Notes under the pieces: model-generated
What the model was told of the DNA's origin: nothing
Database searches by the model: none
The model's input: the letters and a program-made list of their open reading frames with translations, nothing else
Program-made: the position numbers and the translations under genes
Shown here: positions 1 to 64,000 of the stretch, piece by piece
Layout of the letters: each line of letters opens with the position of its first letter
How positions within the stretch are numbered: position 1 is the stretch's first letter
Assembly (NCBI GenBank): GCA_965116925.1
Contig: OZ220744.1
Location: 4,928,001-4,992,000, forward strand
DNA length: 64,000 nucleotides
Direction: 5' to 3'
Source of the DNA: Candidatus Poribacteria bacterium
GTDB lineage: Bacteria; Poribacteria; WGA-4E; PCPOR2b

Positions 1-443
1 CGATTAAAGGAATCGAAGAGCGGGTCCGGGTAGTCCTTGCCGAGATAGCGATAGGTGCACCAGAAACCGTCAAACCCGTGCTGGGGAAGATGATCGTTCC
101 CAAGATGCCACGGTCCAACCATACCGCATCGGTATCCGGCGGATTTGAGGACATCGCCTATGGTCACGTGGTTAGGGGGCAGGTAGCTTCCCCATCTCCC
201 AACCATGCCGGGACCGTAATTTTTTAGTTGTAGGTGGGCGTGTGGGTAGAGTCCCGTCAGCCAACTGGCGCGGGCGGGTGAACAGACAGGGGAGGCGCAG
301 TAGGCGTTCTCAAAACAGACCCCACTTTGCACCAAGCGATCCAGATGCGGTGTCTGAACAATCGAACTTCCCGCGAAGCCAGCGGTATCCCAGCGCATCT
401 GATCGCACATTATCAGTATAATATTGGGGCGAGGTTGGGGCAC
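1..443 (-). CDS. Sulfatase, N-terminal part (runs off window)
   Basis: Not in ORF track. Manual translation from GTG at 443: PQPRPNIILIMCDQMRWD...TPHLDRL...NAYCASPVCSPARASWLTGLYPH, containing the CxPxR formylglycine motif; GAGGAA SD upstream. Confidence 0.9.
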   Translation of the reverse strand, partial: MPQPRPNIILIMCDQMRWDTAGFAGSSIVQTPHLDRLVQSGVCFENAYCASPVCSPARASWLTGLYPHAHLQLKNYGPGMVGRWGSYLPPNHVTIGDVLKSAGYRCGMVGPWHLGNDHLPQHGFDGFWCTYRYLGKDYPDPLFDSFN

Positions 444-599
444 GGTATTCCTCAAGAATGTGAAACGTGATGCGTGAAACGTAAAAATGATTAGTTCATT
501 GATGCCCGACCTACGGGTTATACGGCATACGGAGTATGCCTAATACTATGATTATAGCAGGGAAACAGGGTTGAGAACCATCAATTAATAGAGGGGAAA

Positions 600-1970
600 A
601 TGGTACAACATAATAATGATAGCACACCTATCCACATCGGCACAGATCGCCAACTATTTGTGGATGATTTCTGGATTGACGAAGCGCAAGATGTCACGCG
701 GCATTTGCATGAGCCGGTGCGTCGTGAGGCTGTAATTTCCGCAGAACACCCCTGGGAACGCGGCGGTGTTTCCTACATGGTGACGTTCCGCGAGGGCGAT
801 CGCTTCCGTGCGTGGTATCGCTGCGATCAGGAGATGCCAGTTCGTGGTGAGCGGCTGCCGCTCTACGCTTATGCTGAAAGCACCGACGGAATTCATTGGG
901 AGAAACCACCACTCGGACTGATTGAGTTTCAAGATTCAAAGGACAACAACCTCGTCTGGATGGGACCGGGCAACAACATGTCGCCGTTCCTGGATCTCAA
1001 TCCCGGCGCATCGGACGAAGAACGGTACAAAGCCATCGTCCGTACTAGTGATGTGCTGGCGTTGGTATCGCCTGATGGGCTCCGTTGGCGATTGATGCAG
1101 GACGAACCAATCTTGACTGAACGCCCCTTTGATTCGCACAACATCGCCTTTTGGGACGCGGAACGGAGCGAATATGTCGCTTATACGCGGGGTGTGGCAG
1201 GTCGGGGCAGCTTCAAGAATGGGGTGCGCTGGATTCGACGCTCGACCTCCAAAGACTTTCGCCGTTGGACACCGCTCGAACTGATTGACACCGGCGATAC
1301 CCCCTTTGAGCATCTCTACACCAACGCCTGTGTCCCCTACGAGCGTGCGCCGGGGATGTACCTGATGTTTCCTGCGCGTTTTGTGCCGGAGCGCGAGCCC
1401 ATTCCAGATTGGGAATACGGTTCGGGCGTGAATGACATCGTGTTTATGTCCAGCCGCGATGGAATTCACTTCGATCGCAGCTTCATGGAGGCTTTTGTCC
1501 GTCCCGGACTCGATGAAGGCAACTGGCATGAGCGCGGGATTTACATGGAGCGGGGCATTTTGCAAACATCGCCCGAAGAACTCTCAATGTACAGTATGGC
1601 AAACTGGCGGCTGCCGAGTGTCCATATTCGTCGATTCTCGCTCCGAACTGATGGGTTCGTGTCGGTTCGTGCAGGTTACGCCGGTGGTGAGTTTGTCACC
1701 CAACCATTGATTTTCGCGGGTAACAGCCTGAGATTGAACTTTTCGACATCGGCGGTGGGAGCTGTGCGGGTTGAGATCCAGGATACAGAAGGGCATCCGC
1801 AGCCGGGCTTTACGCTAGATGATTGTTCTGAGATATTCGGTGACAAGATTGATGGTGGTGTTGAGTGGGATGGTGGGGGAGATCTGCGCTCGTTGGCTGG
1901 GCAACCGGTGCGGTTGCGTTTTGTCTTCAAGGACGCAGATCTGTTTGCATTTCGGTTTCAGGAGCGTTAA
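600..1970 (+). CDS. Putative five-bladed beta-propeller glycoside hydrolase-like protein
   Basis: 456 aa with several Asp-box-like motifs (AESTDGIHW, SPDGLRW, SKDFRRW, SRDGIHF) and C-terminal RxDGFVS...VRLRF...ADLFAFRF; SD GAGGGG. Substrate unknown. Confidence 0.6.
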   Translation: MVQHNNDSTPIHIGTDRQLFVDDFWIDEAQDVTRHLHEPVRREAVISAEHPWERGGVSYMVTFREGDRFRAWYRCDQEMPVRGERLPLYAYAESTDGIHWEKPPLGLIEFQDSKDNNLVWMGPGNNMSPFLDLNPGASDEERYKAIVRTSDVLALVSPDGLRWRLMQDEPILTERPFDSHNIAFWDAERSEYVAYTRGVAGRGSFKNGVRWIRRSTSKDFRRWTPLELIDTGDTPFEHLYTNACVPYERAPGMYLMFPARFVPEREPIPDWEYGSGVNDIVFMSSRDGIHFDRSFMEAFVRPGLDEGNWHERGIYMERGILQTSPEELSMYSMANWRLPSVHIRRFSLRTDGFVSVRAGYAGGEFVTQPLIFAGNSLRLNFSTSAVGAVRVEIQDTEGHPQPGFTLDDCSEIFGDKIDGGVEWDGGGDLRSLAGQPVRLRFVFKDADLFAFRFQER

Positions 1971-2046
1971 TTATCAAAAAATCCTTTAGGTGTAAAACCC
2001 AAATCTTTAGATTTGGGATACACACACGCTTTAGCGTGATTTTTCA

Positions 2047-2075
2047 TTGATTTTGTAGGTCAAAAATGGTATACT
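2047..2075 (+). promoter_or_regulatory. sigma70-type promoter of tnpB
   Basis: TTGATT-17 bp-TATACT with extended -10 TG. Confidence 0.65.
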
Positions 2076-2171
2076 TGTCTCGGCTTTCGTGGGAGAATGA
2101 CAGCCCTATCGCACGATAGGGTCTCCCACGCTCCACTGTCATGGAAATGAAAGCCAGAAAGCTATTCTCCG

Positions 2172-3308
2172 ATGAAAACTTACAAGTTCAAGTTGTATAG
2201 CAATCACGGCAATCGCGAATTGCATAAGACGATAGATGGTCATGCTCACGTCTGGAATCACTGCGTTGCCCTTCAGCGTCGTTACTATGCAATCTATGGC
2301 AAATATATCAGCAAGTTTAGGTTAATCAATCATATATCCAAACTGAAACGATTACCTCGTTTTTCCCATTGGAATCAGCTGCCAAGCCAATCGATACAGG
2401 ACGTGGCTTCCCGTATTGACAAAGGGTATAAGGCAATGTTTGAAGCGCGTGTGCAAGGCAAAGCATGGGGTCGTCCCCGTTTCAAGCCCCGTCGTAAGTA
2501 CAAATCATTCACCTTACTTCAAGCCGGTTGGAAGTTACTGCCGGGCAATCGTATTAGAATTGGTAAACGTATCTATCAGTATTTCAAGTCCCGTGATGTG
2601 TTTGGTAGTCCAAAACGTTGCACCATTAAACGGGACACCGTAGGTGATGTCTATATCACGATTCTAACGGACTATGATGAACCAGACCTCAATCGAGTCA
2701 TGACGGGTAAAATCGCAGGCTTCGACTTCGGTCTGAAGCGGTATCTCACCGGTCATAACGGACACGATATAGAATCGCCACAGTTTTTCAAACGAAGCAT
2801 CAACGTTATCAAACGTGCCAATCGTAACCATTCACGGAAAAAGAAGCAGTCAAATAACCGTGAACGTGCACGGCTTGATTTAGCCCGACAACACCGTAAG
2901 ATTGAGCGCCAACGGGAGGATTTCCACTGGAAGTTGGCACACCAACTGACCGATGAATACGACGAAATCCGTCTTGAAGACTTGAACCTTAAAGGCATGA
3001 AAGCCCTATGGGGCCGCAAAGTCAGTGACTTAGGATTTGCCGATTTCGTCAAGAAATTGGTGTATATCGCCAAGAAAAAAGGTGTCAAAATCATCTGCAT
3101 TGATAAGTGGTATCCCTCCAGTAAAACTTGCTCGGTTTGTGGTGTGGTCAATGAAACGTTGAATCTGCGTGATAGAAACTGGCAGTGTAGCGATTGTGGC
3201 ATGCGGCATGACCGAGACCGCAACGCTGCGATTAACATCTACCGGGTTGGGGCATCAACCCTCGAAGGAGAGGACGTAAGACTATCTTCGGATAGCTGTC
3301 CTTGTTGA
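2172..3308 (+). CDS. tnpB: RNA-guided endonuclease TnpB
   Basis: 378 aa; N-terminal KTYKFKLY, RuvC-I GFDFG, RuvC-II LEDL, Zn finger CSVC/CSDC, RuvC-III DRDRNAA; D-E-D triad intact. Confidence 0.95.
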   Translation: MKTYKFKLYSNHGNRELHKTIDGHAHVWNHCVALQRRYYAIYGKYISKFRLINHISKLKRLPRFSHWNQLPSQSIQDVASRIDKGYKAMFEARVQGKAWGRPRFKPRRKYKSFTLLQAGWKLLPGNRIRIGKRIYQYFKSRDVFGSPKRCTIKRDTVGDVYITILTDYDEPDLNRVMTGKIAGFDFGLKRYLTGHNGHDIESPQFFKRSINVIKRANRNHSRKKKQSNNRERARLDLARQHRKIERQREDFHWKLAHQLTDEYDEIRLEDLNLKGMKALWGRKVSDLGFADFVKKLVYIAKKKGVKIICIDKWYPSSKTCSVCGVVNETLNLRDRNWQCSDCGMRHDRDRNAAINIYRVGASTLEGEDVRLSSDSCPC

Positions 3309-3430
3309 TAGCGCAATTCGACTCCTATTGGCACGGGGCGCGCTCCGATTCTCGGAGTCCCGATAAATCGGGATAAGAATCCCAATCCTTTAGGTTTGGG
3401 AGTATGTCAATGAAGGTTGCGTTTCGCCTG
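3246..3430 (+). ncRNA. TnpB omegaRNA/reRNA (scaffold plus flank-derived guide)
   Basis: Established TnpB biology: the RNA overlaps the tnpB 3' end and right end, with the guide from the flank after TCAA (3411: TGAAGGTTGCGTTTCGCC). 5' boundary estimated. Confidence 0.7.
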
Positions 3431-3595
3431 CGAAAATCAAATTTTCCCATTTTTCCCGCGCAAATGGGAAAATTGTCCCTATTTCAGCACGAAACGTTTC
3501 GTCATGTCCGCCAATCGCATTACAAACAGTTACAAACAGTTACATTTTGTATTCATCTTATCGTTGGGATTCTTATTGTTGATTACAGATTGGGT

Positions 3596-3757
3596 AGGAG
3601 TTACGCACTTCCGTAGGGAACGCAGATCTGCGTTCCCTACGAACTCCTTGAGGGTGCCCCCACTGTAGTTGCCCGATTCATCAGGTGTTGGACATTGTGT
3701 TCTGCGGCGATAAATCGCCGAACTACAGGGTTTTGGGCACTCAACTGCGTAAGTCCT
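3596..3757. mobile_element. MITE-like element with terminal inverted repeats, containing REP-like palindromes
   Basis: AGGAGTTACGCA ... TGCGTAAGTCCT (11/12 inverted match), non-coding interior. Confidence 0.6.
3612..3641. repeat. 30-bp perfect palindrome (REP-like), copy 1
   Basis: CGTAGGGAACGCAGATCTGCGTTCCCTACG; identical copy at 36231-36260. Confidence 0.9.
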
Positions 3758-3860
3758 ACAGATTAATAACGACGATCCCAGCGAATGGCGGCATCTGCTG
3801 CGCGATTCGGCAAACCGCAAAATTGAGGAAACTGCCGGTCTAAAACTATCATAACAAGCA

Positions 3861-3897
3861 ATAAAAAGAGCCGGTGGAACTTTCCCGTTCCAGCGGG
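3861..3897 (-). terminator. Probable intrinsic terminator of the CRISPR transcript
   Basis: Minus strand CCGCTGGAAC-GGGAAA-GTTCCACCGG followed by CTCTTTTTATT. Confidence 0.6.
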
Positions 3898-3929
3898 TTG
3901 TTAGGTTTAATTGTCTTTGATTGTCCAGA

Positions 3930-5876
3930 GTTTCAATTCCACACTGGTTCGATTAAAAGCCGCATCTGTCACCGCAGACGCAGACAGGATTTGTGCGTTT
4001 CAATTCCACACTGGTTCGATTAAAAGTAGAAACCCGTCCGTCACCACCGATCGTGATAGTGACATGTTTCAATTCCACACTGGTTCGATTAAAAGCATAC
4101 GCCACCAGTGCGGTATACCCTGTTTCGAGCGGGTTTCAATTCCACACTGGTTCGATTAAAAGTCAGGAATCGCAGCTTGCGCTCCCCTTCGACCTGGAGG
4201 ATCTGGGTTTCAATTCCACACTGATTCGCGACCACGGCGTGATAGACTGATTCGGTTTCAATTCCACACTGGTTCGATTAAAAGTGTCCACCAAAGATAA
4301 ACACATTTAACGTCATTCAATGTTTCAATTCCACACTGGTTCGATTAAAAGCAACGAATCGTTGGAGGGCGGTGTCGAGGCTTTCAGGTTTCAATTCCAC
4401 ACTGGTTCGATTAAAAGGCATCCACGACGATCTTGCACAAGCCATCAACAAGAGTTTCAATTCCACACTGGTTCGATTAAAAGGCGACGAGATACGACGG
4501 GAACACCACATAGAAAGATAGTTTCAATTCCACACTGGTTCGATTAAAAGTATATCCGAGAGACGTAGGCATCAGCGCAACGCCACTGTTTCAATTCCAC
4601 ACTGGTTCGATTAAAAGTCATTGCGCCCCATAATATGTATCCTGTTATAATAAGTTTCAATTCCACACTGGTTCGATTAAAAGTACCATCGGAACATTGT
4701 AGTCACGGCAGAGTGTCTGGTTTCAATTCCACACTGGTTCGATTAAAAGCATAGGTTGTTGATGTTGACCACACACGAACATAATGTTTCAATTCCACAC
4801 TGGTTCGATTAAAAGTTGAAGTCGCAGACGGCATTGCTGTCCACATTCCGTGTTTCAATTCCACACTGGTTCGATTAAAAGTGAGAGTTTTCCCGTTTGG
4901 TAGGGTTTCGGTCAAGGTTTCAATTCCACACTGGTTCGATTAAAAGCTGGAAGTGGTGTGACTCAAGCGGTGAATGAGATTCGTTTCAATTCCACACTGG
5001 TTCGATTAAAAGACGGGTTGGGGGTTTAACTGTCTTTGATTGTCCAGAGTTTCAATTCCACACTGGTTCGATTAAAAGAAAGTTCACATTCCCAAAGAGG
5101 TTGTTCATCATCTTAGTTTCAATTCCACACTGGTTCGATTAAAAGTCAGCCTCAACACCGAGATAATCCAGCAATTCATCGTTTCAATTCCACACTGGTT
5201 CGATTAAAAGTGGGAAAGAAGTTGTCGGTCAGTTGCGATTTGTCAAGTTTCAATTCCACACTGGTTCGATTAAAAGCAGCGTTTCATGCGCCATTGTCCA
5301 CTGGCTCGCTCAGTTTCAATTCCACACTGGTTCGATTAAAAGCCATCTACCATCTCTTGATAGTGAGACAAATCCTGAGTTTCAATTCCACACTGGTTCG
5401 ATTAAAAGCGACGCATAGAGATTCTTGTTATCCCGATGTTGACCGAGTTTCAATTCCACACTGGTTCGATTAAAAGTCAAACGATTGGAAACTGATTATA
5501 AGGATGAGAAAATGTTTCAATTCCACACTGGTTCGATTAAAAGTGTGTGTGGGGGATAATAACAGCTATGGCTTCCAGAGTTTCAATTCCACACTGGTTC
5601 GATTAAAAGTCAACTGTTTTTTTTTTGGCGTTGATTTGCGTTCTAGTTTCAATTCCACACTGGTTCGATTAAAAGTTGCGTGTTCTTTCCACAGTGACAC
5701 GATCTTATTGTGTTTCAATTCCACACTGGTTCGATTAAAAGCCAAACAGCGAATTATACTATCGTTGCAGGCGACAGTTTCAATTCCACACTGGTTCGAT
5801 TAAAAGTCGAATCAACCAACGCTTATTCGGTGTCGAGCTCATCACCGTTTCAATTCCACACTGGTTCGATTAAAAG
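3930..5876 (-). CRISPR. Type I-B CRISPR array, leader-distal segment (30 repeats, one truncated)
   Basis: Plus-strand repeat GTTTCAATTCCACACTGGTTCGATTAAAAG (30 bp), spacers mostly 35-40 bp; minus strand ends ATTGAAAC, the Cas6-type 5' handle. Confidence 0.98.
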
Positions 5877-5992
5877 TGCGTTGTGGCAACCACTTCAGTA
5901 TCTTCCTGAGCTTACCCCCATCCTTTAGACAGCGATGAATGGGATTTAAGATATAAAATCTGAGCAACGTGGTCCAGTGTAAACGCCTGATT

Positions 5993-6838
5993 TTACTGGA
6001 AATATACCTCGTGAGGTGTTCGATAGTTAAGTGCTTGATGAAACCGGTGTTGATTGTAAAAGTTGAAATAATCTCTCAATCGACAACAAGCCGTAGTCAC
6101 CGAATCATAGTCGTTGAGATAAACCTCCTCATACTTGACACTGCGCCAAAGCCGTTCAATGAATATATTGTCAAAATAGCTGCCTCTGCCGTCCCAACTG
6201 ATGGCAATATCAGCCGCTTTGAGTCGATTGGTAAAGGCATCAGAAGTGAACTGACTGCCTTGGTCATTGTTGAATATCAAGGGTTTGGATTGGCTAAGGG
6301 CACGTTCGAGAGCCGATAGACAAAAGTATACGTCGAGTGAGTTTGACAGTTCCCACGACAACACATACCGGGAGAACCAATCCATAACCGCTACCAGATA
6401 CACAAACCCACTGGTCAGGCGAATATAGGTGATATCCGTTGCCCAAACCTGATTGGGTCTAATGATACTTAGTCCCTTGAGTAAATAGGGATACGTTTTC
6501 GATGGGGTGCCCGTAGCTGAAGCTGTGGGTTTGGGATAGATAGCCGCTAATCCCATCTTCCGCATCAACCGTGCCACCCGTTTTGGGTTGATACTATAGC
6601 CTTCAGAACGCAACCATGCGGTCAATCGAGGCACGCCGTAAAACGGTGTTTTTGTGTACTGCTCATCTATCAACCGCATGTAGCGTAGATTTTGTGCCGA
6701 TTCGCCTATAGGCTGGTAATAGAACGAGGCTCTAGCCAAGCCTAACAGCTCACATTGTCTGACAACCGAAAGACCATGGCACGTCTTGTCAATCAACTGT
6801 CGTTTCTGTTCAACGGAAAGGTTGAGTTTTTTTTTCAA
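5993..6838 (-). CDS. IS3 transposase OrfB (DDE integrase core)
   Basis: WATDITY, NNDQGSQF, DNIFIERLWRSVKYE; overlaps orfA at an A9 run (6827-6835), consistent with -1 frameshift fusion. Confidence 0.95.
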   Translation of the reverse strand: MKKKLNLSVEQKRQLIDKTCHGLSVVRQCELLGLARASFYYQPIGESAQNLRYMRLIDEQYTKTPFYGVPRLTAWLRSEGYSINPKRVARLMRKMGLAAIYPKPTASATGTPSKTYPYLLKGLSIIRPNQVWATDITYIRLTSGFVYLVAVMDWFSRYVLSWELSNSLDVYFCLSALERALSQSKPLIFNNDQGSQFTSDAFTNRLKAADIAISWDGRGSYFDNIFIERLWRSVKYEEVYLNDYDSVTTACCRLRDYFNFYNQHRFHQALNYRTPHEVYFQ

Positions 6839-7097
6839 GCCAGTCCAACTCCACCTTTAACTGACCGATTTGACGATACAGTTCTGCTACTAACTGGTCG
6901 GTGTCAGCCGCTGCTTTTGAGCGTCCGTTGGTAAACAATTGAGGCAATTGCTCAAGGACCTGTTTCTTCCATTGATTGACTTGAGTCGGGTGCACTTCAT
7001 ATTCACTGGCTATCTGAGCGACCGTTTGTTGATTTTTTATCGCTTCAATAGCCACCTGTGCTTTAAATTGACTCGTGTACTGCTTTCTACGGGACAT
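6810..7097 (-). CDS. IS3 transposase OrfA (HTH)
   Basis: MSRRKQYTSQFKAQVAIEA...LYRQIGQLKVELDWLEKK; start moved to ATG 7097, which has an AGGAG SD. Confidence 0.93.
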   Translation of the reverse strand: MSRRKQYTSQFKAQVAIEAIKNQQTVAQIASEYEVHPTQVNQWKKQVLEQLPQLFTNGRSKAAADTDQLVAELYRQIGQLKVELDWLEKKTQPFR

Positions 7098-7226
7098 GGG
7101 GGTGAAAACTCCTTTCTTTGTTAGGCGTTTCTGACCCATATTGTCGCACAGATGACGACTGTTTTATAGTCCAAAATATATCTTATTCAGGTGCCCAGGT
7201 TTTGGGGGTAATTACATCCCGCATAT

Positions 7227-10200
7227 GTTTCAATTCCACACTGGTTCGATTAAAAGCGGGTGATTGTGCTGGAGCTAACATGATAGATCCTCCGTGTTTC
7301 AATTCCACACTGGTTCGATTAAAAGAATTAACGATTGAAAATCATCATGTAAAACCGGACAACGTTTCAATTCCACACTGGTTCGATTAAAAGTCGTCGA
7401 TGTGCTTCTTTGCTTTCCGTCTGACTGCGTTTCAATTCCACACTGGTTCGATTAAAAGTAATGTCTACGATCTGTTTGAGCGTGTGCATACAGGTTTCAA
7501 TTCCACACTGGTTCGATTAAAAGTCGATTTTGTTGCAGAACACCGAGAGGTGCTTCTTTTGTTTCAATTCCACACTGGTTCGATTAAAAGTGCGTTGAGA
7601 TCATGATAGAGTTCTGATAAGAAGCGTGTTTCAATTCCACACTGGTTCGATTAAAAGTGTTCACGGATACCCGCTTCAAAACTTTTTGTAAGTTGTTTCA
7701 ATTCCACACTGGTTCGATTAAAAGATGGTCTTTTTCATCTCATCGACCACCGCCCCGTATTCGTTTCAATTCCACACTGGTTCGATTAAAAGGCGAAGTT
7801 TGCTGGACTGGAGATACCCGAACATCGTCCGTTTCAATTCCACACTGGTTCGATTAAAAGCATCTTTACCGACGCTGCATCAGGCAGGTATGGCAAGTTT
7901 CAATTCCACACTGGTTCGATTAAAAGTGGGACGCCCAATCGCAGGCGTGGTTGAGTGCGTCGAGTTTCAATTCCACACTGGTTCGATTAAAAGCGTAGCC
8001 GTGTCCCCAGAACGCGTTGCCTTGCCCGTGTTTCAATTCCACACTGGTTCGATTAAAAGTGGACAAAAATCCCTCGTAGGTCTTTTCGGTGATCGTTGTT
8101 TCAATTCCACACTGGTTCGATTAAAAGTGGTTTTCTTGAGATTATCAAGGTTGGCTTGGGTGTGTTTCAATTCCACACTGGTTCGATTAAAAGGAAGCAC
8201 TTTTCGGAGTGCGTTACTATCCAGTTCCAAGTTTCAATTCCACACTGGTTCGATTAAAAGCGGATGCGCCGTTTAACTTCATGCTCTGGGTAGTTTTCGT
8301 TTCAATTCCACACTGGTTCGATTAAAAGGATCCCGCAACGGTATCATCGCACGCTGATCGAGAGTTTCAATTCCACACTGGTTCGATTAAAAGCTTGAAC
8401 GTGAAAGAACTTGTGCAGGGGTAGCTCAGGTTTCAATTCCACACTGGTTCGATTAAAAGTGCCGTATCCATTCGCGCTCGTCTACGGGGATGTCGGGTTT
8501 CAATTCCACACTGGTTCGATTAAAAGATGCGCGTTGCGCGCTCGCTAGCTTCTCCTTGCTCAGTTTCAATTCCACACTGGTTCGATTAAAAGATGGTGTC
8601 AAGATATATTTTAGGGTCTTGGTTTCCGCGTTTCAATTCCACACTGGTTCGATTAAAAGTTAATCCCGATCCGATCGCTCAATGTATAAATCTTCTGAGT
8701 TTCAATTCCACACTGGTTCGATTAAAAGAAGTAATTCCAAAAGCTTTTCCTAAAGATTCTCAAAAGTTTCAATTCCACACTGGTTCGATTAAAAGGAATG
8801 TGAAGTTGCGGCTTGCTGAAATTGAAAAACAGTGTTTCAATTCCACACTGGTTCGATTAAAAGCAATGCGTGATTTGATTCTTTATACTCTTGCTAATCA
8901 GTTTCAATTCCACACTGGTTCGATTAAAAGGAGATTTGTTATACCCCTTATGAGATTCAGCACGGTTTCAATTCCACACTGGTTCGATTAAAAGGTGTCA
9001 TAAAGAATGTTGTGTGTGTCTGAGCGCGTGTTTCAATTCCACACTGGTTCGATTAAAAGGAATTGACAAATACCCGCGCAGGATACGGGATTTTGTAGTT
9101 TCAATTCCACACTGGTTCGATTAAAAGGATAGTCGCTCTGTATGTATCCCATACGAGCCTATCTGTTTCAATTCCACACTGGTTCGATTAAAAGAAAACT
9201 CAGGGGCAGCGGTGGCAGGAGCAACGGCATAGTTTCAATTCCACACTGGTTCGATTAAAAGGCGTGAGAACTTCCTGCCTGACCCCTCTGGTGAGGACGT
9301 TTCAATTCCACACTGGTTCGATTAAAAGGCGAAAAAGCAGTCGCCAACCTCAACTGCACAGGAAGTTTCAATTCCACACTGGTTCGATTAAAAGAGACAC
9401 GCACATCAACGGCAAGATGAAACTGTCCGAAGTTTCAATTCCACACTGGTTCGATTAAAAGGAGTTGCAAACGGTTGTTCGGTGAAGTCATATATCCAGT
9501 TTCAATTCCACACTGGTTCGATTAAAAGCGGGCGGAACGGTCTGCGTCCCACAACCTCATCGAAGTTTCAATTCCACACTGGTTCGATTAAAAGACGTTT
9601 GAGCATGACGGTGTGCAGGGGCGCGTCGATGGTTTCAATTCCACACTGGTTCGATTAAAAGACAATGGCGGAAAACTTTTTCGATCGTGCTGAAAACAGT
9701 TTCAATTCCACACTGGTTCGATTAAAAGCACAACGAAACGATTTACAAGTATCCATTGAAAGACAGTTTCAATTCCACACTGGTTCGATTAAAAGTGTCG
9801 CTTGGCAATACACCATCGGACACCAACACAGTTTCAATTCCACACTGGTTCGATTAAAAGTGGATGATCCCAATGATGATCCACCAACGAAAATAGACGT
9901 TTCAATTCCACACTGGTTCGATTAAAAGAAATCGAGAACATATCTCCTGAAATGTTGGGAAGATAGTTTCAATTCCACACTGGTTCGATTAAAAGTTTCG
10001 CTTTGTTCGCAATCTCAGTCTGCTCTGCTAAGGCTGTTTCAATTCCACACTGGTTCGATTAAAAGCAAAAACAAGTTTATATCCCAACCCATAGCAAGCG
10101 TTTGTTTCAATTCCACACTGGTTCGATTAAAAGCCCGACAAGTTTCGACGAGATCTTTAACGAAAACGAGTTTCAATTCCACACTGGTTCGATTAAAAGT

Positions 10201-12463
10201 CATCGTTACCCATTTATGCGTGTAACGCTTGTAAAGTTTCAATTCCACACTGGTTCGATTAAAAGTTGTCAGTGGGGGTCAGGTTGGGGTCTTGTAACGC
10301 TGTTTCAATTCCACACTGGTTCGATTAAAAGGCTTGTCTTATTTGTGCAGTGTTAGAAGATTGACTTGTTTCAATTCCACACTGGTTCGATTAAAAGTAC
10401 GCTTTGCTTTCTGGGTCTGCGTAGAAGTCTCTCAGGTTTCAATTCCACACTGGTTCGATTAAAAGGCCTGACAGCTTCATCAGCGATGAATTTAGCATAG
10501 GCGTTTCAATTCCACACTGGTTCGATTAAAAGCGGCATAAAAATCACCAACATTGCCAAGCGTTCCAGAGTTTCAATTCCACACTGGTTCGATTAAAAGA
10601 CCCGTTCCTCAGCGACAACCCATTCTCACAGATAGGTTTCAATTCCACACTGGTTCGATTAAAAGATCGCAGCATTCATCGGACAAGACCCGCGCATCGC
10701 AGTTTCAATTCCACACTGGTTCGATTAAAAGGACACCGGCATCACCGGCACATTCAAGGAGGAACAAGTTTCAATTCCACACTGGTTCGATTAAAAGAAA
10801 TCGCCAAAGCGCGACTTGAACACCACCGACTCCGGTTTCAATTCCACACTGGTTCGATTAAAAGCGAAACCAACGTCTTGATGCGGATCGAACTCCCATG
10901 TTTCAATTCCACACTGGTTCGATTAAAAGTCAGCAAACACATGCCGCTGCTGATACATTGCGTTCGTTTCAATTCCACACTGGTTCGATTAAAAGCTCGT
11001 GTGTATTATTCATGCCGTATGAAACATAACCATGTTTCAATTCCACACTGGTTCGATTAAAAGCAGAAAGACGATCACTATACGGGAACCAAAGCACTCG
11101 TTTCAATTCCACACTGGTTCGATTAAAAGCAGGGGTTGAAGCGGTGCCCGCAGTGGAACAATAAAGTTTCAATTCCACACTGGTTCGATTAAAAGATGGG
11201 GCGTACAGGTGGCTTAATCGATCTATTTATCAAGTTTCAATTCCACACTGGTTCGATTAAAAGCGGAAGCAAGGGCATCCCCCGCAAGAATCTCCGGGAC
11301 ATGTTTCAATTCCACACTGGTTCGATTAAAAGTTCCTCTGCCAACAGTTCCTCTACAGTTAGCAACGCGGTTTCAATTCCACACTGGTTCGATTAAAAGT
11401 CGGGGTTGCGTTTTTCGTTATACGCTGCGTGTTTTGTTTCAATTCCACACTGGTTCGATTAAAAGCATCAATTCTCGGTCGTAGTGGTCTTGTTTATCAG
11501 CAGTTTCAATTCCACACTGGTTCGATTAAAAGCGACCCACCGCCCATTATCGAGCAACGCTGCCTTTGTGTTTCAATTCCACACTGGTTCGATTAAAAGT
11601 AATATGGCGAATGCAATAAATACCTGATTTCATAAGTTTCAATTCCACACTGGTTCGATTAAAAGTGACAACTGAATAGGAGTAACACGATGAGTAACGA
11701 AGTTTCAATTCCACACTGGTTCGATTAAAAGAGGATTTGACCATCTCGATGCAGCAAGGGCGATACTGTTTCAATTCCACACTGGTTCGATTAAAAGAAT
11801 GGCAAGAGATACTCAGCCTTCGTGATTGGGAAGGTTTCAATTCCACACTGGTTCGATTAAAAGCCGTATGTACTCAAGCCCAAACATGATAGGGAGCCGG
11901 GTTTCAATTCCACACTGGTTCGATTAAAAGTTGATAGAACTTCGGCAGCTCAATGATACGTACTCTCGTTTCAATTCCACACTGGTTCGATTAAAAGTCG
12001 AATGACCCAAGAAAAGCGGGGCAAGCTCTTCGGGTTTCAATTCCACACTGGTTCGATTAAAAGTCGCCTGCCCAATGTGGACGCCGTGACAGAGCGCGAT
12101 CGTTTCAATTCCACACTGGTTCGATTAAAAGCTATCTCCGCAACATTGACTTCAACATCTTGGATCTCAGTTTCAATTCCACACTGGTTCGATTAAAAGT
12201 CACATGGTCGTTTAACGATCGAACATGGGTCGTGTTTCAATTCCACACTGGTTCGATTAAAAGCGGCTGTCCATGAGGGAAGATACAACGGCGTGATCCC
12301 CAGTTTCAATTCCACACTGGTTCGATTAAAAGTCAAACTCACCCCGCACTTGGGGCTGTTTATTCATGGTTTCAATTCCACACTGGTTCGATTAAAAGTG
12401 AGAACAAAGAGCTGCGCGCGAAAGTAAAGGCATGTTTCAATTCCACACTGGTTCGATTAAAAG
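7227..12463 (-). CRISPR. Type I-B CRISPR array, leader-proximal segment (about 79 repeats)
   Basis: Same 30-bp repeat with about 66-67 bp period; hand count. Confidence 0.98.
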
Positions 12464-12718
12464 CCCGAACAATCAACAAAAAATATTATACAAAACCCGC
12501 GCTATTTCTACAAGGAAAAAATTGCCGCTACCTTCAAAAGTCGTCAACGTCCGATTGTGTAAAATTGACGGGAGGTTGACGAGATCGCATGGTTACGCCT
12601 CAAGTCAATAATATTTGAATAAAAGGGGTGCCTTGCGAAGTAAGAAAACTGCCTCAGAAATTGAGGTTGACGACTCACCATCCGAGTGAAAACACCTCAA
12701 TCCCTTGTCGTATCTCTG
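12464..12718 (-). promoter_or_regulatory. CRISPR leader with promoter
   Basis: Non-coding, between cas2 and first repeat; minus strand TTGTAG(12513-12508)-17 bp-TATAAT(12490-12485) with extended TG; repeated GTTGACGA motifs. Confidence 0.85.
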
Positions 12719-12982
12719 TTATAAAAGGTTTGTCACCGGGTTCTTTTCGATGCCAATAACCTGTTTGTCCATCCATTTTTCATGGCGCATTTGGTAGATG
12801 AGCACCGAATCTTCGCTGTCGTCAATAATTCCTAAAAGCCCCGATTTCACCCGCGCAAGTTGAGCCTTTGTCAACTCACCTTCAAAGACGGAGTTTTGGA
12901 CCCAGTTGAGGTGTTGACGCAGGTATTTGCAGACCTTTGCAACCCGCTTCACATCAATGTCATAAACAATAATGACATACAT
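12719..12982 (-). CDS. cas2: CRISPR-associated endonuclease Cas2
   Basis: MYVIIVYDI...WVQNSVFEGEL; start trimmed to ATG 12982 with GGAGA SD. Confidence 0.97.
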   Translation of the reverse strand: MYVIIVYDIDVKRVAKVCKYLRQHLNWVQNSVFEGELTKAQLARVKSGLLGIIDDSEDSVLIYQMRHEKWMDKQVIGIEKNPVTNLL

Positions 12983-13023
12983 AACAATTGTCTCCGTTTT
13001 CTTGCAGCACCATACCGGCATAA

Positions 13024-13047
13024 GGCGGGGCAAGATGCCCCGCCTAC
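13024..13047. repeat. REP-like hairpin GGCGGGGCAAGATGCCCCGCCTAC, copy 1
   Basis: Identical copy at 24801-24824. Confidence 0.85.
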
Positions 13048-13060
13048 CTGCAACACTATT

Positions 13061-14056
13061 TTACCACCATGCCCGGAATGCCTGATAGGCTTCCATGCCT
13101 GTCAAGTGCTTGATCAATTTGTAGCATTCGAGGCGGATTAGGCGCTGGTAGGACACCTTCCGTTTCAATTTTCGATGGTCAATGGTCTGCTTGAGTTGCT
13201 CATCGAAGGCTTGGAGAAACAGTTGTCTCCCATTCTCATTCAGATAGCAGCCGCCCGTCTCGGTTTCAAAGTGCTTTGACTCTTTGAGTTGTCCTCGATT
13301 GAACAGCCGGAAAATGACTCGATCAACAATGATTGGTTTGAAGATTTCCGCCAGATCGAGGCTCAAAGAGAATCGCCGTTCCCCCGGTTCATGTAGGAAA
13401 CTGATTGTCGGGTTGAGTTGTGTTCGATAGATCTCCGTCAGGCAAGCGGTATACATCAGTGAATTACCGAACGAAATCGCGGCGTTAATGGGGTTATCGG
13501 GTGGTTGGCGAACTCGTTTCTCAAAAGGGGTTTGAAGATCGATAATGGCGTTAAAAGCGCGATAGTAGGTTTCGCGGATATTTCCCTCATATCCCATTAG
13601 TTCGTCGACGCGCTGCGCGTACGGAATCTCAGCTTCAATTGATTCAATGATACTCAGCTGCTCGGAACAATCGCTGTCACGGTTCGCACGGTAACGCAGG
13701 TTTCGCAGGATATTTGCCACCGCCGCTGAAACAAATTCACGGGCAATCGGTAGACGTTTCGACTTCCGTTCATAGTGCTGCACCTGCTTAACCGTTAGGA
13801 ATCCAGAGTTCAGGTATTCGCGCGGATAGTAGGTGCCAGAATAGTAGCCGTAGTAGTTGAAAATGTGAATGGGTATATGCTTCTGCGCCATGAAGTTGAG
13901 AAGCCGTGTGTTTAGGTCTAGTTCTCCGTACAGGTAGAATGCATCCACATCCTCTATCGGAATCGGCACACGCGAACCGTCCTCTTTTTCGAGATAGATG
14001 GTGTTATCCTTTCGGCGCAATCTACCGGACTGGCTGATGTAGTAATTGCGGGACAT
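13061..14056 (-). CDS. cas1: Type I-B Cas1 integrase
   Basis: GRLRRKDNT, FNYYGYYSG, ISFGNSLMY, SFLHEPGERRFSLSLDLAEIFKP, C-terminal FRAWW. Confidence 0.98.
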   Translation of the reverse strand: MSRNYYISQSGRLRRKDNTIYLEKEDGSRVPIPIEDVDAFYLYGELDLNTRLLNFMAQKHIPIHIFNYYGYYSGTYYPREYLNSGFLTVKQVQHYERKSKRLPIAREFVSAAVANILRNLRYRANRDSDCSEQLSIIESIEAEIPYAQRVDELMGYEGNIRETYYRAFNAIIDLQTPFEKRVRQPPDNPINAAISFGNSLMYTACLTEIYRTQLNPTISFLHEPGERRFSLSLDLAEIFKPIIVDRVIFRLFNRGQLKESKHFETETGGCYLNENGRQLFLQAFDEQLKQTIDHRKLKRKVSYQRLIRLECYKLIKHLTGMEAYQAFRAWW

Positions 14057-14196
14057 GGCTGTTCTCCTCCTTTATTTCCAATTATAGAACCAATGGTGCT
14101 AGTTTGCAGTTGCTGATAACGTGAAACGTGATGCGTAATAGGGGGTTGGCTGTGCATTGGGAGTGTTTAAGTAATTCTAAAATCTACCAAAGATAG

Positions 14197-14228
14197 AGAA
14201 ACCGAGTTTTCAAAAAAACTCGGTTTCT
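14197..14228. repeat. Hairpin between cas4 and cas1
   Basis: AGAAACCGAGTTTT-CAAA-AAAACTCGGTTTCT, 14-bp perfect stem. Confidence 0.7.
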
Positions 14229-14236
14229 GATGCCTT

Positions 14237-14746
14237 TCAACTCCAACATAATTCCATATAGCTGCACGATTTACAGATTTTCATAAACTCCACATCTGGA
14301 GGCGTTGGCAGGTCGGAGATTGCTTTGACCTCTTTGATCGCTTCCTCGACTTTGCGCTCTTTCTCTGGAGTTAATTCGATCTCAACAGTTCGTCGTTGGC
14401 GTGGGTAGTTGATAACCCCTTTCCGATTCGGCACCCCCTTCTGCTTGAGCAGATAGAGGTAGTAGAGAATTTGCATTTCGTGCGCCCTCTCCATCGTTTT
14501 CCCCGACTTGACATCATGTAGAATGCCGTCTTTGTCGACGAAGTCAATACGGATGAGGTCATCGATCAAGCGTTCCTTCCGTTTTTCACGGCTGTAACTG
14601 TCCTCGTGTAGCAGTTGTCCCATGGAAACGAGGTCTGAGGTGTGTTCCATTTCAATGTGGTTCTGGAAGAACCAGAGTTTTCGTGGGCAGACGTGGAGGT
14701 AGTTGATTGTTGTGCCGGTGATGCGGGGTTGATCTGGGTTTTGCAT
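14237..14746 (-). CDS. cas4: Cas4 (RecB-like nuclease, Fe-S)
   Basis: CPRKLW, IRIDF..HDVK, QILYYLY, CKSCSYMELC. Confidence 0.97.
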   Translation of the reverse strand: MQNPDQPRITGTTINYLHVCPRKLWFFQNHIEMEHTSDLVSMGQLLHEDSYSREKRKERLIDDLIRIDFVDKDGILHDVKSGKTMERAHEMQILYYLYLLKQKGVPNRKGVINYPRQRRTVEIELTPEKERKVEEAIKEVKAISDLPTPPDVEFMKICKSCSYMELCWS

Positions 14747-14807
14747 TGATTTCTTCCCTTTAGTGATGTAGGCAGATATGGACGACCTCTATCTTTGCAA
14801 GCTAAGG

Positions 14808-17057
14808 TTACAGGAGGTTCGTGCTCTGTTCATCTACGAGCAACCCGAGTGTTTCATCATAGGTGACTTTTACGAACCACTGACCTAAGCGTTCGTTTTC
14901 ATAGAGTTGTCCCTCTCGGTGTAATCGTACAAATTGGCTATGACTAATTTGGGCGATGTAAGCCCGGGCTTCATAATACTGGCGTGCGGCAACTTCCGCT
15001 AAGAAATCCTCTTCGTAAACGGCCGGAACAACTTCAACGCTCTTGAAGAGTTCGTTAAATTCTTTTCGGTTTGATGCATCTTCAATGAAAGGGACGACGC
15101 TTTGTAAATGCCGTTCAAAGGCTCGTCTTGCATTATCAAACTTGTCCTGTTCTTTTTGATCGTAGCCGTGGCAATAGACTTCGTCAATTAGGCTCTGAAT
15201 TTTCGATTCGTACAGGACATCAATAGGCGCGAAGGCGCGTAAAGTTCGTTGAATCTTGTCATTGGAATAGATGAAGTGATCGTTTTCGCCGCCCTCACGG
15301 CAGATACAGACATCGCAGAGATCTTTTTCGCGTTTTCGGTTGATTCGCCCGAAACGTTGGATAAGGGCATCTATTGGTGCCGGTTCTGAAAAGAGGCAGT
15401 CAAAATCAATGTCAAGTGAAACCTCAACTGCCTGTGTGCCAACGAGTAAATCTGCGTCGTCAAGTTTCTTTTCAATTCGTTCGCGGTCGCGAAGAATAAA
15501 TAGACTGTGAAGAAGTTTGGGATTTTCCGCGACATATTGCAATTCCTCAAACATGGTTTGTGCTTGGCGAACAGTATTGCAAACAACTAACACCCGTTGC
15601 CCCTGTGCCAGTTGTTCCTCAATCAACGAAATTGCATCGTGAATGTTTCCATCAAGCAATCGAATTCGGTGCCGGGTGAATTGGTCCCTTTCGGCGGCTG
15701 GCATTTCAATCTGTGACATCTCACCGAGGGCTTGGTTAAACATCTGCTTGAGAAACTGCGGCATTGTGGCAGTCATAATGCAGAACTTGGCATCATAATC
15801 GTGGTGTAGGCATTCCAGCATTGTTAGGATCAGCGCGGTCGTGTGTGGGTCATAAGCATGAATTTCGTCAAAGATGAACAAACCGGCTGCCATCTCTGCG
15901 AATTGCATCTCAAAACCGCGCATTCCAAAAAAGGCTTTCAGGAGTTGAAAGGGAGTCAACACTTTGTAGGGGCGACAAATTTTTCGGGTTAGGTTCTGTT
16001 CTATCCGGGCCGATGCAGCGGCAGCTTGAGGTGTGTAGTCCTTGTCAACGAGTGCTTGATAGACAAAGTAGGCAGCTTTGCCGTGCAGTACACCGATTTT
16101 CTCATCGGAAACCAACTTTGTTAGGCGTTTATACATTGCATTAATGCTAGCGGTATAGGGTAAAACGTAAAAGACCCGATTCCCTAGGGTTTCCACCTGA
16201 TTATTAGCTGACCAGAGGAGGGCAGCCTCCGTTTTTCCGGATCCGGTAGGGGCTGAGAGCATAAGCTGTCCTGTGATTTCTCCAGATGCTTCTTGAAAGC
16301 GTTCCCAACCGTGAAAGTGCCTGCCCTTCTCCTCTGCCCTTTTTTCAACAAATTGAGATAACCGGTTTTCGAGGTTTCCAAGAGCGGTGTGGATTTCGTT
16401 TTTTCCGGCGGATGCAAGGTGATCACACGCAATCATACAGCCGCGGAGAAGCATCCCGTATGTGCCATGCAAGGGGGTTAATTTTCCTTTCTTAATAGCA
16501 TTCCGGTAGGGTAGCAGAAAATCACGATAGCCGTTAAGAAGCTGCTCAGTTGAGGTAACTGGTGCCCAGACACAATTCTCTGTAAGGCAGCAACAAGAGA
16601 CCTGCTCTTGAATTGTCATCAAAGCCACCCAATTCGGTTTTAATTCTGCGATTCGGTCTCTCCAAACTTGAAACCCATCGGTACTCTCAGGATAGTGCCG
16701 ATATGTGTGTCTAAGGATGTTAATGTCTTTATGATGTGTTAAAATAGTAAGCCCAATTGCCTGTTTTGCCTTCTGCGAGAGTTGGAGTCCGGCTACGAAC
16801 CCCGCGGACAGGATTTCGTGGCGATAGTTCCACCGGGTGCCGGTAGTGAGTTGGCGTTGGAAACCAGTGGCGGCTTTTCCGAAATCGTGAAGTGCTACGG
16901 TGTAGAAAAGGTGTTCAAAGAAATCAGGCTCTTTCGCAACCTCAGCTAAAAAGGGCATCCGTTCCCGGAGGCTATCATATACCGCAAGGCAATTCTCCGT
17001 ATGTTCGCGAAGGGTTTCCGTTGGGGCACTTTTGGCAAGTAAAGGGGGCATGTTCAT
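14808..17057 (-). CDS. cas3: Cas3 HD nuclease-helicase
   Basis: LHDFGKA HD domain, APTGSGKT, DEIH, QRFGRINR. Confidence 0.98.
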   Translation of the reverse strand: MNMPPLLAKSAPTETLREHTENCLAVYDSLRERMPFLAEVAKEPDFFEHLFYTVALHDFGKAATGFQRQLTTGTRWNYRHEILSAGFVAGLQLSQKAKQAIGLTILTHHKDINILRHTYRHYPESTDGFQVWRDRIAELKPNWVALMTIQEQVSCCCLTENCVWAPVTSTEQLLNGYRDFLLPYRNAIKKGKLTPLHGTYGMLLRGCMIACDHLASAGKNEIHTALGNLENRLSQFVEKRAEEKGRHFHGWERFQEASGEITGQLMLSAPTGSGKTEAALLWSANNQVETLGNRVFYVLPYTASINAMYKRLTKLVSDEKIGVLHGKAAYFVYQALVDKDYTPQAAAASARIEQNLTRKICRPYKVLTPFQLLKAFFGMRGFEMQFAEMAAGLFIFDEIHAYDPHTTALILTMLECLHHDYDAKFCIMTATMPQFLKQMFNQALGEMSQIEMPAAERDQFTRHRIRLLDGNIHDAISLIEEQLAQGQRVLVVCNTVRQAQTMFEELQYVAENPKLLHSLFILRDRERIEKKLDDADLLVGTQAVEVSLDIDFDCLFSEPAPIDALIQRFGRINRKREKDLCDVCICREGGENDHFIYSNDKIQRTLRAFAPIDVLYESKIQSLIDEVYCHGYDQKEQDKFDNARRAFERHLQSVVPFIEDASNRKEFNELFKSVEVVPAVYEEDFLAEVAARQYYEARAYIAQISHSQFVRLHREGQLYENERLGQWFVKVTYDETLGLLVDEQSTNLL

Positions 17058-17872
17058 TTTCCAGTCAGCTCAAGGCCGGGGAGTAACATTTGCTCTCCAT
17101 CCACCCCAGCAACTTCAAAATCCTTGTCAACTTGATTTCTAATTCGTGGGCTTTGCTCAGTTGGGATCGGAAAATCTCCTGGGATGCGTTCGTGCAAATA
17201 GACACCCCAATTCTTCTCCGAATCGTATAAAGCCTCACCGTGGTAGTCAATCTTTTTCGTCAAGAGACAGTAAGCGCGGATACCACAAGGTTGGCGTGGG
17301 ATTTCCGCCGTGAAATGGGTAGGCAGGGCTTGAATCTGTCCATAAATCTGCGGGTGAGGAAAAGGGAGCAATGTATCTTGAAAGGTTGTTTCTGATACAT
17401 TCTCCAGTTCGATTTCCTCTATTGATGTCACCGTCGCCAAATCTGTAGAACGCCCCAAGAGCAACGGATACCGTGGTCGTTCAAATGCATCCTTCAACCA
17501 CGTATCGGGTGTATAGAGATAGAGTTGGGGTGCAACAAGAAACTCCCGTTTTTTTATGTTGGGATTCATACGCATTGAGTACAAAATCCTTGATGAAGCG
17601 AGGTTGGATTGTTGTCTGTTTATCTTGGAATTCGGGCTCAACGTGCTGTCAAACTCGTAGACAGTTTCTAGATCAACGGCTTTTCCTTCACTCTGAAAGA
17701 CAAACCCAACAGCGGCATCGTGTGGCGTTACCCAATCCCCTTTTGCAGCAGTTAGGAGTCCATAAATTGCCGAAAGAGGAGGCAGGGGCAGCGTTGGTTG
17801 AAATCCGCTAATAAATAGCGGATTCCGAAACGACGTGACCCAGCCGGTAATATGAACACGAATCACCTTCAT
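17054..17872 (-). CDS. cas5: Type I-B Cas5 with C-terminal extension
   Basis: GWVTSFR...PTLPLPPLSAIYGLL...LLLGRSTDLA; ATG 17872 overlaps the cas7 stop (ATGA). Confidence 0.93.
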   Translation of the reverse strand: MKVIRVHITGWVTSFRNPLFISGFQPTLPLPPLSAIYGLLTAAKGDWVTPHDAAVGFVFQSEGKAVDLETVYEFDSTLSPNSKINRQQSNLASSRILYSMRMNPNIKKREFLVAPQLYLYTPDTWLKDAFERPRYPLLLGRSTDLATVTSIEEIELENVSETTFQDTLLPFPHPQIYGQIQALPTHFTAEIPRQPCGIRAYCLLTKKIDYHGEALYDSEKNWGVYLHERIPGDFPIPTEQSPRIRNQVDKDFEVAGVDGEQMLLPGLELTGK

Positions 17873-18906
17873 GGTGTATCTCCCATGTGTTCTTCCAACT
17901 TTTGTGCGAGTTGGGCGATTACCCTGTTTGGCGAATCGTAAACAACTTCGCATGGCAGACCTGTCTCCCTTGCCAATTCACTTAGTTTTGGGTGCAAATC
18001 ATCCATGAACCCACTACGTCTTCCAATGTAAATGGAATCAAGGAACCGGTCCGCATAGTCCTCTATGACTTCGCGCAGTGCCAAGAGGCTTAACTGCCCG
18101 GCCCCTTCCTGTTCAACCATCAGGTTCATGAAGGGGTGATTCCCACCATCAAGGACTGACAGAATAATCAGCTTAGGCGTAACATCGGTGAGGTGCGATG
18201 TCAGTTTGGCTCCGCCGCTGAGGAGTGGGAGTGCTTCAAGTGTTTGTCGGCATCGCCGGAGGCGGATGTCCTTCGGAAGGACCCATGTTGATCTTTCATC
18301 TTCCCTTGTGCCACCTGCGTCCTGAATCGTCGGGATATAACTGGCGGCAATGTTCTTATAGCCCGTTCTGTTGACATCCGAAAACGTGCCAACCGCGCTA
18401 AGATCAAGGGAAAAGATACCTTGCAGGACACAGGAATAAAATTGGTGTTCATAAGGCACTGGGTCGCCTTCCTGGCGTGCCATAACTCCCCAATCGTCCG
18501 TTGGAATTTGGGGCTCAATCGAAATGAGCGGCGAACATTTAAGGGGTGATAAACGGGTTACCGTCAGATCGACTTTTTGCTTCCCTTCTCCCTCACTTTG
18601 TGCACGCATATAGCCAAAGACATCGTCGTCGTCGTATGTCACCGGATCCACTTTGGTATAAGCAATTTTGTCGTCGCGTCCTATAGGCGAACTTTTCCAC
18701 TCGTCAAATTCCTGATCCAGCGTGGTCCGCCACCAATTTCGCCAAGCTTGGCCGGAAACATAGGGATAGATGTTTCGCCTTCGTCCTTTTTTTAGCGTTT
18801 TGACAACAACTACATTATCGTTCGCCCGGTCCCTTGGTCTCTCGGCGTTATTCAAAGCCGAATAAGGGGCATCAATAAGGGCTAATCCAATAAGGTGCTT
18901 AGACAT
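17869..18906 (-). CDS. cas7: Type I-B Cas7 (Cst2/DevR-like)
   Basis: YPYVSGQAWRNWWR, DDDVFGYMRA, TRLSPL, GGAKLTSHLTDVTP. Confidence 0.95.
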   Translation of the reverse strand: MSKHLIGLALIDAPYSALNNAERPRDRANDNVVVVKTLKKGRRRNIYPYVSGQAWRNWWRTTLDQEFDEWKSSPIGRDDKIAYTKVDPVTYDDDDVFGYMRAQSEGEGKQKVDLTVTRLSPLKCSPLISIEPQIPTDDWGVMARQEGDPVPYEHQFYSCVLQGIFSLDLSAVGTFSDVNRTGYKNIAASYIPTIQDAGGTREDERSTWVLPKDIRLRRCRQTLEALPLLSGGAKLTSHLTDVTPKLIILSVLDGGNHPFMNLMVEQEGAGQLSLLALREVIEDYADRFLDSIYIGRRSGFMDDLHPKLSELARETGLPCEVVYDSPNRVIAQLAQKLEEHMGDTP

Positions 18907-18908
18907 GA

Positions 18909-19331
18909 TTAATTCTCCTCTTGTTCAGTTAACCATCCGTGGAGCCGTTCATAAATACGAAAGAGCAATAGGTCGCGAGTTTCACGCCAAAACGTAACAT
19001 TATCGCTCGCCGAATGAAGCAGCTGTTCTTTTTGATCCTCATCTAATTCATCTAATTCACCATCATCCAGTTCATCACTCCAAGATATAGCATTATCGCT
19101 TGAGATGAAAAGATGTTCAACATAATCGTCTAACGAAAACAGCGGTTCCTGTTCCTTTTGTTCAATTCTATCTCGAGTAACACGCAGTAACACACTGCGG
19201 CATTTAGCGTAGGTTTCCGCATCTTGAAGGTCACGAAGAAGTTGTTTACTTCGCTTACTTCCAGATTTACGGATACTCTCCGCGATGAAATCACCGACTT
19301 CTTTGATTTTATCAAGCCGTGCTTGTTTCAT
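18909..19331 (-). CDS. cas11: Probable Cas11 small subunit from an internal start in cas8b
   Basis: In-frame ATG at 19331 preceded by AGGAGG, 8 nt spacing; 140 aa ending WRETRDLLLFRIYERLH. Confidence 0.7.
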   Translation of the reverse strand: MKQARLDKIKEVGDFIAESIRKSGSKRSKQLLRDLQDAETYAKCRSVLLRVTRDRIEQKEQEPLFSLDDYVEHLFISSDNAISWSDELDDGELDELDEDQKEQLLHSASDNVTFWRETRDLLLFRIYERLHGWLTEQEEN

Positions 19332-20351
19332 ACTTCTGACCTCCTGTAAGTAACGAGAGAGCAATTCCCAATTTCCGCGCGATTCTCGAGCGCGTCGGTT
19401 AAGAAAAAAACCACGAATAGACCTGTCCTGCAACAGATACTCATATACAAGGTTTTTCTTATTTTTGTAATCCTCTTCAGATTTAACCTTAGCCCAAGCA
19501 ATTTTTGGCACGTAACCGCTTCGGACAATTCCCTCCCAGGCATCCTTAAAGGGATTCTGTTCAACAACGCATAAAAATCGGAAGACAGGAGATGGTATAT
19601 AAAAAATTTCAACGTCAGGATACTGATTGTTGTTTGTAAAAGAGTAAACTTGCATAGATACCTCCTCCTCTTCATCTTCATCTGCCTGCATTTCCTCAAC
19701 CTCAATAACCATTTCCCGAACCATTCTGAACAACCCGTTGCGCGGGTTTGAGTAGTCAGGTTTAAAACATCCTGCCACTCCTTGTTGGGAATATTGCCGG
19801 TGAACCCCCTTAATGCAGATTGATGTCCAAGCTCTCAGCAGTTGCCAAGAATTGGAGTGAAGCATGAGAAACCGTCCGCCGGTTACACCAGTTGAGACCA
19901 AAGCAAGAGGTGAAAACTGGATTGCAAAAGCACATGCGGCGCAGTAACCTGCTCCTTCGGCAAAGGCAGGAAAAAAATTGCTATTTTGTCCGCCTGTTAG
20001 CGGGACACCTGTTCTGTCAAGCGAGGAGGTGGGAGTTACATCACGCCTACCACAACCCATACAATTGCCACCTTGACCGAGCCCGTCCGATTTATCAATA
20101 TAGCCAAGGAGTTTCTTTTTAAACTTTGGTACGCGGTCACCTTTTTTACCATTCGTTAGAACGTGGTTCCTTGTGAAGATTGAAGTCCATTTTTCCCAAC
20201 TCGCTGCTATAGGAACAAATTCCTCAACAACTGTCTCAAGGTCAGCGGTAGTAATCTGTTCCGGTTGCACACTGCGTCCTAACCATTCGCAAATTCCACA
20301 TACACCCGCATCAACAAACGGATTGCCCATCAATTTCTCATAAATTGCCAT
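18909..20351 (-). CDS. cas8b: Type I-B large subunit Cas8b (Cst1-like, two CxxC)
   Basis: GNPFVDAG N-terminus, CMGC and CAAC, NFFP motif; lies between cas6 and cas7. Confidence 0.9.
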   Translation of the reverse strand: MAIYEKLMGNPFVDAGVCGICEWLGRSVQPEQITTADLETVVEEFVPIAASWEKWTSIFTRNHVLTNGKKGDRVPKFKKKLLGYIDKSDGLGQGGNCMGCGRRDVTPTSSLDRTGVPLTGGQNSNFFPAFAEGAGYCAACAFAIQFSPLALVSTGVTGGRFLMLHSNSWQLLRAWTSICIKGVHRQYSQQGVAGCFKPDYSNPRNGLFRMVREMVIEVEEMQADEDEEEEVSMQVYSFTNNNQYPDVEIFYIPSPVFRFLCVVEQNPFKDAWEGIVRSGYVPKIAWAKVKSEEDYKNKKNLVYEYLLQDRSIRGFFLNRRARESRGNWELLSRYLQEVRSMKQARLDKIKEVGDFIAESIRKSGSKRSKQLLRDLQDAETYAKCRSVLLRVTRDRIEQKEQEPLFSLDDYVEHLFISSDNAISWSDELDDGELDELDEDQKEQLLHSASDNVTFWRETRDLLLFRIYERLHGWLTEQEEN

Positions 20352-20426
20352 CCTTCTTCTCCCTCTACGAAAACTGAACCAGAATTATACCACCCCACAA
20401 ATATTAAGTCAACATAGTTTTCGTAT

Positions 20427-21179
20427 TTATTGCCTTAAAACCTCCACCATCCCAAATCCCATGCTATTTTTATCCCCAAATCCACATTCATAGCCGATGT
20501 GAATTAACTCCGGGGAACCGATAACGTGAAACGGAGAGAGGATGCCGCGAATTTTGGTCCCTTTGAAATTAACCAACCGGGTCACGCGCCCCTCCCTTTT
20601 GTCGATGTACGCCTGATCGAAGGTCATCGCAAACGATTTCTCTGTCGGTGGGTGTTGGTGCACCGCTTCGTATTTCCGAATCAGGTTCTGCCGAACCAAC
20701 TCGGAGAACTGCGGATCATCGGGCAAGCAGTAGTGAGGTGTATCGTCTCGCTCGCGCTTGGTAGACATTGTAATCGGTGAGAGGCACCGAAAGGTCATCT
20801 GCGGTCCAAAGCGGGGTTGACGCAACACCTCGACATCCTGCACCCGCATCCTGTGACGTTCAATCTGTAGGATTCCGGTTTGCATCAGGGAAGCGGCGAA
20901 GTTTGCCAAAAACTGCTCCTGAGATGAGGAGATGTACCATGTCAGCGGTGAACCGAAGTGAATCTGGTCGTCTTGAATCTTGCGTCGTGCCATCAGTTGA
21001 GAGAAGGTAAACAGTTTGAAACGCCGATTCTCAACTTCATAGCCATCTTGGTGGAGGAAATGTGCATATTCGGGGTCGGATTCTTTGAGGAATTGATAGA
21101 TAACGCCTGTAAGGAAGTAGTTATAGTTGATCGGTAGACGGATGCCTTTGCCGATGTCGCATGTAATTTTGATTCGCAT
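20427..21179 (-). CDS. cas6: Cas6 crRNA endoribonuclease
   Basis: FKLFTFS, C-terminal Gly-rich loop GFGDKNSMGFG. Confidence 0.97.
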   Translation of the reverse strand: MRIKITCDIGKGIRLPINYNYFLTGVIYQFLKESDPEYAHFLHQDGYEVENRRFKLFTFSQLMARRKIQDDQIHFGSPLTWYISSSQEQFLANFAASLMQTGILQIERHRMRVQDVEVLRQPRFGPQMTFRCLSPITMSTKRERDDTPHYCLPDDPQFSELVRQNLIRKYEAVHQHPPTEKSFAMTFDQAYIDKREGRVTRLVNFKGTKIRGILSPFHVIGSPELIHIGYECGFGDKNSMGFGMVEVLRQ

Positions 21180-21417
21180 AGGTTTAGCTCCATGTAATGA
21201 AAATTAATCTTTCAGGAGGGTAGAGTTTGCACGAACGCGCAATGAATTGCGCTACTACGAACCTAATTAATCAACCTTGTTAGGAGGGTGTGATTTGTAT
21301 CTTTCCCTGATTGTTACACACATCAAAACCATTATTGTTTCGTTAATCCCTAGGTATGATTTACATCTTTCCTCAATTCTTACCCATTTTTGGATTGGTC
21401 TTGGGAAAGTGTTATCC

Positions 21418-23610
21418 TTACCGAATCACAGCAATTTTTGTGCCTTCCGTCCGCGATTCGCCATCTGCATCGGTTGCGGTGATACGGCAGATGTACACGC
21501 CGGGCGAGACAAGTTCAAAAAAGTTCCGTCTACCCTCCCAAGTAAAGGCGTCATTCGCGCCCAATCGACCGCCGTTGTCTCCCGCAAGAAACACACTTTC
21601 AAGTACCTGCTCGCCGACGGTGTCGTAGATGGAGACGATGACCTCCGCATCACGACTCAGTGTATAGGTCAGTTTGAGCGCAGCATTCGGCTGGTTAAGA
21701 CGGAGTGGGTTCGGGTAGGCAACGATGTTTTCAATGGTCACGCTTGGGTTCGCTACTGTCAATTCAGTTTCGATCCGATTGTTGTTGAAATTGGATTCAA
21801 AGACACGCGTATCGTCGTTCGCTAGGGCACGGAGGGTAAATACGCCCCATGTGGTTGGTGTGAAGCGATCGCTGACCGTTTGCGGTTGATTAACGCTCAG
21901 GTCTACGCTCTGTTCAGGCAGGATTTCGGAGGTTCCATCGGGACTGACAACGACGAATTGAACGGTGATGTTCTCAAGGGGGACGGGACCCGCGTTTGTT
22001 ACCTCTGCGGTGATTATCACCTCATCCCCTTTGGTAGGAGCGGGGTTGGAAACGGTGATGCCTTCGGATTCCCAGAAGATGTCAGGATTCAGCGGAGGGG
22101 TTGATCCAACGATAGGCTGGGCGAGTTCGGCGAGGGTTGCTACGGCTAACTTGATAGCCAATTCCCCCAACAGCGGTATGGAGATTTTTGTCAGGTCATC
22201 CTCTTGGCTGTGGATATATTCGGTCGATTCGTCCGGCGCATCGAGGGAGGATTCCTCTGCCACCATCACCGCCGGAATGCCGATGTCCCAAAATGGGGAG
22301 TGATCGCTGTAGATGAAACTGGGATCATTTTTTAGGCGCAGATCTATTGGGATTTTGTACCGCTCCGCAGCGGCACCAAAAGCGTTGACAAGCCATTGCG
22401 AACCCTCATCGCCAAGCACATGGATGTCCAAGTTGCCGTCCGGGTCATGTCCAAGGAGATCGAAGTTTATGACACCGGCGATGTCATCCCCACGCTCCTG
22501 AACCAACCGCGCATAATGTTTGCTGCCGAATAGAAATAACTCCTCCCCTGAAAAGGCGATAAATCGAACCGTGAAATCAAAGTCTTGTTGGCTCAGAATA
22601 CGCGCAGTCTCCAGCATCTCCGCGACACCTGATGCATTGTCGGAGGCCCCCGGTGCAGCCATCCTTCTCCAGCCTCCATCCCAACCGGGGGTTTTGGAGG
22701 CGATGCTGTCATAATGCGCTATCATCAAGTAGATTCGATTTTTGTTCGGACCTTTTCCCGGCAGCGTAGCGACCACATTCCGCATGACGTATTCGCCGAC
22801 CAATGCCCCAAGCCCGGATCGACGCCGGTGGTCAAAGGGATCGAATTCGACCTTCAGACCGTAGCTGCGAAACTGTTGGGCGATGTAGTCTGCGGAGTTA
22901 TCGCAGGCGTGATCGGGTGTCGGATTATCATCAAATTGAACGGCATCGCGGACGCGGAGGGCGTATCGACTTCGGAAAAATTGTCCCGGCTTCTGGAGAT
23001 TTTCATTCTCGACGAGAGCGATAGTCTGCCAAACCCATCGAACCCCGTCCGCTTGATTGAGTAGTCCTTGAATGACCGATTGCTGCTGGGGTGATGCGGA
23101 TATACTCGGAGCAAGCGAAGGGGTCTGAAATTCCGGTAGCACAATATTGGCGGGCAGTTTAGCACGGTAATGCACCGGCAGGTCTAACAGGACGGATTCA
23201 AGATTGGCGGGCAACTTGAGCAGGGAAACGCCACCGAACTGATGTAAAATCTCCCCATACATCTCGATTGTTGTTCTCTCTCTCGCCGAAGGGAGCCGGA
23301 GGACGTAATAGTTGAAACCGGGCGTAACTGTATCCAGAACTTGTGGGTCTGGTAATTCGGTCAACACATTTTGATTCGCTCCGATGGAACCGGAATCCAG
23401 AGGGACTTGAATAACCGCAAAATCAGGTGTGCGATAGCGCAATTTGATCCCATGATGCGCTTGCAGGAACTGGAGGTGTTGGTTGGAACTTTGAGGAATC
23501 TTGACGAGTAGATCCGCTTGGGCAAACAGGAGCGTTGGAATGAGGATTAAAAAAATGAGAACAGCGGTAAATCTCTTAACCATTTGCAGTTTTTGATTGG
23601 ATAATAGCAT
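21418..23610 (-). CDS. Secreted M28 peptidase with CARDB and FlgD-Ig-like C-terminal domain
   Basis: AHYDS, GASDNASG, FSGEE, SDHSPF, YIHS; CARDB-like ESNFNNN; YPNP...SPGVYI...KIAVIR tail; signal peptide after M23610 or M23583. Confidence 0.85.
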   Translation of the reverse strand: MLLSNQKLQMVKRFTAVLIFLILIPTLLFAQADLLVKIPQSSNQHLQFLQAHHGIKLRYRTPDFAVIQVPLDSGSIGANQNVLTELPDPQVLDTVTPGFNYYVLRLPSARERTTIEMYGEILHQFGGVSLLKLPANLESVLLDLPVHYRAKLPANIVLPEFQTPSLAPSISASPQQQSVIQGLLNQADGVRWVWQTIALVENENLQKPGQFFRSRYALRVRDAVQFDDNPTPDHACDNSADYIAQQFRSYGLKVEFDPFDHRRRSGLGALVGEYVMRNVVATLPGKGPNKNRIYLMIAHYDSIASKTPGWDGGWRRMAAPGASDNASGVAEMLETARILSQQDFDFTVRFIAFSGEELFLFGSKHYARLVQERGDDIAGVINFDLLGHDPDGNLDIHVLGDEGSQWLVNAFGAAAERYKIPIDLRLKNDPSFIYSDHSPFWDIGIPAVMVAEESSLDAPDESTEYIHSQEDDLTKISIPLLGELAIKLAVATLAELAQPIVGSTPPLNPDIFWESEGITVSNPAPTKGDEVIITAEVTNAGPVPLENITVQFVVVSPDGTSEILPEQSVDLSVNQPQTVSDRFTPTTWGVFTLRALANDDTRVFESNFNNNRIETELTVANPSVTIENIVAYPNPLRLNQPNAALKLTYTLSRDAEVIVSIYDTVGEQVLESVFLAGDNGGRLGANDAFTWEGRRNFFELVSPGVYICRITATDADGESRTEGTKIAVIR

Positions 23611-23618
23611 GATTCTGA

Positions 23619-24341
23619 CTACGCCAAACCCGCAGGCAGCATAATTAATTCTGGGACATAAACCCGTGCTGGTAGCGAAGCAATCAGTAGACACGCATCG
23701 GCGACATCCTGTGGTTGTAGAGATTTTGCCATCACTTCGGGTGGGGTTGGCACCGGACGTTGCAGCACGAGCGGCGTATCCGTCAAACCGGGGAAGAGCA
23801 TGGAGGTGCGGATGCCGTTCTCTTTCTCTTCTTGGAATGTGCCGTGAGCGAGACCGACCATCCCGTGCTTGGTTGCTTGATAGGAAACACCAGATGTATC
23901 GGGACGCTGCACCGCTCCACTGGAGACGTAGATAATTAAGCCATCCTGTTGATCGCGCATCGTTGGGAGGACAGCCTTCGTGCAGTAAAACGCTCCGGTC
24001 AGGTTCGTCTGGATCATCATATCCCACGTTTCGTTGGATAAAACTTCAAGGCTCCGTTCGGGAATGTTTGTGCCGGTGACGTAGACGAGCACATCAATCC
24101 GTCCAAAATGTTCTAATGTTGTTGCAATGAGCCTATCCACGGCTGCCGAATTTTGCACGTCGGTTGGGCAGGCGATTGCATTCTCGCCAATCTCTTCCGC
24201 TAACGCTGCGAGTGTATCGGCACTCCGTGCAGCAAGCACAACTTTTGCCCCTGATTCAGCAAAAGTAACCGCGGTTGCTCTCCCCATGCCGCTGCTGCTT
24301 CCCACGACAATGGCAACTTTATCCGCTAATGAAAAACCCAT
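23619..24341 (-). CDS. Short-chain dehydrogenase/reductase
   Basis: VGSSSGMG Rossmann motif, YQATK catalytic motif. Confidence 0.93.
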   Translation of the reverse strand: MGFSLADKVAIVVGSSSGMGRATAVTFAESGAKVVLAARSADTLAALAEEIGENAIACPTDVQNSAAVDRLIATTLEHFGRIDVLVYVTGTNIPERSLEVLSNETWDMMIQTNLTGAFYCTKAVLPTMRDQQDGLIIYVSSGAVQRPDTSGVSYQATKHGMVGLAHGTFQEEKENGIRTSMLFPGLTDTPLVLQRPVPTPPEVMAKSLQPQDVADACLLIASLPARVYVPELIMLPAGLA

Positions 24342-24432
24342 AGGATGTCCCCCTATCTTCCTTAGAAACGTGATATATGAATGCTATACATCTGTCACCC
24401 CCTAGGACTTTAGGCGGCAACTCGGATCTATG

Positions 24433-24666
24433 CTAAGGCCTCAGATACATCAATGCCATCTGAAAATCACGACGTTCAGAGCAGTGCACACACCGCCACT
24501 GCGATGTTCCATCGGCTTGGTTTACCTGTAAAACCCATAGATGCCTGCAATCCGCTCGTTGTCCTGATTGGGGGATTTGCTTAAGGTTATCCCACTCGCA
24601 ATCTAGGCAAAACGCAGACTCGTCTTTGAGCGTTTGTACTTTACCGCCGCATTTGGGACAGATCAA
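24433..24666 (-). CDS. Small Cys-rich putative double zinc-ribbon protein
   Basis: 77 aa, CPKC/CLDC and CRH/CVHC; GGAGGAGG SD before TTG. Confidence 0.7.
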   Translation of the reverse strand: MICPKCGGKVQTLKDESAFCLDCEWDNLKQIPQSGQRADCRHLWVLQVNQADGTSQWRCVHCSERRDFQMALMYLRP

Positions 24667-24713
24667 CGCAGACGCCTCCTCCCACGAACAACTCAGAATG
24701 GCTGCTGGACTTT

Positions 24714-24742
24714 AGTGTATGGGATTCACTACCCATTGTCAA
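24714..24742 (-). promoter_or_regulatory. sigma70-type promoter of the zinc-ribbon gene
   Basis: TTGACA-17 bp-TACACT on the minus strand. Confidence 0.7.
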
Positions 24743-24753
24743 GTTTTATCTTT

Positions 24754-24876
24754 TAGGGTCATTTAATTCTTTCGTAGCTCGATGTCTTGGTTAACGCAAC
24801 GGCGGGGCAAGATGCCCCGCCTACGGGTTTGGGTCGTTCCAAAACCAGTCAAAAAACCAAAAACTAAATGACCCTA
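24754..24876. mobile_element. MITE-like element containing a REP hairpin
   Basis: Perfect 12-bp IR TAGGGTCATTTA/TAAATGACCCTA; TTATCTTT on both flanks. Confidence 0.6.
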
Positions 24877-24894
24877 CTTATCTTTTTGTTTATC

Positions 24895-24923
24895 TTGACT
24901 CTGCAACCCCTCGCTGCTAAACT
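24895..24923 (+). promoter_or_regulatory. Candidate sigma70 promoter upstream of the Gfo/Idh/MocA gene
   Basis: TTGACT-17 bp-TAAACT. Confidence 0.5.
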
Positions 24924-25039
24924 ACGGCGGTATAGTGCGTAAAACGTGATGCGTGAAACGTGAGAGCAATTCGTTCACGGCTTCATTTAGCCCCAGCGGG
25001 GCGACATGTGTGTCGTAAATTTGGTTATTTCTGATAGAT

Positions 25040-25213
25040 GTCGGGCATGAAAACTCAATGGATGTGTGGGAGATCCTAACGGGTGTTAGACCTGAAACTC
25101 TCCCACGAAGGACAAGACAATTTTAACATACTCATAATATCTTTCAAACAAAAAAGGAGGTGGGATGTCCCCCCACGCCCTAAAGGGTGCGGGCTCCATC
25201 CCGAAGAATTCTG
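25040..25213 (-). mobile_element. Orphan IS200/IS605 left end with promoter and tnpB-type leader, no ORF
   Basis: Minus strand TCAT|CAGAATT..., hairpin CCCGCACCC-TTTA-GGGCGTGGG, then sequence colinear with 2060-2135. Left boundary approximate. Confidence 0.7.
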
Positions 25214-26197
25214 ATGAAAGTTGCAGTGATTGGATTAGCGGGTGTTGGTCGTGCCCATGTTGATAGGTGGGCAGATAATCCTGACGCCGAGTTGGTCAGC
25301 GTATGTGACATCGTCCCTCAAATTGCAGACGATTTCGCGTCACAGTACGGTGTTAAGGGTTATACCTCCACGGAGGAGATGCTGGATAGGGAGGATCTGA
25401 CGGCAATCAGTATCTGCACACCGCCGAAGATACACCTCGCTTTAACACGCGCAGCGGCAGGGCGTGGCATCCACGTATTGTGTGAGAAGCCGATGGCAAG
25501 TACAGTGGCAGACTGTCAGGAGATGATCGATGTGTGCAAATCGGCGGGTGTCGTTTTGCAGATTGGGCATAAGAAACGGTTTCTTCCATCACTCCTACGT
25601 TTGAAGGAACTGACCGAGGGCGAATTTGGACCGATTCAGTATATGGTTCACCGGTATCCGCATCCGGGGATGTCGAACAAAGATTGGTTCTGGGCAGAGG
25701 ACGACGGCGGTGGACCTATCCTCGAAAACGCTGTGCACGCCGCAGACATCCTCGGCTTTCTGATGGGAGATGTCGAGCGGGTTTATGCCGAGGGTGGGAC
25801 CTTCTTTGCGCCGCATCGAAAGCCACAGATTGACTGCGCGATGTTTACCCTACGATTCAAAAGCGGTGCGATTGGGGTTGTCAACGCCGGTATGGTTTCG
25901 ATGAGAGGGTTCAGCTTTGAGGATTTCTACGCCGCCAACGAAAACGGCGTCGCTGAAGTGACAGGGGGGTTTGATAGCGCGGACACTTTGCACTATTCTT
26001 TCCGAGATGATCCGGAGACTTTGCAGGAGGAAAACTACCCGAACTTTGATTCTTTCGGTGCAGAGATTGAGCATTTTATTGAGTGCATTCAAACGGGAAA
26101 CGAACCGCGGGCAAGCGGTGAAGCGGGCATGAAAGCGGTGGCAATTTGCCGTGCGGTGAAGCGGTCAGCAGAGATTGGGGAGCCGGTTGAACTGTAG
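25214..26197 (+). CDS. Gfo/Idh/MocA oxidoreductase
   Basis: MKVAVIGLAGVG, HVLCEKPMA, GGGPILENAVHAAD. Confidence 0.93.
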   Translation: MKVAVIGLAGVGRAHVDRWADNPDAELVSVCDIVPQIADDFASQYGVKGYTSTEEMLDREDLTAISICTPPKIHLALTRAAAGRGIHVLCEKPMASTVADCQEMIDVCKSAGVVLQIGHKKRFLPSLLRLKELTEGEFGPIQYMVHRYPHPGMSNKDWFWAEDDGGGPILENAVHAADILGFLMGDVERVYAEGGTFFAPHRKPQIDCAMFTLRFKSGAIGVVNAGMVSMRGFSFEDFYAANENGVAEVTGGFDSADTLHYSFRDDPETLQEENYPNFDSFGAEIEHFIECIQTGNEPRASGEAGMKAVAICRAVKRSAEIGEPVEL

Positions 26198-26244
26198 GAT
26201 TCAGAAGGAGAACTATGTTGAAGTAGTGTTCATAGATGAGACGA

Positions 26245-26427
26245 TTATTTCTCGTCAGCAGTAGTACGACCTGAAACAGAGGGCACAGCAGTTTCAGTAC
26301 TGCCAAGGGCAAGCGTAGAAATCCCTTGATTTTCTAAAAGTGCGTGGCTTTGCACTTTGGCTGTATGTGCGGCTTCGATGAGATTTTCAGTTTTCAACTC
26401 TTTGATGTAGTCATCTAATGTTTTCAT
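26245..26427 (-). CDS. Possible small hypothetical protein (60 aa)
   Basis: ATG 26427 with GAGG SD; fills intergenic space; no recognisable motif. Confidence 0.4.
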   Translation of the reverse strand: MKTLDDYIKELKTENLIEAAHTAKVQSHALLENQGISTLALGSTETAVPSVSGRTTADEK

Positions 26428-26515
26428 AACAACCTCGTCAGAAATCAAAACTTTATTGTGTGCGAAGTATACCATCAAATGCAGGTACAAGTAAAGTGAA
26501 ATATCAGAGGAGAAT

Positions 26516-27283
26516 ATGATGAAACTCACGCCACAACAGATCGAACAGTTTCAAGAGAAAGGGTATCTCAAAATCCCACACCGTCTCATTACAGACGATC
26601 ACCTTGTCTTGTTGCGCGAGCACTACGACGCACTGTTTGCGAAAAAACGCGGCACAAATGGTCAGGGATTACGCAACCTCGCTATCATCGGTGAGACGGA
26701 GCAGGACGAAACCGCAGACAGTTCCGAGGAAATGCTACAGATCATGGAGATGTGGCACTATGATGAGGTGTACCGCCAACTGCTCTATCACGAGCCACTA
26801 TTGGACATCGCCGAAAGTTTGATTGGTCCTAATATCCAACTGTTCCATGATCAAGCTCTGTATAAACCTGCCCGTCACGGCGGCGAAGTGCCGTGGCATC
26901 AGGACAACGGCTATTGGCGTTGTACGCCGGCGAACCTCGTGAGCATCTGGATGGCACTCGACGACGCCGATGAAGAGAACGGGTGCATGAACGTCATCCC
27001 CGGCAGCCATGTGGAAAGCGCACCGGATCACGACCGCGCCGTATCAGAAAAAGGGCAACTCCCTGCGCTGTTACAAGCAAACGTAGATGAAAGTCGTGCG
27101 GCACCTGTACCACTCAAGGCAGGATACGGAATGGTGCATCACTGTATGATGCTGCATCAGACCAATCCGAATCGGTCACATCGTAGACGACGGGCGATGG
27201 TTATTCACTATATGCCGCCTGGCACGGTTAACGGTAAGGGCGACGCGATGGCGGATCGTCTGTTGCTGCGCGGAGAGTTGTAA
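26516..27283 (+). CDS. Phytanoyl-CoA dioxygenase (PhyH) family Fe/2OG oxygenase
   Basis: PWHQD...HHCMMLH...RRA facial triad pattern. Confidence 0.92.
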   Translation: MMKLTPQQIEQFQEKGYLKIPHRLITDDHLVLLREHYDALFAKKRGTNGQGLRNLAIIGETEQDETADSSEEMLQIMEMWHYDEVYRQLLYHEPLLDIAESLIGPNIQLFHDQALYKPARHGGEVPWHQDNGYWRCTPANLVSIWMALDDADEENGCMNVIPGSHVESAPDHDRAVSEKGQLPALLQANVDESRAAPVPLKAGYGMVHHCMMLHQTNPNRSHRRRRAMVIHYMPPGTVNGKGDAMADRLLLRGEL

Positions 27284-27294
27284 GGGAGCAATAC

Positions 27295-28338
27295 CTAGCC
27301 GGGACACGCCTCTGCGAACACCCGCAGATGATTTTCGCCAAGTATTTTCCGGATCGACGCCGGTGAATAACCCCGCTCTAACAACGCTTCGGTAATTTTC
27401 GGGAACTCTGTCGCATCCCTGAGTTGTTCGCCCCCACCATCGAAATCGGATCCGATGCCAACGTGATCATCTCCGACCAGATTGACGATGTGATCGATAT
27501 GGTCGAGATAGCGGGAAAACGAAGGGGTATTGTCGTCAATGAACCATGTCACGAAGGTCGCACCGATGACGCCGCCGTTTTCGGCGATGCGTTTAATCTG
27601 CTCATCGGTCAGGTTGCGCGGATGACCGCAGAGTGCCTTACAGTTGCTGTGGGAAGCGATTACAGGACGTTGGGCAATTTCCAGCACATCCCAAAAGCCG
27701 CGCTCGCTGATGTGGGAGACATCAACAAGCATCCCCAGTCGGTTCATCTCTTTCACCAGTTGAACGCCAAATCGGGTGAGGCCGCCGCCGCTATCCGTTT
27801 CGCCGTTACCAGCCGCTGCCCATGAGGTTGGGTCGTGGGTCAACCCAACAGATCGGACACCCAAGTGGTGCAGGCTTTTCAGGATGTTCAGGCTTCGCTC
27901 CACACCGTCGCTGTTCTCAATGACTAGAATCGCAGCGAGTTTACCCGCCGCTTTTGCCTTCCTGATATCTTCCGCTGTCTTTGCGATGACAATTTCATCG
28001 GCGTGCGTCTCGACTTCCGCCTTAAAAAAGCCGATGGCATCTAAGGCGTAGCTGAGATGATTCTTCCACGCTCGCGTCACATCAATCGCAAAGAAGGCAG
28101 CGTCAACCCCGCCCTGACGCATCTTCGGCAGATTGATCTGGATATCCATCTGGCTAGCTGCGGAATCGAGTGGACCGCGCATATAGGCGATTGTTCCGTC
28201 GTGCCGGACGCGGTCAGGTGTCTCCCGATCTGAAATACTGATATTCCCTCGCCGGATATGCCCGACAATCGTATCGTTGTGAGAATCAATGACAAGGGCT
28301 TCGTTATGAAAGTCTATGGACGACAATTCTGATGTCAA
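27295..28338 (-). CDS. Membrane dipeptidase (M19)
   Basis: IDSHND, LVDVSH, IASHSN, GIGSDFDG; start set at TTG 28338 after AGGAG. Confidence 0.92.
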   Translation of the reverse strand: MTSELSSIDFHNEALVIDSHNDTIVGHIRRGNISISDRETPDRVRHDGTIAYMRGPLDSAASQMDIQINLPKMRQGGVDAAFFAIDVTRAWKNHLSYALDAIGFFKAEVETHADEIVIAKTAEDIRKAKAAGKLAAILVIENSDGVERSLNILKSLHHLGVRSVGLTHDPTSWAAAGNGETDSGGGLTRFGVQLVKEMNRLGMLVDVSHISERGFWDVLEIAQRPVIASHSNCKALCGHPRNLTDEQIKRIAENGGVIGATFVTWFIDDNTPSFSRYLDHIDHIVNLVGDDHVGIGSDFDGGGEQLRDATEFPKITEALLERGYSPASIRKILGENHLRVFAEACPG

Positions 28339-28382
28339 GATTGTTCTCCTTTTTGATGCGGCTGATAGTTTCCGAATGCTTC

Positions 28383-30128
28383 TCACACATCAGCCACGCG
28401 CTGTGCTTTCACCCGCCGTTTCTTTTTCGATTTCTTTGAACTCGAAGCGACTCGTAACCTTTCCTTCTGCTGTTTTTCCTGCCGTTCTGCCTTTCTTGCT
28501 TTTTCTGCATCTTCTTTCGCTTGCATTGCCTCCCGCTTCTGCTCCCGAACGTGGGCTTCATATTCGGCGTAAGTTCCGTAAAATAGATGCGCCGTTCCGT
28601 TCTCAAAGACCAACAGTTTGTTGACAAGCTTGTTCAGAAAATAACGGTCATGCGAAATCATAAAAATGGTTGCCGGGTACTCTGCCAATGCCTCCTCAAG
28701 GACTTCGCGCGACGGTATGTCTAGGTGATTTGTCGGCTCATCGAGGAGGAGAACATTTGCGTTTTCCAAGAGCAGCTTGGCTAGCATGACACGGCTCTGT
28801 TCGCCGCCGCTGAGGTCGCCAATCCATTTGAACACCTCATCCTCAGAGAACAGGAACCGTCCAAGGAAACTGCGAATCTCTCCCTGTTTCTGTGTGGGAC
28901 GCAATGCCCAAATCTCATCAATAACTGTGTTGTTTTGGTTGAGCCCTGCAAGCTCTTGGTCGTAATACCCAAAATGGAGGTTGTGCCCAACCTTCAACTT
29001 CCCTGAAGTTGGCAGTTCGTTTCCGAGGATCATTCGGAACAGTGTCGTCTTTCCCACACCGTTGGGACCGATGACGCCGACAACATCTTGGCGGTAGACC
29101 TCTATATTCACCTCTTCAAAGATTCGCTTATCGCCGTATCGCTTGCCCAAATCCTGACACTGCAAGATGTCGTTTCCGCCCCGTACCTCCGGCGTGAATC
29201 GAAGTTTGATTGTTTTCTCAAGGGTCTCTGGCTTTTCTACCCTTTCAAGCCGGTCGAGCAACTTCTGCCGCCCTTGTGCCTCCCGCGTGCGTTGCCCAGC
29301 CATATTTCGTCGGATAAAGTCCTGCTCATGAGCGATATGCCGCTGTTGCTTTTTATATTCACGTTCCTGTGCCACCCTCTCCGTTTGCCTGATTTCGAGA
29401 TATCTGGTGTAGTTACCGGGGTACTCCTTGAGTTTGTGATTTCGTAACTCGACAATCTTGCGGGCGACGCGATCCAAAAAGTAGCGATCATGAGAAACGA
29501 TGATGACCGCCCCTTGATATTCGGTATTCAGGAAGTTTTCCAACCACTCAATCGCTTTGATGTCCAGATGGTTCGTGGGTTCGTCGAGCAGCAATAGATC
29601 GGGATCTTCAAGCAGCAATTTGGCGAGCGCGGCACGACTTTTCTGTCCGCCGCTCAAGACACCAGTCTTCAAATTAAAATCGCTGTCACGAAATCCTAAT
29701 CCGCCCAATGTTCGATTTGTTTGATACTCATAGTCGTAGCCACCCATGCGTTCGTGCTGTTCTTGCAACTGAGCATATCTATCGAGCAGATTGGGATCTT
29801 CTACCATCTCTTCACTGAGCAGCAGCATCTCATCTTCCAAATCCCGTTGTTCCTGAAAAACCTTGAACATCTCTTGCCGGAGTGAGCAATCGACTGCTAA
29901 ATTGGGCTCTTGGCTGAGATACCCGATTTGCAGTCGTTTCGCGTACCCAACGTTCCCTTTGAAATCCTCAATTATACCGGCAATAATTTCTATCAGTGTA
30001 GTTTTACCGGTTCCGTTCTTCCCAATCAACCCAATCCGATCGCCATGTTCAATTGACAAAGAGACTTCGTCCAGAATGAGGTAAGGGTCATACGATTTTG
30101 TGACTTGGTCTAATCTGACTAATGACAT
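28383..30128 (-). CDS. ABC-F family ATPase
   Basis: Two ABC cassettes (GKNGTGKT, GPNGVGKT; LSGGQ/LSGGE; DEPTNHLD), no membrane segments. Confidence 0.95.
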   Translation of the reverse strand: MSLVRLDQVTKSYDPYLILDEVSLSIEHGDRIGLIGKNGTGKTTLIEIIAGIIEDFKGNVGYAKRLQIGYLSQEPNLAVDCSLRQEMFKVFQEQRDLEDEMLLLSEEMVEDPNLLDRYAQLQEQHERMGGYDYEYQTNRTLGGLGFRDSDFNLKTGVLSGGQKSRAALAKLLLEDPDLLLLDEPTNHLDIKAIEWLENFLNTEYQGAVIIVSHDRYFLDRVARKIVELRNHKLKEYPGNYTRYLEIRQTERVAQEREYKKQQRHIAHEQDFIRRNMAGQRTREAQGRQKLLDRLERVEKPETLEKTIKLRFTPEVRGGNDILQCQDLGKRYGDKRIFEEVNIEVYRQDVVGVIGPNGVGKTTLFRMILGNELPTSGKLKVGHNLHFGYYDQELAGLNQNNTVIDEIWALRPTQKQGEIRSFLGRFLFSEDEVFKWIGDLSGGEQSRVMLAKLLLENANVLLLDEPTNHLDIPSREVLEEALAEYPATIFMISHDRYFLNKLVNKLLVFENGTAHLFYGTYAEYEAHVREQKREAMQAKEDAEKARKAERQEKQQKERLRVASSSKKSKKKRRVKAQRVADV

Positions 30129-30237
30129 AGAGATCCTTTGTATCGTAGAAAAAGAATAGGGAATCTATTTGAGGTGGGGGAGTGTAGCAGAACCGGTTTG
30201 GAGTGTCTCATTAATTCTAAAATCCACTATAATCAAG

Positions 30238-30672
30238 TCAATAAGCCTCATCCTCGTCGTAAAAATCTTCCTCATCCATGTATTCGTCGTCGAGCTCTTC
30301 TTCCTCATATTCACTGTACTCATCGATATCCATCAATACATCAAGCTCTCTAGGACTTTCAATGCTTATCCGACAAATCCAGCCATCCCCTTCGGGCGAA
30401 TGATTAATTAGATCCGGATCCTCCTCCAGCAAGGTGTTAATTTCTTTAATCTCCCCGGTCGCTGGCGCATGGATAGAAAACGTGTTACCATCAGTCACTT
30501 CTACTCTGCCCAGCGGTTCATCCTGTTCATATTCATCGCCAACCGCGGGCAGTTCAACAAAGATAATATCACCATACTCTAGTTGGATGCGCTCGGTGAT
30601 TCCAACGACCCCGTCACTCTCTCCAACTTCAATCCATTCATGTGTAGTTGTGAATTTTTTCACCTCGTTCAA
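30238..30672 (-). CDS. Glycine cleavage H-protein-like paralog lacking the lipoyl lysine
   Basis: FTTTHEW, VGIT, GDIIFVELP, APATGEIKEIN, INHSPEGDGWI; lipoyl loop reads VEVTDGN instead of VESVKA. Confidence 0.85.
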   Translation of the reverse strand: MNEVKKFTTTHEWIEVGESDGVVGITERIQLEYGDIIFVELPAVGDEYEQDEPLGRVEVTDGNTFSIHAPATGEIKEINTLLEEDPDLINHSPEGDGWICRISIESPRELDVLMDIDEYSEYEEEELDDEYMDEEDFYDEDEAY

Positions 30673-30728
30673 GATTATTCCTCCTGTATTGCTTAATACC
30701 TACACACTCAAGACTTAATACCAATAGA

Positions 30729-31343
30729 TTATACAGTTTCAGGATCAATCACGTCAATATCTGTGTTGATTCCTCGCAGATTCTGTTGAAAGTTTTCAAT
30801 CTCTCGTTGGCGAATCTGCAGATGTGCGGTTGCATGTTGATCATATTCGACGTTTACCACCTTTCCGCCTAATCTGCTACACAGTTTAAGGACCGACCCA
30901 ATCTGTTCATAAGGTATCCGCACCTGTAGGGTCTTGTAAAAAATCCGAGTTTCAATTTTTGCACTCGCTAAACATTCCCTCGCACATCGACCGTAAGCCC
31001 GAATAAGTCCACCGATGCCAAGATTGATGCCGCCGTAGTAGCGGACAATGACACAGATAACATTTGAGAGTTGAGATGAAGCCACAGCGGCTAAAATTGG
31101 GGGACCTGCGGAGTTTCTTGGCTCACCAGCATCGGTAGCATATTCGCGCTTTTCGCGCCCCCACCCGATGCTGTATCCGTAGCAATAGTGTGAGGCATTG
31201 GGATATTTTTCTTGAACGAGTGCCAGAAATCTTTTCGACCCCTGTATCGTATCAACCGATGTGGCAACCCCAAAAAAGCGGGATTTCTTGACAATCAGCT
31301 TTGATTCCGCTATTCCAACGATGGTTTTGTATTCATCTGACAT
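30729..31343 (-). CDS. yigZ: YigZ/IMPACT family protein
   Basis: KKSRF, ASHYCYGY, DAGEP..SAG, VRYYGGINLGIGGLIRAY. Confidence 0.92.
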   Translation of the reverse strand: MSDEYKTIVGIAESKLIVKKSRFFGVATSVDTIQGSKRFLALVQEKYPNASHYCYGYSIGWGREKREYATDAGEPRNSAGPPILAAVASSQLSNVICVIVRYYGGINLGIGGLIRAYGRCARECLASAKIETRIFYKTLQVRIPYEQIGSVLKLCSRLGGKVVNVEYDQHATAHLQIRQREIENFQQNLRGINTDIDVIDPETV

Positions 31344-31442
31344 AGTGGTTGTGATATGCGAAACGTGAGGCGTAATACGACAGAGCATCCGTGGTTGGTA
31401 GAGGTTAATCCATCATCTTAGTGCTGTCGTATCTCTCGTTTG

Positions 31443-31685
31443 TCACCGCTTAGATGCCTCCAGAATTGTTATCCCGACTAGACGGTCATCGTTGTAATCA
31501 AGGATAATTCCGTCCTCGCGCATTTCACTGTGGTTGGAAGCAGGTAGCCTCTCAAAACGAAGATAGAGCACATCAACCTCTTCATCATAATCCAACCACA
31601 TCTGCTTCTTCGCGAGTTGCACAAGGTGGGAAGCCGCTTGTAGCAGGTGAATGATATTTTTTTCTTCTAATTTCTCGCTCGCCAT
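31443..31685 (-). CDS. DUF2283-like putative antitoxin
   Basis: YDEEVDVLYLRF...GIILDY...LVGITILEAS. Confidence 0.85.
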   Translation of the reverse strand: MASEKLEEKNIIHLLQAASHLVQLAKKQMWLDYDEEVDVLYLRFERLPASNHSEMREDGIILDYNDDRLVGITILEASKR

Positions 31686-31969
31686 ATTATTGTGCCTCGA
31701 TTCACTTTCCGGGCGAGAAAAGCCGTAATGACAAAACCGTCATTGCGATTAATCTCCCGATAGACAACATGTAAATGATTTAACCTCCTAATGGATTGCA
31801 CCGCTACGAGTGTGTGACCGTGCCCACGTAAAATCCAAGTAGGATTCTCAATTGTATCCAGTATTTTATCATAATAGGATTGCATGTAAGGTTTATTACT
31901 CACAATGTGTTGCCATCTTTCGTCAGTGAGACGAATTGGCACACCATTGACTGAATTTGCGATCTCCAC
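31667..31969 (-). CDS. Putative RelE/BECR-fold toxin paired with DUF2283
   Basis: IRLTDERWQHI...VVYRE...GFVITAF; overlaps the DUF2283 gene. Confidence 0.7.
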   Translation of the reverse strand: MEIANSVNGVPIRLTDERWQHIVSNKPYMQSYYDKILDTIENPTWILRGHGHTLVAVQSIRRLNHLHVVYREINRNDGFVITAFLARKVNRGTIIWRARN

Positions 31970-31984
31970 TTTTTTTACTTTTCC

Positions 31985-33142
31985 TCAATAACGCTGCTCG
32001 ATTGAAAATGAGTACACAGATTTACCCGTTTCGATGCGAATCTGCTCCCCGCCATTTTCTGTCGGTCGCATCTGCGGCGTATAGGATGCGTTTATATAAA
32101 TCCCGCTAATCTGCAGGCCAAGCCCCAATGTCAGCCCTTCAGTCTTCCAGAGTCTATCCTCAAACTCCATTTGTTCAGTTCCGAGATCAAGGATTGAACC
32201 GAATCGCTTTTCGGTGTGACGCAGATAACCTATCCGTCCACCGATGAAATCACGATACCAGACAGTTCCATCAAAGTTGGTTCGGACACCATCTTCAAAG
32301 GGTGGGTTCAGATCCAAGCCAATCAGGATATCTACATTGTTATAATGGAACTGGTAACTCCCGCCCAGAAGGACATCCCGACGGATCTTATCGGGAATGG
32401 AGTTATCAGTAAACGATAATCCGTTGCTCAAGTTTCTAATCACGCCACCGATTCGGAGGTGTTCTCCAAACTGCTGGATCAGCCCTAAATTATAGGCATA
32501 ACCGTGCCCGATATGCCGGTTATTCTCAGCATCCTGTACTTTAGATCGCAGCCACCTGGCATCAGCACCGATAGCGAAATCTCGAAACAGTTTAACCGCA
32601 TAACTAACTCCAATCGCAAAGTCAGTTTCAGGAAAACTGTTCGTCGCTTTTCCAAGGTGATTAACGCGGCTGAATCGTCCCTCATGTCCGACCGCGAAAT
32701 CGAGCCCAAAGCCGCCTGCTGCCCCCAAAGGCTTGCTGTAGTTTATAAACTCAAGTCCTGAGGCATGCATCGCGTACTGACCGTGGTCTTCGTATCGTTC
32801 AAGCTCGTTCAATTTTGCAGTAACGGCAACAGTGCGTGGAAACCGTGAAACGTTTGTGATGAGACGGTTGCTATTGATGAAACTAAGCCCGGCAGGATTG
32901 CTGTTAAGGGCATTTGTCCCTAAAATTGAACTGCCAAAGTTGTCCCCCATCCTCAGATGCTTTGCTGATGCAAGCCTTCTGAGAAACGTATTTGTTGATG
33001 CGTAAAAATCTTCGTTGATCGCTTGGGCTGAAGCAGGATTTTCCCCACCGAAGAGAAATAGCAGTGTGATGAGTATGATTGCCAAGCTGCGTATTGCGTA
33101 AAACGTGAGAGGTGAAAAATAGTAAGATTGGTTCTTATTCAT
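31985..33142 (-). CDS. PorV/UPF0164-like outer membrane beta-barrel protein
   Basis: Signal peptide, LRMGD..NALNSNPAGL N-terminal motif, amphipathic strands, terminal Tyr. Confidence 0.6.
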   Translation of the reverse strand: MNKNQSYYFSPLTFYAIRSLAIILITLLFLFGGENPASAQAINEDFYASTNTFLRRLASAKHLRMGDNFGSSILGTNALNSNPAGLSFINSNRLITNVSRFPRTVAVTAKLNELERYEDHGQYAMHASGLEFINYSKPLGAAGGFGLDFAVGHEGRFSRVNHLGKATNSFPETDFAIGVSYAVKLFRDFAIGADARWLRSKVQDAENNRHIGHGYAYNLGLIQQFGEHLRIGGVIRNLSNGLSFTDNSIPDKIRRDVLLGGSYQFHYNNVDILIGLDLNPPFEDGVRTNFDGTVWYRDFIGGRIGYLRHTEKRFGSILDLGTEQMEFEDRLWKTEGLTLGLGLQISGIYINASYTPQMRPTENGGEQIRIETGKSVYSFSIEQRY

Positions 33143-33268
33143 ATTTAGAGCTGTTTACAAGGAGGTATTTTTACACAGACTTCCAACCTATTGACCTAAA
33201 CAATGTCAATGCTGACCTCTATAATCAATTTTCGTCTGTTGGGCTTTTGATTTGTTGTACGTAAACAA

Positions 33269-34129
33269 TCAAATCTTCAGTTTTTTAGTAGGGATTTTAA
33301 TTTCTGCGCGATGAATCGCATCTGTCATTTGAGCAACCTGACATATTGCCTTTACATCGTGTACGCGAACGACATCGGCGCCGTGGGCAATCGCCCACAC
33401 GACTGTCGCAGCAGTGCCTTCCAACCGATCATCTGGATTGGGCAGATTAAGAATCTTCCCAATGAACGATTTTCTGGAAGTACCAATAAGGATGGGTTTA
33501 TCTAGGCTCTGAAACGCATCAAGACAGCGTAAAATCTCCAGATTATGCTCGGCGGTTTTACCAAATCCGATACCGGGGTCAATCATAATTCGATCGGGAC
33601 AGACTCCCTCCGCCTGCGCTTTATCAACGCGTTGTCGAAGAAAAGCCAAAATTTCAGGAATGAGGTCGCGATAGACTGGCGAGCGCTGCATTGTGCGGGG
33701 AACCCCTTTCATGTGCATGAGAATCAGCCCGGCATCCATCTCCGCAACCACTCTCGCCATATCTCCATCACTCAGCGCTGTAATATCGTTGACAATATTC
33801 GCGCCTGCTTGAAGCGCACCGCGTGCGACCACAGGTTTATAGGTGTCAATTGAAAGCAGCACTTCCGTTCTGTTTGCAAGGGCTTCAATCACTGGTAAGA
33901 CACGGGCTAACTCTTCATCTGCGGAGACAGGTAAGGCTCCCGGGCGAGAAGATTCACCGCCAATGTCAATAATATCCGCGCCATCCTCGATCATCTGATA
34001 GGCGTAGGCAATGGCACGGTTGGCATCAAGGTAGCGACCACCGTCAGAAAAGGAGTCGGGGGTGACGTTGAGGATGCCCATAATCCATGTACGTTCCCCG
34101 AAAGTAAGCGATTTTTCTCGGCAATTCAT
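33269..34129 (-). CDS. folP: Dihydropteroate synthase
   Basis: MGILNVTPDSFSDGG, DPGIGFGK, SRKS, RVHDV. Confidence 0.98.
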   Translation of the reverse strand: MNCREKSLTFGERTWIMGILNVTPDSFSDGGRYLDANRAIAYAYQMIEDGADIIDIGGESSRPGALPVSADEELARVLPVIEALANRTEVLLSIDTYKPVVARGALQAGANIVNDITALSDGDMARVVAEMDAGLILMHMKGVPRTMQRSPVYRDLIPEILAFLRQRVDKAQAEGVCPDRIMIDPGIGFGKTAEHNLEILRCLDAFQSLDKPILIGTSRKSFIGKILNLPNPDDRLEGTAATVVWAIAHGADVVRVHDVKAICQVAQMTDAIHRAEIKIPTKKLKI

Positions 34130-36018
34130 GATGCAATCGGAGAAGTTTGGGGACGGGGCCCAAGGATTTCTTCAATATCTTCTGTGATAAGTGTTTCGCG
34201 TTCGAGCAACTCATCAGCGAGCTTCTTCAGCCCATCAAGATTTATTTCAATGAGGTTTCTCGCTCGATTATAGCACTCCATAACAATGCTATGAACAGCT
34301 TCATCAATTTCAATTGCTGTCTTGTCGCTATAATCTTGGTGATGTGCAATCTCTTTGCCCAAAAAGACCTGCTCTTCACGTCGTCCGAAGGAGAGTGGTC
34401 CAAGATCGCTCATGCCCCATTGCGTGACCATCTTACGGGCAATATCGGTCGCCTGTTCAAAATCGTTCTGTGCCCCGGTGGTCAATTCACCAAAGATCAG
34501 TTCTTCAGCGACACGTCCACCGAGCGCGGTGGTAATACTGCCAAGGAGATATTTTTTGTTGAAGTTACGACGTTCTCGAATAGGAAGTGCTACCGAAACA
34601 CCCAGCGATCGCCCCCGAGGAATAATGGTGGCTTTATAGTTCGGGTCATTTTCGGGGATAACATGTCGTAACAAGGCATGTCCCGCCTCATGGTATGCGG
34701 TGACCCGTCTATCATCGTCATTGATGACAAGACTACGGCGTTCGGGTCCCATTAGCACACGGTCTTTGGCTTCATCAAAGAAAATCATTTCAACGGTATC
34801 TTTGTCCTCTTTGGCTGCAAGCAAGGCGGCTTCGTTCACCATATTTTCGATATCGGCTCCTGAAAAGTAGGGGGTCGCCTTTGCGAGTCTCTCCAAGTCC
34901 ACATCTGGGTCCGTTTCAATGTTCGCTGTATGGACTTTGAAAATATCTTCACGCCCTTTAACATCAGGAAGGTCAACAACAATTTGGCGATCGAAACGCC
35001 CCGGTCGGAGGAGTGCCGGATCTAACACATCGGGGCGGTTTGTTGCAGCAATGAGGATAACGCCCTCGGAAGTGTCGAACCCGTCCATCTCCACGAGAAG
35101 CTGGTTTAAGGTCTGTTCGCGCTCATCATGCCCACCACCGATGCCTGCGCCACGATGTCGTCCAACAGCATCCAACTCGTCAATAAAGATGATACACGGT
35201 GCATTTTTCTTGCCCGTCTCAAACAGATCGCGGACGCGGGAAGCACCGACCCCTACGAACATTTCAACAAAATCGGATCCACTGATACTATAAAATGGAA
35301 CATTGGCTTCCCCGGCGACGGCACGCGCAAGTAAGGTCTTTCCGGTGCCCGGCGGTCCCATTAACAGGACTCCTTTGGGGATACGTCCACCCAGTCTCTG
35401 AAATTTCTTCGGATCTTTCAGGAACTGGATGACTTCTTCTAGTCCTTCCTTTGCCTCATCACAGCCAGCGACATTGGCAAAGGTAATCTTCAATTCGCTT
35501 TCAGAGTGGAGTCGCGCGCGGCTTCTTCCGAACGATAACGCTCGATTGCCTGTGCCTTGCATCTGTCTTGAAATGAAAATCATAATCCCTAGGAAGAGCA
35601 GGATTGGCAAGATTGTCGAGCCGAAGATCACAATCCACTGGGGAACAGCCGATGAACGTTCATTATCAAATGGAATTTGATACTCAATAAGTTTTTCTTG
35701 AAGTGGGTATTCAGAGTAAACGTCACGACTGGTCCGAAATTCCTGAAACGTTGTGGATTCTCCTCCACCTCTGTGCATTTCATCATCTAGTAGAACGTGT
35801 TGTGGCTCTCTGAATTTTCCTTTAATCCACTCTTTACCGATTTCGATTTTTCCTTCAAATAGGTCCTTGCTATTTGGTTGTCGAAGATAGGCATAAAATT
35901 CTGATGCCGCAAGCTGATGTACCTTGTCCTTACCTGAACTTAAAAAGTGGTACATAGCATAGGCAACAAATGACGCCATAATCAACCAAACCACAATGCT
36001 TCTCGCACTCTTATTCAC
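34126..36018 (-). CDS. ftsH: ATP-dependent zinc protease FtsH
   Basis: Two TM helices, [20 protein letters not shown]. Confidence 0.98.
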
Positions 36019-36230
36019 AGCACTTAACCTCTCTTCTATGTCTACAAAAAATTCCGGATGATACTTAGGTAGTGACGTTTCTTGATGGCTAAAAGTTTAT
36101 TTGTCTTTTATCAATAGCCACTCTATCATTCCGCGCAGTTGAAGTATAACAAATGTATTGCCAAATATCAAGTAAGATTCCACTATCAACAATCCTTGCT
36201 TTCCAAAGAGGGTACTAGGCAAATTTAATC

Positions 36231-36260
36231 CGTAGGGAACGCAGATCTGCGTTCCCTACG
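36231..36260. repeat. 30-bp palindrome, copy 2
   Basis: Identical to 3612-3641; lies just downstream of the BNR gene. Confidence 0.9.
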
Positions 36261-36299
36261 TTTTGAAGATCCAGGGGGGTCAGTAAGCGCACGAACTCC

Positions 36300-37268
36300 T
36301 TATGGTACAATCGCTAGCGCACGAACTTCGCCGAATTCATGTGAAAGCTTAGACCATGACGCACCGTCATCGGTGCTGCGGAAAAGCTGACCGTTGACGC
36401 TACAAGCGAACAACCAGCCGGGCACCTCCGGCTGACGTGCCAAACACCAGATTGTGCTGTTGGCTGTCAGTCCAAGATTTGCGCGTTCCCACGATTTGCC
36501 GAGGTTATCGGTGTAGAACAACCCGCCCTCATCTCCGGGGGGACCATTTCCCGCTCCAATATAAACTCGACCTGTGCCATTCATAGGCACATACATCGCT
36601 GCTCGACAGTAGGGCCAGGGGAACCCGTCCCCGACACTGAGCGGCATCCATTCGTTCATGTCTGTCGTAACGCATACATCGTTATTTGTCGCGGCAACGA
36701 GTGCTTTGGGATCGCCGGGGACAACCGTCAACCCGTGAATGTCAAGGCTGCTTAACCCCTCACTTCGCTCTACCCATGTCTCGCCGCCATCGGTGGAGAG
36801 ACGTAGTCCGTCAATCTCAATACCTGCATAGATGGTCTGGTCATCCTCCGGATCAATTGAGATCGACGTTACGCGCGGTATGATTGGCACACCCTCACAC
36901 TCTTCAGCCAACTCAACATCCAACTGGTTCCACGTATCTCCGCCATCGCTTGATTTGAACAGGGCGGACGGACAGGTGCCTGCGTAGAGGACATCAGGGT
37001 TATTAGGATTGATTGCAATCGCCCAGATTTGCAGTCCATCCATAGGAGAATTGATCTGTTCCCAATTATCCCCGCCATTTTGTGTGCGGAAAACGCCGGT
37101 TTCTGTTCCTGCAAAGAGGATTGACGAATCGTTAGGATTTGCAGCGAGGGCGCGAATATCTGCTTCCGGGAACATTCCGCTACTTGCTCGATCCCATGAA
37201 TCACCACCATCATTGCTGCGCCATACACTTTGACCTACTGTTCCTGCGTAAAAAGTTGGTGTTGCCAT
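36300..37268 (-). CDS. BNR/Asp-box repeat beta-propeller protein
   Basis: Repeated SxDGGxxW motifs. Confidence 0.85.
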   Translation of the reverse strand: MATPTFYAGTVGQSVWRSNDGGDSWDRASSGMFPEADIRALAANPNDSSILFAGTETGVFRTQNGGDNWEQINSPMDGLQIWAIAINPNNPDVLYAGTCPSALFKSSDGGDTWNQLDVELAEECEGVPIIPRVTSISIDPEDDQTIYAGIEIDGLRLSTDGGETWVERSEGLSSLDIHGLTVVPGDPKALVAATNNDVCVTTDMNEWMPLSVGDGFPWPYCRAAMYVPMNGTGRVYIGAGNGPPGDEGGLFYTDNLGKSWERANLGLTANSTIWCLARQPEVPGWLFACSVNGQLFRSTDDGASWSKLSHEFGEVRALAIVP

Positions 37269-37357
37269 GTGTAACCTCCTTGAATCGTAAAGCGTGATGC
37301 GTAAAAGGAAAACGAGAGAACCTATCGTTTAAGCACTGTTTCTGTTTGTTTCAACAT

Positions 37358-39151
37358 CTACTCGTTGTGTCTTTTTACTTCACCGGATCCGACCGATTCC
37401 CCCAAGAAGAAAATCTCCCATCGGACGCTTTCAGGGGTGACCTCCGGAGACAGATAAAGCGAATATGTGTAAATAGCTCCATCTTGCACAACTTTCATTG
37501 GGGCTGCTGATATAATGGATTCTGCATTTTGCGCGACCGTGATTTGTGGCGGACTTCCACCAATTGATTGGTTTGGAACAGCGATGATATCCCAATATCT
37601 TGGATGAACGGGATTAGGCAAGACTGTTGCGTCAAACTCTACCTTTTCAATAATCTGCTGTGCGCCATAAGCGTAAGATGAGACACTGTGTCCTGATAAA
37701 TCTTGCTCGGGTTGGACGCTTGGGATGAGCGTAACTTTCCCGACAACCTGCCCAAAATCTAGGATAAGTAGACTCCCTTCTCCCATCTCAGTCAACGACA
37801 TATCGTGTACTGTCATCGGCTGTTCGCCTTGAAACTCAACTGCTTTGACATCGTAAGGGAGACGGTCATCGCCTGCAAAGGAAAGGCTCAAACTACCATT
37901 TCCTGCCCTAGGGTAGAAGGGGATATAGTCTGATGAATAGCTAGCAAGTACATTGTTTTCGACAGACACAGGATATGAACGATGCTCCCGGTGGTGACGG
38001 AGCTTTAGTTGCTCATTCTGATAACCGTATCGCCCATCGGCAAATTCGGTATCATCTAGATAATTTGCGACCTTCCAATCGGCATAGATAGCAGAGAAGG
38101 TTGCTTCTACACCGCGCGAGTGCAAGGCGTTATTGATGCCGGAGATTCCGTTTGCCCGATCTTTCACGATTGCGGCGATCGTTTGTGGACCACCGTAGTG
38201 TTCATGGAGATAGAGCATCCATAAGTACACCGCACCGTAATGGGCGAGTTGGCTGTGTGCTCCTTGAGGCCAATCTATTAGCGAGATACGCGGATTCTGT
38301 TGAAATGATGAGATATGACCTGTTACGTGGTATCCACAAACGAACATAGCATATTCAGCACAACCTTCATTGACCCAGATTGCTTCATCTGCATCATGTC
38401 GCCAGTGGATGAGATGTTCAAATTCGTGGGCGAGCACACCGAACGCTTTCTCGCTTCCTGCGTTTAGGGGATCGGTGTCCAGATAGAGCATATCAAGTTC
38501 ATTGCTACGCACTGGAATACCTATCTCCGGGTGTCTCAGAACGCCTCGGTGCTGGTTCACCGGGCTAAAAAATCCTGCGACGAAATTGCTGCCTCGTGTC
38601 GCTTTATCACGAATGTCCAATAAAAGCAGATAGATCCGCTTATCGCCATCAATATCCGGCGGTGGGCCAAAAAGTTCTGTTTCGATTTCATAGATGCCAC
38701 GATTCGGATCCGCCGGTGTCGCATCATCAAATGCACGGCGCACTGAACGAACTGTTTCTTCATTCACCGTCTGCAACCACTGCGAATCCTCAACGAAGAC
38801 GTAACAGAATTCTCCAATCGCTCGCAATGTGGACTGCACAATATATTGTTCGTGGGTATTAAAATTGACTGAGAAAAAGTCCTTGCGATCTCCGAGTGCC
38901 AGTTGAGGCGCGTTTGGTTGAGCAGGTGCAGAAGGGACTTCAGGCGCATCTTTGAGGAGGGGACCGAAGTGTTCATAAAAATAGGGAGTGCCATCGATCC
39001 AACCATAAGCGGTTGACACTCCCAACAGAACGTAAAGCGTAATACATGAAACGTAATACGTGAAACGTGAAACAGATTTTCTATTCCACATCGCCTGAAT
39101 AAACGCATGAATTAATGAACTCATGAACGTACCACTTCCCCATTTTCTCAT
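37358..39151 (-). CDS. Secreted zinc metallopeptidase (M30/immune inhibitor A-like)
   Basis: AHEFEHLIH...WVNEG; true start uncertain (several downstream Mets). Confidence 0.75.
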   Translation of the reverse strand: MRKWGSGTFMSSLIHAFIQAMWNRKSVSRFTYYVSCITLYVLLGVSTAYGWIDGTPYFYEHFGPLLKDAPEVPSAPAQPNAPQLALGDRKDFFSVNFNTHEQYIVQSTLRAIGEFCYVFVEDSQWLQTVNEETVRSVRRAFDDATPADPNRGIYEIETELFGPPPDIDGDKRIYLLLLDIRDKATRGSNFVAGFFSPVNQHRGVLRHPEIGIPVRSNELDMLYLDTDPLNAGSEKAFGVLAHEFEHLIHWRHDADEAIWVNEGCAEYAMFVCGYHVTGHISSFQQNPRISLIDWPQGAHSQLAHYGAVYLWMLYLHEHYGGPQTIAAIVKDRANGISGINNALHSRGVEATFSAIYADWKVANYLDDTEFADGRYGYQNEQLKLRHHREHRSYPVSVENNVLASYSSDYIPFYPRAGNGSLSLSFAGDDRLPYDVKAVEFQGEQPMTVHDMSLTEMGEGSLLILDFGQVVGKVTLIPSVQPEQDLSGHSVSSYAYGAQQIIEKVEFDATVLPNPVHPRYWDIIAVPNQSIGGSPPQITVAQNAESIISAAPMKVVQDGAIYTYSLYLSPEVTPESVRWEIFFLGESVGSGEVKRHNE

Positions 39152-39177
39152 TTCTCCAGTTCCTCATTTTGCGGAGT

Positions 39178-40623
39178 TCACTCCTGTCCATGCTTTTTTA
39201 GTTTCTCCAGAATCGCGGTATTACCCGGTGATAGCTGAATCGCTTTTTGCCACGCTGCAACCGCTTCTTTCTTGAGTCCTTTTTTTAGGTAAACCTCCCC
39301 CAGATGATCTTGGACTTCTACGCTATCCGGCATGTGGATAACCGCTTTTTTGAGTTGCTTCAATGCGTCATTCAACTTGCCCTGCTTGAAATATGCCCAA
39401 CCGAGGCTATCCAAATAGGCACCATTTGCTGGAGATTTTTTCAAAGCTTTCTGGATTAGTCTTACAGCTTCATCTAAGTTGGTTCCAAGCTCGGCAAAAA
39501 AATATCCGAGCGCGTTGTAGGCCTCCTCACGTTCCGGTGAGAGTGCAATTGTTGTTCTGAGATAGTGTTCCGCTTGTTCAAAATTTCCAATCTCTTGATA
39601 AGCAATTCCGAGCCAGTAGTTTGCGTCAGGGTTATTGGGAGTTGTTTCTAACACTTCTTCTAAAAGCTCAATTGCCTCGTTCTCCCGTTCCAATACAACG
39701 TAGAGACTTCCAAGACGTGCACGAAATTGTGCTAGCAAATCGTTGTCGTAGTTGGCTCTGTGGTTAGCAGGTGGGGCTAGTCGTCGCAGTTGAGAATAAG
39801 AGTGAATTGCTTTCTGGAGGTTTTCTGCCGCAGCCTCTAACTGATCTTCTTGATATAACCGATCATGCTGCTCAACACACAATTTCCACAGTGCGTCATG
39901 CCCCCGCCATAGGTCGCGGTCGATTTTGATTGCACGCTCGTAAGCGGTGATTGCTTCCTGCTTATCCCCCAACTGGTTATAGAGGCTACCCAATCGTAAA
40001 TAATATGTCGGCTGATAGGGCATGATACGAATCAACTCTTTGAAAGCATTGGCGGCAGACTCGTAGTCTCCCGTCTGCTCTGCAATTTCCCCAAGGTAGA
40101 TGTACGCACTGAATGGCCGTCCATTTTTTTCAAATCCGTAATGGTCGGGATCCAGTTCGACGACTTTCTGGAAGGTCGAAACAATATCGCTCCATTTATC
40201 TTTGTGCTTTGCGTCTCCGTATCGCCAGATCATAACCTGCCCTAGCAGGTAATAGGGTATTGGCTTTTCGGGGGCAATTTCAATGGCTCTGCGGCAGTGC
40301 TGCTCCGCAGTTGGGAGGTCGAACACCTCCATGCTAAGGCTCGCCAGTTGAGTATGGACAAAGGCGGAAGTCTCATGTTCGCGCAGAATCTGCTGATACC
40401 CTTTTTTTGCAGGAAACAATTTGGTTGTTACCCGGAGATAGGTGGCGGCAATCAAATGGGCATAAACCTGCTTCGCACGCTTATATTCGGGACGTAATGA
40501 ATTATCAACGATCTGAACATTGTCCACGGTTGACTCTGATGCTGCCGCGTCAGAAGCGTTGAGGTGTGCATTTAAATTCATCACTATCAGGGTAGCAAGT
40601 GCTATCGCCGATAAACGTATCAC
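39178..40623 (-). CDS. TPR repeat protein with signal peptide
   Basis: Multiple TPRs; NALGY..., YLDSLGWAYFKQG, DHLGEVY. Confidence 0.9.
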   Translation of the reverse strand: MIRLSAIALATLIVMNLNAHLNASDAAASESTVDNVQIVDNSLRPEYKRAKQVYAHLIAATYLRVTTKLFPAKKGYQQILREHETSAFVHTQLASLSMEVFDLPTAEQHCRRAIEIAPEKPIPYYLLGQVMIWRYGDAKHKDKWSDIVSTFQKVVELDPDHYGFEKNGRPFSAYIYLGEIAEQTGDYESAANAFKELIRIMPYQPTYYLRLGSLYNQLGDKQEAITAYERAIKIDRDLWRGHDALWKLCVEQHDRLYQEDQLEAAAENLQKAIHSYSQLRRLAPPANHRANYDNDLLAQFRARLGSLYVVLERENEAIELLEEVLETTPNNPDANYWLGIAYQEIGNFEQAEHYLRTTIALSPEREEAYNALGYFFAELGTNLDEAVRLIQKALKKSPANGAYLDSLGWAYFKQGKLNDALKQLKKAVIHMPDSVEVQDHLGEVYLKKGLKKEAVAAWQKAIQLSPGNTAILEKLKKHGQE

Positions 40624-40646
40624 ATTAAGACCTTTCTATAGGAAAC

Positions 40647-43127
40647 CTATCGACTTTTGTCAACTTCGGGTTTGTCATCATTTTGGACTTCGTCACCATT
40701 TTGGGAGATCTTTCCAACATCAACAACACTCTCCTCCTTCCGCAAGGACATCAAACGCACGCCCTGCGTATTTCTCCCGATTGTGCGGACATCGTTGACT
40801 GCCATGCGTGTCACCATACCGTTTGAATTCACAATAATCAACTCGTCATCGTTCGACACCATTTTCATTGCTACAACGGGCCCGTTACGGGTGCTTGTTT
40901 TAATCGCAATCACACCTTTTCCTGCCCGTCCCTGCAAACGATAATTCGCCAACAAGGTACGTTTACCATAACCGTTTTCCGTCACAACTAACACGGTCTC
41001 GCTCTCATCAGCCGCAGCAACCATACCGACAACGAAATCGTCCTGTGCCAAACGGATTCCACGAACCCCCGCTGCGGTCCGTCCCATCCTGCGAACCTCT
41101 CCTTCATTGAATCGGATAGATAGCCCAGATCGGGTGACCAGCAAGATATTGTGATCGCCTTCGGTCAAATTCACTCCAATAAGTTTGTCACCTTCGTCGA
41201 GATTGATCGCAATAATACCGGCAGAATATGGCCGACTAAAGACTTCAAGGCTGCATTTCTTGACAACGCCTTTCTCCGTTGCCATAAAAACAGACCGCTC
41301 TTCATCAAACTCGCGCACCGGTACAAACGCTGTGATCTTCTCGCCGTTTTCTATCCGTAGCAGATTGACAATTGCCTGCCCCGATGCAGTACGACTCCGT
41401 TCTGGAATTTCAAAGACTTTCAGCCAATAACATTTGCCGCGATCGGTAAAGAAGAGGATATATTGATGGGCTGATGCGATAAAGACATGTTCGGGATAAT
41501 CTCCTTCCTTGCTCTGCATCCCGATCACCCCAACCCCGCCTCGATGTTGACGACGATAGGTGGTAATTGGCACTCGCTTGATATAACCTTCGTGAGAAAT
41601 AGCGACAATCATCTCTTCATCAGCGATGAGGTCTTCAATCTCAAACTCGGTCACTGCATCAACGATTTTGGTTCGTCGTTCGTCAGCGTATTTGGCTTTT
41701 AGTTCTAATAATTCCTCTTTGATAATGTTAGTAATAAGGATTTCACTATCAAGGATTGTCCGCAACTCTTCAATCTGTTCGAGAAGGTTTGCGTACTCAT
41801 CATTAATTTTCTGCCGTTCCAGCCCTGTCAATTGGCGGAGCGTCATGGTTAAAATTTCACTCGCTTGCACCTCTGAAAGGTCATAGTTCTCGATTAATAG
41901 GTTTCGGGCATCTTCTGGAGATTCAGCAGTTTGAACGGTGTCGATTACATCTTCAATGTTGTTTAAGGCGATGCGATATCCTTCCAGAATATGTGCTCGC
42001 CGTTCACAGACATCAAGATCGTATTGAGTCCGACGGCGGATGACCTCTCGACGATGTTCAAGGTAGTAACTCATGATCTCCGTCAGAGACAGCACCTTGG
42101 GCAACCCGTCAACGAGGCATAGCATAATAGCGCTGTAGTTGGTTTGCATCTGCGTATGCTTATACAACTGATTCAAGATTACTTGTGCAATCTCACCCCG
42201 TTTGAGTTCAACAATGACCCGTATCTCTTGGTCTGATTCATCGCGGATATCGGAGATTCCTGTGATTGTTTTACTAGCGACCAGATCATACATCTTCTGA
42301 AGCAACTGGTTCTTTTTGACTTGGTATGGAATCTCTGTGATGAGGATATGCTCCCTACCCTCCCTCGTTCGCTCAATAACCGCTTTTCCTCGGACGGTGA
42401 TTGAACCTCTGCCAGTGGCGTATATGTCACGAATACCGGCGCGCCCAACAATCTCGGCTGCTGTCGGGAAGTCGGGACCAGGGATATGCGTCATGAGGTC
42501 TTCAAGCGTTGCTTCTGGATTCTCCAGCAATAGAATTAACCCATCAACGATTTCCCCCAAGTTATGCGGCGGAATTCGTGTTAGGTATCCCACACCAATA
42601 CCGGTTGTGCCGTTAACCAGCAAGTTTGGTAACCGCGCCGGAAGGACTGTTGGTTCGGTCGTCGATTCCTTGTAGTTGGGCTGAAAGTCAACGGTATTTT
42701 TGTGGATGTCAGCTAACATCTCATCTGCGATTCGCATCAAACGGCACTCTGTGTAGCGCATCGCTCCCGGTGGGTCATCATCAATCGACCCAAAATTCCC
42801 CTGTCCATACACCAAAGGGTAACGCATGGCAAACTCTTGAACCAATCCAACCAACGTATCGTAGATTGGACCATCGCCGTGCGGATGGAAGTTCTTCATG
42901 ACCTCGCCAACGACAGCCGCACACTTGTCGGTGGAACGACCTGCCGTGAGATTCATCTCTCCCATAGCATAGAGGATGCGTCGCGTGCTGGGTTTCAATC
43001 CATCTCTCAGGTCAGGAATCGCCCGGTTGGTGTTGACACTCATCGCATAGGTGAGGTAAGATTCCCTTAACTCATCCTCAATATATCGCGTGACAATATT
43101 AGTATTTTCATCGTTTCGTGTTAGCAC
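40647..43127 (-). CDS. gyrA: DNA gyrase subunit A
   Basis: DGLKP, HPHGD, AMRYTE, GyrA-box QHRGGVG. Confidence 0.98.
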   Translation of the reverse strand: MLTRNDENTNIVTRYIEDELRESYLTYAMSVNTNRAIPDLRDGLKPSTRRILYAMGEMNLTAGRSTDKCAAVVGEVMKNFHPHGDGPIYDTLVGLVQEFAMRYPLVYGQGNFGSIDDDPPGAMRYTECRLMRIADEMLADIHKNTVDFQPNYKESTTEPTVLPARLPNLLVNGTTGIGVGYLTRIPPHNLGEIVDGLILLLENPEATLEDLMTHIPGPDFPTAAEIVGRAGIRDIYATGRGSITVRGKAVIERTREGREHILITEIPYQVKKNQLLQKMYDLVASKTITGISDIRDESDQEIRVIVELKRGEIAQVILNQLYKHTQMQTNYSAIMLCLVDGLPKVLSLTEIMSYYLEHRREVIRRRTQYDLDVCERRAHILEGYRIALNNIEDVIDTVQTAESPEDARNLLIENYDLSEVQASEILTMTLRQLTGLERQKINDEYANLLEQIEELRTILDSEILITNIIKEELLELKAKYADERRTKIVDAVTEFEIEDLIADEEMIVAISHEGYIKRVPITTYRRQHRGGVGVIGMQSKEGDYPEHVFIASAHQYILFFTDRGKCYWLKVFEIPERSRTASGQAIVNLLRIENGEKITAFVPVREFDEERSVFMATEKGVVKKCSLEVFSRPYSAGIIAINLDEGDKLIGVNLTEGDHNILLVTRSGLSIRFNEGEVRRMGRTAAGVRGIRLAQDDFVVGMVAAADESETVLVVTENGYGKRTLLANYRLQGRAGKGVIAIKTSTRNGPVVAMKMVSNDDELIIVNSNGMVTRMAVNDVRTIGRNTQGVRLMSLRKEESVVDVGKISQNGDEVQNDDKPEVDKSR

Positions 43128-43142
43128 GTTCTGCCCGTCCTT

Positions 43143-43601
43143 CTATGGTATTTTAATGAATCCCATCCCTACTTGGATAAAATGTGCATCTTCTGTCAGC
43201 ACTTGACAAATCCCTCGCTCTTCCATGATAACCATTGAAGTGAGGTCAGTAAACGAAATCCTTGGCTTATCATGGAATCGTTTTCTCAGGTTCCATGATT
43301 TTGAAAAATGGTTGGGTATCACCCGCTCAACATGTATATATCCTTGAGATGCGGAGTTCAATAATTCCTCTACGAAGTGAACGGCTTCAGAGAATCGCCT
43401 TTGAAGCCGAAATAATAAGCTAATCATTTCGTCTAGAACATATTCGCTGGTATAAATGGGTATCTGACGCTGGCGAAGTTCTTGGTAGATGCACTTTACT
43501 TCTTCATGATGTGGGTCATGGTGATATCCAAGTGCTATCCACCCCCATGTATCCACAAAAACACCTTTTGCATCCCTTAATAATTCTTTGCTAATCTCCA
43601 T
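43143..43601 (-). CDS. vapC: PIN-domain (VapC-like) ribonuclease toxin
   Basis: VFVDT, VLDE, SFTD, LTEDAHF acidic tetrad intact; ATG 43601 overlaps the HAD 3' end. Confidence 0.9.
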   Translation of the reverse strand: MEISKELLRDAKGVFVDTWGWIALGYHHDPHHEEVKCIYQELRQRQIPIYTSEYVLDEMISLLFRLQRRFSEAVHFVEELLNSASQGYIHVERVIPNHFSKSWNLRKRFHDKPRISFTDLTSMVIMEERGICQVLTEDAHFIQVGMGFIKIP

Positions 43602-44418
43602 AGAGGGCCCGTTCAATTTCTTCCGCAGAGAGGCTTTTTCCCGAAAGAGTTCCTATTACAGATAAAAAAGGATCCGGCCCTGGAATTTTCCACGTTGTCG
43701 AAATTACCTTCGGAATATCCCCCAGATTCACAATGGTATTATCTACACATTTCTCAATAATTTCATCTTCAGGTGGGGGCAAGTGCCATGAATCATCTGT
43801 TTTCCAAATGGCTTTCATGCCGGACTTCTTGGCACCTTCAATATCTGCTGTGAGATTATCTCCCACAAAAACTGTCTCTTCCGGGGTGATCGTCCGACTT
43901 GAAATTTCGTTTAACCGATTTAATGCCTCTTGAAAGATTGCCCTATTCGGTTTTTTGACTCCTATTGATTCAGAGATTAATATCATCTTGGGACCAAAAT
44001 GCTCTCTGATTCCAAGTTTGTCAATCTTTTTCTGTTGGACAGATTCTCTGCCATTAGAAACTATTCCCAGAAACAGCCCTTGATTTTTCAACTCGGTCAA
44101 CGTCTCGTGGAGCGCTTCAAAGCCTTTGTAATAACTGGAACAGGACTCATAGTAATCGTCACACAACGCTTTTGGGTTTAAGCCTTCCACCGAAAATTCG
44201 GAAAATATTTGGTCATATATTTCATGTTTATTACCTAACCCCCGGTCATCCAACTTGAGAAAAAGGGAAACATACTGGTCTATTGAGGCACGACGGTCTA
44301 AATACTTTTGAAACCGGATATATTGGTCATGCAAAAACAACCTAACCGATGTATCTCGATCCAAAAGGGTTCCATCTAAGTCAAATAGGACAGCTCGAAT
44401 CATATCCATTGGATTCAC
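43591..44418 (-). CDS. HAD-family hydrolase with antitoxin-like C-terminal tail
   Basis: FDLDGTL, VSNG, KKP, FVGDNLTADIEGA; extra tail DPFLSVIGTLSGKSLSAEEIERALYGD. Confidence 0.88.
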   Translation of the reverse strand: MNPMDMIRAVLFDLDGTLLDRDTSVRLFLHDQYIRFQKYLDRRASIDQYVSLFLKLDDRGLGNKHEIYDQIFSEFSVEGLNPKALCDDYYESCSSYYKGFEALHETLTELKNQGLFLGIVSNGRESVQQKKIDKLGIREHFGPKMILISESIGVKKPNRAIFQEALNRLNEISSRTITPEETVFVGDNLTADIEGAKKSGMKAIWKTDDSWHLPPPEDEIIEKCVDNTIVNLGDIPKVISTTWKIPGPDPFLSVIGTLSGKSLSAEEIERALYGD

Positions 44419-44456
44419 TTCCCTTATTAGGCAATCCGGCAGAAGGAGAATTATTT

Positions 44457-44924
44457 CTATGGTTCAGGATGGATCGGGTCAACCCAATAGACTTCCTCCG
44501 GCGGCTCTACCGGCTCGATATCCAAATTGATAACAATCGGCTCTTGGTCACTCCGCACCAAGACACAGGAGAGGGGTTCGTCCGTGCTGGCGTTAATTTC
44601 TTGGTGTGGCACGAAGGGCGGCACATAGATGAAATCGCCCGGTCCCGCCTCTGCGACAAATTCAAGCTGCTCGCCCCATCGCATACGCGCCCGCCCGTTC
44701 ACGACATAGATTACGCTCTCCAACGCCCCATGATGGTGTGCACCAGTTTTTGCGTTTGGCTGAATGTTCACCGTGCCAGCCCAGAGTTTGCCAGCTCCAG
44801 CCATCGCACGATTGATCGCAGCGGCACGGGTCATGCCGGGAGTCTGCGGCGTATTCATATCAAGTTGATCGCTGCGGATAATCCTCACCCCACTGTCACG
44901 CCAATTCACGACATCATTTGACAT
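44457..44924 (-). CDS. Cupin domain protein
   Basis: GAHHHGALE and PGDFIYVPPFVPHQE. Confidence 0.9.
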   Translation of the reverse strand: MSNDVVNWRDSGVRIIRSDQLDMNTPQTPGMTRAAAINRAMAGAGKLWAGTVNIQPNAKTGAHHHGALESVIYVVNGRARMRWGEQLEFVAEAGPGDFIYVPPFVPHQEINASTDEPLSCVLVRSDQEPIVINLDIEPVEPPEEVYWVDPIHPEP

Positions 44925-44925
44925 C

Positions 44926-47391
<2,466 letters not shown>

Positions 47392-47413
47392 CTACCCCTT
47401 TCATCAACTTCTG

Positions 47414-47917
47414 TTACTCATCTTCAATTAAAGCGCGTTGGCTCTGTTTGATAAAGAGTCGCTTTAAGTGCGCTTTCAGATCTGGATCCTCGACCGATGC
47501 GACGGTCTGATCAATGCGTTTTAATGTCTCCCTATCTAATTCAACAGTCTCTAATTTAAGACGTTTTGGACGGTGAAAACGTTGACTTTCTGAAGATTTT
47601 GACGAATGAATCGGCTTAACAGAAAAGTCCAATGTTTTTACCGCAGGAAAATTGACAGCTTTATTGATTTTGGGAATCACTTGCCCTCTCAGCATTTGAA
47701 GCTCGTTGACCCAGACATGAGCGGAAGCATAAACTGTTAATTTCCCATTAACGAGTGAAATCGGCTGAGTGTTGCGAGCGATCAGTGCACCCACCGCTCC
47801 TTTCCAAGCGGCAAAGACTTGTGTTTCAAGAATTTTGTGATCTAATCCATAATCACGAATCAACCCATCAAGCAGCAGATCGATCCGCTCTGTTTTCTCA
47901 GTTGACTTGTCCATCAT
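47414..47917 (-). CDS. dciA: DciA/DUF721 family protein
   Basis: W..AVG..IA..T.P...NGKL.V...W..EL pattern; conserved position after recF. Confidence 0.8.
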   Translation of the reverse strand: MMDKSTEKTERIDLLLDGLIRDYGLDHKILETQVFAAWKGAVGALIARNTQPISLVNGKLTVYASAHVWVNELQMLRGQVIPKINKAVNFPAVKTLDFSVKPIHSSKSSESQRFHRPKRLKLETVELDRETLKRIDQTVASVEDPDLKAHLKRLFIKQSQRALIEDE

Positions 47918-49073
47918 GCACCGTAAATACGCGGCAATCACCTAACTCTGGCACCCATGCCTCCTGCCGCGTTGAAGTGATAAATGTCTGTGCATTCAAT
48001 CGCCCTAGCAACTTAAATAAAAAGGACGAACGCTCCTCATCCAATTCTGAGAAAACGTCATCCAATAGAACGATAGGAGTTTTACCTGTGGTTTCACGTA
48101 TTAATTCCAATTCCCCAAGTTTGAGGGCTAAGGCAATTGTTCGTTGTTGCCCCTGCGATCCAAAAGCTTTGGCTTCCTGAAAATACATCGCTCCGGCAGA
48201 CTGCGATTCCAATATTAATTTGAAATCGTCCCGGTGGGGTCCCACCGAAGTCATCCCGCGCAGAATATCGTAAGATCGGGAAGATTGTAGCTCCTTGCGA
48301 AATAGTTCTGTCGCCCCTTGCTCTATCGCATCATCAATCTTTTCAGGAGAAGGTCGGTATTTCAATTCAAGTATCTCACGATTTCCGGTCAATTCGGCGT
48401 GTTTGGCTTGAACATAAGCCTTTAATTGATCAAAAATTCTCACGCGTGTTTGGATGATAGAGATTCCTTCAGCAATGAGTATATCATCCCACGGATCGAG
48501 GAAGTCAGGAGTAGCCTGTTTCGATCGAATTTGTTTCAGCAACTCGTTGCGCTGCTTGAGCGCAAATTGGTAGTTTTGGAGAGAAGTCAAGTACGCCGAA
48601 TTGATCTGGGAAATCAAAAGATCTATAAAACGCCGACGGTCTGCGGGTGAACCTTTGACTAAAGTGAGCGATTCAGGGGAAAAAAAAACAACGTTGAACT
48701 GACCAATCCACTGAGAAAGTTTTTTCTGAAGAATCCCATTGAATTTGAAACGTTTCTTGCCACTCAACTCGTTTGAGACTTCAACCGTCATCAAGTTTAA
48801 TGGCTGTAGATCATGGGGTTCTGGATTCGGCTGCGAACCATCAGTAGCGGTAATCTCCCCTTTGAGGTAAAACCAACTTTCGCTGTGCCGTATCAATTCA
48901 TTATCAGGATAGGTGCGGTGTGATTTTGCCGTGCTGAGGAAATAGATTGCTTCTAGTAGTGTTGTTTTCCCCTGCGCGTTTTCCCCAACAATCAGGTTCA
49001 CTCGATCGGTGAATTCGATTTCACAATCAGCATAACTACGAAAATTACGCAACACAAGTTGGTTTAATCGCAT
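47898..49073 (-). CDS. recF: DNA replication/repair protein RecF
   Basis: NFRSY, GENAQGKT, GPHRDD, GSQGQQR, LLDDVFSELD. Confidence 0.97.
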   Translation of the reverse strand: MRLNQLVLRNFRSYADCEIEFTDRVNLIVGENAQGKTTLLEAIYFLSTAKSHRTYPDNELIRHSESWFYLKGEITATDGSQPNPEPHDLQPLNLMTVEVSNELSGKKRFKFNGILQKKLSQWIGQFNVVFFSPESLTLVKGSPADRRRFIDLLISQINSAYLTSLQNYQFALKQRNELLKQIRSKQATPDFLDPWDDILIAEGISIIQTRVRIFDQLKAYVQAKHAELTGNREILELKYRPSPEKIDDAIEQGATELFRKELQSSRSYDILRGMTSVGPHRDDFKLILESQSAGAMYFQEAKAFGSQGQQRTIALALKLGELELIRETTGKTPIVLLDDVFSELDEERSSFLFKLLGRLNAQTFITSTRQEAWVPELGDCRVFTVHDGQVN

Positions 49074-49180
49074 TTTGTCGGTTTTGATTTGCCACTTAGC
49101 GGCAAGCAAACGCAAGTTGTCTATAAGAGAGCAAGAGAATCCACTCCGAAAGAATCTCTATTTTTCAGATTTGGAACATG

Positions 49181-50284
49181 TTATGATTCAAGCCGCATCG
49201 GCATAATTAAGCAAAGGTGCCCATCATCGCCAACAGGCTTTAAGACAGCCGCACTGAGGGAATCTTTGAGTTCCAAACGGAAATCTTCGGCTTGAATATG
49301 TCCCACAGCTTCCACGAGGAAACGCGCATCAAAAGCGATCTGGATCTCTCCATCGCCACTTGTGACATCTACCGTTTCATACGCCTCCCCAAGTTCGGGT
49401 GTCTTGGCAGAGATTCGCACTTTGCCGTCCTGAACGTCCAAACGAATCGAGTAGGTTTTCGGATTGGATAACAGTGCGACTCGTCTCAGTCCTCCCGACA
49501 TTTTGTCGACATTAAGTGTCAAGTGAATCTCGTTATCGCTGGGGATAATCTGTTGGTACTTGGGATACTCTCCCTCAACCAATCGAGAGGTCAAAGTAGA
49601 ATCATCATCAGCGAAAATAATCTGGTTTTCTAGCAAGCAGACTTTAACCTCCGCTGATTCTGCAAAGGTCTTCGTAATCTCCCGGACCGCTTTGAGTGGA
49701 ACGATAACACCTATCGGTTCTTGAGGTGGTGGCATCAGTGTATCGCTAGATGCGACAGCAAGGCGTCGGCCATCAGTTGCGACAATCTGAGTTATTTCGG
49801 GGGTCAGATCAAAATACAGTCCATTCAAGAAGTATCGCGTTTCCTCGGTGGAAGCAGAAAATTCGGTTTTATCAATCATCGAACAGAGCAATTCACCATC
49901 AATAGTGAAAAACGCTCCCGTAATTGAGGGAAGTTCTGGAAACTCATCATCAGGGAGCCCGATAATTTTATAAACCCCTTCTCCACAGGTGATTTCGATT
50001 CGATCGTTTGCCGTTGTCGAAAGCCTTACTTCTTGGTCTGGCAACTCACGTACAATTTCAGAAAGCTTTCTTGCCGATACGGTAATGGCACCTTCCTCAA
50101 CGATAGTACCGGGAACAACGGTCTGAATGCTAACTTCAAGGTCGGTTGCTGCAATTTCGATTTGTCCGTCCATTGCACGAATTAGGACGTTCGATAATAT
50201 TGGAAGGGTATTCCTTCCGGCAGCTACACCTTGTAATACTTGAATACATCTAAACAGATCTTCTTTTGCAAAAACTAATTGCAT
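49181..50284 (-). CDS. dnaN: DNA polymerase III beta clamp
   Basis: ATDLE, VATDGRRLA, LIMPMR. Confidence 0.98.
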   Translation of the reverse strand: MQLVFAKEDLFRCIQVLQGVAAGRNTLPILSNVLIRAMDGQIEIAATDLEVSIQTVVPGTIVEEGAITVSARKLSEIVRELPDQEVRLSTTANDRIEITCGEGVYKIIGLPDDEFPELPSITGAFFTIDGELLCSMIDKTEFSASTEETRYFLNGLYFDLTPEITQIVATDGRRLAVASSDTLMPPPQEPIGVIVPLKAVREITKTFAESAEVKVCLLENQIIFADDDSTLTSRLVEGEYPKYQQIIPSDNEIHLTLNVDKMSGGLRRVALLSNPKTYSIRLDVQDGKVRISAKTPELGEAYETVDVTSGDGEIQIAFDARFLVEAVGHIQAEDFRLELKDSLSAAVLKPVGDDGHLCLIMPMRLES

Positions 50285-50616
50285 CTTCTTTCTCCTAAAA
50301 AAATTATGTTTCTAAGTTAAATTTTCATAAATACTTTTTGACAAATTATGGTTATATATTCATTATCTACTCTTTATTCTATTAATTTATATATTAATAA
50401 TAGTAGTAGTAGGGGATGTGGATATGTGGATAACTCCCCTAAACCCGCGCCACGACTGGCTGGAAGCCTGTGGATAGATTGTGGATAACTTTTTGACTTA
50501 TCCACAATCTATCCACATCCCCAAAGTTATCCACATCTATCCACAAATCATCCACAGGTTATCCACAGGGTTATCCACAGGTTATCCACATTAACGATTT
50601 AACAAATATGTTTCTA
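50285..50616. other. oriC: Replication origin oriC (unwinding half): AT-rich region, DnaA-trios, about 12 DnaA boxes
   Basis: TTATCCACA/TGTGGATAA and one-mismatch variants at 50417-50590; (TAA)2(TAG)4 next to GGGG; gene orientation switches around this region. Confidence 0.93.
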
Positions 50617-51972
50617 TTATTTAATATCTTCGATTAAAAAGTTAATTGTTTGATAAAGCTCTGCATCCGTTCGGATACTCTCTTCAATTCGGTTGTTAGC
50701 GTGCAAAATGGTCGTGTGATCTTGCCGGCCGAAAGCATCTGCAATTTCCATTAGGGACAGGTTGGTTAGTTGACGGCAAAGATACATGGCAATTTGTCGG
50801 GGCACAACAACCGCTTTTGTGCGTGTAGAGGACTTGAGGTCGCTGATTTTTAGACGAAAATAGCCCGCTACGGCTTTTTGAATATCTTCTGCTGTGATAG
50901 CTTTAGAGTTAATCCGAGGCGGCGGTGTAGCGAAGTCGTTTAACACATTACGGGCAAAATTGACTGTCAATTCCTCATTGAAAAGACTTGCTTCTGCAGC
51001 GACCCGGATGAGCGATCCCTCTAGATCCCGAATGTTCGTTTGGATCACTTCGGCAATATAGCTTAAAACAGAGTCGGGAACATTTTCCAAGTTTTGGTCT
51101 TCACATTTCTGGCGAAGGATAGCAATCCTTGTTTCAAATTGGGGTGGACTAATGTCTGCAACCATTCCCCACTCAAAACGAGAGCGTAATCGCTCTTCGA
51201 CGGTTTCAAGGTTTTTCGGTGGTCGGTCGCTTGTCATCACAATATGGTTTGAATTTTGGTGAAGCTCATTAAAAGTATGGAAAAATTCTTCTTGGGTGCC
51301 CTCCTTACGTTGTAAAAATTGAATATCATCAATAAGAAGCACATCAACTGTCCGATATTTGCTTCGGAAATCGAATGCGGTGGTACGAGTGATGATAGAG
51401 TCAATATATTCATTCATAAAGGTCTCAGACGAGATATAGAGCACTTTCTGCTTGGAATGAACCTCTTGGATTCGGTTGCCGATTGCGTGCAGCAGGTGAG
51501 TCTTACCCAATCCAACACCACCATAGATGAAAAGTGGGTTGTAAATCTTGCCTGGGTTTTCTGATACAGCCAGTGAAGCCGCATGACTCAAGCGATTCCC
51601 AGTTCCTACAACGAACCGATCGAAACTATATTCGGGGTTAAGGGTTGTATCAGTTGATGGGGCATCAGTATCATCAGGTGCAGTAGCAGGGGTAGATGAG
51701 ACCGCAGGTTCAGGTTGCCTTTTTCCGTCGGGCTGTGCAGCAATGATTTTGAGCCGACAGCTGGCACCAATCTGTTTCTCTAAGAGACCGTTGATATCAG
51801 GAAGAAAACGGCTTGCAATTTGCTCCTGTGTATACACACTCGGAACTGAAACTGTCAGTTCACTTTCTGTGAGAGCCATCGGTTTAGCTTGGCGTAGATA
51901 AACATCTTCACGGATGGTGTCGCCCAACTCAGACAGAATTTTCAACCAGATTTGGTCCGGGGTATACTGCAT
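50617..51972 (-). CDS. dnaA: Replication initiator DnaA
   Basis: YNPLFIYGGVGLGKTHL, DDIQF, QEEFFHTFN, RQIAMYL, DHTT. Confidence 0.99.
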   Translation of the reverse strand: MQYTPDQIWLKILSELGDTIREDVYLRQAKPMALTESELTVSVPSVYTQEQIASRFLPDINGLLEKQIGASCRLKIIAAQPDGKRQPEPAVSSTPATAPDDTDAPSTDTTLNPEYSFDRFVVGTGNRLSHAASLAVSENPGKIYNPLFIYGGVGLGKTHLLHAIGNRIQEVHSKQKVLYISSETFMNEYIDSIITRTTAFDFRSKYRTVDVLLIDDIQFLQRKEGTQEEFFHTFNELHQNSNHIVMTSDRPPKNLETVEERLRSRFEWGMVADISPPQFETRIAILRQKCEDQNLENVPDSVLSYIAEVIQTNIRDLEGSLIRVAAEASLFNEELTVNFARNVLNDFATPPPRINSKAITAEDIQKAVAGYFRLKISDLKSSTRTKAVVVPRQIAMYLCRQLTNLSLMEIADAFGRQDHTTILHANNRIEESIRTDAELYQTINFLIEDIK

Positions 51973-52165
51973 TATATGACATCCTATAATTGGAGGGTTC
52001 CTTCAGGGGAATTCAAGCAATGTAGCAATCAACTATTAATATAAAAAGATTGGGATTCCTGACTGGCTTGCTCGCTAAACAACCGGAAACCGGAATGAGG
52101 AAAAAGATCATTATTACAAAATTGACAATGCACGAAGAACAAAAATTATTTGCTCTAATCACAAG

Positions 52166-52196
52166 TTATCCACAAGTTATCCACAAGTTATCCACA
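52166..52196 (+). promoter_or_regulatory. Three tandem perfect DnaA boxes upstream of dnaA
   Basis: TTATCCACA at 52166, 52177, 52188. Confidence 0.92.
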
Positions 52197-52354
52197 AATT
52201 CTTCACCTATAGAAAGGCGAGGCTTACCGGGGACTGTCAGCCATTATTTGGCGGGGATTAGATTTAGTTTTTGTCCTTAAGTAAATCTACTTTAGTATAT
52301 CATAAAACATGGTGTAAAATCAAGCCAAAATCCGATCGATTGGTGGGAAAAATC

Positions 52355-52384
52355 TTGACAAATCCTAACCTAATAGACTATCAT
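52355..52384 (+). promoter_or_regulatory. sigma70-type promoter for the rpmH leader
   Basis: TTGACA-18 bp-TATCAT. Confidence 0.6.
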
Positions 52385-52458
52385 TCCTGCGCTTAGAGTT
52401 GACTGTTTGAAAAATCAACCTCTGGAACAAAGTATCGGGATTCCTGTTGAGTCCCGTA

Positions 52459-52566
52459 GTTGGGGCGATGGCGTCCCCGATAGGTGTCAGATTTGATTGG
52501 ACCTATGTAAATCTGGCTAACATAGCGGATAAGAATCCCAGTGCTTTAGCTTTGGGAGTACGTCAA
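52459..52566 (+). ncRNA. Orphan IS605 right end / omegaRNA-like scaffold
   Basis: Ends GGATAAGAATCCCAGTGCTTTAGCTTTGGGAGTACGTCAA, matching 3371-3410 at 36/40; begins with the same GTTGGGGC; no tnpB upstream. Confidence 0.7.
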
Positions 52567-52588
52567 AATTAGTTAGGAGAAGGTGCTG

Positions 52589-52723
52589 ATGAAACGTACA
52601 TATCAACCTCACCGTCGTAAACGAAAAAATAAGTTTGGCTTTCGCAAACGGATGTCTACGCGGGATGGCCGGAAGATTCTCTCTCAACGTCGTGCGAGAG
52701 GTCGAAAAGTCCTCACCGCTTAA
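52589..52723 (+). CDS. rpmH: 50S ribosomal protein L34
   Basis: Not in ORF track (44 aa): [51 protein letters not shown]. Confidence 0.98.
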
Positions 52724-52737
52724 CAGGATATACACCA

Positions 52738-53745
52738 ATGGTGTTGCCCCTCGGAAAACTCAAGATTGATCTGTTGGAGCAGCTTTTACCTCAACCAGAT
52801 CGGGATACTCGCGTCGTTGTTGGACCGAAAGTTGGGGAGGATGCTGCTGTAATAGACTTCGGCGAATCGTATCTGGTTGCTAAGACGGATCCGATTACCT
52901 TTGCAACCGATGAGATTGGCTGGTATCTTATCTGCGTCAACAGCAACGATATCGCAACGATGGGGGCAGTTCCAAAATGGCTGCTGACGACGATTCTTCT
53001 ACCGGAAAACCGGACAACTGAAGCGTCGGTACGCCGTATCATGGAACAGATCAACACCGCATGTAATCATTTTGACATTACCCTGTGCGGTGGACATACT
53101 GAAATTACTTACGGCTTAGATCGACCTATTGTCATTGGGCAAATGCTCGGTGAAGTCACCAAGGACAAGCTAATCGTATCATCGGGGGCGCAGGCGGGGG
53201 ATGATCTAATATTGACGAAAGGACTTGGCATTGAAGCCACGTCAATCATCGCCCGCGAGTGTGAAGCCGATCTATTGGCGAAGTTTTCTCCCGCTTTTCT
53301 TAATCGAGCAAAGGGGTATTTGACCTCACCGGGAATTTCGGTGCTGGAGGAGGCACTGATCGCTGTTGAAACGGGCGGTGTCCATGCAATGCACGATCCA
53401 ACGGAAGGCGGCGTTGCGACAGCCATCCACGAGCTGGCACATGCTGCGAACTTGGGAGTAGTTGTCTGGCAGGATGTGCTACTCATATCGGATGACACAG
53501 CGCAACTTTGTCGTGAATTGGATCTGAATCCGCTAGGAGTTATCTCCTCTGGTGCGTTGCTGATTGCGGCGGACCCCACAGCAAGCAACCAGATTGTGTC
53601 AGCGATTACTGAACGCAATATTCCTTGTGAGGTTATCGGTCAGTTGTTGCCACCGGAGAGCGGTTGCTGGATTGAGACGGATGGCCAACGCTGTCCACTC
53701 CCTATTTTTGAGACAGACGAGATTACCAAGATCTTTGGTGAATGA
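52738..53745 (+). CDS. AIR synthase-related (HypE/PurM superfamily) protein
   Basis: GEDAAV, KTDPIT, NDIATMG, GGHTE, MHDPTEGG. Confidence 0.88.
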   Translation: MVLPLGKLKIDLLEQLLPQPDRDTRVVVGPKVGEDAAVIDFGESYLVAKTDPITFATDEIGWYLICVNSNDIATMGAVPKWLLTTILLPENRTTEASVRRIMEQINTACNHFDITLCGGHTEITYGLDRPIVIGQMLGEVTKDKLIVSSGAQAGDDLILTKGLGIEATSIIARECEADLLAKFSPAFLNRAKGYLTSPGISVLEEALIAVETGGVHAMHDPTEGGVATAIHELAHAANLGVVVWQDVLLISDDTAQLCRELDLNPLGVISSGALLIAADPTASNQIVSAITERNIPCEVIGQLLPPESGCWIETDGQRCPLPIFETDEITKIFGE

Positions 53746-53760
53746 CAAGGAGGCGGCGAG

Positions 53761-54312
53761 ATGAAGACATTGTTTGTTGCTTTTTTTGTTGGATTCTGCT
53801 GTTTTCTGTCAGCCTGTAAAGGTCATAATAATCTAGAGAAGCATAAGGAAGTAGTTGCTGTCAGGAGACTCTTCGATGAAGAAATCGAAAAGATAAATTC
53901 TCAACTGGAACTCGCAGATCCTGGTGCAACAAGCGAGGCTGTAGTATATAAGAATCTTGGAGCTTCCTACTTAGAGCAGGGTAAACTCGACAAAGCCGTT
54001 GTAGCCTTCAAAAAAGCGGTCCAGATTGCGCCTAGCTTCGTCGAGGCACACTACTTACTCGCCGATGTCTATTCCCTCAAAGGTGAAGGGATTCTATCAC
54101 GCCAATTCCTTGATAGAGCAATGGCTTTGGACGGAAGCTACATTATTGATACTATGATAAGGATAGTGGATGAGACCCATATTATAGTAGAACCTCCCGG
54201 ATCTGCTGTTATAGAGTCTGAGGAGTCAATAAAACGTACCTTCCCTCCTGAATTTTTTGAAGATCCTGATAAAGTAGGTGTACCCCGCGAGTGGGGGTCT
54301 CCACCTAAGTAA
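53761..54312 (+). CDS. TPR-containing lipoprotein
   Basis: Lipobox LSAC; TPR YKNLGASY...AHYLLA. Confidence 0.75.
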   Translation: MKTLFVAFFVGFCCFLSACKGHNNLEKHKEVVAVRRLFDEEIEKINSQLELADPGATSEAVVYKNLGASYLEQGKLDKAVVAFKKAVQIAPSFVEAHYLLADVYSLKGEGILSRQFLDRAMALDGSYIIDTMIRIVDETHIIVEPPGSAVIESEESIKRTFPPEFFEDPDKVGVPREWGSPPK

Positions 54313-54334
54313 CCAACCGTGGGAACGGTGAGGA

Positions 54335-55591
54335 ATGCCAAGAGAATTCAACGTCCCCCTTTTCTACCGAAGTCCCATCATTTCTGTGGTGAAGCAAGCG
54401 CGCCGGGGGATTGATCCTCGTAAGCGTGACCTCGCCCCTTCCGTTTTGGACTTTGGTCCGGTGCGTTTCAAGATTGCACGTCACTTCGGATTTTGTTATG
54501 GAGTGGAGAACGCAATCGAAATTGCCTATCGAGCACTGGACGAAAATCCGGATAAGCGGATCTTCTTGCTGTCAGAAATGATTCACAATCCTCACGTCAA
54601 CACAGACCTCCGTGAACGGGGTGTGCAGTTCCTCTGCGAAACATCGGGTAAGCAATTAATCCCTTTCGATGAATTGACACCCGCAGATGTGGTTATTGTG
54701 CCTGCCTTTGGTACAACACTGGAAATACAATCTGAACTGAATCAGCGCGGCATCAATCCCTACGCTTACAATACGACCTGTCCTTTTGTGGAAAAGGTGT
54801 GGAAGAAAAGTGAGGAGATTGGCAGGCAGGATTACACTATCGTGGTGCACGGCAAGCGATACCACGAAGAAACACGGGCGACGTTTTCCCATGCGAAATC
54901 GGGAGCACCTGTGGTGGTTGTGCTGAATCTGGTTGAAGCGAAGAACCTTTCTAAGGTGATATGCGGTGAAGCTGACCGAGCATTTTTCTTTGAATATTTT
55001 GCAGATAGCTACTCCCCCGGCTTTGAGCCGGACCGTGACCTGAAACGTATTGGTGTTGTCAACCAAACGACGATGCTGGCAACCGAGACACAGGCGATCG
55101 CAGACCTACTTCGGGGGACGATGGTAGACCGATACGGTGAGGAACATATTAACGAACATTTTGCCGATACTAAGGATACGCTGTGCTACGCGACTAAAGA
55201 GAATCAGGACGCGACGCTCGCTCTCATCGAAGACCGTGGCGACTTAGCCTTGGTGGTAGGTGGATACAATTCCTCTAACACGAGCCACCTTGTCGAGTTG
55301 TGCGAAGATAAAATGCCGACGTACTTCGTCTGCGACGCCGGGGAGATCAAATCGCCTCGATCGGTCCGCCACTGGGACATTCGCGCAAAATCTGTGTGCG
55401 AAACGACCGATTGGCTTCCCATGCACTCTCCTGATGACAGACCTGTTGATATTATTCTGACCGCGGGGGCTTCGTGTCCTGATGCTTTACTTGACGAGGT
55501 ACTGTGCAAAGTTGTCTCGTGGTTCCCCCAAACCCTTTCTGTTGACGATGTCCTTGCGCCCTACCGGGACGATGAAGGCTACAGTCTGTAA
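54335..55591 (+). CDS. ispH: 4-hydroxy-3-methylbut-2-enyl diphosphate reductase
   Basis: FGFCYGV, IHNP, TCPFV, TLCYAT, SSNT, TAGASCP. Confidence 0.97.
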   Translation: MPREFNVPLFYRSPIISVVKQARRGIDPRKRDLAPSVLDFGPVRFKIARHFGFCYGVENAIEIAYRALDENPDKRIFLLSEMIHNPHVNTDLRERGVQFLCETSGKQLIPFDELTPADVVIVPAFGTTLEIQSELNQRGINPYAYNTTCPFVEKVWKKSEEIGRQDYTIVVHGKRYHEETRATFSHAKSGAPVVVVLNLVEAKNLSKVICGEADRAFFFEYFADSYSPGFEPDRDLKRIGVVNQTTMLATETQAIADLLRGTMVDRYGEEHINEHFADTKDTLCYATKENQDATLALIEDRGDLALVVGGYNSSNTSHLVELCEDKMPTYFVCDAGEIKSPRSVRHWDIRAKSVCETTDWLPMHSPDDRPVDIILTAGASCPDALLDEVLCKVVSWFPQTLSVDDVLAPYRDDEGYSL

Positions 55592-55616
55592 CGAAGTAGG
55601 AAAGTTTTCGCTCTGA

Positions 55617-56687
55617 CTAGTTGGCGCGGATGATTTGCCACCCCTTCTCTGTGTCTGCTAAGACCAATGAGAGGGCACCAGAGGTCTGTTCGGCTTTTCC
55701 ACTGTCTTTCGGCGTATACTGGAGTGTGTAGATTCCGTTGACAACGGCAGTGTCATCAATTACATTCCGGTGAATGTTGATCTCTGTCAGTGTCATGTTG
55801 ATCTGATGATGCCTTTGAAAAAAATCAGCGGCTCTGGTTTGGATATCGTTATATGTTCGCCCATTGGAATTGTAGTTTGCTGAGAAGCAGGACATGACCT
55901 TCTCAAGATTGGCGTTGTCGTATCCCTCCTCATATTGCTTTAACACCATCCTTATCAATCCCTCGTCATTCGATGGCACCTCTGCTTGCGGGGCGAGTGC
56001 TTGAGTCAACTTCTGCGCTGTCTGACCCGTTGCTATTGGATAGCCCCACACTTCTAATTCCATGACCCGCGCAAACCCTTCGACTTCATAAACAGGTTTT
56101 TGTCGCGACATATACTGATAAACCCGCTCTGTATCGTTTGTTGACACGGGTACAAGGCGGATGTGTTGAGCAAACAGCTTGCCACGAATATCGTGCACAC
56201 GTTTCCCTTTGGTATTATCCCTTGCGGTGTATTGTCTATCTTTCGTATCGCCTGTTGGAATCAATCCCCAGCCTGTTCCGTGCCAATATTCAATCCGGTA
56301 GTCTTTGAGACCGTGCTTTGCAGCGGGGTACTGTTCGGAATTGATTGTGTACATGACAACTCGCCGGATGTCAACAGGTTCGGGTAGATCGATTCGCACA
56401 TAGGGTCGTCTGTTTAGATCCGAAGTGCGTAGATGTTCTAGGGTGCACCCCCAACCGCTGCCTTCATCCCATGTTTCGGAAGAGGTGTCCCCATCAATTA
56501 CCTCTTCGGGTAGATGGTTGGGTATGTGTTGTGAAGCATCGGCGGCTGCGCCCTTACTGAGAAGCGCAAAATTGTTGAGTTCTGGGGGTGGTTCAAAGAT
56601 CGGGCTTTGTAACGTTTGGGTTTGGCAACCGATTACAGTAATGAACAAAACCCCAACACTAAGGCGGAAACAGATTTTGGATAACAT
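55617..56687 (-). CDS. Lipoprotein with discoidin-like and NTF2/SnoaL-like domains
   Basis: Lipobox VIGC; N.AL..GA...IDGD..W...ELEVWG; C-terminal helix plus W.II strand. Confidence 0.65.
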   Translation of the reverse strand: MLSKICFRLSVGVLFITVIGCQTQTLQSPIFEPPPELNNFALLSKGAAADASQHIPNHLPEEVIDGDTSSETWDEGSGWGCTLEHLRTSDLNRRPYVRIDLPEPVDIRRVVMYTINSEQYPAAKHGLKDYRIEYWHGTGWGLIPTGDTKDRQYTARDNTKGKRVHDIRGKLFAQHIRLVPVSTNDTERVYQYMSRQKPVYEVEGFARVMELEVWGYPIATGQTAQKLTQALAPQAEVPSNDEGLIRMVLKQYEEGYDNANLEKVMSCFSANYNSNGRTYNDIQTRAADFFQRHHQINMTLTEINIHRNVIDDTAVVNGIYTLQYTPKDSGKAEQTSGALSLVLADTEKGWQIIRAN

Positions 56688-56819
56688 TGTCGTTACTCCT
56701 TTCGACTAAGGATGGTATGCTACCATGCCGTCACAGCCACACAAATTATAGTCAATGTGCCTGATGTTGTCCACAGGAATCTGCTTTTTCTACATATTTC
56801 TGCGCCCAACTAAAAACGG

Positions 56820-56848
56820 TTGATAAAGCAACCGAATTATGGTATAAT
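56820..56848 (+). promoter_or_regulatory. sigma70 promoter of the rpsF operon
   Basis: TTGATA-17 bp-TATAAT with extended TG. Confidence 0.7.
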
Positions 56849-56992
56849 CTAGCCAATCTCTGCTCCATAATTGACTGATTATGAATTTTGGTATTGTTAT
56901 TACGAGGGAGATGCAGGAGATTTTTTGCCTGCGAGTAAACATCAGTCAAAATTTAGATTGGAGCCATTCGTCCAAAGGGAGGTACGAGAGCA

Positions 56993-57406
56993 TTGCGTCA
57001 ATACGAAACCATTTTTATTATTAACCCAGATCTAGATGAAAGCCAAACAGATGGCGTTATTGAAGGCGTCAAGACGGCTATCGAATCTGGTGGAGGTAAG
57101 GTTCTAAAAGTAGATCCATGGGGGAAGAAAAGGCTTGCTTATGCAGTTAAGCAGCACAATGATGGCTATTATGTGCTTATCGTGTTTGAAAGTAGCCCTG
57201 AGTTTGTAACTCAACTGAATGGTCACTATCGAATTACGGAACTGATTATCAAGCATATCGTTGTGCAATTTGAAGGGGATCTAACCACACTTACTCCGAG
57301 CCATCCGTCGGCAACACAGGAAGAAAGAAGCGACTCGACAGATGCACGTTCTTTTAAAGATATTGAGAGCGAAGACGAGGATGCAGACGAGGATAAATAC
57401 TTTTAA
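56993..57406 (+). CDS. rpsF: 30S ribosomal protein S6
   Basis: RQYETIFII.P, WGKKRLAY; GGAGG SD, TTG start. Confidence 0.97.
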   Translation: MRQYETIFIINPDLDESQTDGVIEGVKTAIESGGGKVLKVDPWGKKRLAYAVKQHNDGYYVLIVFESSPEFVTQLNGHYRITELIIKHIVVQFEGDLTTLTPSHPSATQEERSDSTDARSFKDIESEDEDADEDKYF

Positions 57407-57464
57407 TGCTATTGATATGGTTGATGAAGTATAGCATCAGCCAAAGCATAAGGAGACAGTAATC

Positions 57465-57914
57465 ATGGCAAGCTACAACAAGGTCATACTCATGGGAAAC
57501 CTTACCCGCGATCCGGAATTGAAATATCTTCCAAGTGGAACAGCAGTTGCGAATTTTGGACTCGCTATGAACGAAACTTACACCGACCGGCAGACTGGCG
57601 AAAAGAAGGAAGAGGCCTGTTTTGTTGAGGTAGAAACTTGGGGAAGACAAGCCGAAATTGTGAACGAATATTTTCAAAAAGGGAGACCTATTTTGCTTGA
57701 GGGAAGCCTCAAGTTTGACTCTTGGGAAGCCGACGATGGGACTAAGCGGAGCCGACTCAAGGTCAGAGCGTTTCGGTTCCAGTTTGTCGGAGGTTCTCAA
57801 GATGGCGACGGTGGTGGTGCTTACGATCAGGCATCACCCGCAGCAGCCCCTTCATCACCCGAATTTTCCGGTGAGCAGGGACCGTCTACAACTGACGATG
57901 ATATTCCTTTCTGA
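57465..57914 (+). CDS. ssb: Single-stranded DNA-binding protein
   Basis: NKVILMGNLTRDPE, terminal DDDIPF. Confidence 0.98.
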   Translation: MASYNKVILMGNLTRDPELKYLPSGTAVANFGLAMNETYTDRQTGEKKEEACFVEVETWGRQAEIVNEYFQKGRPILLEGSLKFDSWEADDGTKRSRLKVRAFRFQFVGGSQDGDGGGAYDQASPAAAPSSPEFSGEQGPSTTDDDIPF

Positions 57915-57952
57915 TATTAACCGTTGTATAAAATTAACGAACATTAAAAATG

Positions 57953-57982
57953 AAAAGCGGGCGCGGTCAATGCCCGCTTTTC
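57953..57982 (+). terminator. Terminator-like hairpin between ssb and rpsR
   Basis: AAAAGCGGGC...GCCCGCTTTTC. Confidence 0.55.
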
Positions 57983-58012
57983 TTCTGTATTACAAATTGG
58001 AGGACTGAAATT

Positions 58013-58321
58013 GTGGCTAGGGAACAGCGTGGTGACACAAGATCAAGGGATAACCGATCAAGAGATACTCGTGACAACTTAAGAGATAGCCGTGAGGCGC
58101 CCTATCGAAGGGGTCGTCGTAAACGGTGTCGATTTTGCATGGATAAGGTAGATTTCATTGATTATAAGAGTATTGAAATACTCAGAAATTTTATGACGGA
58201 CCGCGGTAAACTGCTGCCGCGACGGGTTTCGGGAAACTGTGCGAAGCATCAAAGGGAGATAACACGAGCCATCAAGCGGGCACGTAACATTGCCTTAGTA
58301 CCTTTTACAACACAACAGTAG
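58013..58321 (+). CDS. rpsR: 30S ribosomal protein S18 (Zn-binding form)
   Basis: [28 protein letters not shown] start after GGAGG. Confidence 0.97.
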
Positions 58322-58401
58322 ATCATTATAGGTAAAGGCTACGCGTGATAGTTTTCCGACTCACATTGTAAAGCTTGGTCATAAAAATTGAGAGGCATTT
58401 T

Positions 58402-58854
58402 ATGGAAGTTATTCTTAAAAAAAGAGTTGAAACACTTGGAGATGAGGGAGACATTTTAACGGTTGCCAACGGTTATGCGCGTAACTATCTCATCCCCATG
58501 CAACTTGCAGTTCGAGCGACAGAGAAAAACCGACGGATGCTTGAGCATGAGCGACAGTTGATAGCAGCCCAAGGCGAAAAAGCGAAAGTAAGGGCTGAGG
58601 AACTCGCAAGCCGTATCGCAGAAGTCACTTGTACAATCCAAAGGCGCGCCGGGGAAAACGATCGGCTTTTTGGATCTATTACCTCGATGGATATTGCAGA
58701 TGCGCTGGCGAGCCAGGATATTGAAGTGGATCGTCGAAATATTGAACTAGAAGAACCCATTAGAGAACTAGGGGTTTTCACGGTTCCCATCCGCTTTCAT
58801 GCGGATGTTACCGCAGATATTCAGATTGTTGTTGTTCGTGAAGAGTCGTCTTGA
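58402..58854 (+). CDS. rplI: 50S ribosomal protein L9
   Basis: MEVIL, GYARNYLIP, LFGSIT. Confidence 0.97.
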   Translation: MEVILKKRVETLGDEGDILTVANGYARNYLIPMQLAVRATEKNRRMLEHERQLIAAQGEKAKVRAEELASRIAEVTCTIQRRAGENDRLFGSITSMDIADALASQDIEVDRRNIELEEPIRELGVFTVPIRFHADVTADIQIVVVREESS

Positions 58855-58893
58855 CGAACAGCCTTCACCAGTCCTAAACTCCGGGGTTGAGCG

Positions 58894-60228
58894 ATGAATA
58901 CCAAAACTACGGAACCCCTTCACGACAGAGATGCGGAGCAAGCTGTGCTTGGATCCATGATGGTAGATAGCGCAGTGATTCCCCGCGTGATCCCTATTCT
59001 CGGTCACACTTCGGAGGATTTTTTTACTGCAGATCATCAGCTCATTTATGCGGCGATTCTTTCGGTCTATGAGCGTCATAACAAGGTGGACCCGCTCCTT
59101 GTGTCGGATGAGCTCGAAAGAAAAAATGAACTCAATCGAGCGGGGGGCGATCTTTACCTCTATGATCTACAAGCCCGTATTGTCGAAACGGAAAGCACCG
59201 AGTTCTATGCACAGATTGTTCGAGAGAAATCGACACGCCGGCAGTTAGTGCAAACGGGAGAGCAGATCAGCAATCTAGCGCGTGACCAAGATCAGGAGCT
59301 CCGGGAGGTACTAGATCAAGCCCAAGAAGGGGTCTTTCGTCTCGGTCAAGCGGAGGATGACCAAGGATTTGTATCGGTTGGCTCGATTGTCAAGGAAACC
59401 TTGGCAGAGATCGAGCAACTCTTCCATAAACAGGACCAATACGTCGGTATACCGACGGGGTTTACCGATTTTGATCTAATGACTTCGGGGCTGCAGCGGG
59501 GTGATTTGATTATTATTGCGGCGCGACCCAGCATGGGCAAAAGTACGTTAGTATTGAATATGGCTCAGAATATTGCTATTGAGCAGGAATTGCCGGTTGC
59601 GATATTCAGCCTTGAAATGCCCACGCAGCAGGTGCTATTGCGGATGTTGGCTGCTGAAGCCCAGATTAACTTTGGTCACCTCCGCACTGGTAACTTGACG
59701 GGCGAGGATTGGACAGGCTTGACACAGGCGGTCAGTAGCTTGATGTCGGTGCCTATTTTTATCAATGATACAAGAGGAGTAACTGTACAGACACTGCGTG
59801 CAGAGGGGCGCCGCTTGAAAGGGGAACACAGCGATCTCGCGGTAATTATTGTTGATTATTTGCAGCTGCTGAGTGGTTCGGGGCGATATGCCGGACGGGT
59901 AGAAGAGATTTCTGATATTTCACGTGCGCTCAAGACCCTTGCTTGGGAACTGGATACACCGATTATTGCATGTTCCCAGTTGAGCCGTGAGGTAGAGAAA
60001 CGTCCGGATAAACGTCCGCTACTATCCGATTTACGGGAATCTGGAGCTATTGAGCAGGATGCCGATTTAGTTGCATTCTTGTATCGAGAAGACTATTATG
60101 ATGAAGCTGCGGATGACCAAGGAACTGCTGATCTGCTTATCAAAAAGCAACGCAATGGGCCCACAGGTACAGTCAGATTAGAATTCAATAAAACACAGAT
60201 GCGGTTTGCCAACATGTCCTATCAGTAG
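58894..60228 (+). CDS. dnaB: Replicative helicase DnaB
   Basis: AEQAVLG, AARPSMGKS, DYLQL, SDLRESGAIEQDAD; no intein. Confidence 0.98.
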   Translation: MNTKTTEPLHDRDAEQAVLGSMMVDSAVIPRVIPILGHTSEDFFTADHQLIYAAILSVYERHNKVDPLLVSDELERKNELNRAGGDLYLYDLQARIVETESTEFYAQIVREKSTRRQLVQTGEQISNLARDQDQELREVLDQAQEGVFRLGQAEDDQGFVSVGSIVKETLAEIEQLFHKQDQYVGIPTGFTDFDLMTSGLQRGDLIIIAARPSMGKSTLVLNMAQNIAIEQELPVAIFSLEMPTQQVLLRMLAAEAQINFGHLRTGNLTGEDWTGLTQAVSSLMSVPIFINDTRGVTVQTLRAEGRRLKGEHSDLAVIIVDYLQLLSGSGRYAGRVEEISDISRALKTLAWELDTPIIACSQLSREVEKRPDKRPLLSDLRESGAIEQDADLVAFLYREDYYDEAADDQGTADLLIKKQRNGPTGTVRLEFNKTQMRFANMSYQ

Positions 60229-60287
60229 AGATAGGGTAGTTAAGTCTCTGATGTAGACATTCTTAAGTTTTTTGCGACCTTTATCCC

Positions 60288-61148
60288 GTGTGTCCCTCTA
60301 TGAATGACCAATCCCCTATCCAACGCCAGACCCTATATGATTCGCGTAGCTTTTTAGTCCGCGCTATCGATTTTGTCGGCGGCCGAGCCTTAAACGGTAT
60401 ATCTGGACTTGGGAACGCCACCATGCTGGTGTGGGAGACTTGGTCGTTAGCCTTTAGGCCTCCACTGCAACTTAGACTGCTAGTTTACCAGCTGTATCTG
60501 ATTGGTGTCAATTCGATATCAGTTGTGTTAATTGCTGGACTTTTTACCGGCATGGTATTGGCAACGCAGGGATACCATCAACTTATCCAGCTTTCAGCAG
60601 AAGGCACACTGGGTAAATTTGTCACTGTATCTGTCGTTAAAGAACTTGGACCGATGGTCACTGCGTTTGTACTTGCTGGACGAATCGGTGCGTCGATTAC
60701 GGCGGAACTGGGTACAATGAAGGTGACCGAGCAGATAGATGCCCTTGAGGTGATGGCAACGAACCCGGTCAAATACCTCGTCGTTCCCCGTTTTCTTGCT
60801 TGTGCAATCATGCTGCCGATCCTGACCCTTTTTGCGATTGTTTTTGGCATTGCTGGCGGTTATCTCGCCTCCATTATCCTGTTTGATATGAATGGTCTCT
60901 TTTTTCTTAAACTAGCCCAAGCAAATTTGTTTATCAGCAGTATTGTTATCAGTCTTGTTAAAGCGTCAGCGTTTGGGATGGCGATTGCTTCGATAGGTTG
61001 CTATAAAGGGTTTACAATCTCTGCAGCGGGCGGTGCCGAAGGAGTTGGCAAATCAACAACAGGGTCAGCAGTAACATCGTTGGTTACCATTTTGGCTCTA
61101 GATGCATTTTTGAACTATCTGCTTCATACGATTTGGGGGTTGCAATAG
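60288..61148 (+). CDS. mlaE: MlaE-family permease
   Basis: ELGPMVTA..AGRIG...ELGTMKVTEQIDAL. Confidence 0.95.
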   Translation: MCPSMNDQSPIQRQTLYDSRSFLVRAIDFVGGRALNGISGLGNATMLVWETWSLAFRPPLQLRLLVYQLYLIGVNSISVVLIAGLFTGMVLATQGYHQLIQLSAEGTLGKFVTVSVVKELGPMVTAFVLAGRIGASITAELGTMKVTEQIDALEVMATNPVKYLVVPRFLACAIMLPILTLFAIVFGIAGGYLASIILFDMNGLFFLKLAQANLFISSIVISLVKASAFGMAIASIGCYKGFTISAAGGAEGVGKSTTGSAVTSLVTILALDAFLNYLLHTIWGLQ

Positions 61149-61227
61149 CCGGCGGAGCGAAATAGGGGCGAGGTCTATCAATGTTACACCTTGCGCCTAA
61201 CTATGCCGCAACTCCGCTGTAAGTAAA

Positions 61228-61965
61228 ATGATTTGGATTGAAGATCTTTGGAAAAACTTTGAAAACAAAGAGGTCCTCACCGGACTTGAGCTTTACATCC
61301 CTCGTGGTGAGACATTGGTTATTATGGGACAGAGTGGGTGTGGGAAAAGCGTTCTGCTCAAAATGATTACCGGGTTAATGAAGCCGGATCAAGGCCAAAT
61401 CTGGGTTGATGGCGAAGATATTACCACGTTCACACGCAAAGCCTTGAACCGGACCCGTCGAAAGCTCGGCATGCTTTTTCAATCGGCTGCCCTGTTTGAC
61501 TCGATGACTGTTGCGGAAAATGTTGGGTTCATGGTTTCCCAGCACATGAAACTCAGTAGGCGTGAAATCGACGAAATTGTTGCCGAAAAGCTCCATTTAG
61601 TCCAGCTTGATGGTACACAGGACCTGAGACCGGCAGAACTCAGCGGAGGTATGCGAAAGCGGGTCGGACTCGCCCGTGCTATTGCGTGCAATCCAGAAGT
61701 AATACTATACGATGAGCCGACGACAGGATTGGATCCGATTACAGCGTTAGAAATCAACCGACTCATACGCGATCTACATCAAAAGCTTCAAGTAACTTCT
61801 GTTGTTGTGACACACGATATGGAGAGTGCGTTTTCAGTTGGGACAAGGATGGCAATGATACATCAAGGTCAGGTGATTGCCCACGGGACCCCAGATGAAG
61901 TTTGGAAGATTGATAACCCTATTTTACAGCAATTTATTGGGCATGAAAACCGTCGTCAGGATTGA
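61228..61965 (+). CDS. mlaF: MlaF/Mkl ABC ATPase
   Basis: GQSGCGKS, LSGGMRKRVGLARA, YDEPTTGLDP. Confidence 0.95.
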   Translation: MIWIEDLWKNFENKEVLTGLELYIPRGETLVIMGQSGCGKSVLLKMITGLMKPDQGQIWVDGEDITTFTRKALNRTRRKLGMLFQSAALFDSMTVAENVGFMVSQHMKLSRREIDEIVAEKLHLVQLDGTQDLRPAELSGGMRKRVGLARAIACNPEVILYDEPTTGLDPITALEINRLIRDLHQKLQVTSVVVTHDMESAFSVGTRMAMIHQGQVIAHGTPDEVWKIDNPILQQFIGHENRRQD

Positions 61966-61986
61966 CAGTTGTAGGTGAGGTGATCG

Positions 61987-63552
61987 ATGGGGTCGTGGAG
62001 TGTACAGCTCAAGGTGGGACTTGTTGTTATCATTGGTGTTGTTCTCCTTGTGATTCTGATAGTGAATGCCGCTAATTCACCTTGGAGTGTGAGTGGCGAG
62101 TTGTTACGTGTCAACTTTAATAATGCCGGTGATCTCCGCGTTGGTGCGAAGGTTCAACTCGCCGGTGTGCAGGTCGGCAAAGTCACGAGTGTTGAACTGA
62201 ATCAAGACGGAACCCGTGTTGAAGTTCAGATGCGGGTCAAAGACGCCTTTCAAAGGCTGCGCCAAGGTTGTCAGGTAAAAGTGGGCGTCATCGGTTTTGT
62301 CGGCGAAGCGTATATCCATTTAACGAATGGGCCTGTTGGGAATCCAAACTTAAAACCGGCGGACCTACCCCTGATAGGGAAAGATCCGCTTGACCTGTCG
62401 GAACTCGCTACACGAGGAGACAACATTGTTAGACAAGGTACACAATTTCTTGAATCCGCAAACCAGTTTATGGAAGCAAATCAAGAAAACTTTAGCGCGA
62501 GTATTGTGGAAATGCGGGCACTCATTGAGCAAACTAGCCGCGCTTTAACGGAGGTAGTTGGGGCTACGGATGAAGCTATACAAAATCTGAATCGTATCGT
62601 ACAGGAGAACGATTTCCGTTTGGCGCAAACCTATAGACGGTTCAATCGTCTGATGGATAGACTGGAAAGTGATACTTTACTAATCAGTAGTCAGATCGGG
62701 GATATTAATCGAGCGGTGCTTGAATTGGTCGATCGTAACTCTTCCCCCGTGGAACAGATAGTTGCTGACTTACAAACAAGTGCTACCAATTTTCGCCAGC
62801 TGTCTCAGCAGTTAGATCAAAATCTCGCTGAATTGACTGCTGGCATTTCGGACCTGATTGCACAAAGCCAAGAGGCCATTGCAACTGAAACGCCTAAAGT
62901 CGATCAACTGCTCGAAAACTTTACCAGTGCGATCCAAGGGTTGGATGGGCTGCGTGATAATGTGAATCAACTGCTTCATACTACCCAGCATGGGGAAGGC
63001 AGCATCGCTCAATTGTTGACTGAACCGGACGCGCTCAATGAAATGCGGCATACGATGAAAACGGTAGATGAGACAATGCTCGCGTTTCAGGACCTATCTC
63101 GGTTGTTAGATCAGGGTTCGGAGCAAATCAAGATACCTGAATTCGGTTGGGATTACGAACTCAGGTATTTAAGCCTTGAAGAGAGCCTACACAACGAGTT
63201 GGGCGTTTTGCTAGTTGCCTCGGATAGACAGCGATACCGACTTGGCTTAGGGACGCGTGAAGAGGAGATAAAGATAGACTTCCAGTACGGTTATGACTTC
63301 ACAAACAATCTGCGAGGTCGTGCTGGGTTCATGCGATCAAGAGTTGGCTTGGGATTTGATGTGTGGCTGCTCTCCCGAAAACTTGGTATAAGCTTCGAGG
63401 GCACACATCTGACCAGCAAAAATCCAGAACTTGGGGCGGAAGTGGCGTGGCGATTGTTTCCATACGGACAGATTATTATCGGCGCAGAGGATCTGACATC
63501 GGGTAATATCCGCTATACAGCAGGGCTTCGGCTCTTGTCGAAAAATTGGTGA
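61987..63552 (+). CDS. MlaD/MCE protein with long coiled coil and C-terminal beta region
   Basis: TM anchor, GAKVQLAGVQVGKV MCE motif, heptad helices. Confidence 0.88.
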   Translation: MGSWSVQLKVGLVVIIGVVLLVILIVNAANSPWSVSGELLRVNFNNAGDLRVGAKVQLAGVQVGKVTSVELNQDGTRVEVQMRVKDAFQRLRQGCQVKVGVIGFVGEAYIHLTNGPVGNPNLKPADLPLIGKDPLDLSELATRGDNIVRQGTQFLESANQFMEANQENFSASIVEMRALIEQTSRALTEVVGATDEAIQNLNRIVQENDFRLAQTYRRFNRLMDRLESDTLLISSQIGDINRAVLELVDRNSSPVEQIVADLQTSATNFRQLSQQLDQNLAELTAGISDLIAQSQEAIATETPKVDQLLENFTSAIQGLDGLRDNVNQLLHTTQHGEGSIAQLLTEPDALNEMRHTMKTVDETMLAFQDLSRLLDQGSEQIKIPEFGWDYELRYLSLEESLHNELGVLLVASDRQRYRLGLGTREEEIKIDFQYGYDFTNNLRGRAGFMRSRVGLGFDVWLLSRKLGISFEGTHLTSKNPELGAEVAWRLFPYGQIIIGAEDLTSGNIRYTAGLRLLSKNW

Positions 63553-63583
63553 ACTAGCTTAAGCACTGGGACGAATACCTAAA

Positions 63584-64000
63584 ATGGCAAAAGAGAGTCG
63601 ACAGTTTGTTTGTCAGGAATGTGGTCACGCCTCTATCAGATGGCTGGGTCGCTGTCCGGAGTGTGATAAGTGGAACACTTTCGTTGAGGAGATTGAGGAA
63701 GCAGTTTCTGTGCATCCCCGACTCGCAGCGCAGCCTGCCAGCGATCCGGCGCCTATTACGCGGATTAGTGCGAGTGAATCAGACCGGCAACTCACAGGGA
63801 TTGATGAGTTTGATCGAGTTCTTGGTGGCGGGATTGTACCGGGGTCTGTGGTGTTAATCGGTGGCGATCCGGGAATTGGTAAATCGACGATACTGTTACA
63901 GGTGAGTGATGCGTTGAGCCGCACTTATGGAGGTGTGCTGTATGTGTCAGGTGAGGAGTCAGTTGCCCAAACAAAGCTGCGGGCAAACCGGCTCGGCATT
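63584..64000 (+). CDS. radA: DNA repair protein RadA/Sms (partial)
   Basis: Not in ORF track: MAKESRQFVCQECG...WLGRCPECDKWNT...GGDPGIGKSTILLQ...YVSGEES. Confidence 0.97.
   Translation, partial: MAKESRQFVCQECGHASIRWLGRCPECDKWNTFVEEIEEAVSVHPRLAAQPASDPAPITRISASESDRQLTGIDEFDRVLGGGIVPGSVVLIGGDPGIGKSTILLQVSDALSRTYGGVLYVSGEESVAQTKLRANRLGI

What the first reader, a model, noticed from the sequence alone, without database searches (positions are those of the whole stretch)
52355..52590. Stand-alone TnpB omegaRNA-like scaffold as the rpmH leader beside the origin
Seen: 52527-52566 matches the tnpB element's right end at 36/40 nt, with a compensatory stem change (CC-TTTA-GG to GC-TTTA-GC) and intact TCAA terminus. 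GTTGGGGC to TCAA spans 108 nt here versus 107 nt in the tnpB copy once its 58-nt insert is removed. There is no tnpB ORF or left end; a TTGACA/TATCAT promoter and further hairpins precede it, with a possible pseudoknot (ATAGGT/ACCTAT crossed by CAGATTT/AAATCTG). The guide position (52567: AATTAGTTAGGAGAAGGTGC) is the rpmH SD region. Established: TnpB binds and processes omegaRNA and can use it in trans; TnpB derivatives have been domesticated. Inference: either a trans guide expressed from a housekeeping promoter, or a cis element through which TnpB binding or processing removes the rpmH RBS, linking a transposon nuclease to ribosomal-protein expression. The middle of the scaffold is quite diverged, so simple decay remains possible.
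Basis: partly seen in the sequence, partly recalled or inferred. Interest (0 to 1): 0.8.

Follow-up and report, generated by a model that had tools for sequence, protein, structure and literature searches.

The report
Jumping-gene leftover in ribosomal gene leader
A jumping gene recently landed in front of this bacterium's ribosomal protein L34 gene and was then mostly deleted, leaving its guide-RNA tail in the message; it is most likely a tolerated scar in one strain, though the tail looks complete enough that it may still steer a related nuclease against uninterrupted copies of the site.

Summary
Window 52413-52566 is 149/155 identical to the 3' end of a second tnpB family (383 aa, rearranged RuvC-II) that has two intact-ORF copies elsewhere in this genome. 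Relatives give the empty site, TTAA^AATTAG; TTAA is one of this family's two main target motifs (14 of 32 left ends). An ordinary IS1341-type element landed in the rpmH leader and lost its left end and gene at a 3-base microhomology. None of 17 genus relatives has it, 3 carry other repeats there, and a 99.5%-identical strain has the empty site. The 'compensatory' change is a family trait, and the proposed pseudoknot is unsupported. Domestication is unlikely. What survives: the scaffold looks complete (183 bits, intact copies 188-192), sits under the native rpmH promoter, a TTAA-type cognate TnpB is encoded, and the guide matches empty alleles, so an immobile homing allele is possible and untested. 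This scan noted similar orphan right ends in other genomes.

The parts
52355..52384 (+). Native rpmH promoter, TTGACA-18-TATCAT; not part of the element
   Evidence: same motif in relatives lacking the insert; transcription start near 52391 is inferred
52391..52415 (+). Native first part of the rpmH leader, ending GAAAAAT (the T is the first base of the original TTAA target)
   Evidence: alignment by eye with empty alleles
52413..52415 (+). AAT microhomology shared by the host leader and the tnpB codons after RuvC-III; left junction of the remnant
52413..52566 (+). 154-nt 3' remnant of a family-B IS1341-type element: last tnpB codons, omegaRNA scaffold and right end; no left end
   Evidence: 149/155 to G000:C1:2808643-2808797(-) and 3785406-3785560(+); tblastn to family-B residues 349-377; 183 bits with model R1 (the query was in its training set)
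52429..52436 (+). AAAGTATC motif just before the first helix, kept at or near the 5' edge of several gene-less family-B derivatives; probable start of the working scaffold (inferred)
52436..52456 (+). Scaffold helix 1 (CGGGATT/AGTCCCG)
   Evidence: 97.9% of cells paired, no two-sided change
52462..52478 (+). Scaffold helix 2 (GGGG/CCCC); its loop TGGCGT (52469-52474) can pair with ACGTCA (52560-52565), the likely TnpB-type terminal pseudoknot
   Evidence: 100% paired but 5 of 6 pairs never vary, so no covariation proof; position like the ISDra2 pseudoknot in PMC10097598 (passages)
52480..52506 (+). Scaffold helix 3 (ATAGGTG/CACCTAT in the family); this copy has lost one C between 52500 and 52501, a change seen in 0 of 41 other copies
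52511..52530 (+).
52536..52566 (+). Right-end subterminal hairpin and TCAA terminus; A-to-G at 52541 (A-U becomes G-U) is seen in 0 of 41 other copies
52567..52586 (+). Host flank and predicted guide; holds the rpmH Shine-Dalgarno AGGAG at 52575-52579 (guide positions 9-13)
52589..52723 (+). rpmH, ribosomal protein L34, single copy in the genome
   Evidence: TIGR01030 above cut-off; one tblastn hit
2172..3410 (+).
   Evidence: 41 bits with the family-B model against 183; 23% protein identity to family B
52166..52196 (+). Three TTATCCACA DnaA boxes between dnaA and rpmH; context only
   Evidence: dnaA by TIGR00362

Best explanation
A young, strain-level scar of ordinary transposition. Step 1 (strongly supported): a tnpB-only IS1341-type element of family B, about 1.4 kb, was inserted 3' of TTAA in the A/T-rich rpmH leader, 22 nt before the start codon. 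Step 2 (supported by the junction; the route is inferred): the left end and about 1.25 kb with nearly all of tnpB were lost at an AAT microhomology, taking the last three bases of the target motif with them. Step 3 (inferred): this put the native promoter back within about 200 nt of the single rpmH gene while leaving the ribosome-binding site whole, so the shortened allele was viable or favoured; deletions running past the right end would have taken the binding site. Without a left end it cannot be excised or moved by TnpA (established mechanism). It is very probably transcribed as part of the rpmH message and has begun to drift (2 private changes). Any TnpB binding is a by-product, not a selected control of L34.
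For: Source family identified at 149/155. Empty site TTAA^AATTAG in relatives; TTAA precedes 14 of 32 located family-B left ends. Absent from 17 of 17 genus relatives whose rpmH was found, no full-length model match in 29 relatives' dnaA loci, junction pattern in 1 of 29 family genomes and in none of the genome-contig collection, own genome possibly excluded. An RNA-library contig with 2 differences in 436 nt of downstream sequence has the empty junction, whereas 8 sister species compared are 90-97% identical there. Three of 17 relatives carry other repeats in the same leader. Other left-end-less 3' fragments of family B have unrelated breakpoints: 194, 437 and 238 nt. In this genome 4 of 8 right-end-only remnants lie within 25 nt of a Shine-Dalgarno and start codon, against 0 of 16 full elements (Fisher p 0.007, groups set by me after seeing the data). 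The folded leader leaves AGGAG unpaired (0.94, against 0.26-0.79 in 10 relatives).
Against: The break fell just 5' of all conserved helices, so the scaffold appears whole and scores almost as intact copies do. Only 2 private changes exist, too few to show decay, and one is a tolerated wobble. A TTAA-type cognate TnpB with an open reading frame is in the genome. The full-length ancestral allele was not found (searches were blank), so step 2 is not observed. The opening energy of the start region is at the top of the relatives' range (10.9 against 7.1-10.8 kcal/mol). Older right-end-like leaders elsewhere in this genome are shared across much of the genus, so such scars can persist.
Confidence: 0.7

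Rival explanations
1. Same origin, but the remnant is a working, immobile stand-alone omegaRNA captured by a strong host promoter. The family-B TnpB at G000:C1:3784363-3785511 loads it from the rpmH message, and the complex cuts any empty allele (TTAA + AATTAGTTAGGAG) that enters the cell, while its own allele (TCAA at that position) is spared. The scar would behave as a homing allele at a ribosomal-protein gene and cost some rpmH message.
For: All conserved helices and the likely terminal pseudoknot are present; gene-less derivatives keep the scaffold from about the same 5' edge. The copy-B TnpB matches the TTAA group at 17 of 19 diagnostic columns and keeps D, alternative E and D motifs; a rearranged TnpB was active in PMC10530073 (passages). 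Empty alleles with TTAA and 13 of 13 seed matches are in 4 of 17 relatives and in a near-identical strain; about 12 bp suffices for ISDra2 TnpB (PMC10097598, passages). No self-target exists in the own genome at 8 or more seed bases. Stand-alone omegaRNAs act in trans (PMC10691335, passages).
Against: No RNA evidence for the filled allele among the pieces listed for two RNA runs (171 pieces not shown). A base is missing from helix 3 at a column invariant in 41 of 41 copies. Family-B activity, its TAM and its expression are untested; the left end of copy B is interrupted by a repeat. The allele is not widespread, as a successful drive might be. In the message the right end can pair with the start of the coding sequence in place of the pseudoknot.
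Confidence: 0.2
2. A domesticated cis element: TnpB binding hides the Shine-Dalgarno (guide positions 9-13) or triggers trimming, and so regulates L34 synthesis for the host's benefit.
For: Geometry only: AGGAG lies within the guide segment that TnpB holds. Nuclease-dead TnpB repressors exist (PMC10705468, search listing and start of abstract). IS605 stem-loops linked to host genes can be conserved (PMC2775950, abstract).
Against: One genome in 29; empty in a near-identical strain; no locus-specific covariation; AmaTnpB did not process 3' flanking RNA; family-B genes are mobile, multi-copy and keep catalytic-type residues.
Confidence: 0.04
3. Different route to the same sequence: the fragment was copied in from the right side only, by abortive repair of a TnpB cut at the empty site or by one-ended transposition, and a full element never persisted here.
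For: A precise right junction with a microhomology left junction fits aborted copying as well as deletion. Left-end-less 3' fragments recur. Right-end-only remnants (8) outnumber left ends without a listed right end (3, one of which fronts another tnpB family) in a rough census.
Against: A guide for this site exists only after a first insertion here, so a full or mini element must have come first; the census is rough and small.
Confidence: 0.12
4. Assembly artefact: a repeat end joined into the rpmH leader by mistake.
For: The genome is assembled from a mixed community (inferred) and holds about 45 right-end copies.
Against: A contig of run X2 covers 52308-52442 with no difference at depth 16.7, like its neighbours (16.5, 20.6); it crosses the left junction by 27-30 letters, just under the tool's 31-letter rule, and X2 may be the source sample. 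The copy has private changes, and the right junction falls exactly on the family's target motif.
Confidence: 0.02

Closest known systems
IS200/IS605-family, IS1341-type (tnpB only) elements with a right-end omegaRNA/reRNA; TnpB with rearranged RuvC-II (RIIr clades; TvTnpB)
   Same: Scaffold overlaps the tnpB 3' end, ends in a subterminal hairpin and TCAA, and takes the host flank as guide; insertion 3' of a T-rich tetranucleotide without duplication; parent protein above the NF040570 cut-off with G in place of the RuvC-II E and a downstream E.
   Different: Gene and left end are gone, so it is immobile; the RIIr sub-clade number was not determined.
Stand-alone omegaRNAs and PATE-like gene-less elements (PMC10691335; PMC10055086)
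   Same: Gene-less scaffold in a genome that encodes a compatible-looking TnpB; a true left-plus-right-end mini copy of the same family lies at G000:C1:520765-520963.
   Different: Those are described as mobilized or as keeping transposon ends; this one has one end, one copy, and borrows a host promoter inside an mRNA leader.
Free-standing and gene-linked IS605 stem-loops in Borrelia plasmids (PMC2775950, abstract)
   Same: IS605 end hairpins left beside host genes after the element decays.
   Different: Those lie at gene 3' ends and are conserved across orthologues; this one lies in a 5' leader, keeps the whole scaffold and is not conserved.
TldR, domesticated nuclease-dead TnpB repressors (PMC10705468, listing and start of abstract; details recalled)
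   Same: A TnpB-type scaffold near host genes.
   Different: No nuclease-dead partner gene, no conservation, and the guide matches only its own empty site.

Membership tests
IS605/IS1341 right-end remnant | Homology to the 3' end of a tnpB element with subterminal hairpin and conserved terminus | tested here: met
   149/155 to two own-genome copies; helices 97-100% paired
IS605/IS1341 right-end remnant | Insertion 3' of the family's target motif, no target duplication | tested here: met
   empty site TTAA^AATTAG; TTAA in 14 of 32 left ends
IS605/IS1341 right-end remnant | Parent encodes TnpB | tested here: met
   NF040570 187-197 bits against cut-off 100
Stand-alone omegaRNA / PATE | No effector or transposase gene | tested here: met
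Stand-alone omegaRNA / PATE | Both ends kept, or evidence of mobilization as a unit | tested here: not met
   no left end; no other copy with this 5' boundary among 40 fetched relatives' copies and 3 own copies
Stand-alone omegaRNA / PATE | Complete scaffold | tested here: inconclusive
   full model span, 183 bits (query in training set), but one deletion at an invariant column and the true 5' processing site is unknown
Stand-alone omegaRNA / PATE | Compatible TnpB in the same genome | tested here: met
   two open 383-aa family-B genes; copy B groups with TTAA elements, (compatibility predicted, not shown)
Stand-alone omegaRNA / PATE | Expressed, bound and active in trans | not testable with these tools
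   contigs of two RNA runs showed no listed piece of the filled allele; the raw-read run laid 0 reads
Domesticated TnpB regulator (TldR-like or cis leader) | Conserved at the orthologous host locus | tested here: not met
   1 of 29 family genomes; 0 of 17 genus relatives
Domesticated TnpB regulator (TldR-like or cis leader) | Non-mobile, nuclease-dead partner | tested here: not met
   family B is multi-copy with varied flanks and keeps D, E and D motifs in most of 22 full-length proteins
Known Rfam leader or riboswitch | Match to a curated family | tested here: not met
   one chance-level hit (E 0.69) outside the element

The most novel reading that the evidence does not exclude
An accidental, immobile homing allele: a deletion fused a complete TnpB guide scaffold to a strong housekeeping promoter, so the rpmH message doubles as a guide RNA for a TTAA-type TnpB encoded 1.2 Mb away. 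The complex would destroy incoming empty alleles from conspecific and sister strains, cannot be excised, and would tax L34 synthesis because the guide seed is the ribosome-binding site. With the older right-end-derived leaders shared across the genus, it would be a snapshot of the first step by which transposon guide RNAs become fixed parts of host mRNA leaders.
Probability: 0.17. Interest if true: 0.65.

Novelty: new member of a known kind. Interest (0 to 1): 0.3.

Why it matters
As a scar it matters little: one-ended IS605 remnants and gene-less omegaRNAs are described, and this scan has met several. Its value is as a clean natural test case. Donor family, target motif, empty allele, junction, promoter and candidate nuclease are all identified, so one plasmid assay can ask whether an mRNA leader can serve as a trans guide and whether TnpB loading blocks a ribosome-binding site lying in the guide seed. 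The tendency of right-end-only remnants to sit just before ribosome-binding sites (4 of 8 here) offers a plain explanation for why such orphans keep turning up in leaders.

Tried and rejected
Rfam scan of 51900-52800: nothing relevant. Family-A TnpB (2172-3308) as cognate: rejected. Compensatory change as a sign of selection at this locus: rejected, family trait. Phage target: TTAN plus 13 guide bases gave 49 viral loci (29 distinct contexts), none beyond 16 of 20 guide matches and most of them ordinary ribosome-binding sites; a control guide from another flank gave at least 118, so no targeting evidence. Self-target in the own genome: none. Metagenome scans for the right junction and for the rpmH promoter motif were both blank; the second shows the collection does not serve this lineage, so the blanks say nothing. 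Genome-collection scan for a similar right end before an rpmH-like start: blank, for this end family only. Raw-read run X21 laid 0 reads: no test. The regex census was too noisy and was replaced. GC skew did not locate the origin here. Literature: no paper held both 'Poribacteria' (my guess at the taxon, from no call) and 'TnpB'; none of the 12 papers listed contained 'rpmH'; searches listed no paper on an omegaRNA remnant in an mRNA leader, judged from titles and abstract starts only. PMC12558985 had no passage on orphan copies. The IStron preprint 10.1101/2023.11.20.567912 (passages) only confirmed in-trans use and PATEs. No supplements were read; they may list such cases. No structure prediction, complex prediction or protein homologue search was run.

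Full report
Observation. Rfam has nothing for the region. The genome holds about 45 such right ends, so the question is which element this one came from.

Source. A search of the whole genome showed that 52413-52566 is 149 of 155 columns identical to the 3' ends of two other elements, G000:C1:2808643(-) and 3785560(+), and 87% identical to a gene-less mini copy ending at 520963. These encode a 383-aa TnpB (NF040570 above cut-off) only 23% identical to the window's TnpB. I call it family B. It has G where the RuvC-II glutamate usually stands and a conserved downstream E, in most of 22 full-length proteins, the pattern described for rearranged TnpBs (PMC10691335 and PMC10530073, passages). The remnant starts in the A-I-N codons after the RuvC-III motif. 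A covariance model of family B scores it 183 bits, the two own intact copies 188 and 192, and the window's family-A end 41 (the query was among the 27 training rows, the two own copies were not).

Insertion site. rpmH was found in 17 of 19 other genomes of the genus; all 17 lack the element, and no full-length model match occurs in the dnaA loci of 29 relatives (one weak hairpin-only match in L018 lies about 420 nt upstream of rpmH). A junction pattern was in 1 of 29 family genomes. The closest empty leaders read GAAAAA TTAA AATTAG TTAGGAG. I fetched 40 family-B copies from relatives, picked from the top of the longer list; with 3 own copies, a left end was located by motif in 32 of 43, preceded by TTAA 14 times, TTAC 14, TTAT 2, TTAG 1, GTTA 1. 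The right junction TCAA|AATTAG therefore sits exactly where family B would insert. The left junction shares AAT between host and element and lacks the last three bases of TTAA. The simplest history is a normal insertion followed by loss of about 1.25 kb. All 40 fetched copies continue into tnpB sequence upstream of this boundary; 2 of them, and one more locus fetched later, lack a left side with ample flank in view and break at 194, 437 and 238 nt, so breakpoints vary and this one is not a special trimming point.

Age and spread. Against 41 other copies the remnant has two private changes: a lost C in helix 3 and A-to-G at 52541. In run X5 a contig with 2 differences in 436 nt of downstream sequence begins with the empty junction, while 8 sister species compared are 90-97% identical over that stretch; the insert is thus absent from a very close strain. 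Run X2 holds the left junction with no difference at the depth of its neighbours, by 27-30 letters, and also empty alleles of more distant relatives; it may be the source sample and is not independent support. No listed piece of the two RNA runs showed the filled allele, and the raw-read run gave no test. Three of 17 relatives have other repeats in the same leader, with leaders of 144, 155 and 310 nt against the usual 49-50 and 198 here, so the leader tolerates inserts.

Structure. Six helices are 98.3% paired over 27 rows, with two-sided changes at 4 pairs, and exceed shuffled and slid controls (the tool warns that relatedness inflates this). A better pseudoknot candidate is TGGCGT (52469-52474) with ACGTCA (52560-52565), placed like the ISDra2 pseudoknot (PMC10097598, passages) but nearly invariant and so unproven. 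Several gene-less derivatives among 20 further loci keep the scaffold from about AAAGTATC (52429) onward, which suggests that the remnant holds the whole scaffold (inference).

How it most likely works. Shown: origin, target motif, junctions, restriction to this strain. Inferred: a 1.4-kb element between promoter and rpmH was costly, and a deletion that kept both promoter and ribosome-binding site survived. In this genome 4 of 8 right-end-only remnants lie within 25 nt of a Shine-Dalgarno and start codon, against 0 of 16 full elements and 2 of 21 two-ended short ones (p 0.007 against full elements, and 0.02 for 3 of 7 against 2 of 37 with the query left out; I set the groups, and one of the 8 may be an old two-ended element). 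Folding leaves AGGAG open (0.94 unpaired), with an opening energy at the top of the relatives' range. I put 0.70 on a tolerated scar.

The live alternative. The copy-B TnpB sides with TTAA elements at 17 of 19 diagnostic columns (6 TTAA and 10 TTAC proteins compared). TnpB TAMs match the transposon's insertion motif in PMC10055086 (passages), which also says that PATEs often encode omegaRNAs that need TnpB in trans; PMC10691335 says stand-alone omegaRNAs work in trans. The predicted guide has no target in its own genome, but 4 of 17 relatives carry TTAA with 13 of 13 seed matches. If loaded, the RNA would guard the scar against replacement by an empty allele. Nothing here shows loading or cutting, and the helix-3 deletion may have disabled it: 0.20. 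Viral matches were at or below a control. A domesticated cis regulator gets 0.04: no conservation, and AmaTnpB processed only the 5' side (PMC10278001, passages and section 13). Steric blocking of the binding site by a loaded TnpB remains possible as a side effect.

Comparison and novelty. It works like, or once worked like, an IS605-family omegaRNA. It is a member of the class of one-ended IS605 remnants; it fails the two-ends/mobility feature of stand-alone omegaRNAs and PATEs and the conservation feature of domesticated regulators. Free-standing IS605 hairpins beside host genes are in print (PMC2775950, abstract). Five literature searches listed no case in an rpmH leader, judged from listings; supplements were not read. 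Earlier notes of this scan describe similar orphans in other genomes; none resembles this sequence. Verdict: real, young, explained by known biology, with one cheap and well-defined test left. New member of a known kind; interest 0.30.

Noticed in passing
G000:C1:4595359(-), locus L283 (L093:930-1130); outside the window: A conserved leader of about 450 nt ending in a worn right end (..GAGAATATGTCAA) directly before AGGAGG and a 263-aa gene; the last 200 nt are 88-95% identical in 11 of 20 genus genomes, and several relatives show a left-end-like motif upstream. Part resembles, by eye, the gene-less family-A-like elements. A better candidate for an old, fixed omegaRNA-derived leader than the rpmH case.
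   Followed up: partly
G000:C1:3039328(-), loci L303-L314: Right-end-like hairpin and TCAA 6 nt before GGAGG of a 336-aa gene; present in 8 of 12 aligned genus genomes and replaced by a different stretch in 4.
   Followed up: partly
G000:C1:245422(-), locus L315: Another right-end-only remnant just before a Shine-Dalgarno and a 335-aa gene, not matched in the 18 relatives that hold the gene: a second strain-level case.
   Followed up: partly
L005 (G018), about 802-1085, minus strand: This relative's rpmH leader has two inserts: a common repeat before the Shine-Dalgarno, and a ~128-nt element starting GTCAATAACCCC between the Shine-Dalgarno and ATGAAA. The start and the ATGAA flank recall IscB-type ends (recalled, from no call).
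   Followed up: no
G000:C1:367518, 725294, 3131676, 3178763, 3255352, 4153579, 4386242, 5232946: Eight 50-58-nt mini elements in which left and right end are fused at one shared hairpin, most after TTAA: about the smallest possible PATE.
   Followed up: partly
L031-L070 and G000 copies A and B: Family-B TnpB splits into TTAA and TTAC groups whose differences cluster in the N-terminal 155 residues (19 diagnostic columns, block 99-110), a natural pair for mapping TAM specificity in a rearranged-RuvC TnpB.
   Followed up: partly
L085-L087 (G007, G005): Family-B scaffolds preceded by long structured-looking sequence with no tnpB match in the 550-700 nt fetched; possibly gene-less RNA elements or another cargo.
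   Followed up: no
L071 (G013): A family-B scaffold fused directly behind sequence that reads like a Y1 transposase fragment (HUH-like motif by eye), with tnpB deleted.
   Followed up: no
window 3933-4200 and onward: A CRISPR-like repeat array begins about 520 nt after the family-A tnpB right end.
   Followed up: no
window 52738-53745: rpmH is followed by an AIR-synthase/HypE/ThiL-like gene below all curated cut-offs, where rnpA is usual (recalled).
   Followed up: no
G000:C1:6296312, 701269, 328972, 5955107, 6178252: Five Y1_Tnp (PF01797) matches over the cut-off; which, if any, moves these elements was not determined.
   Followed up: no
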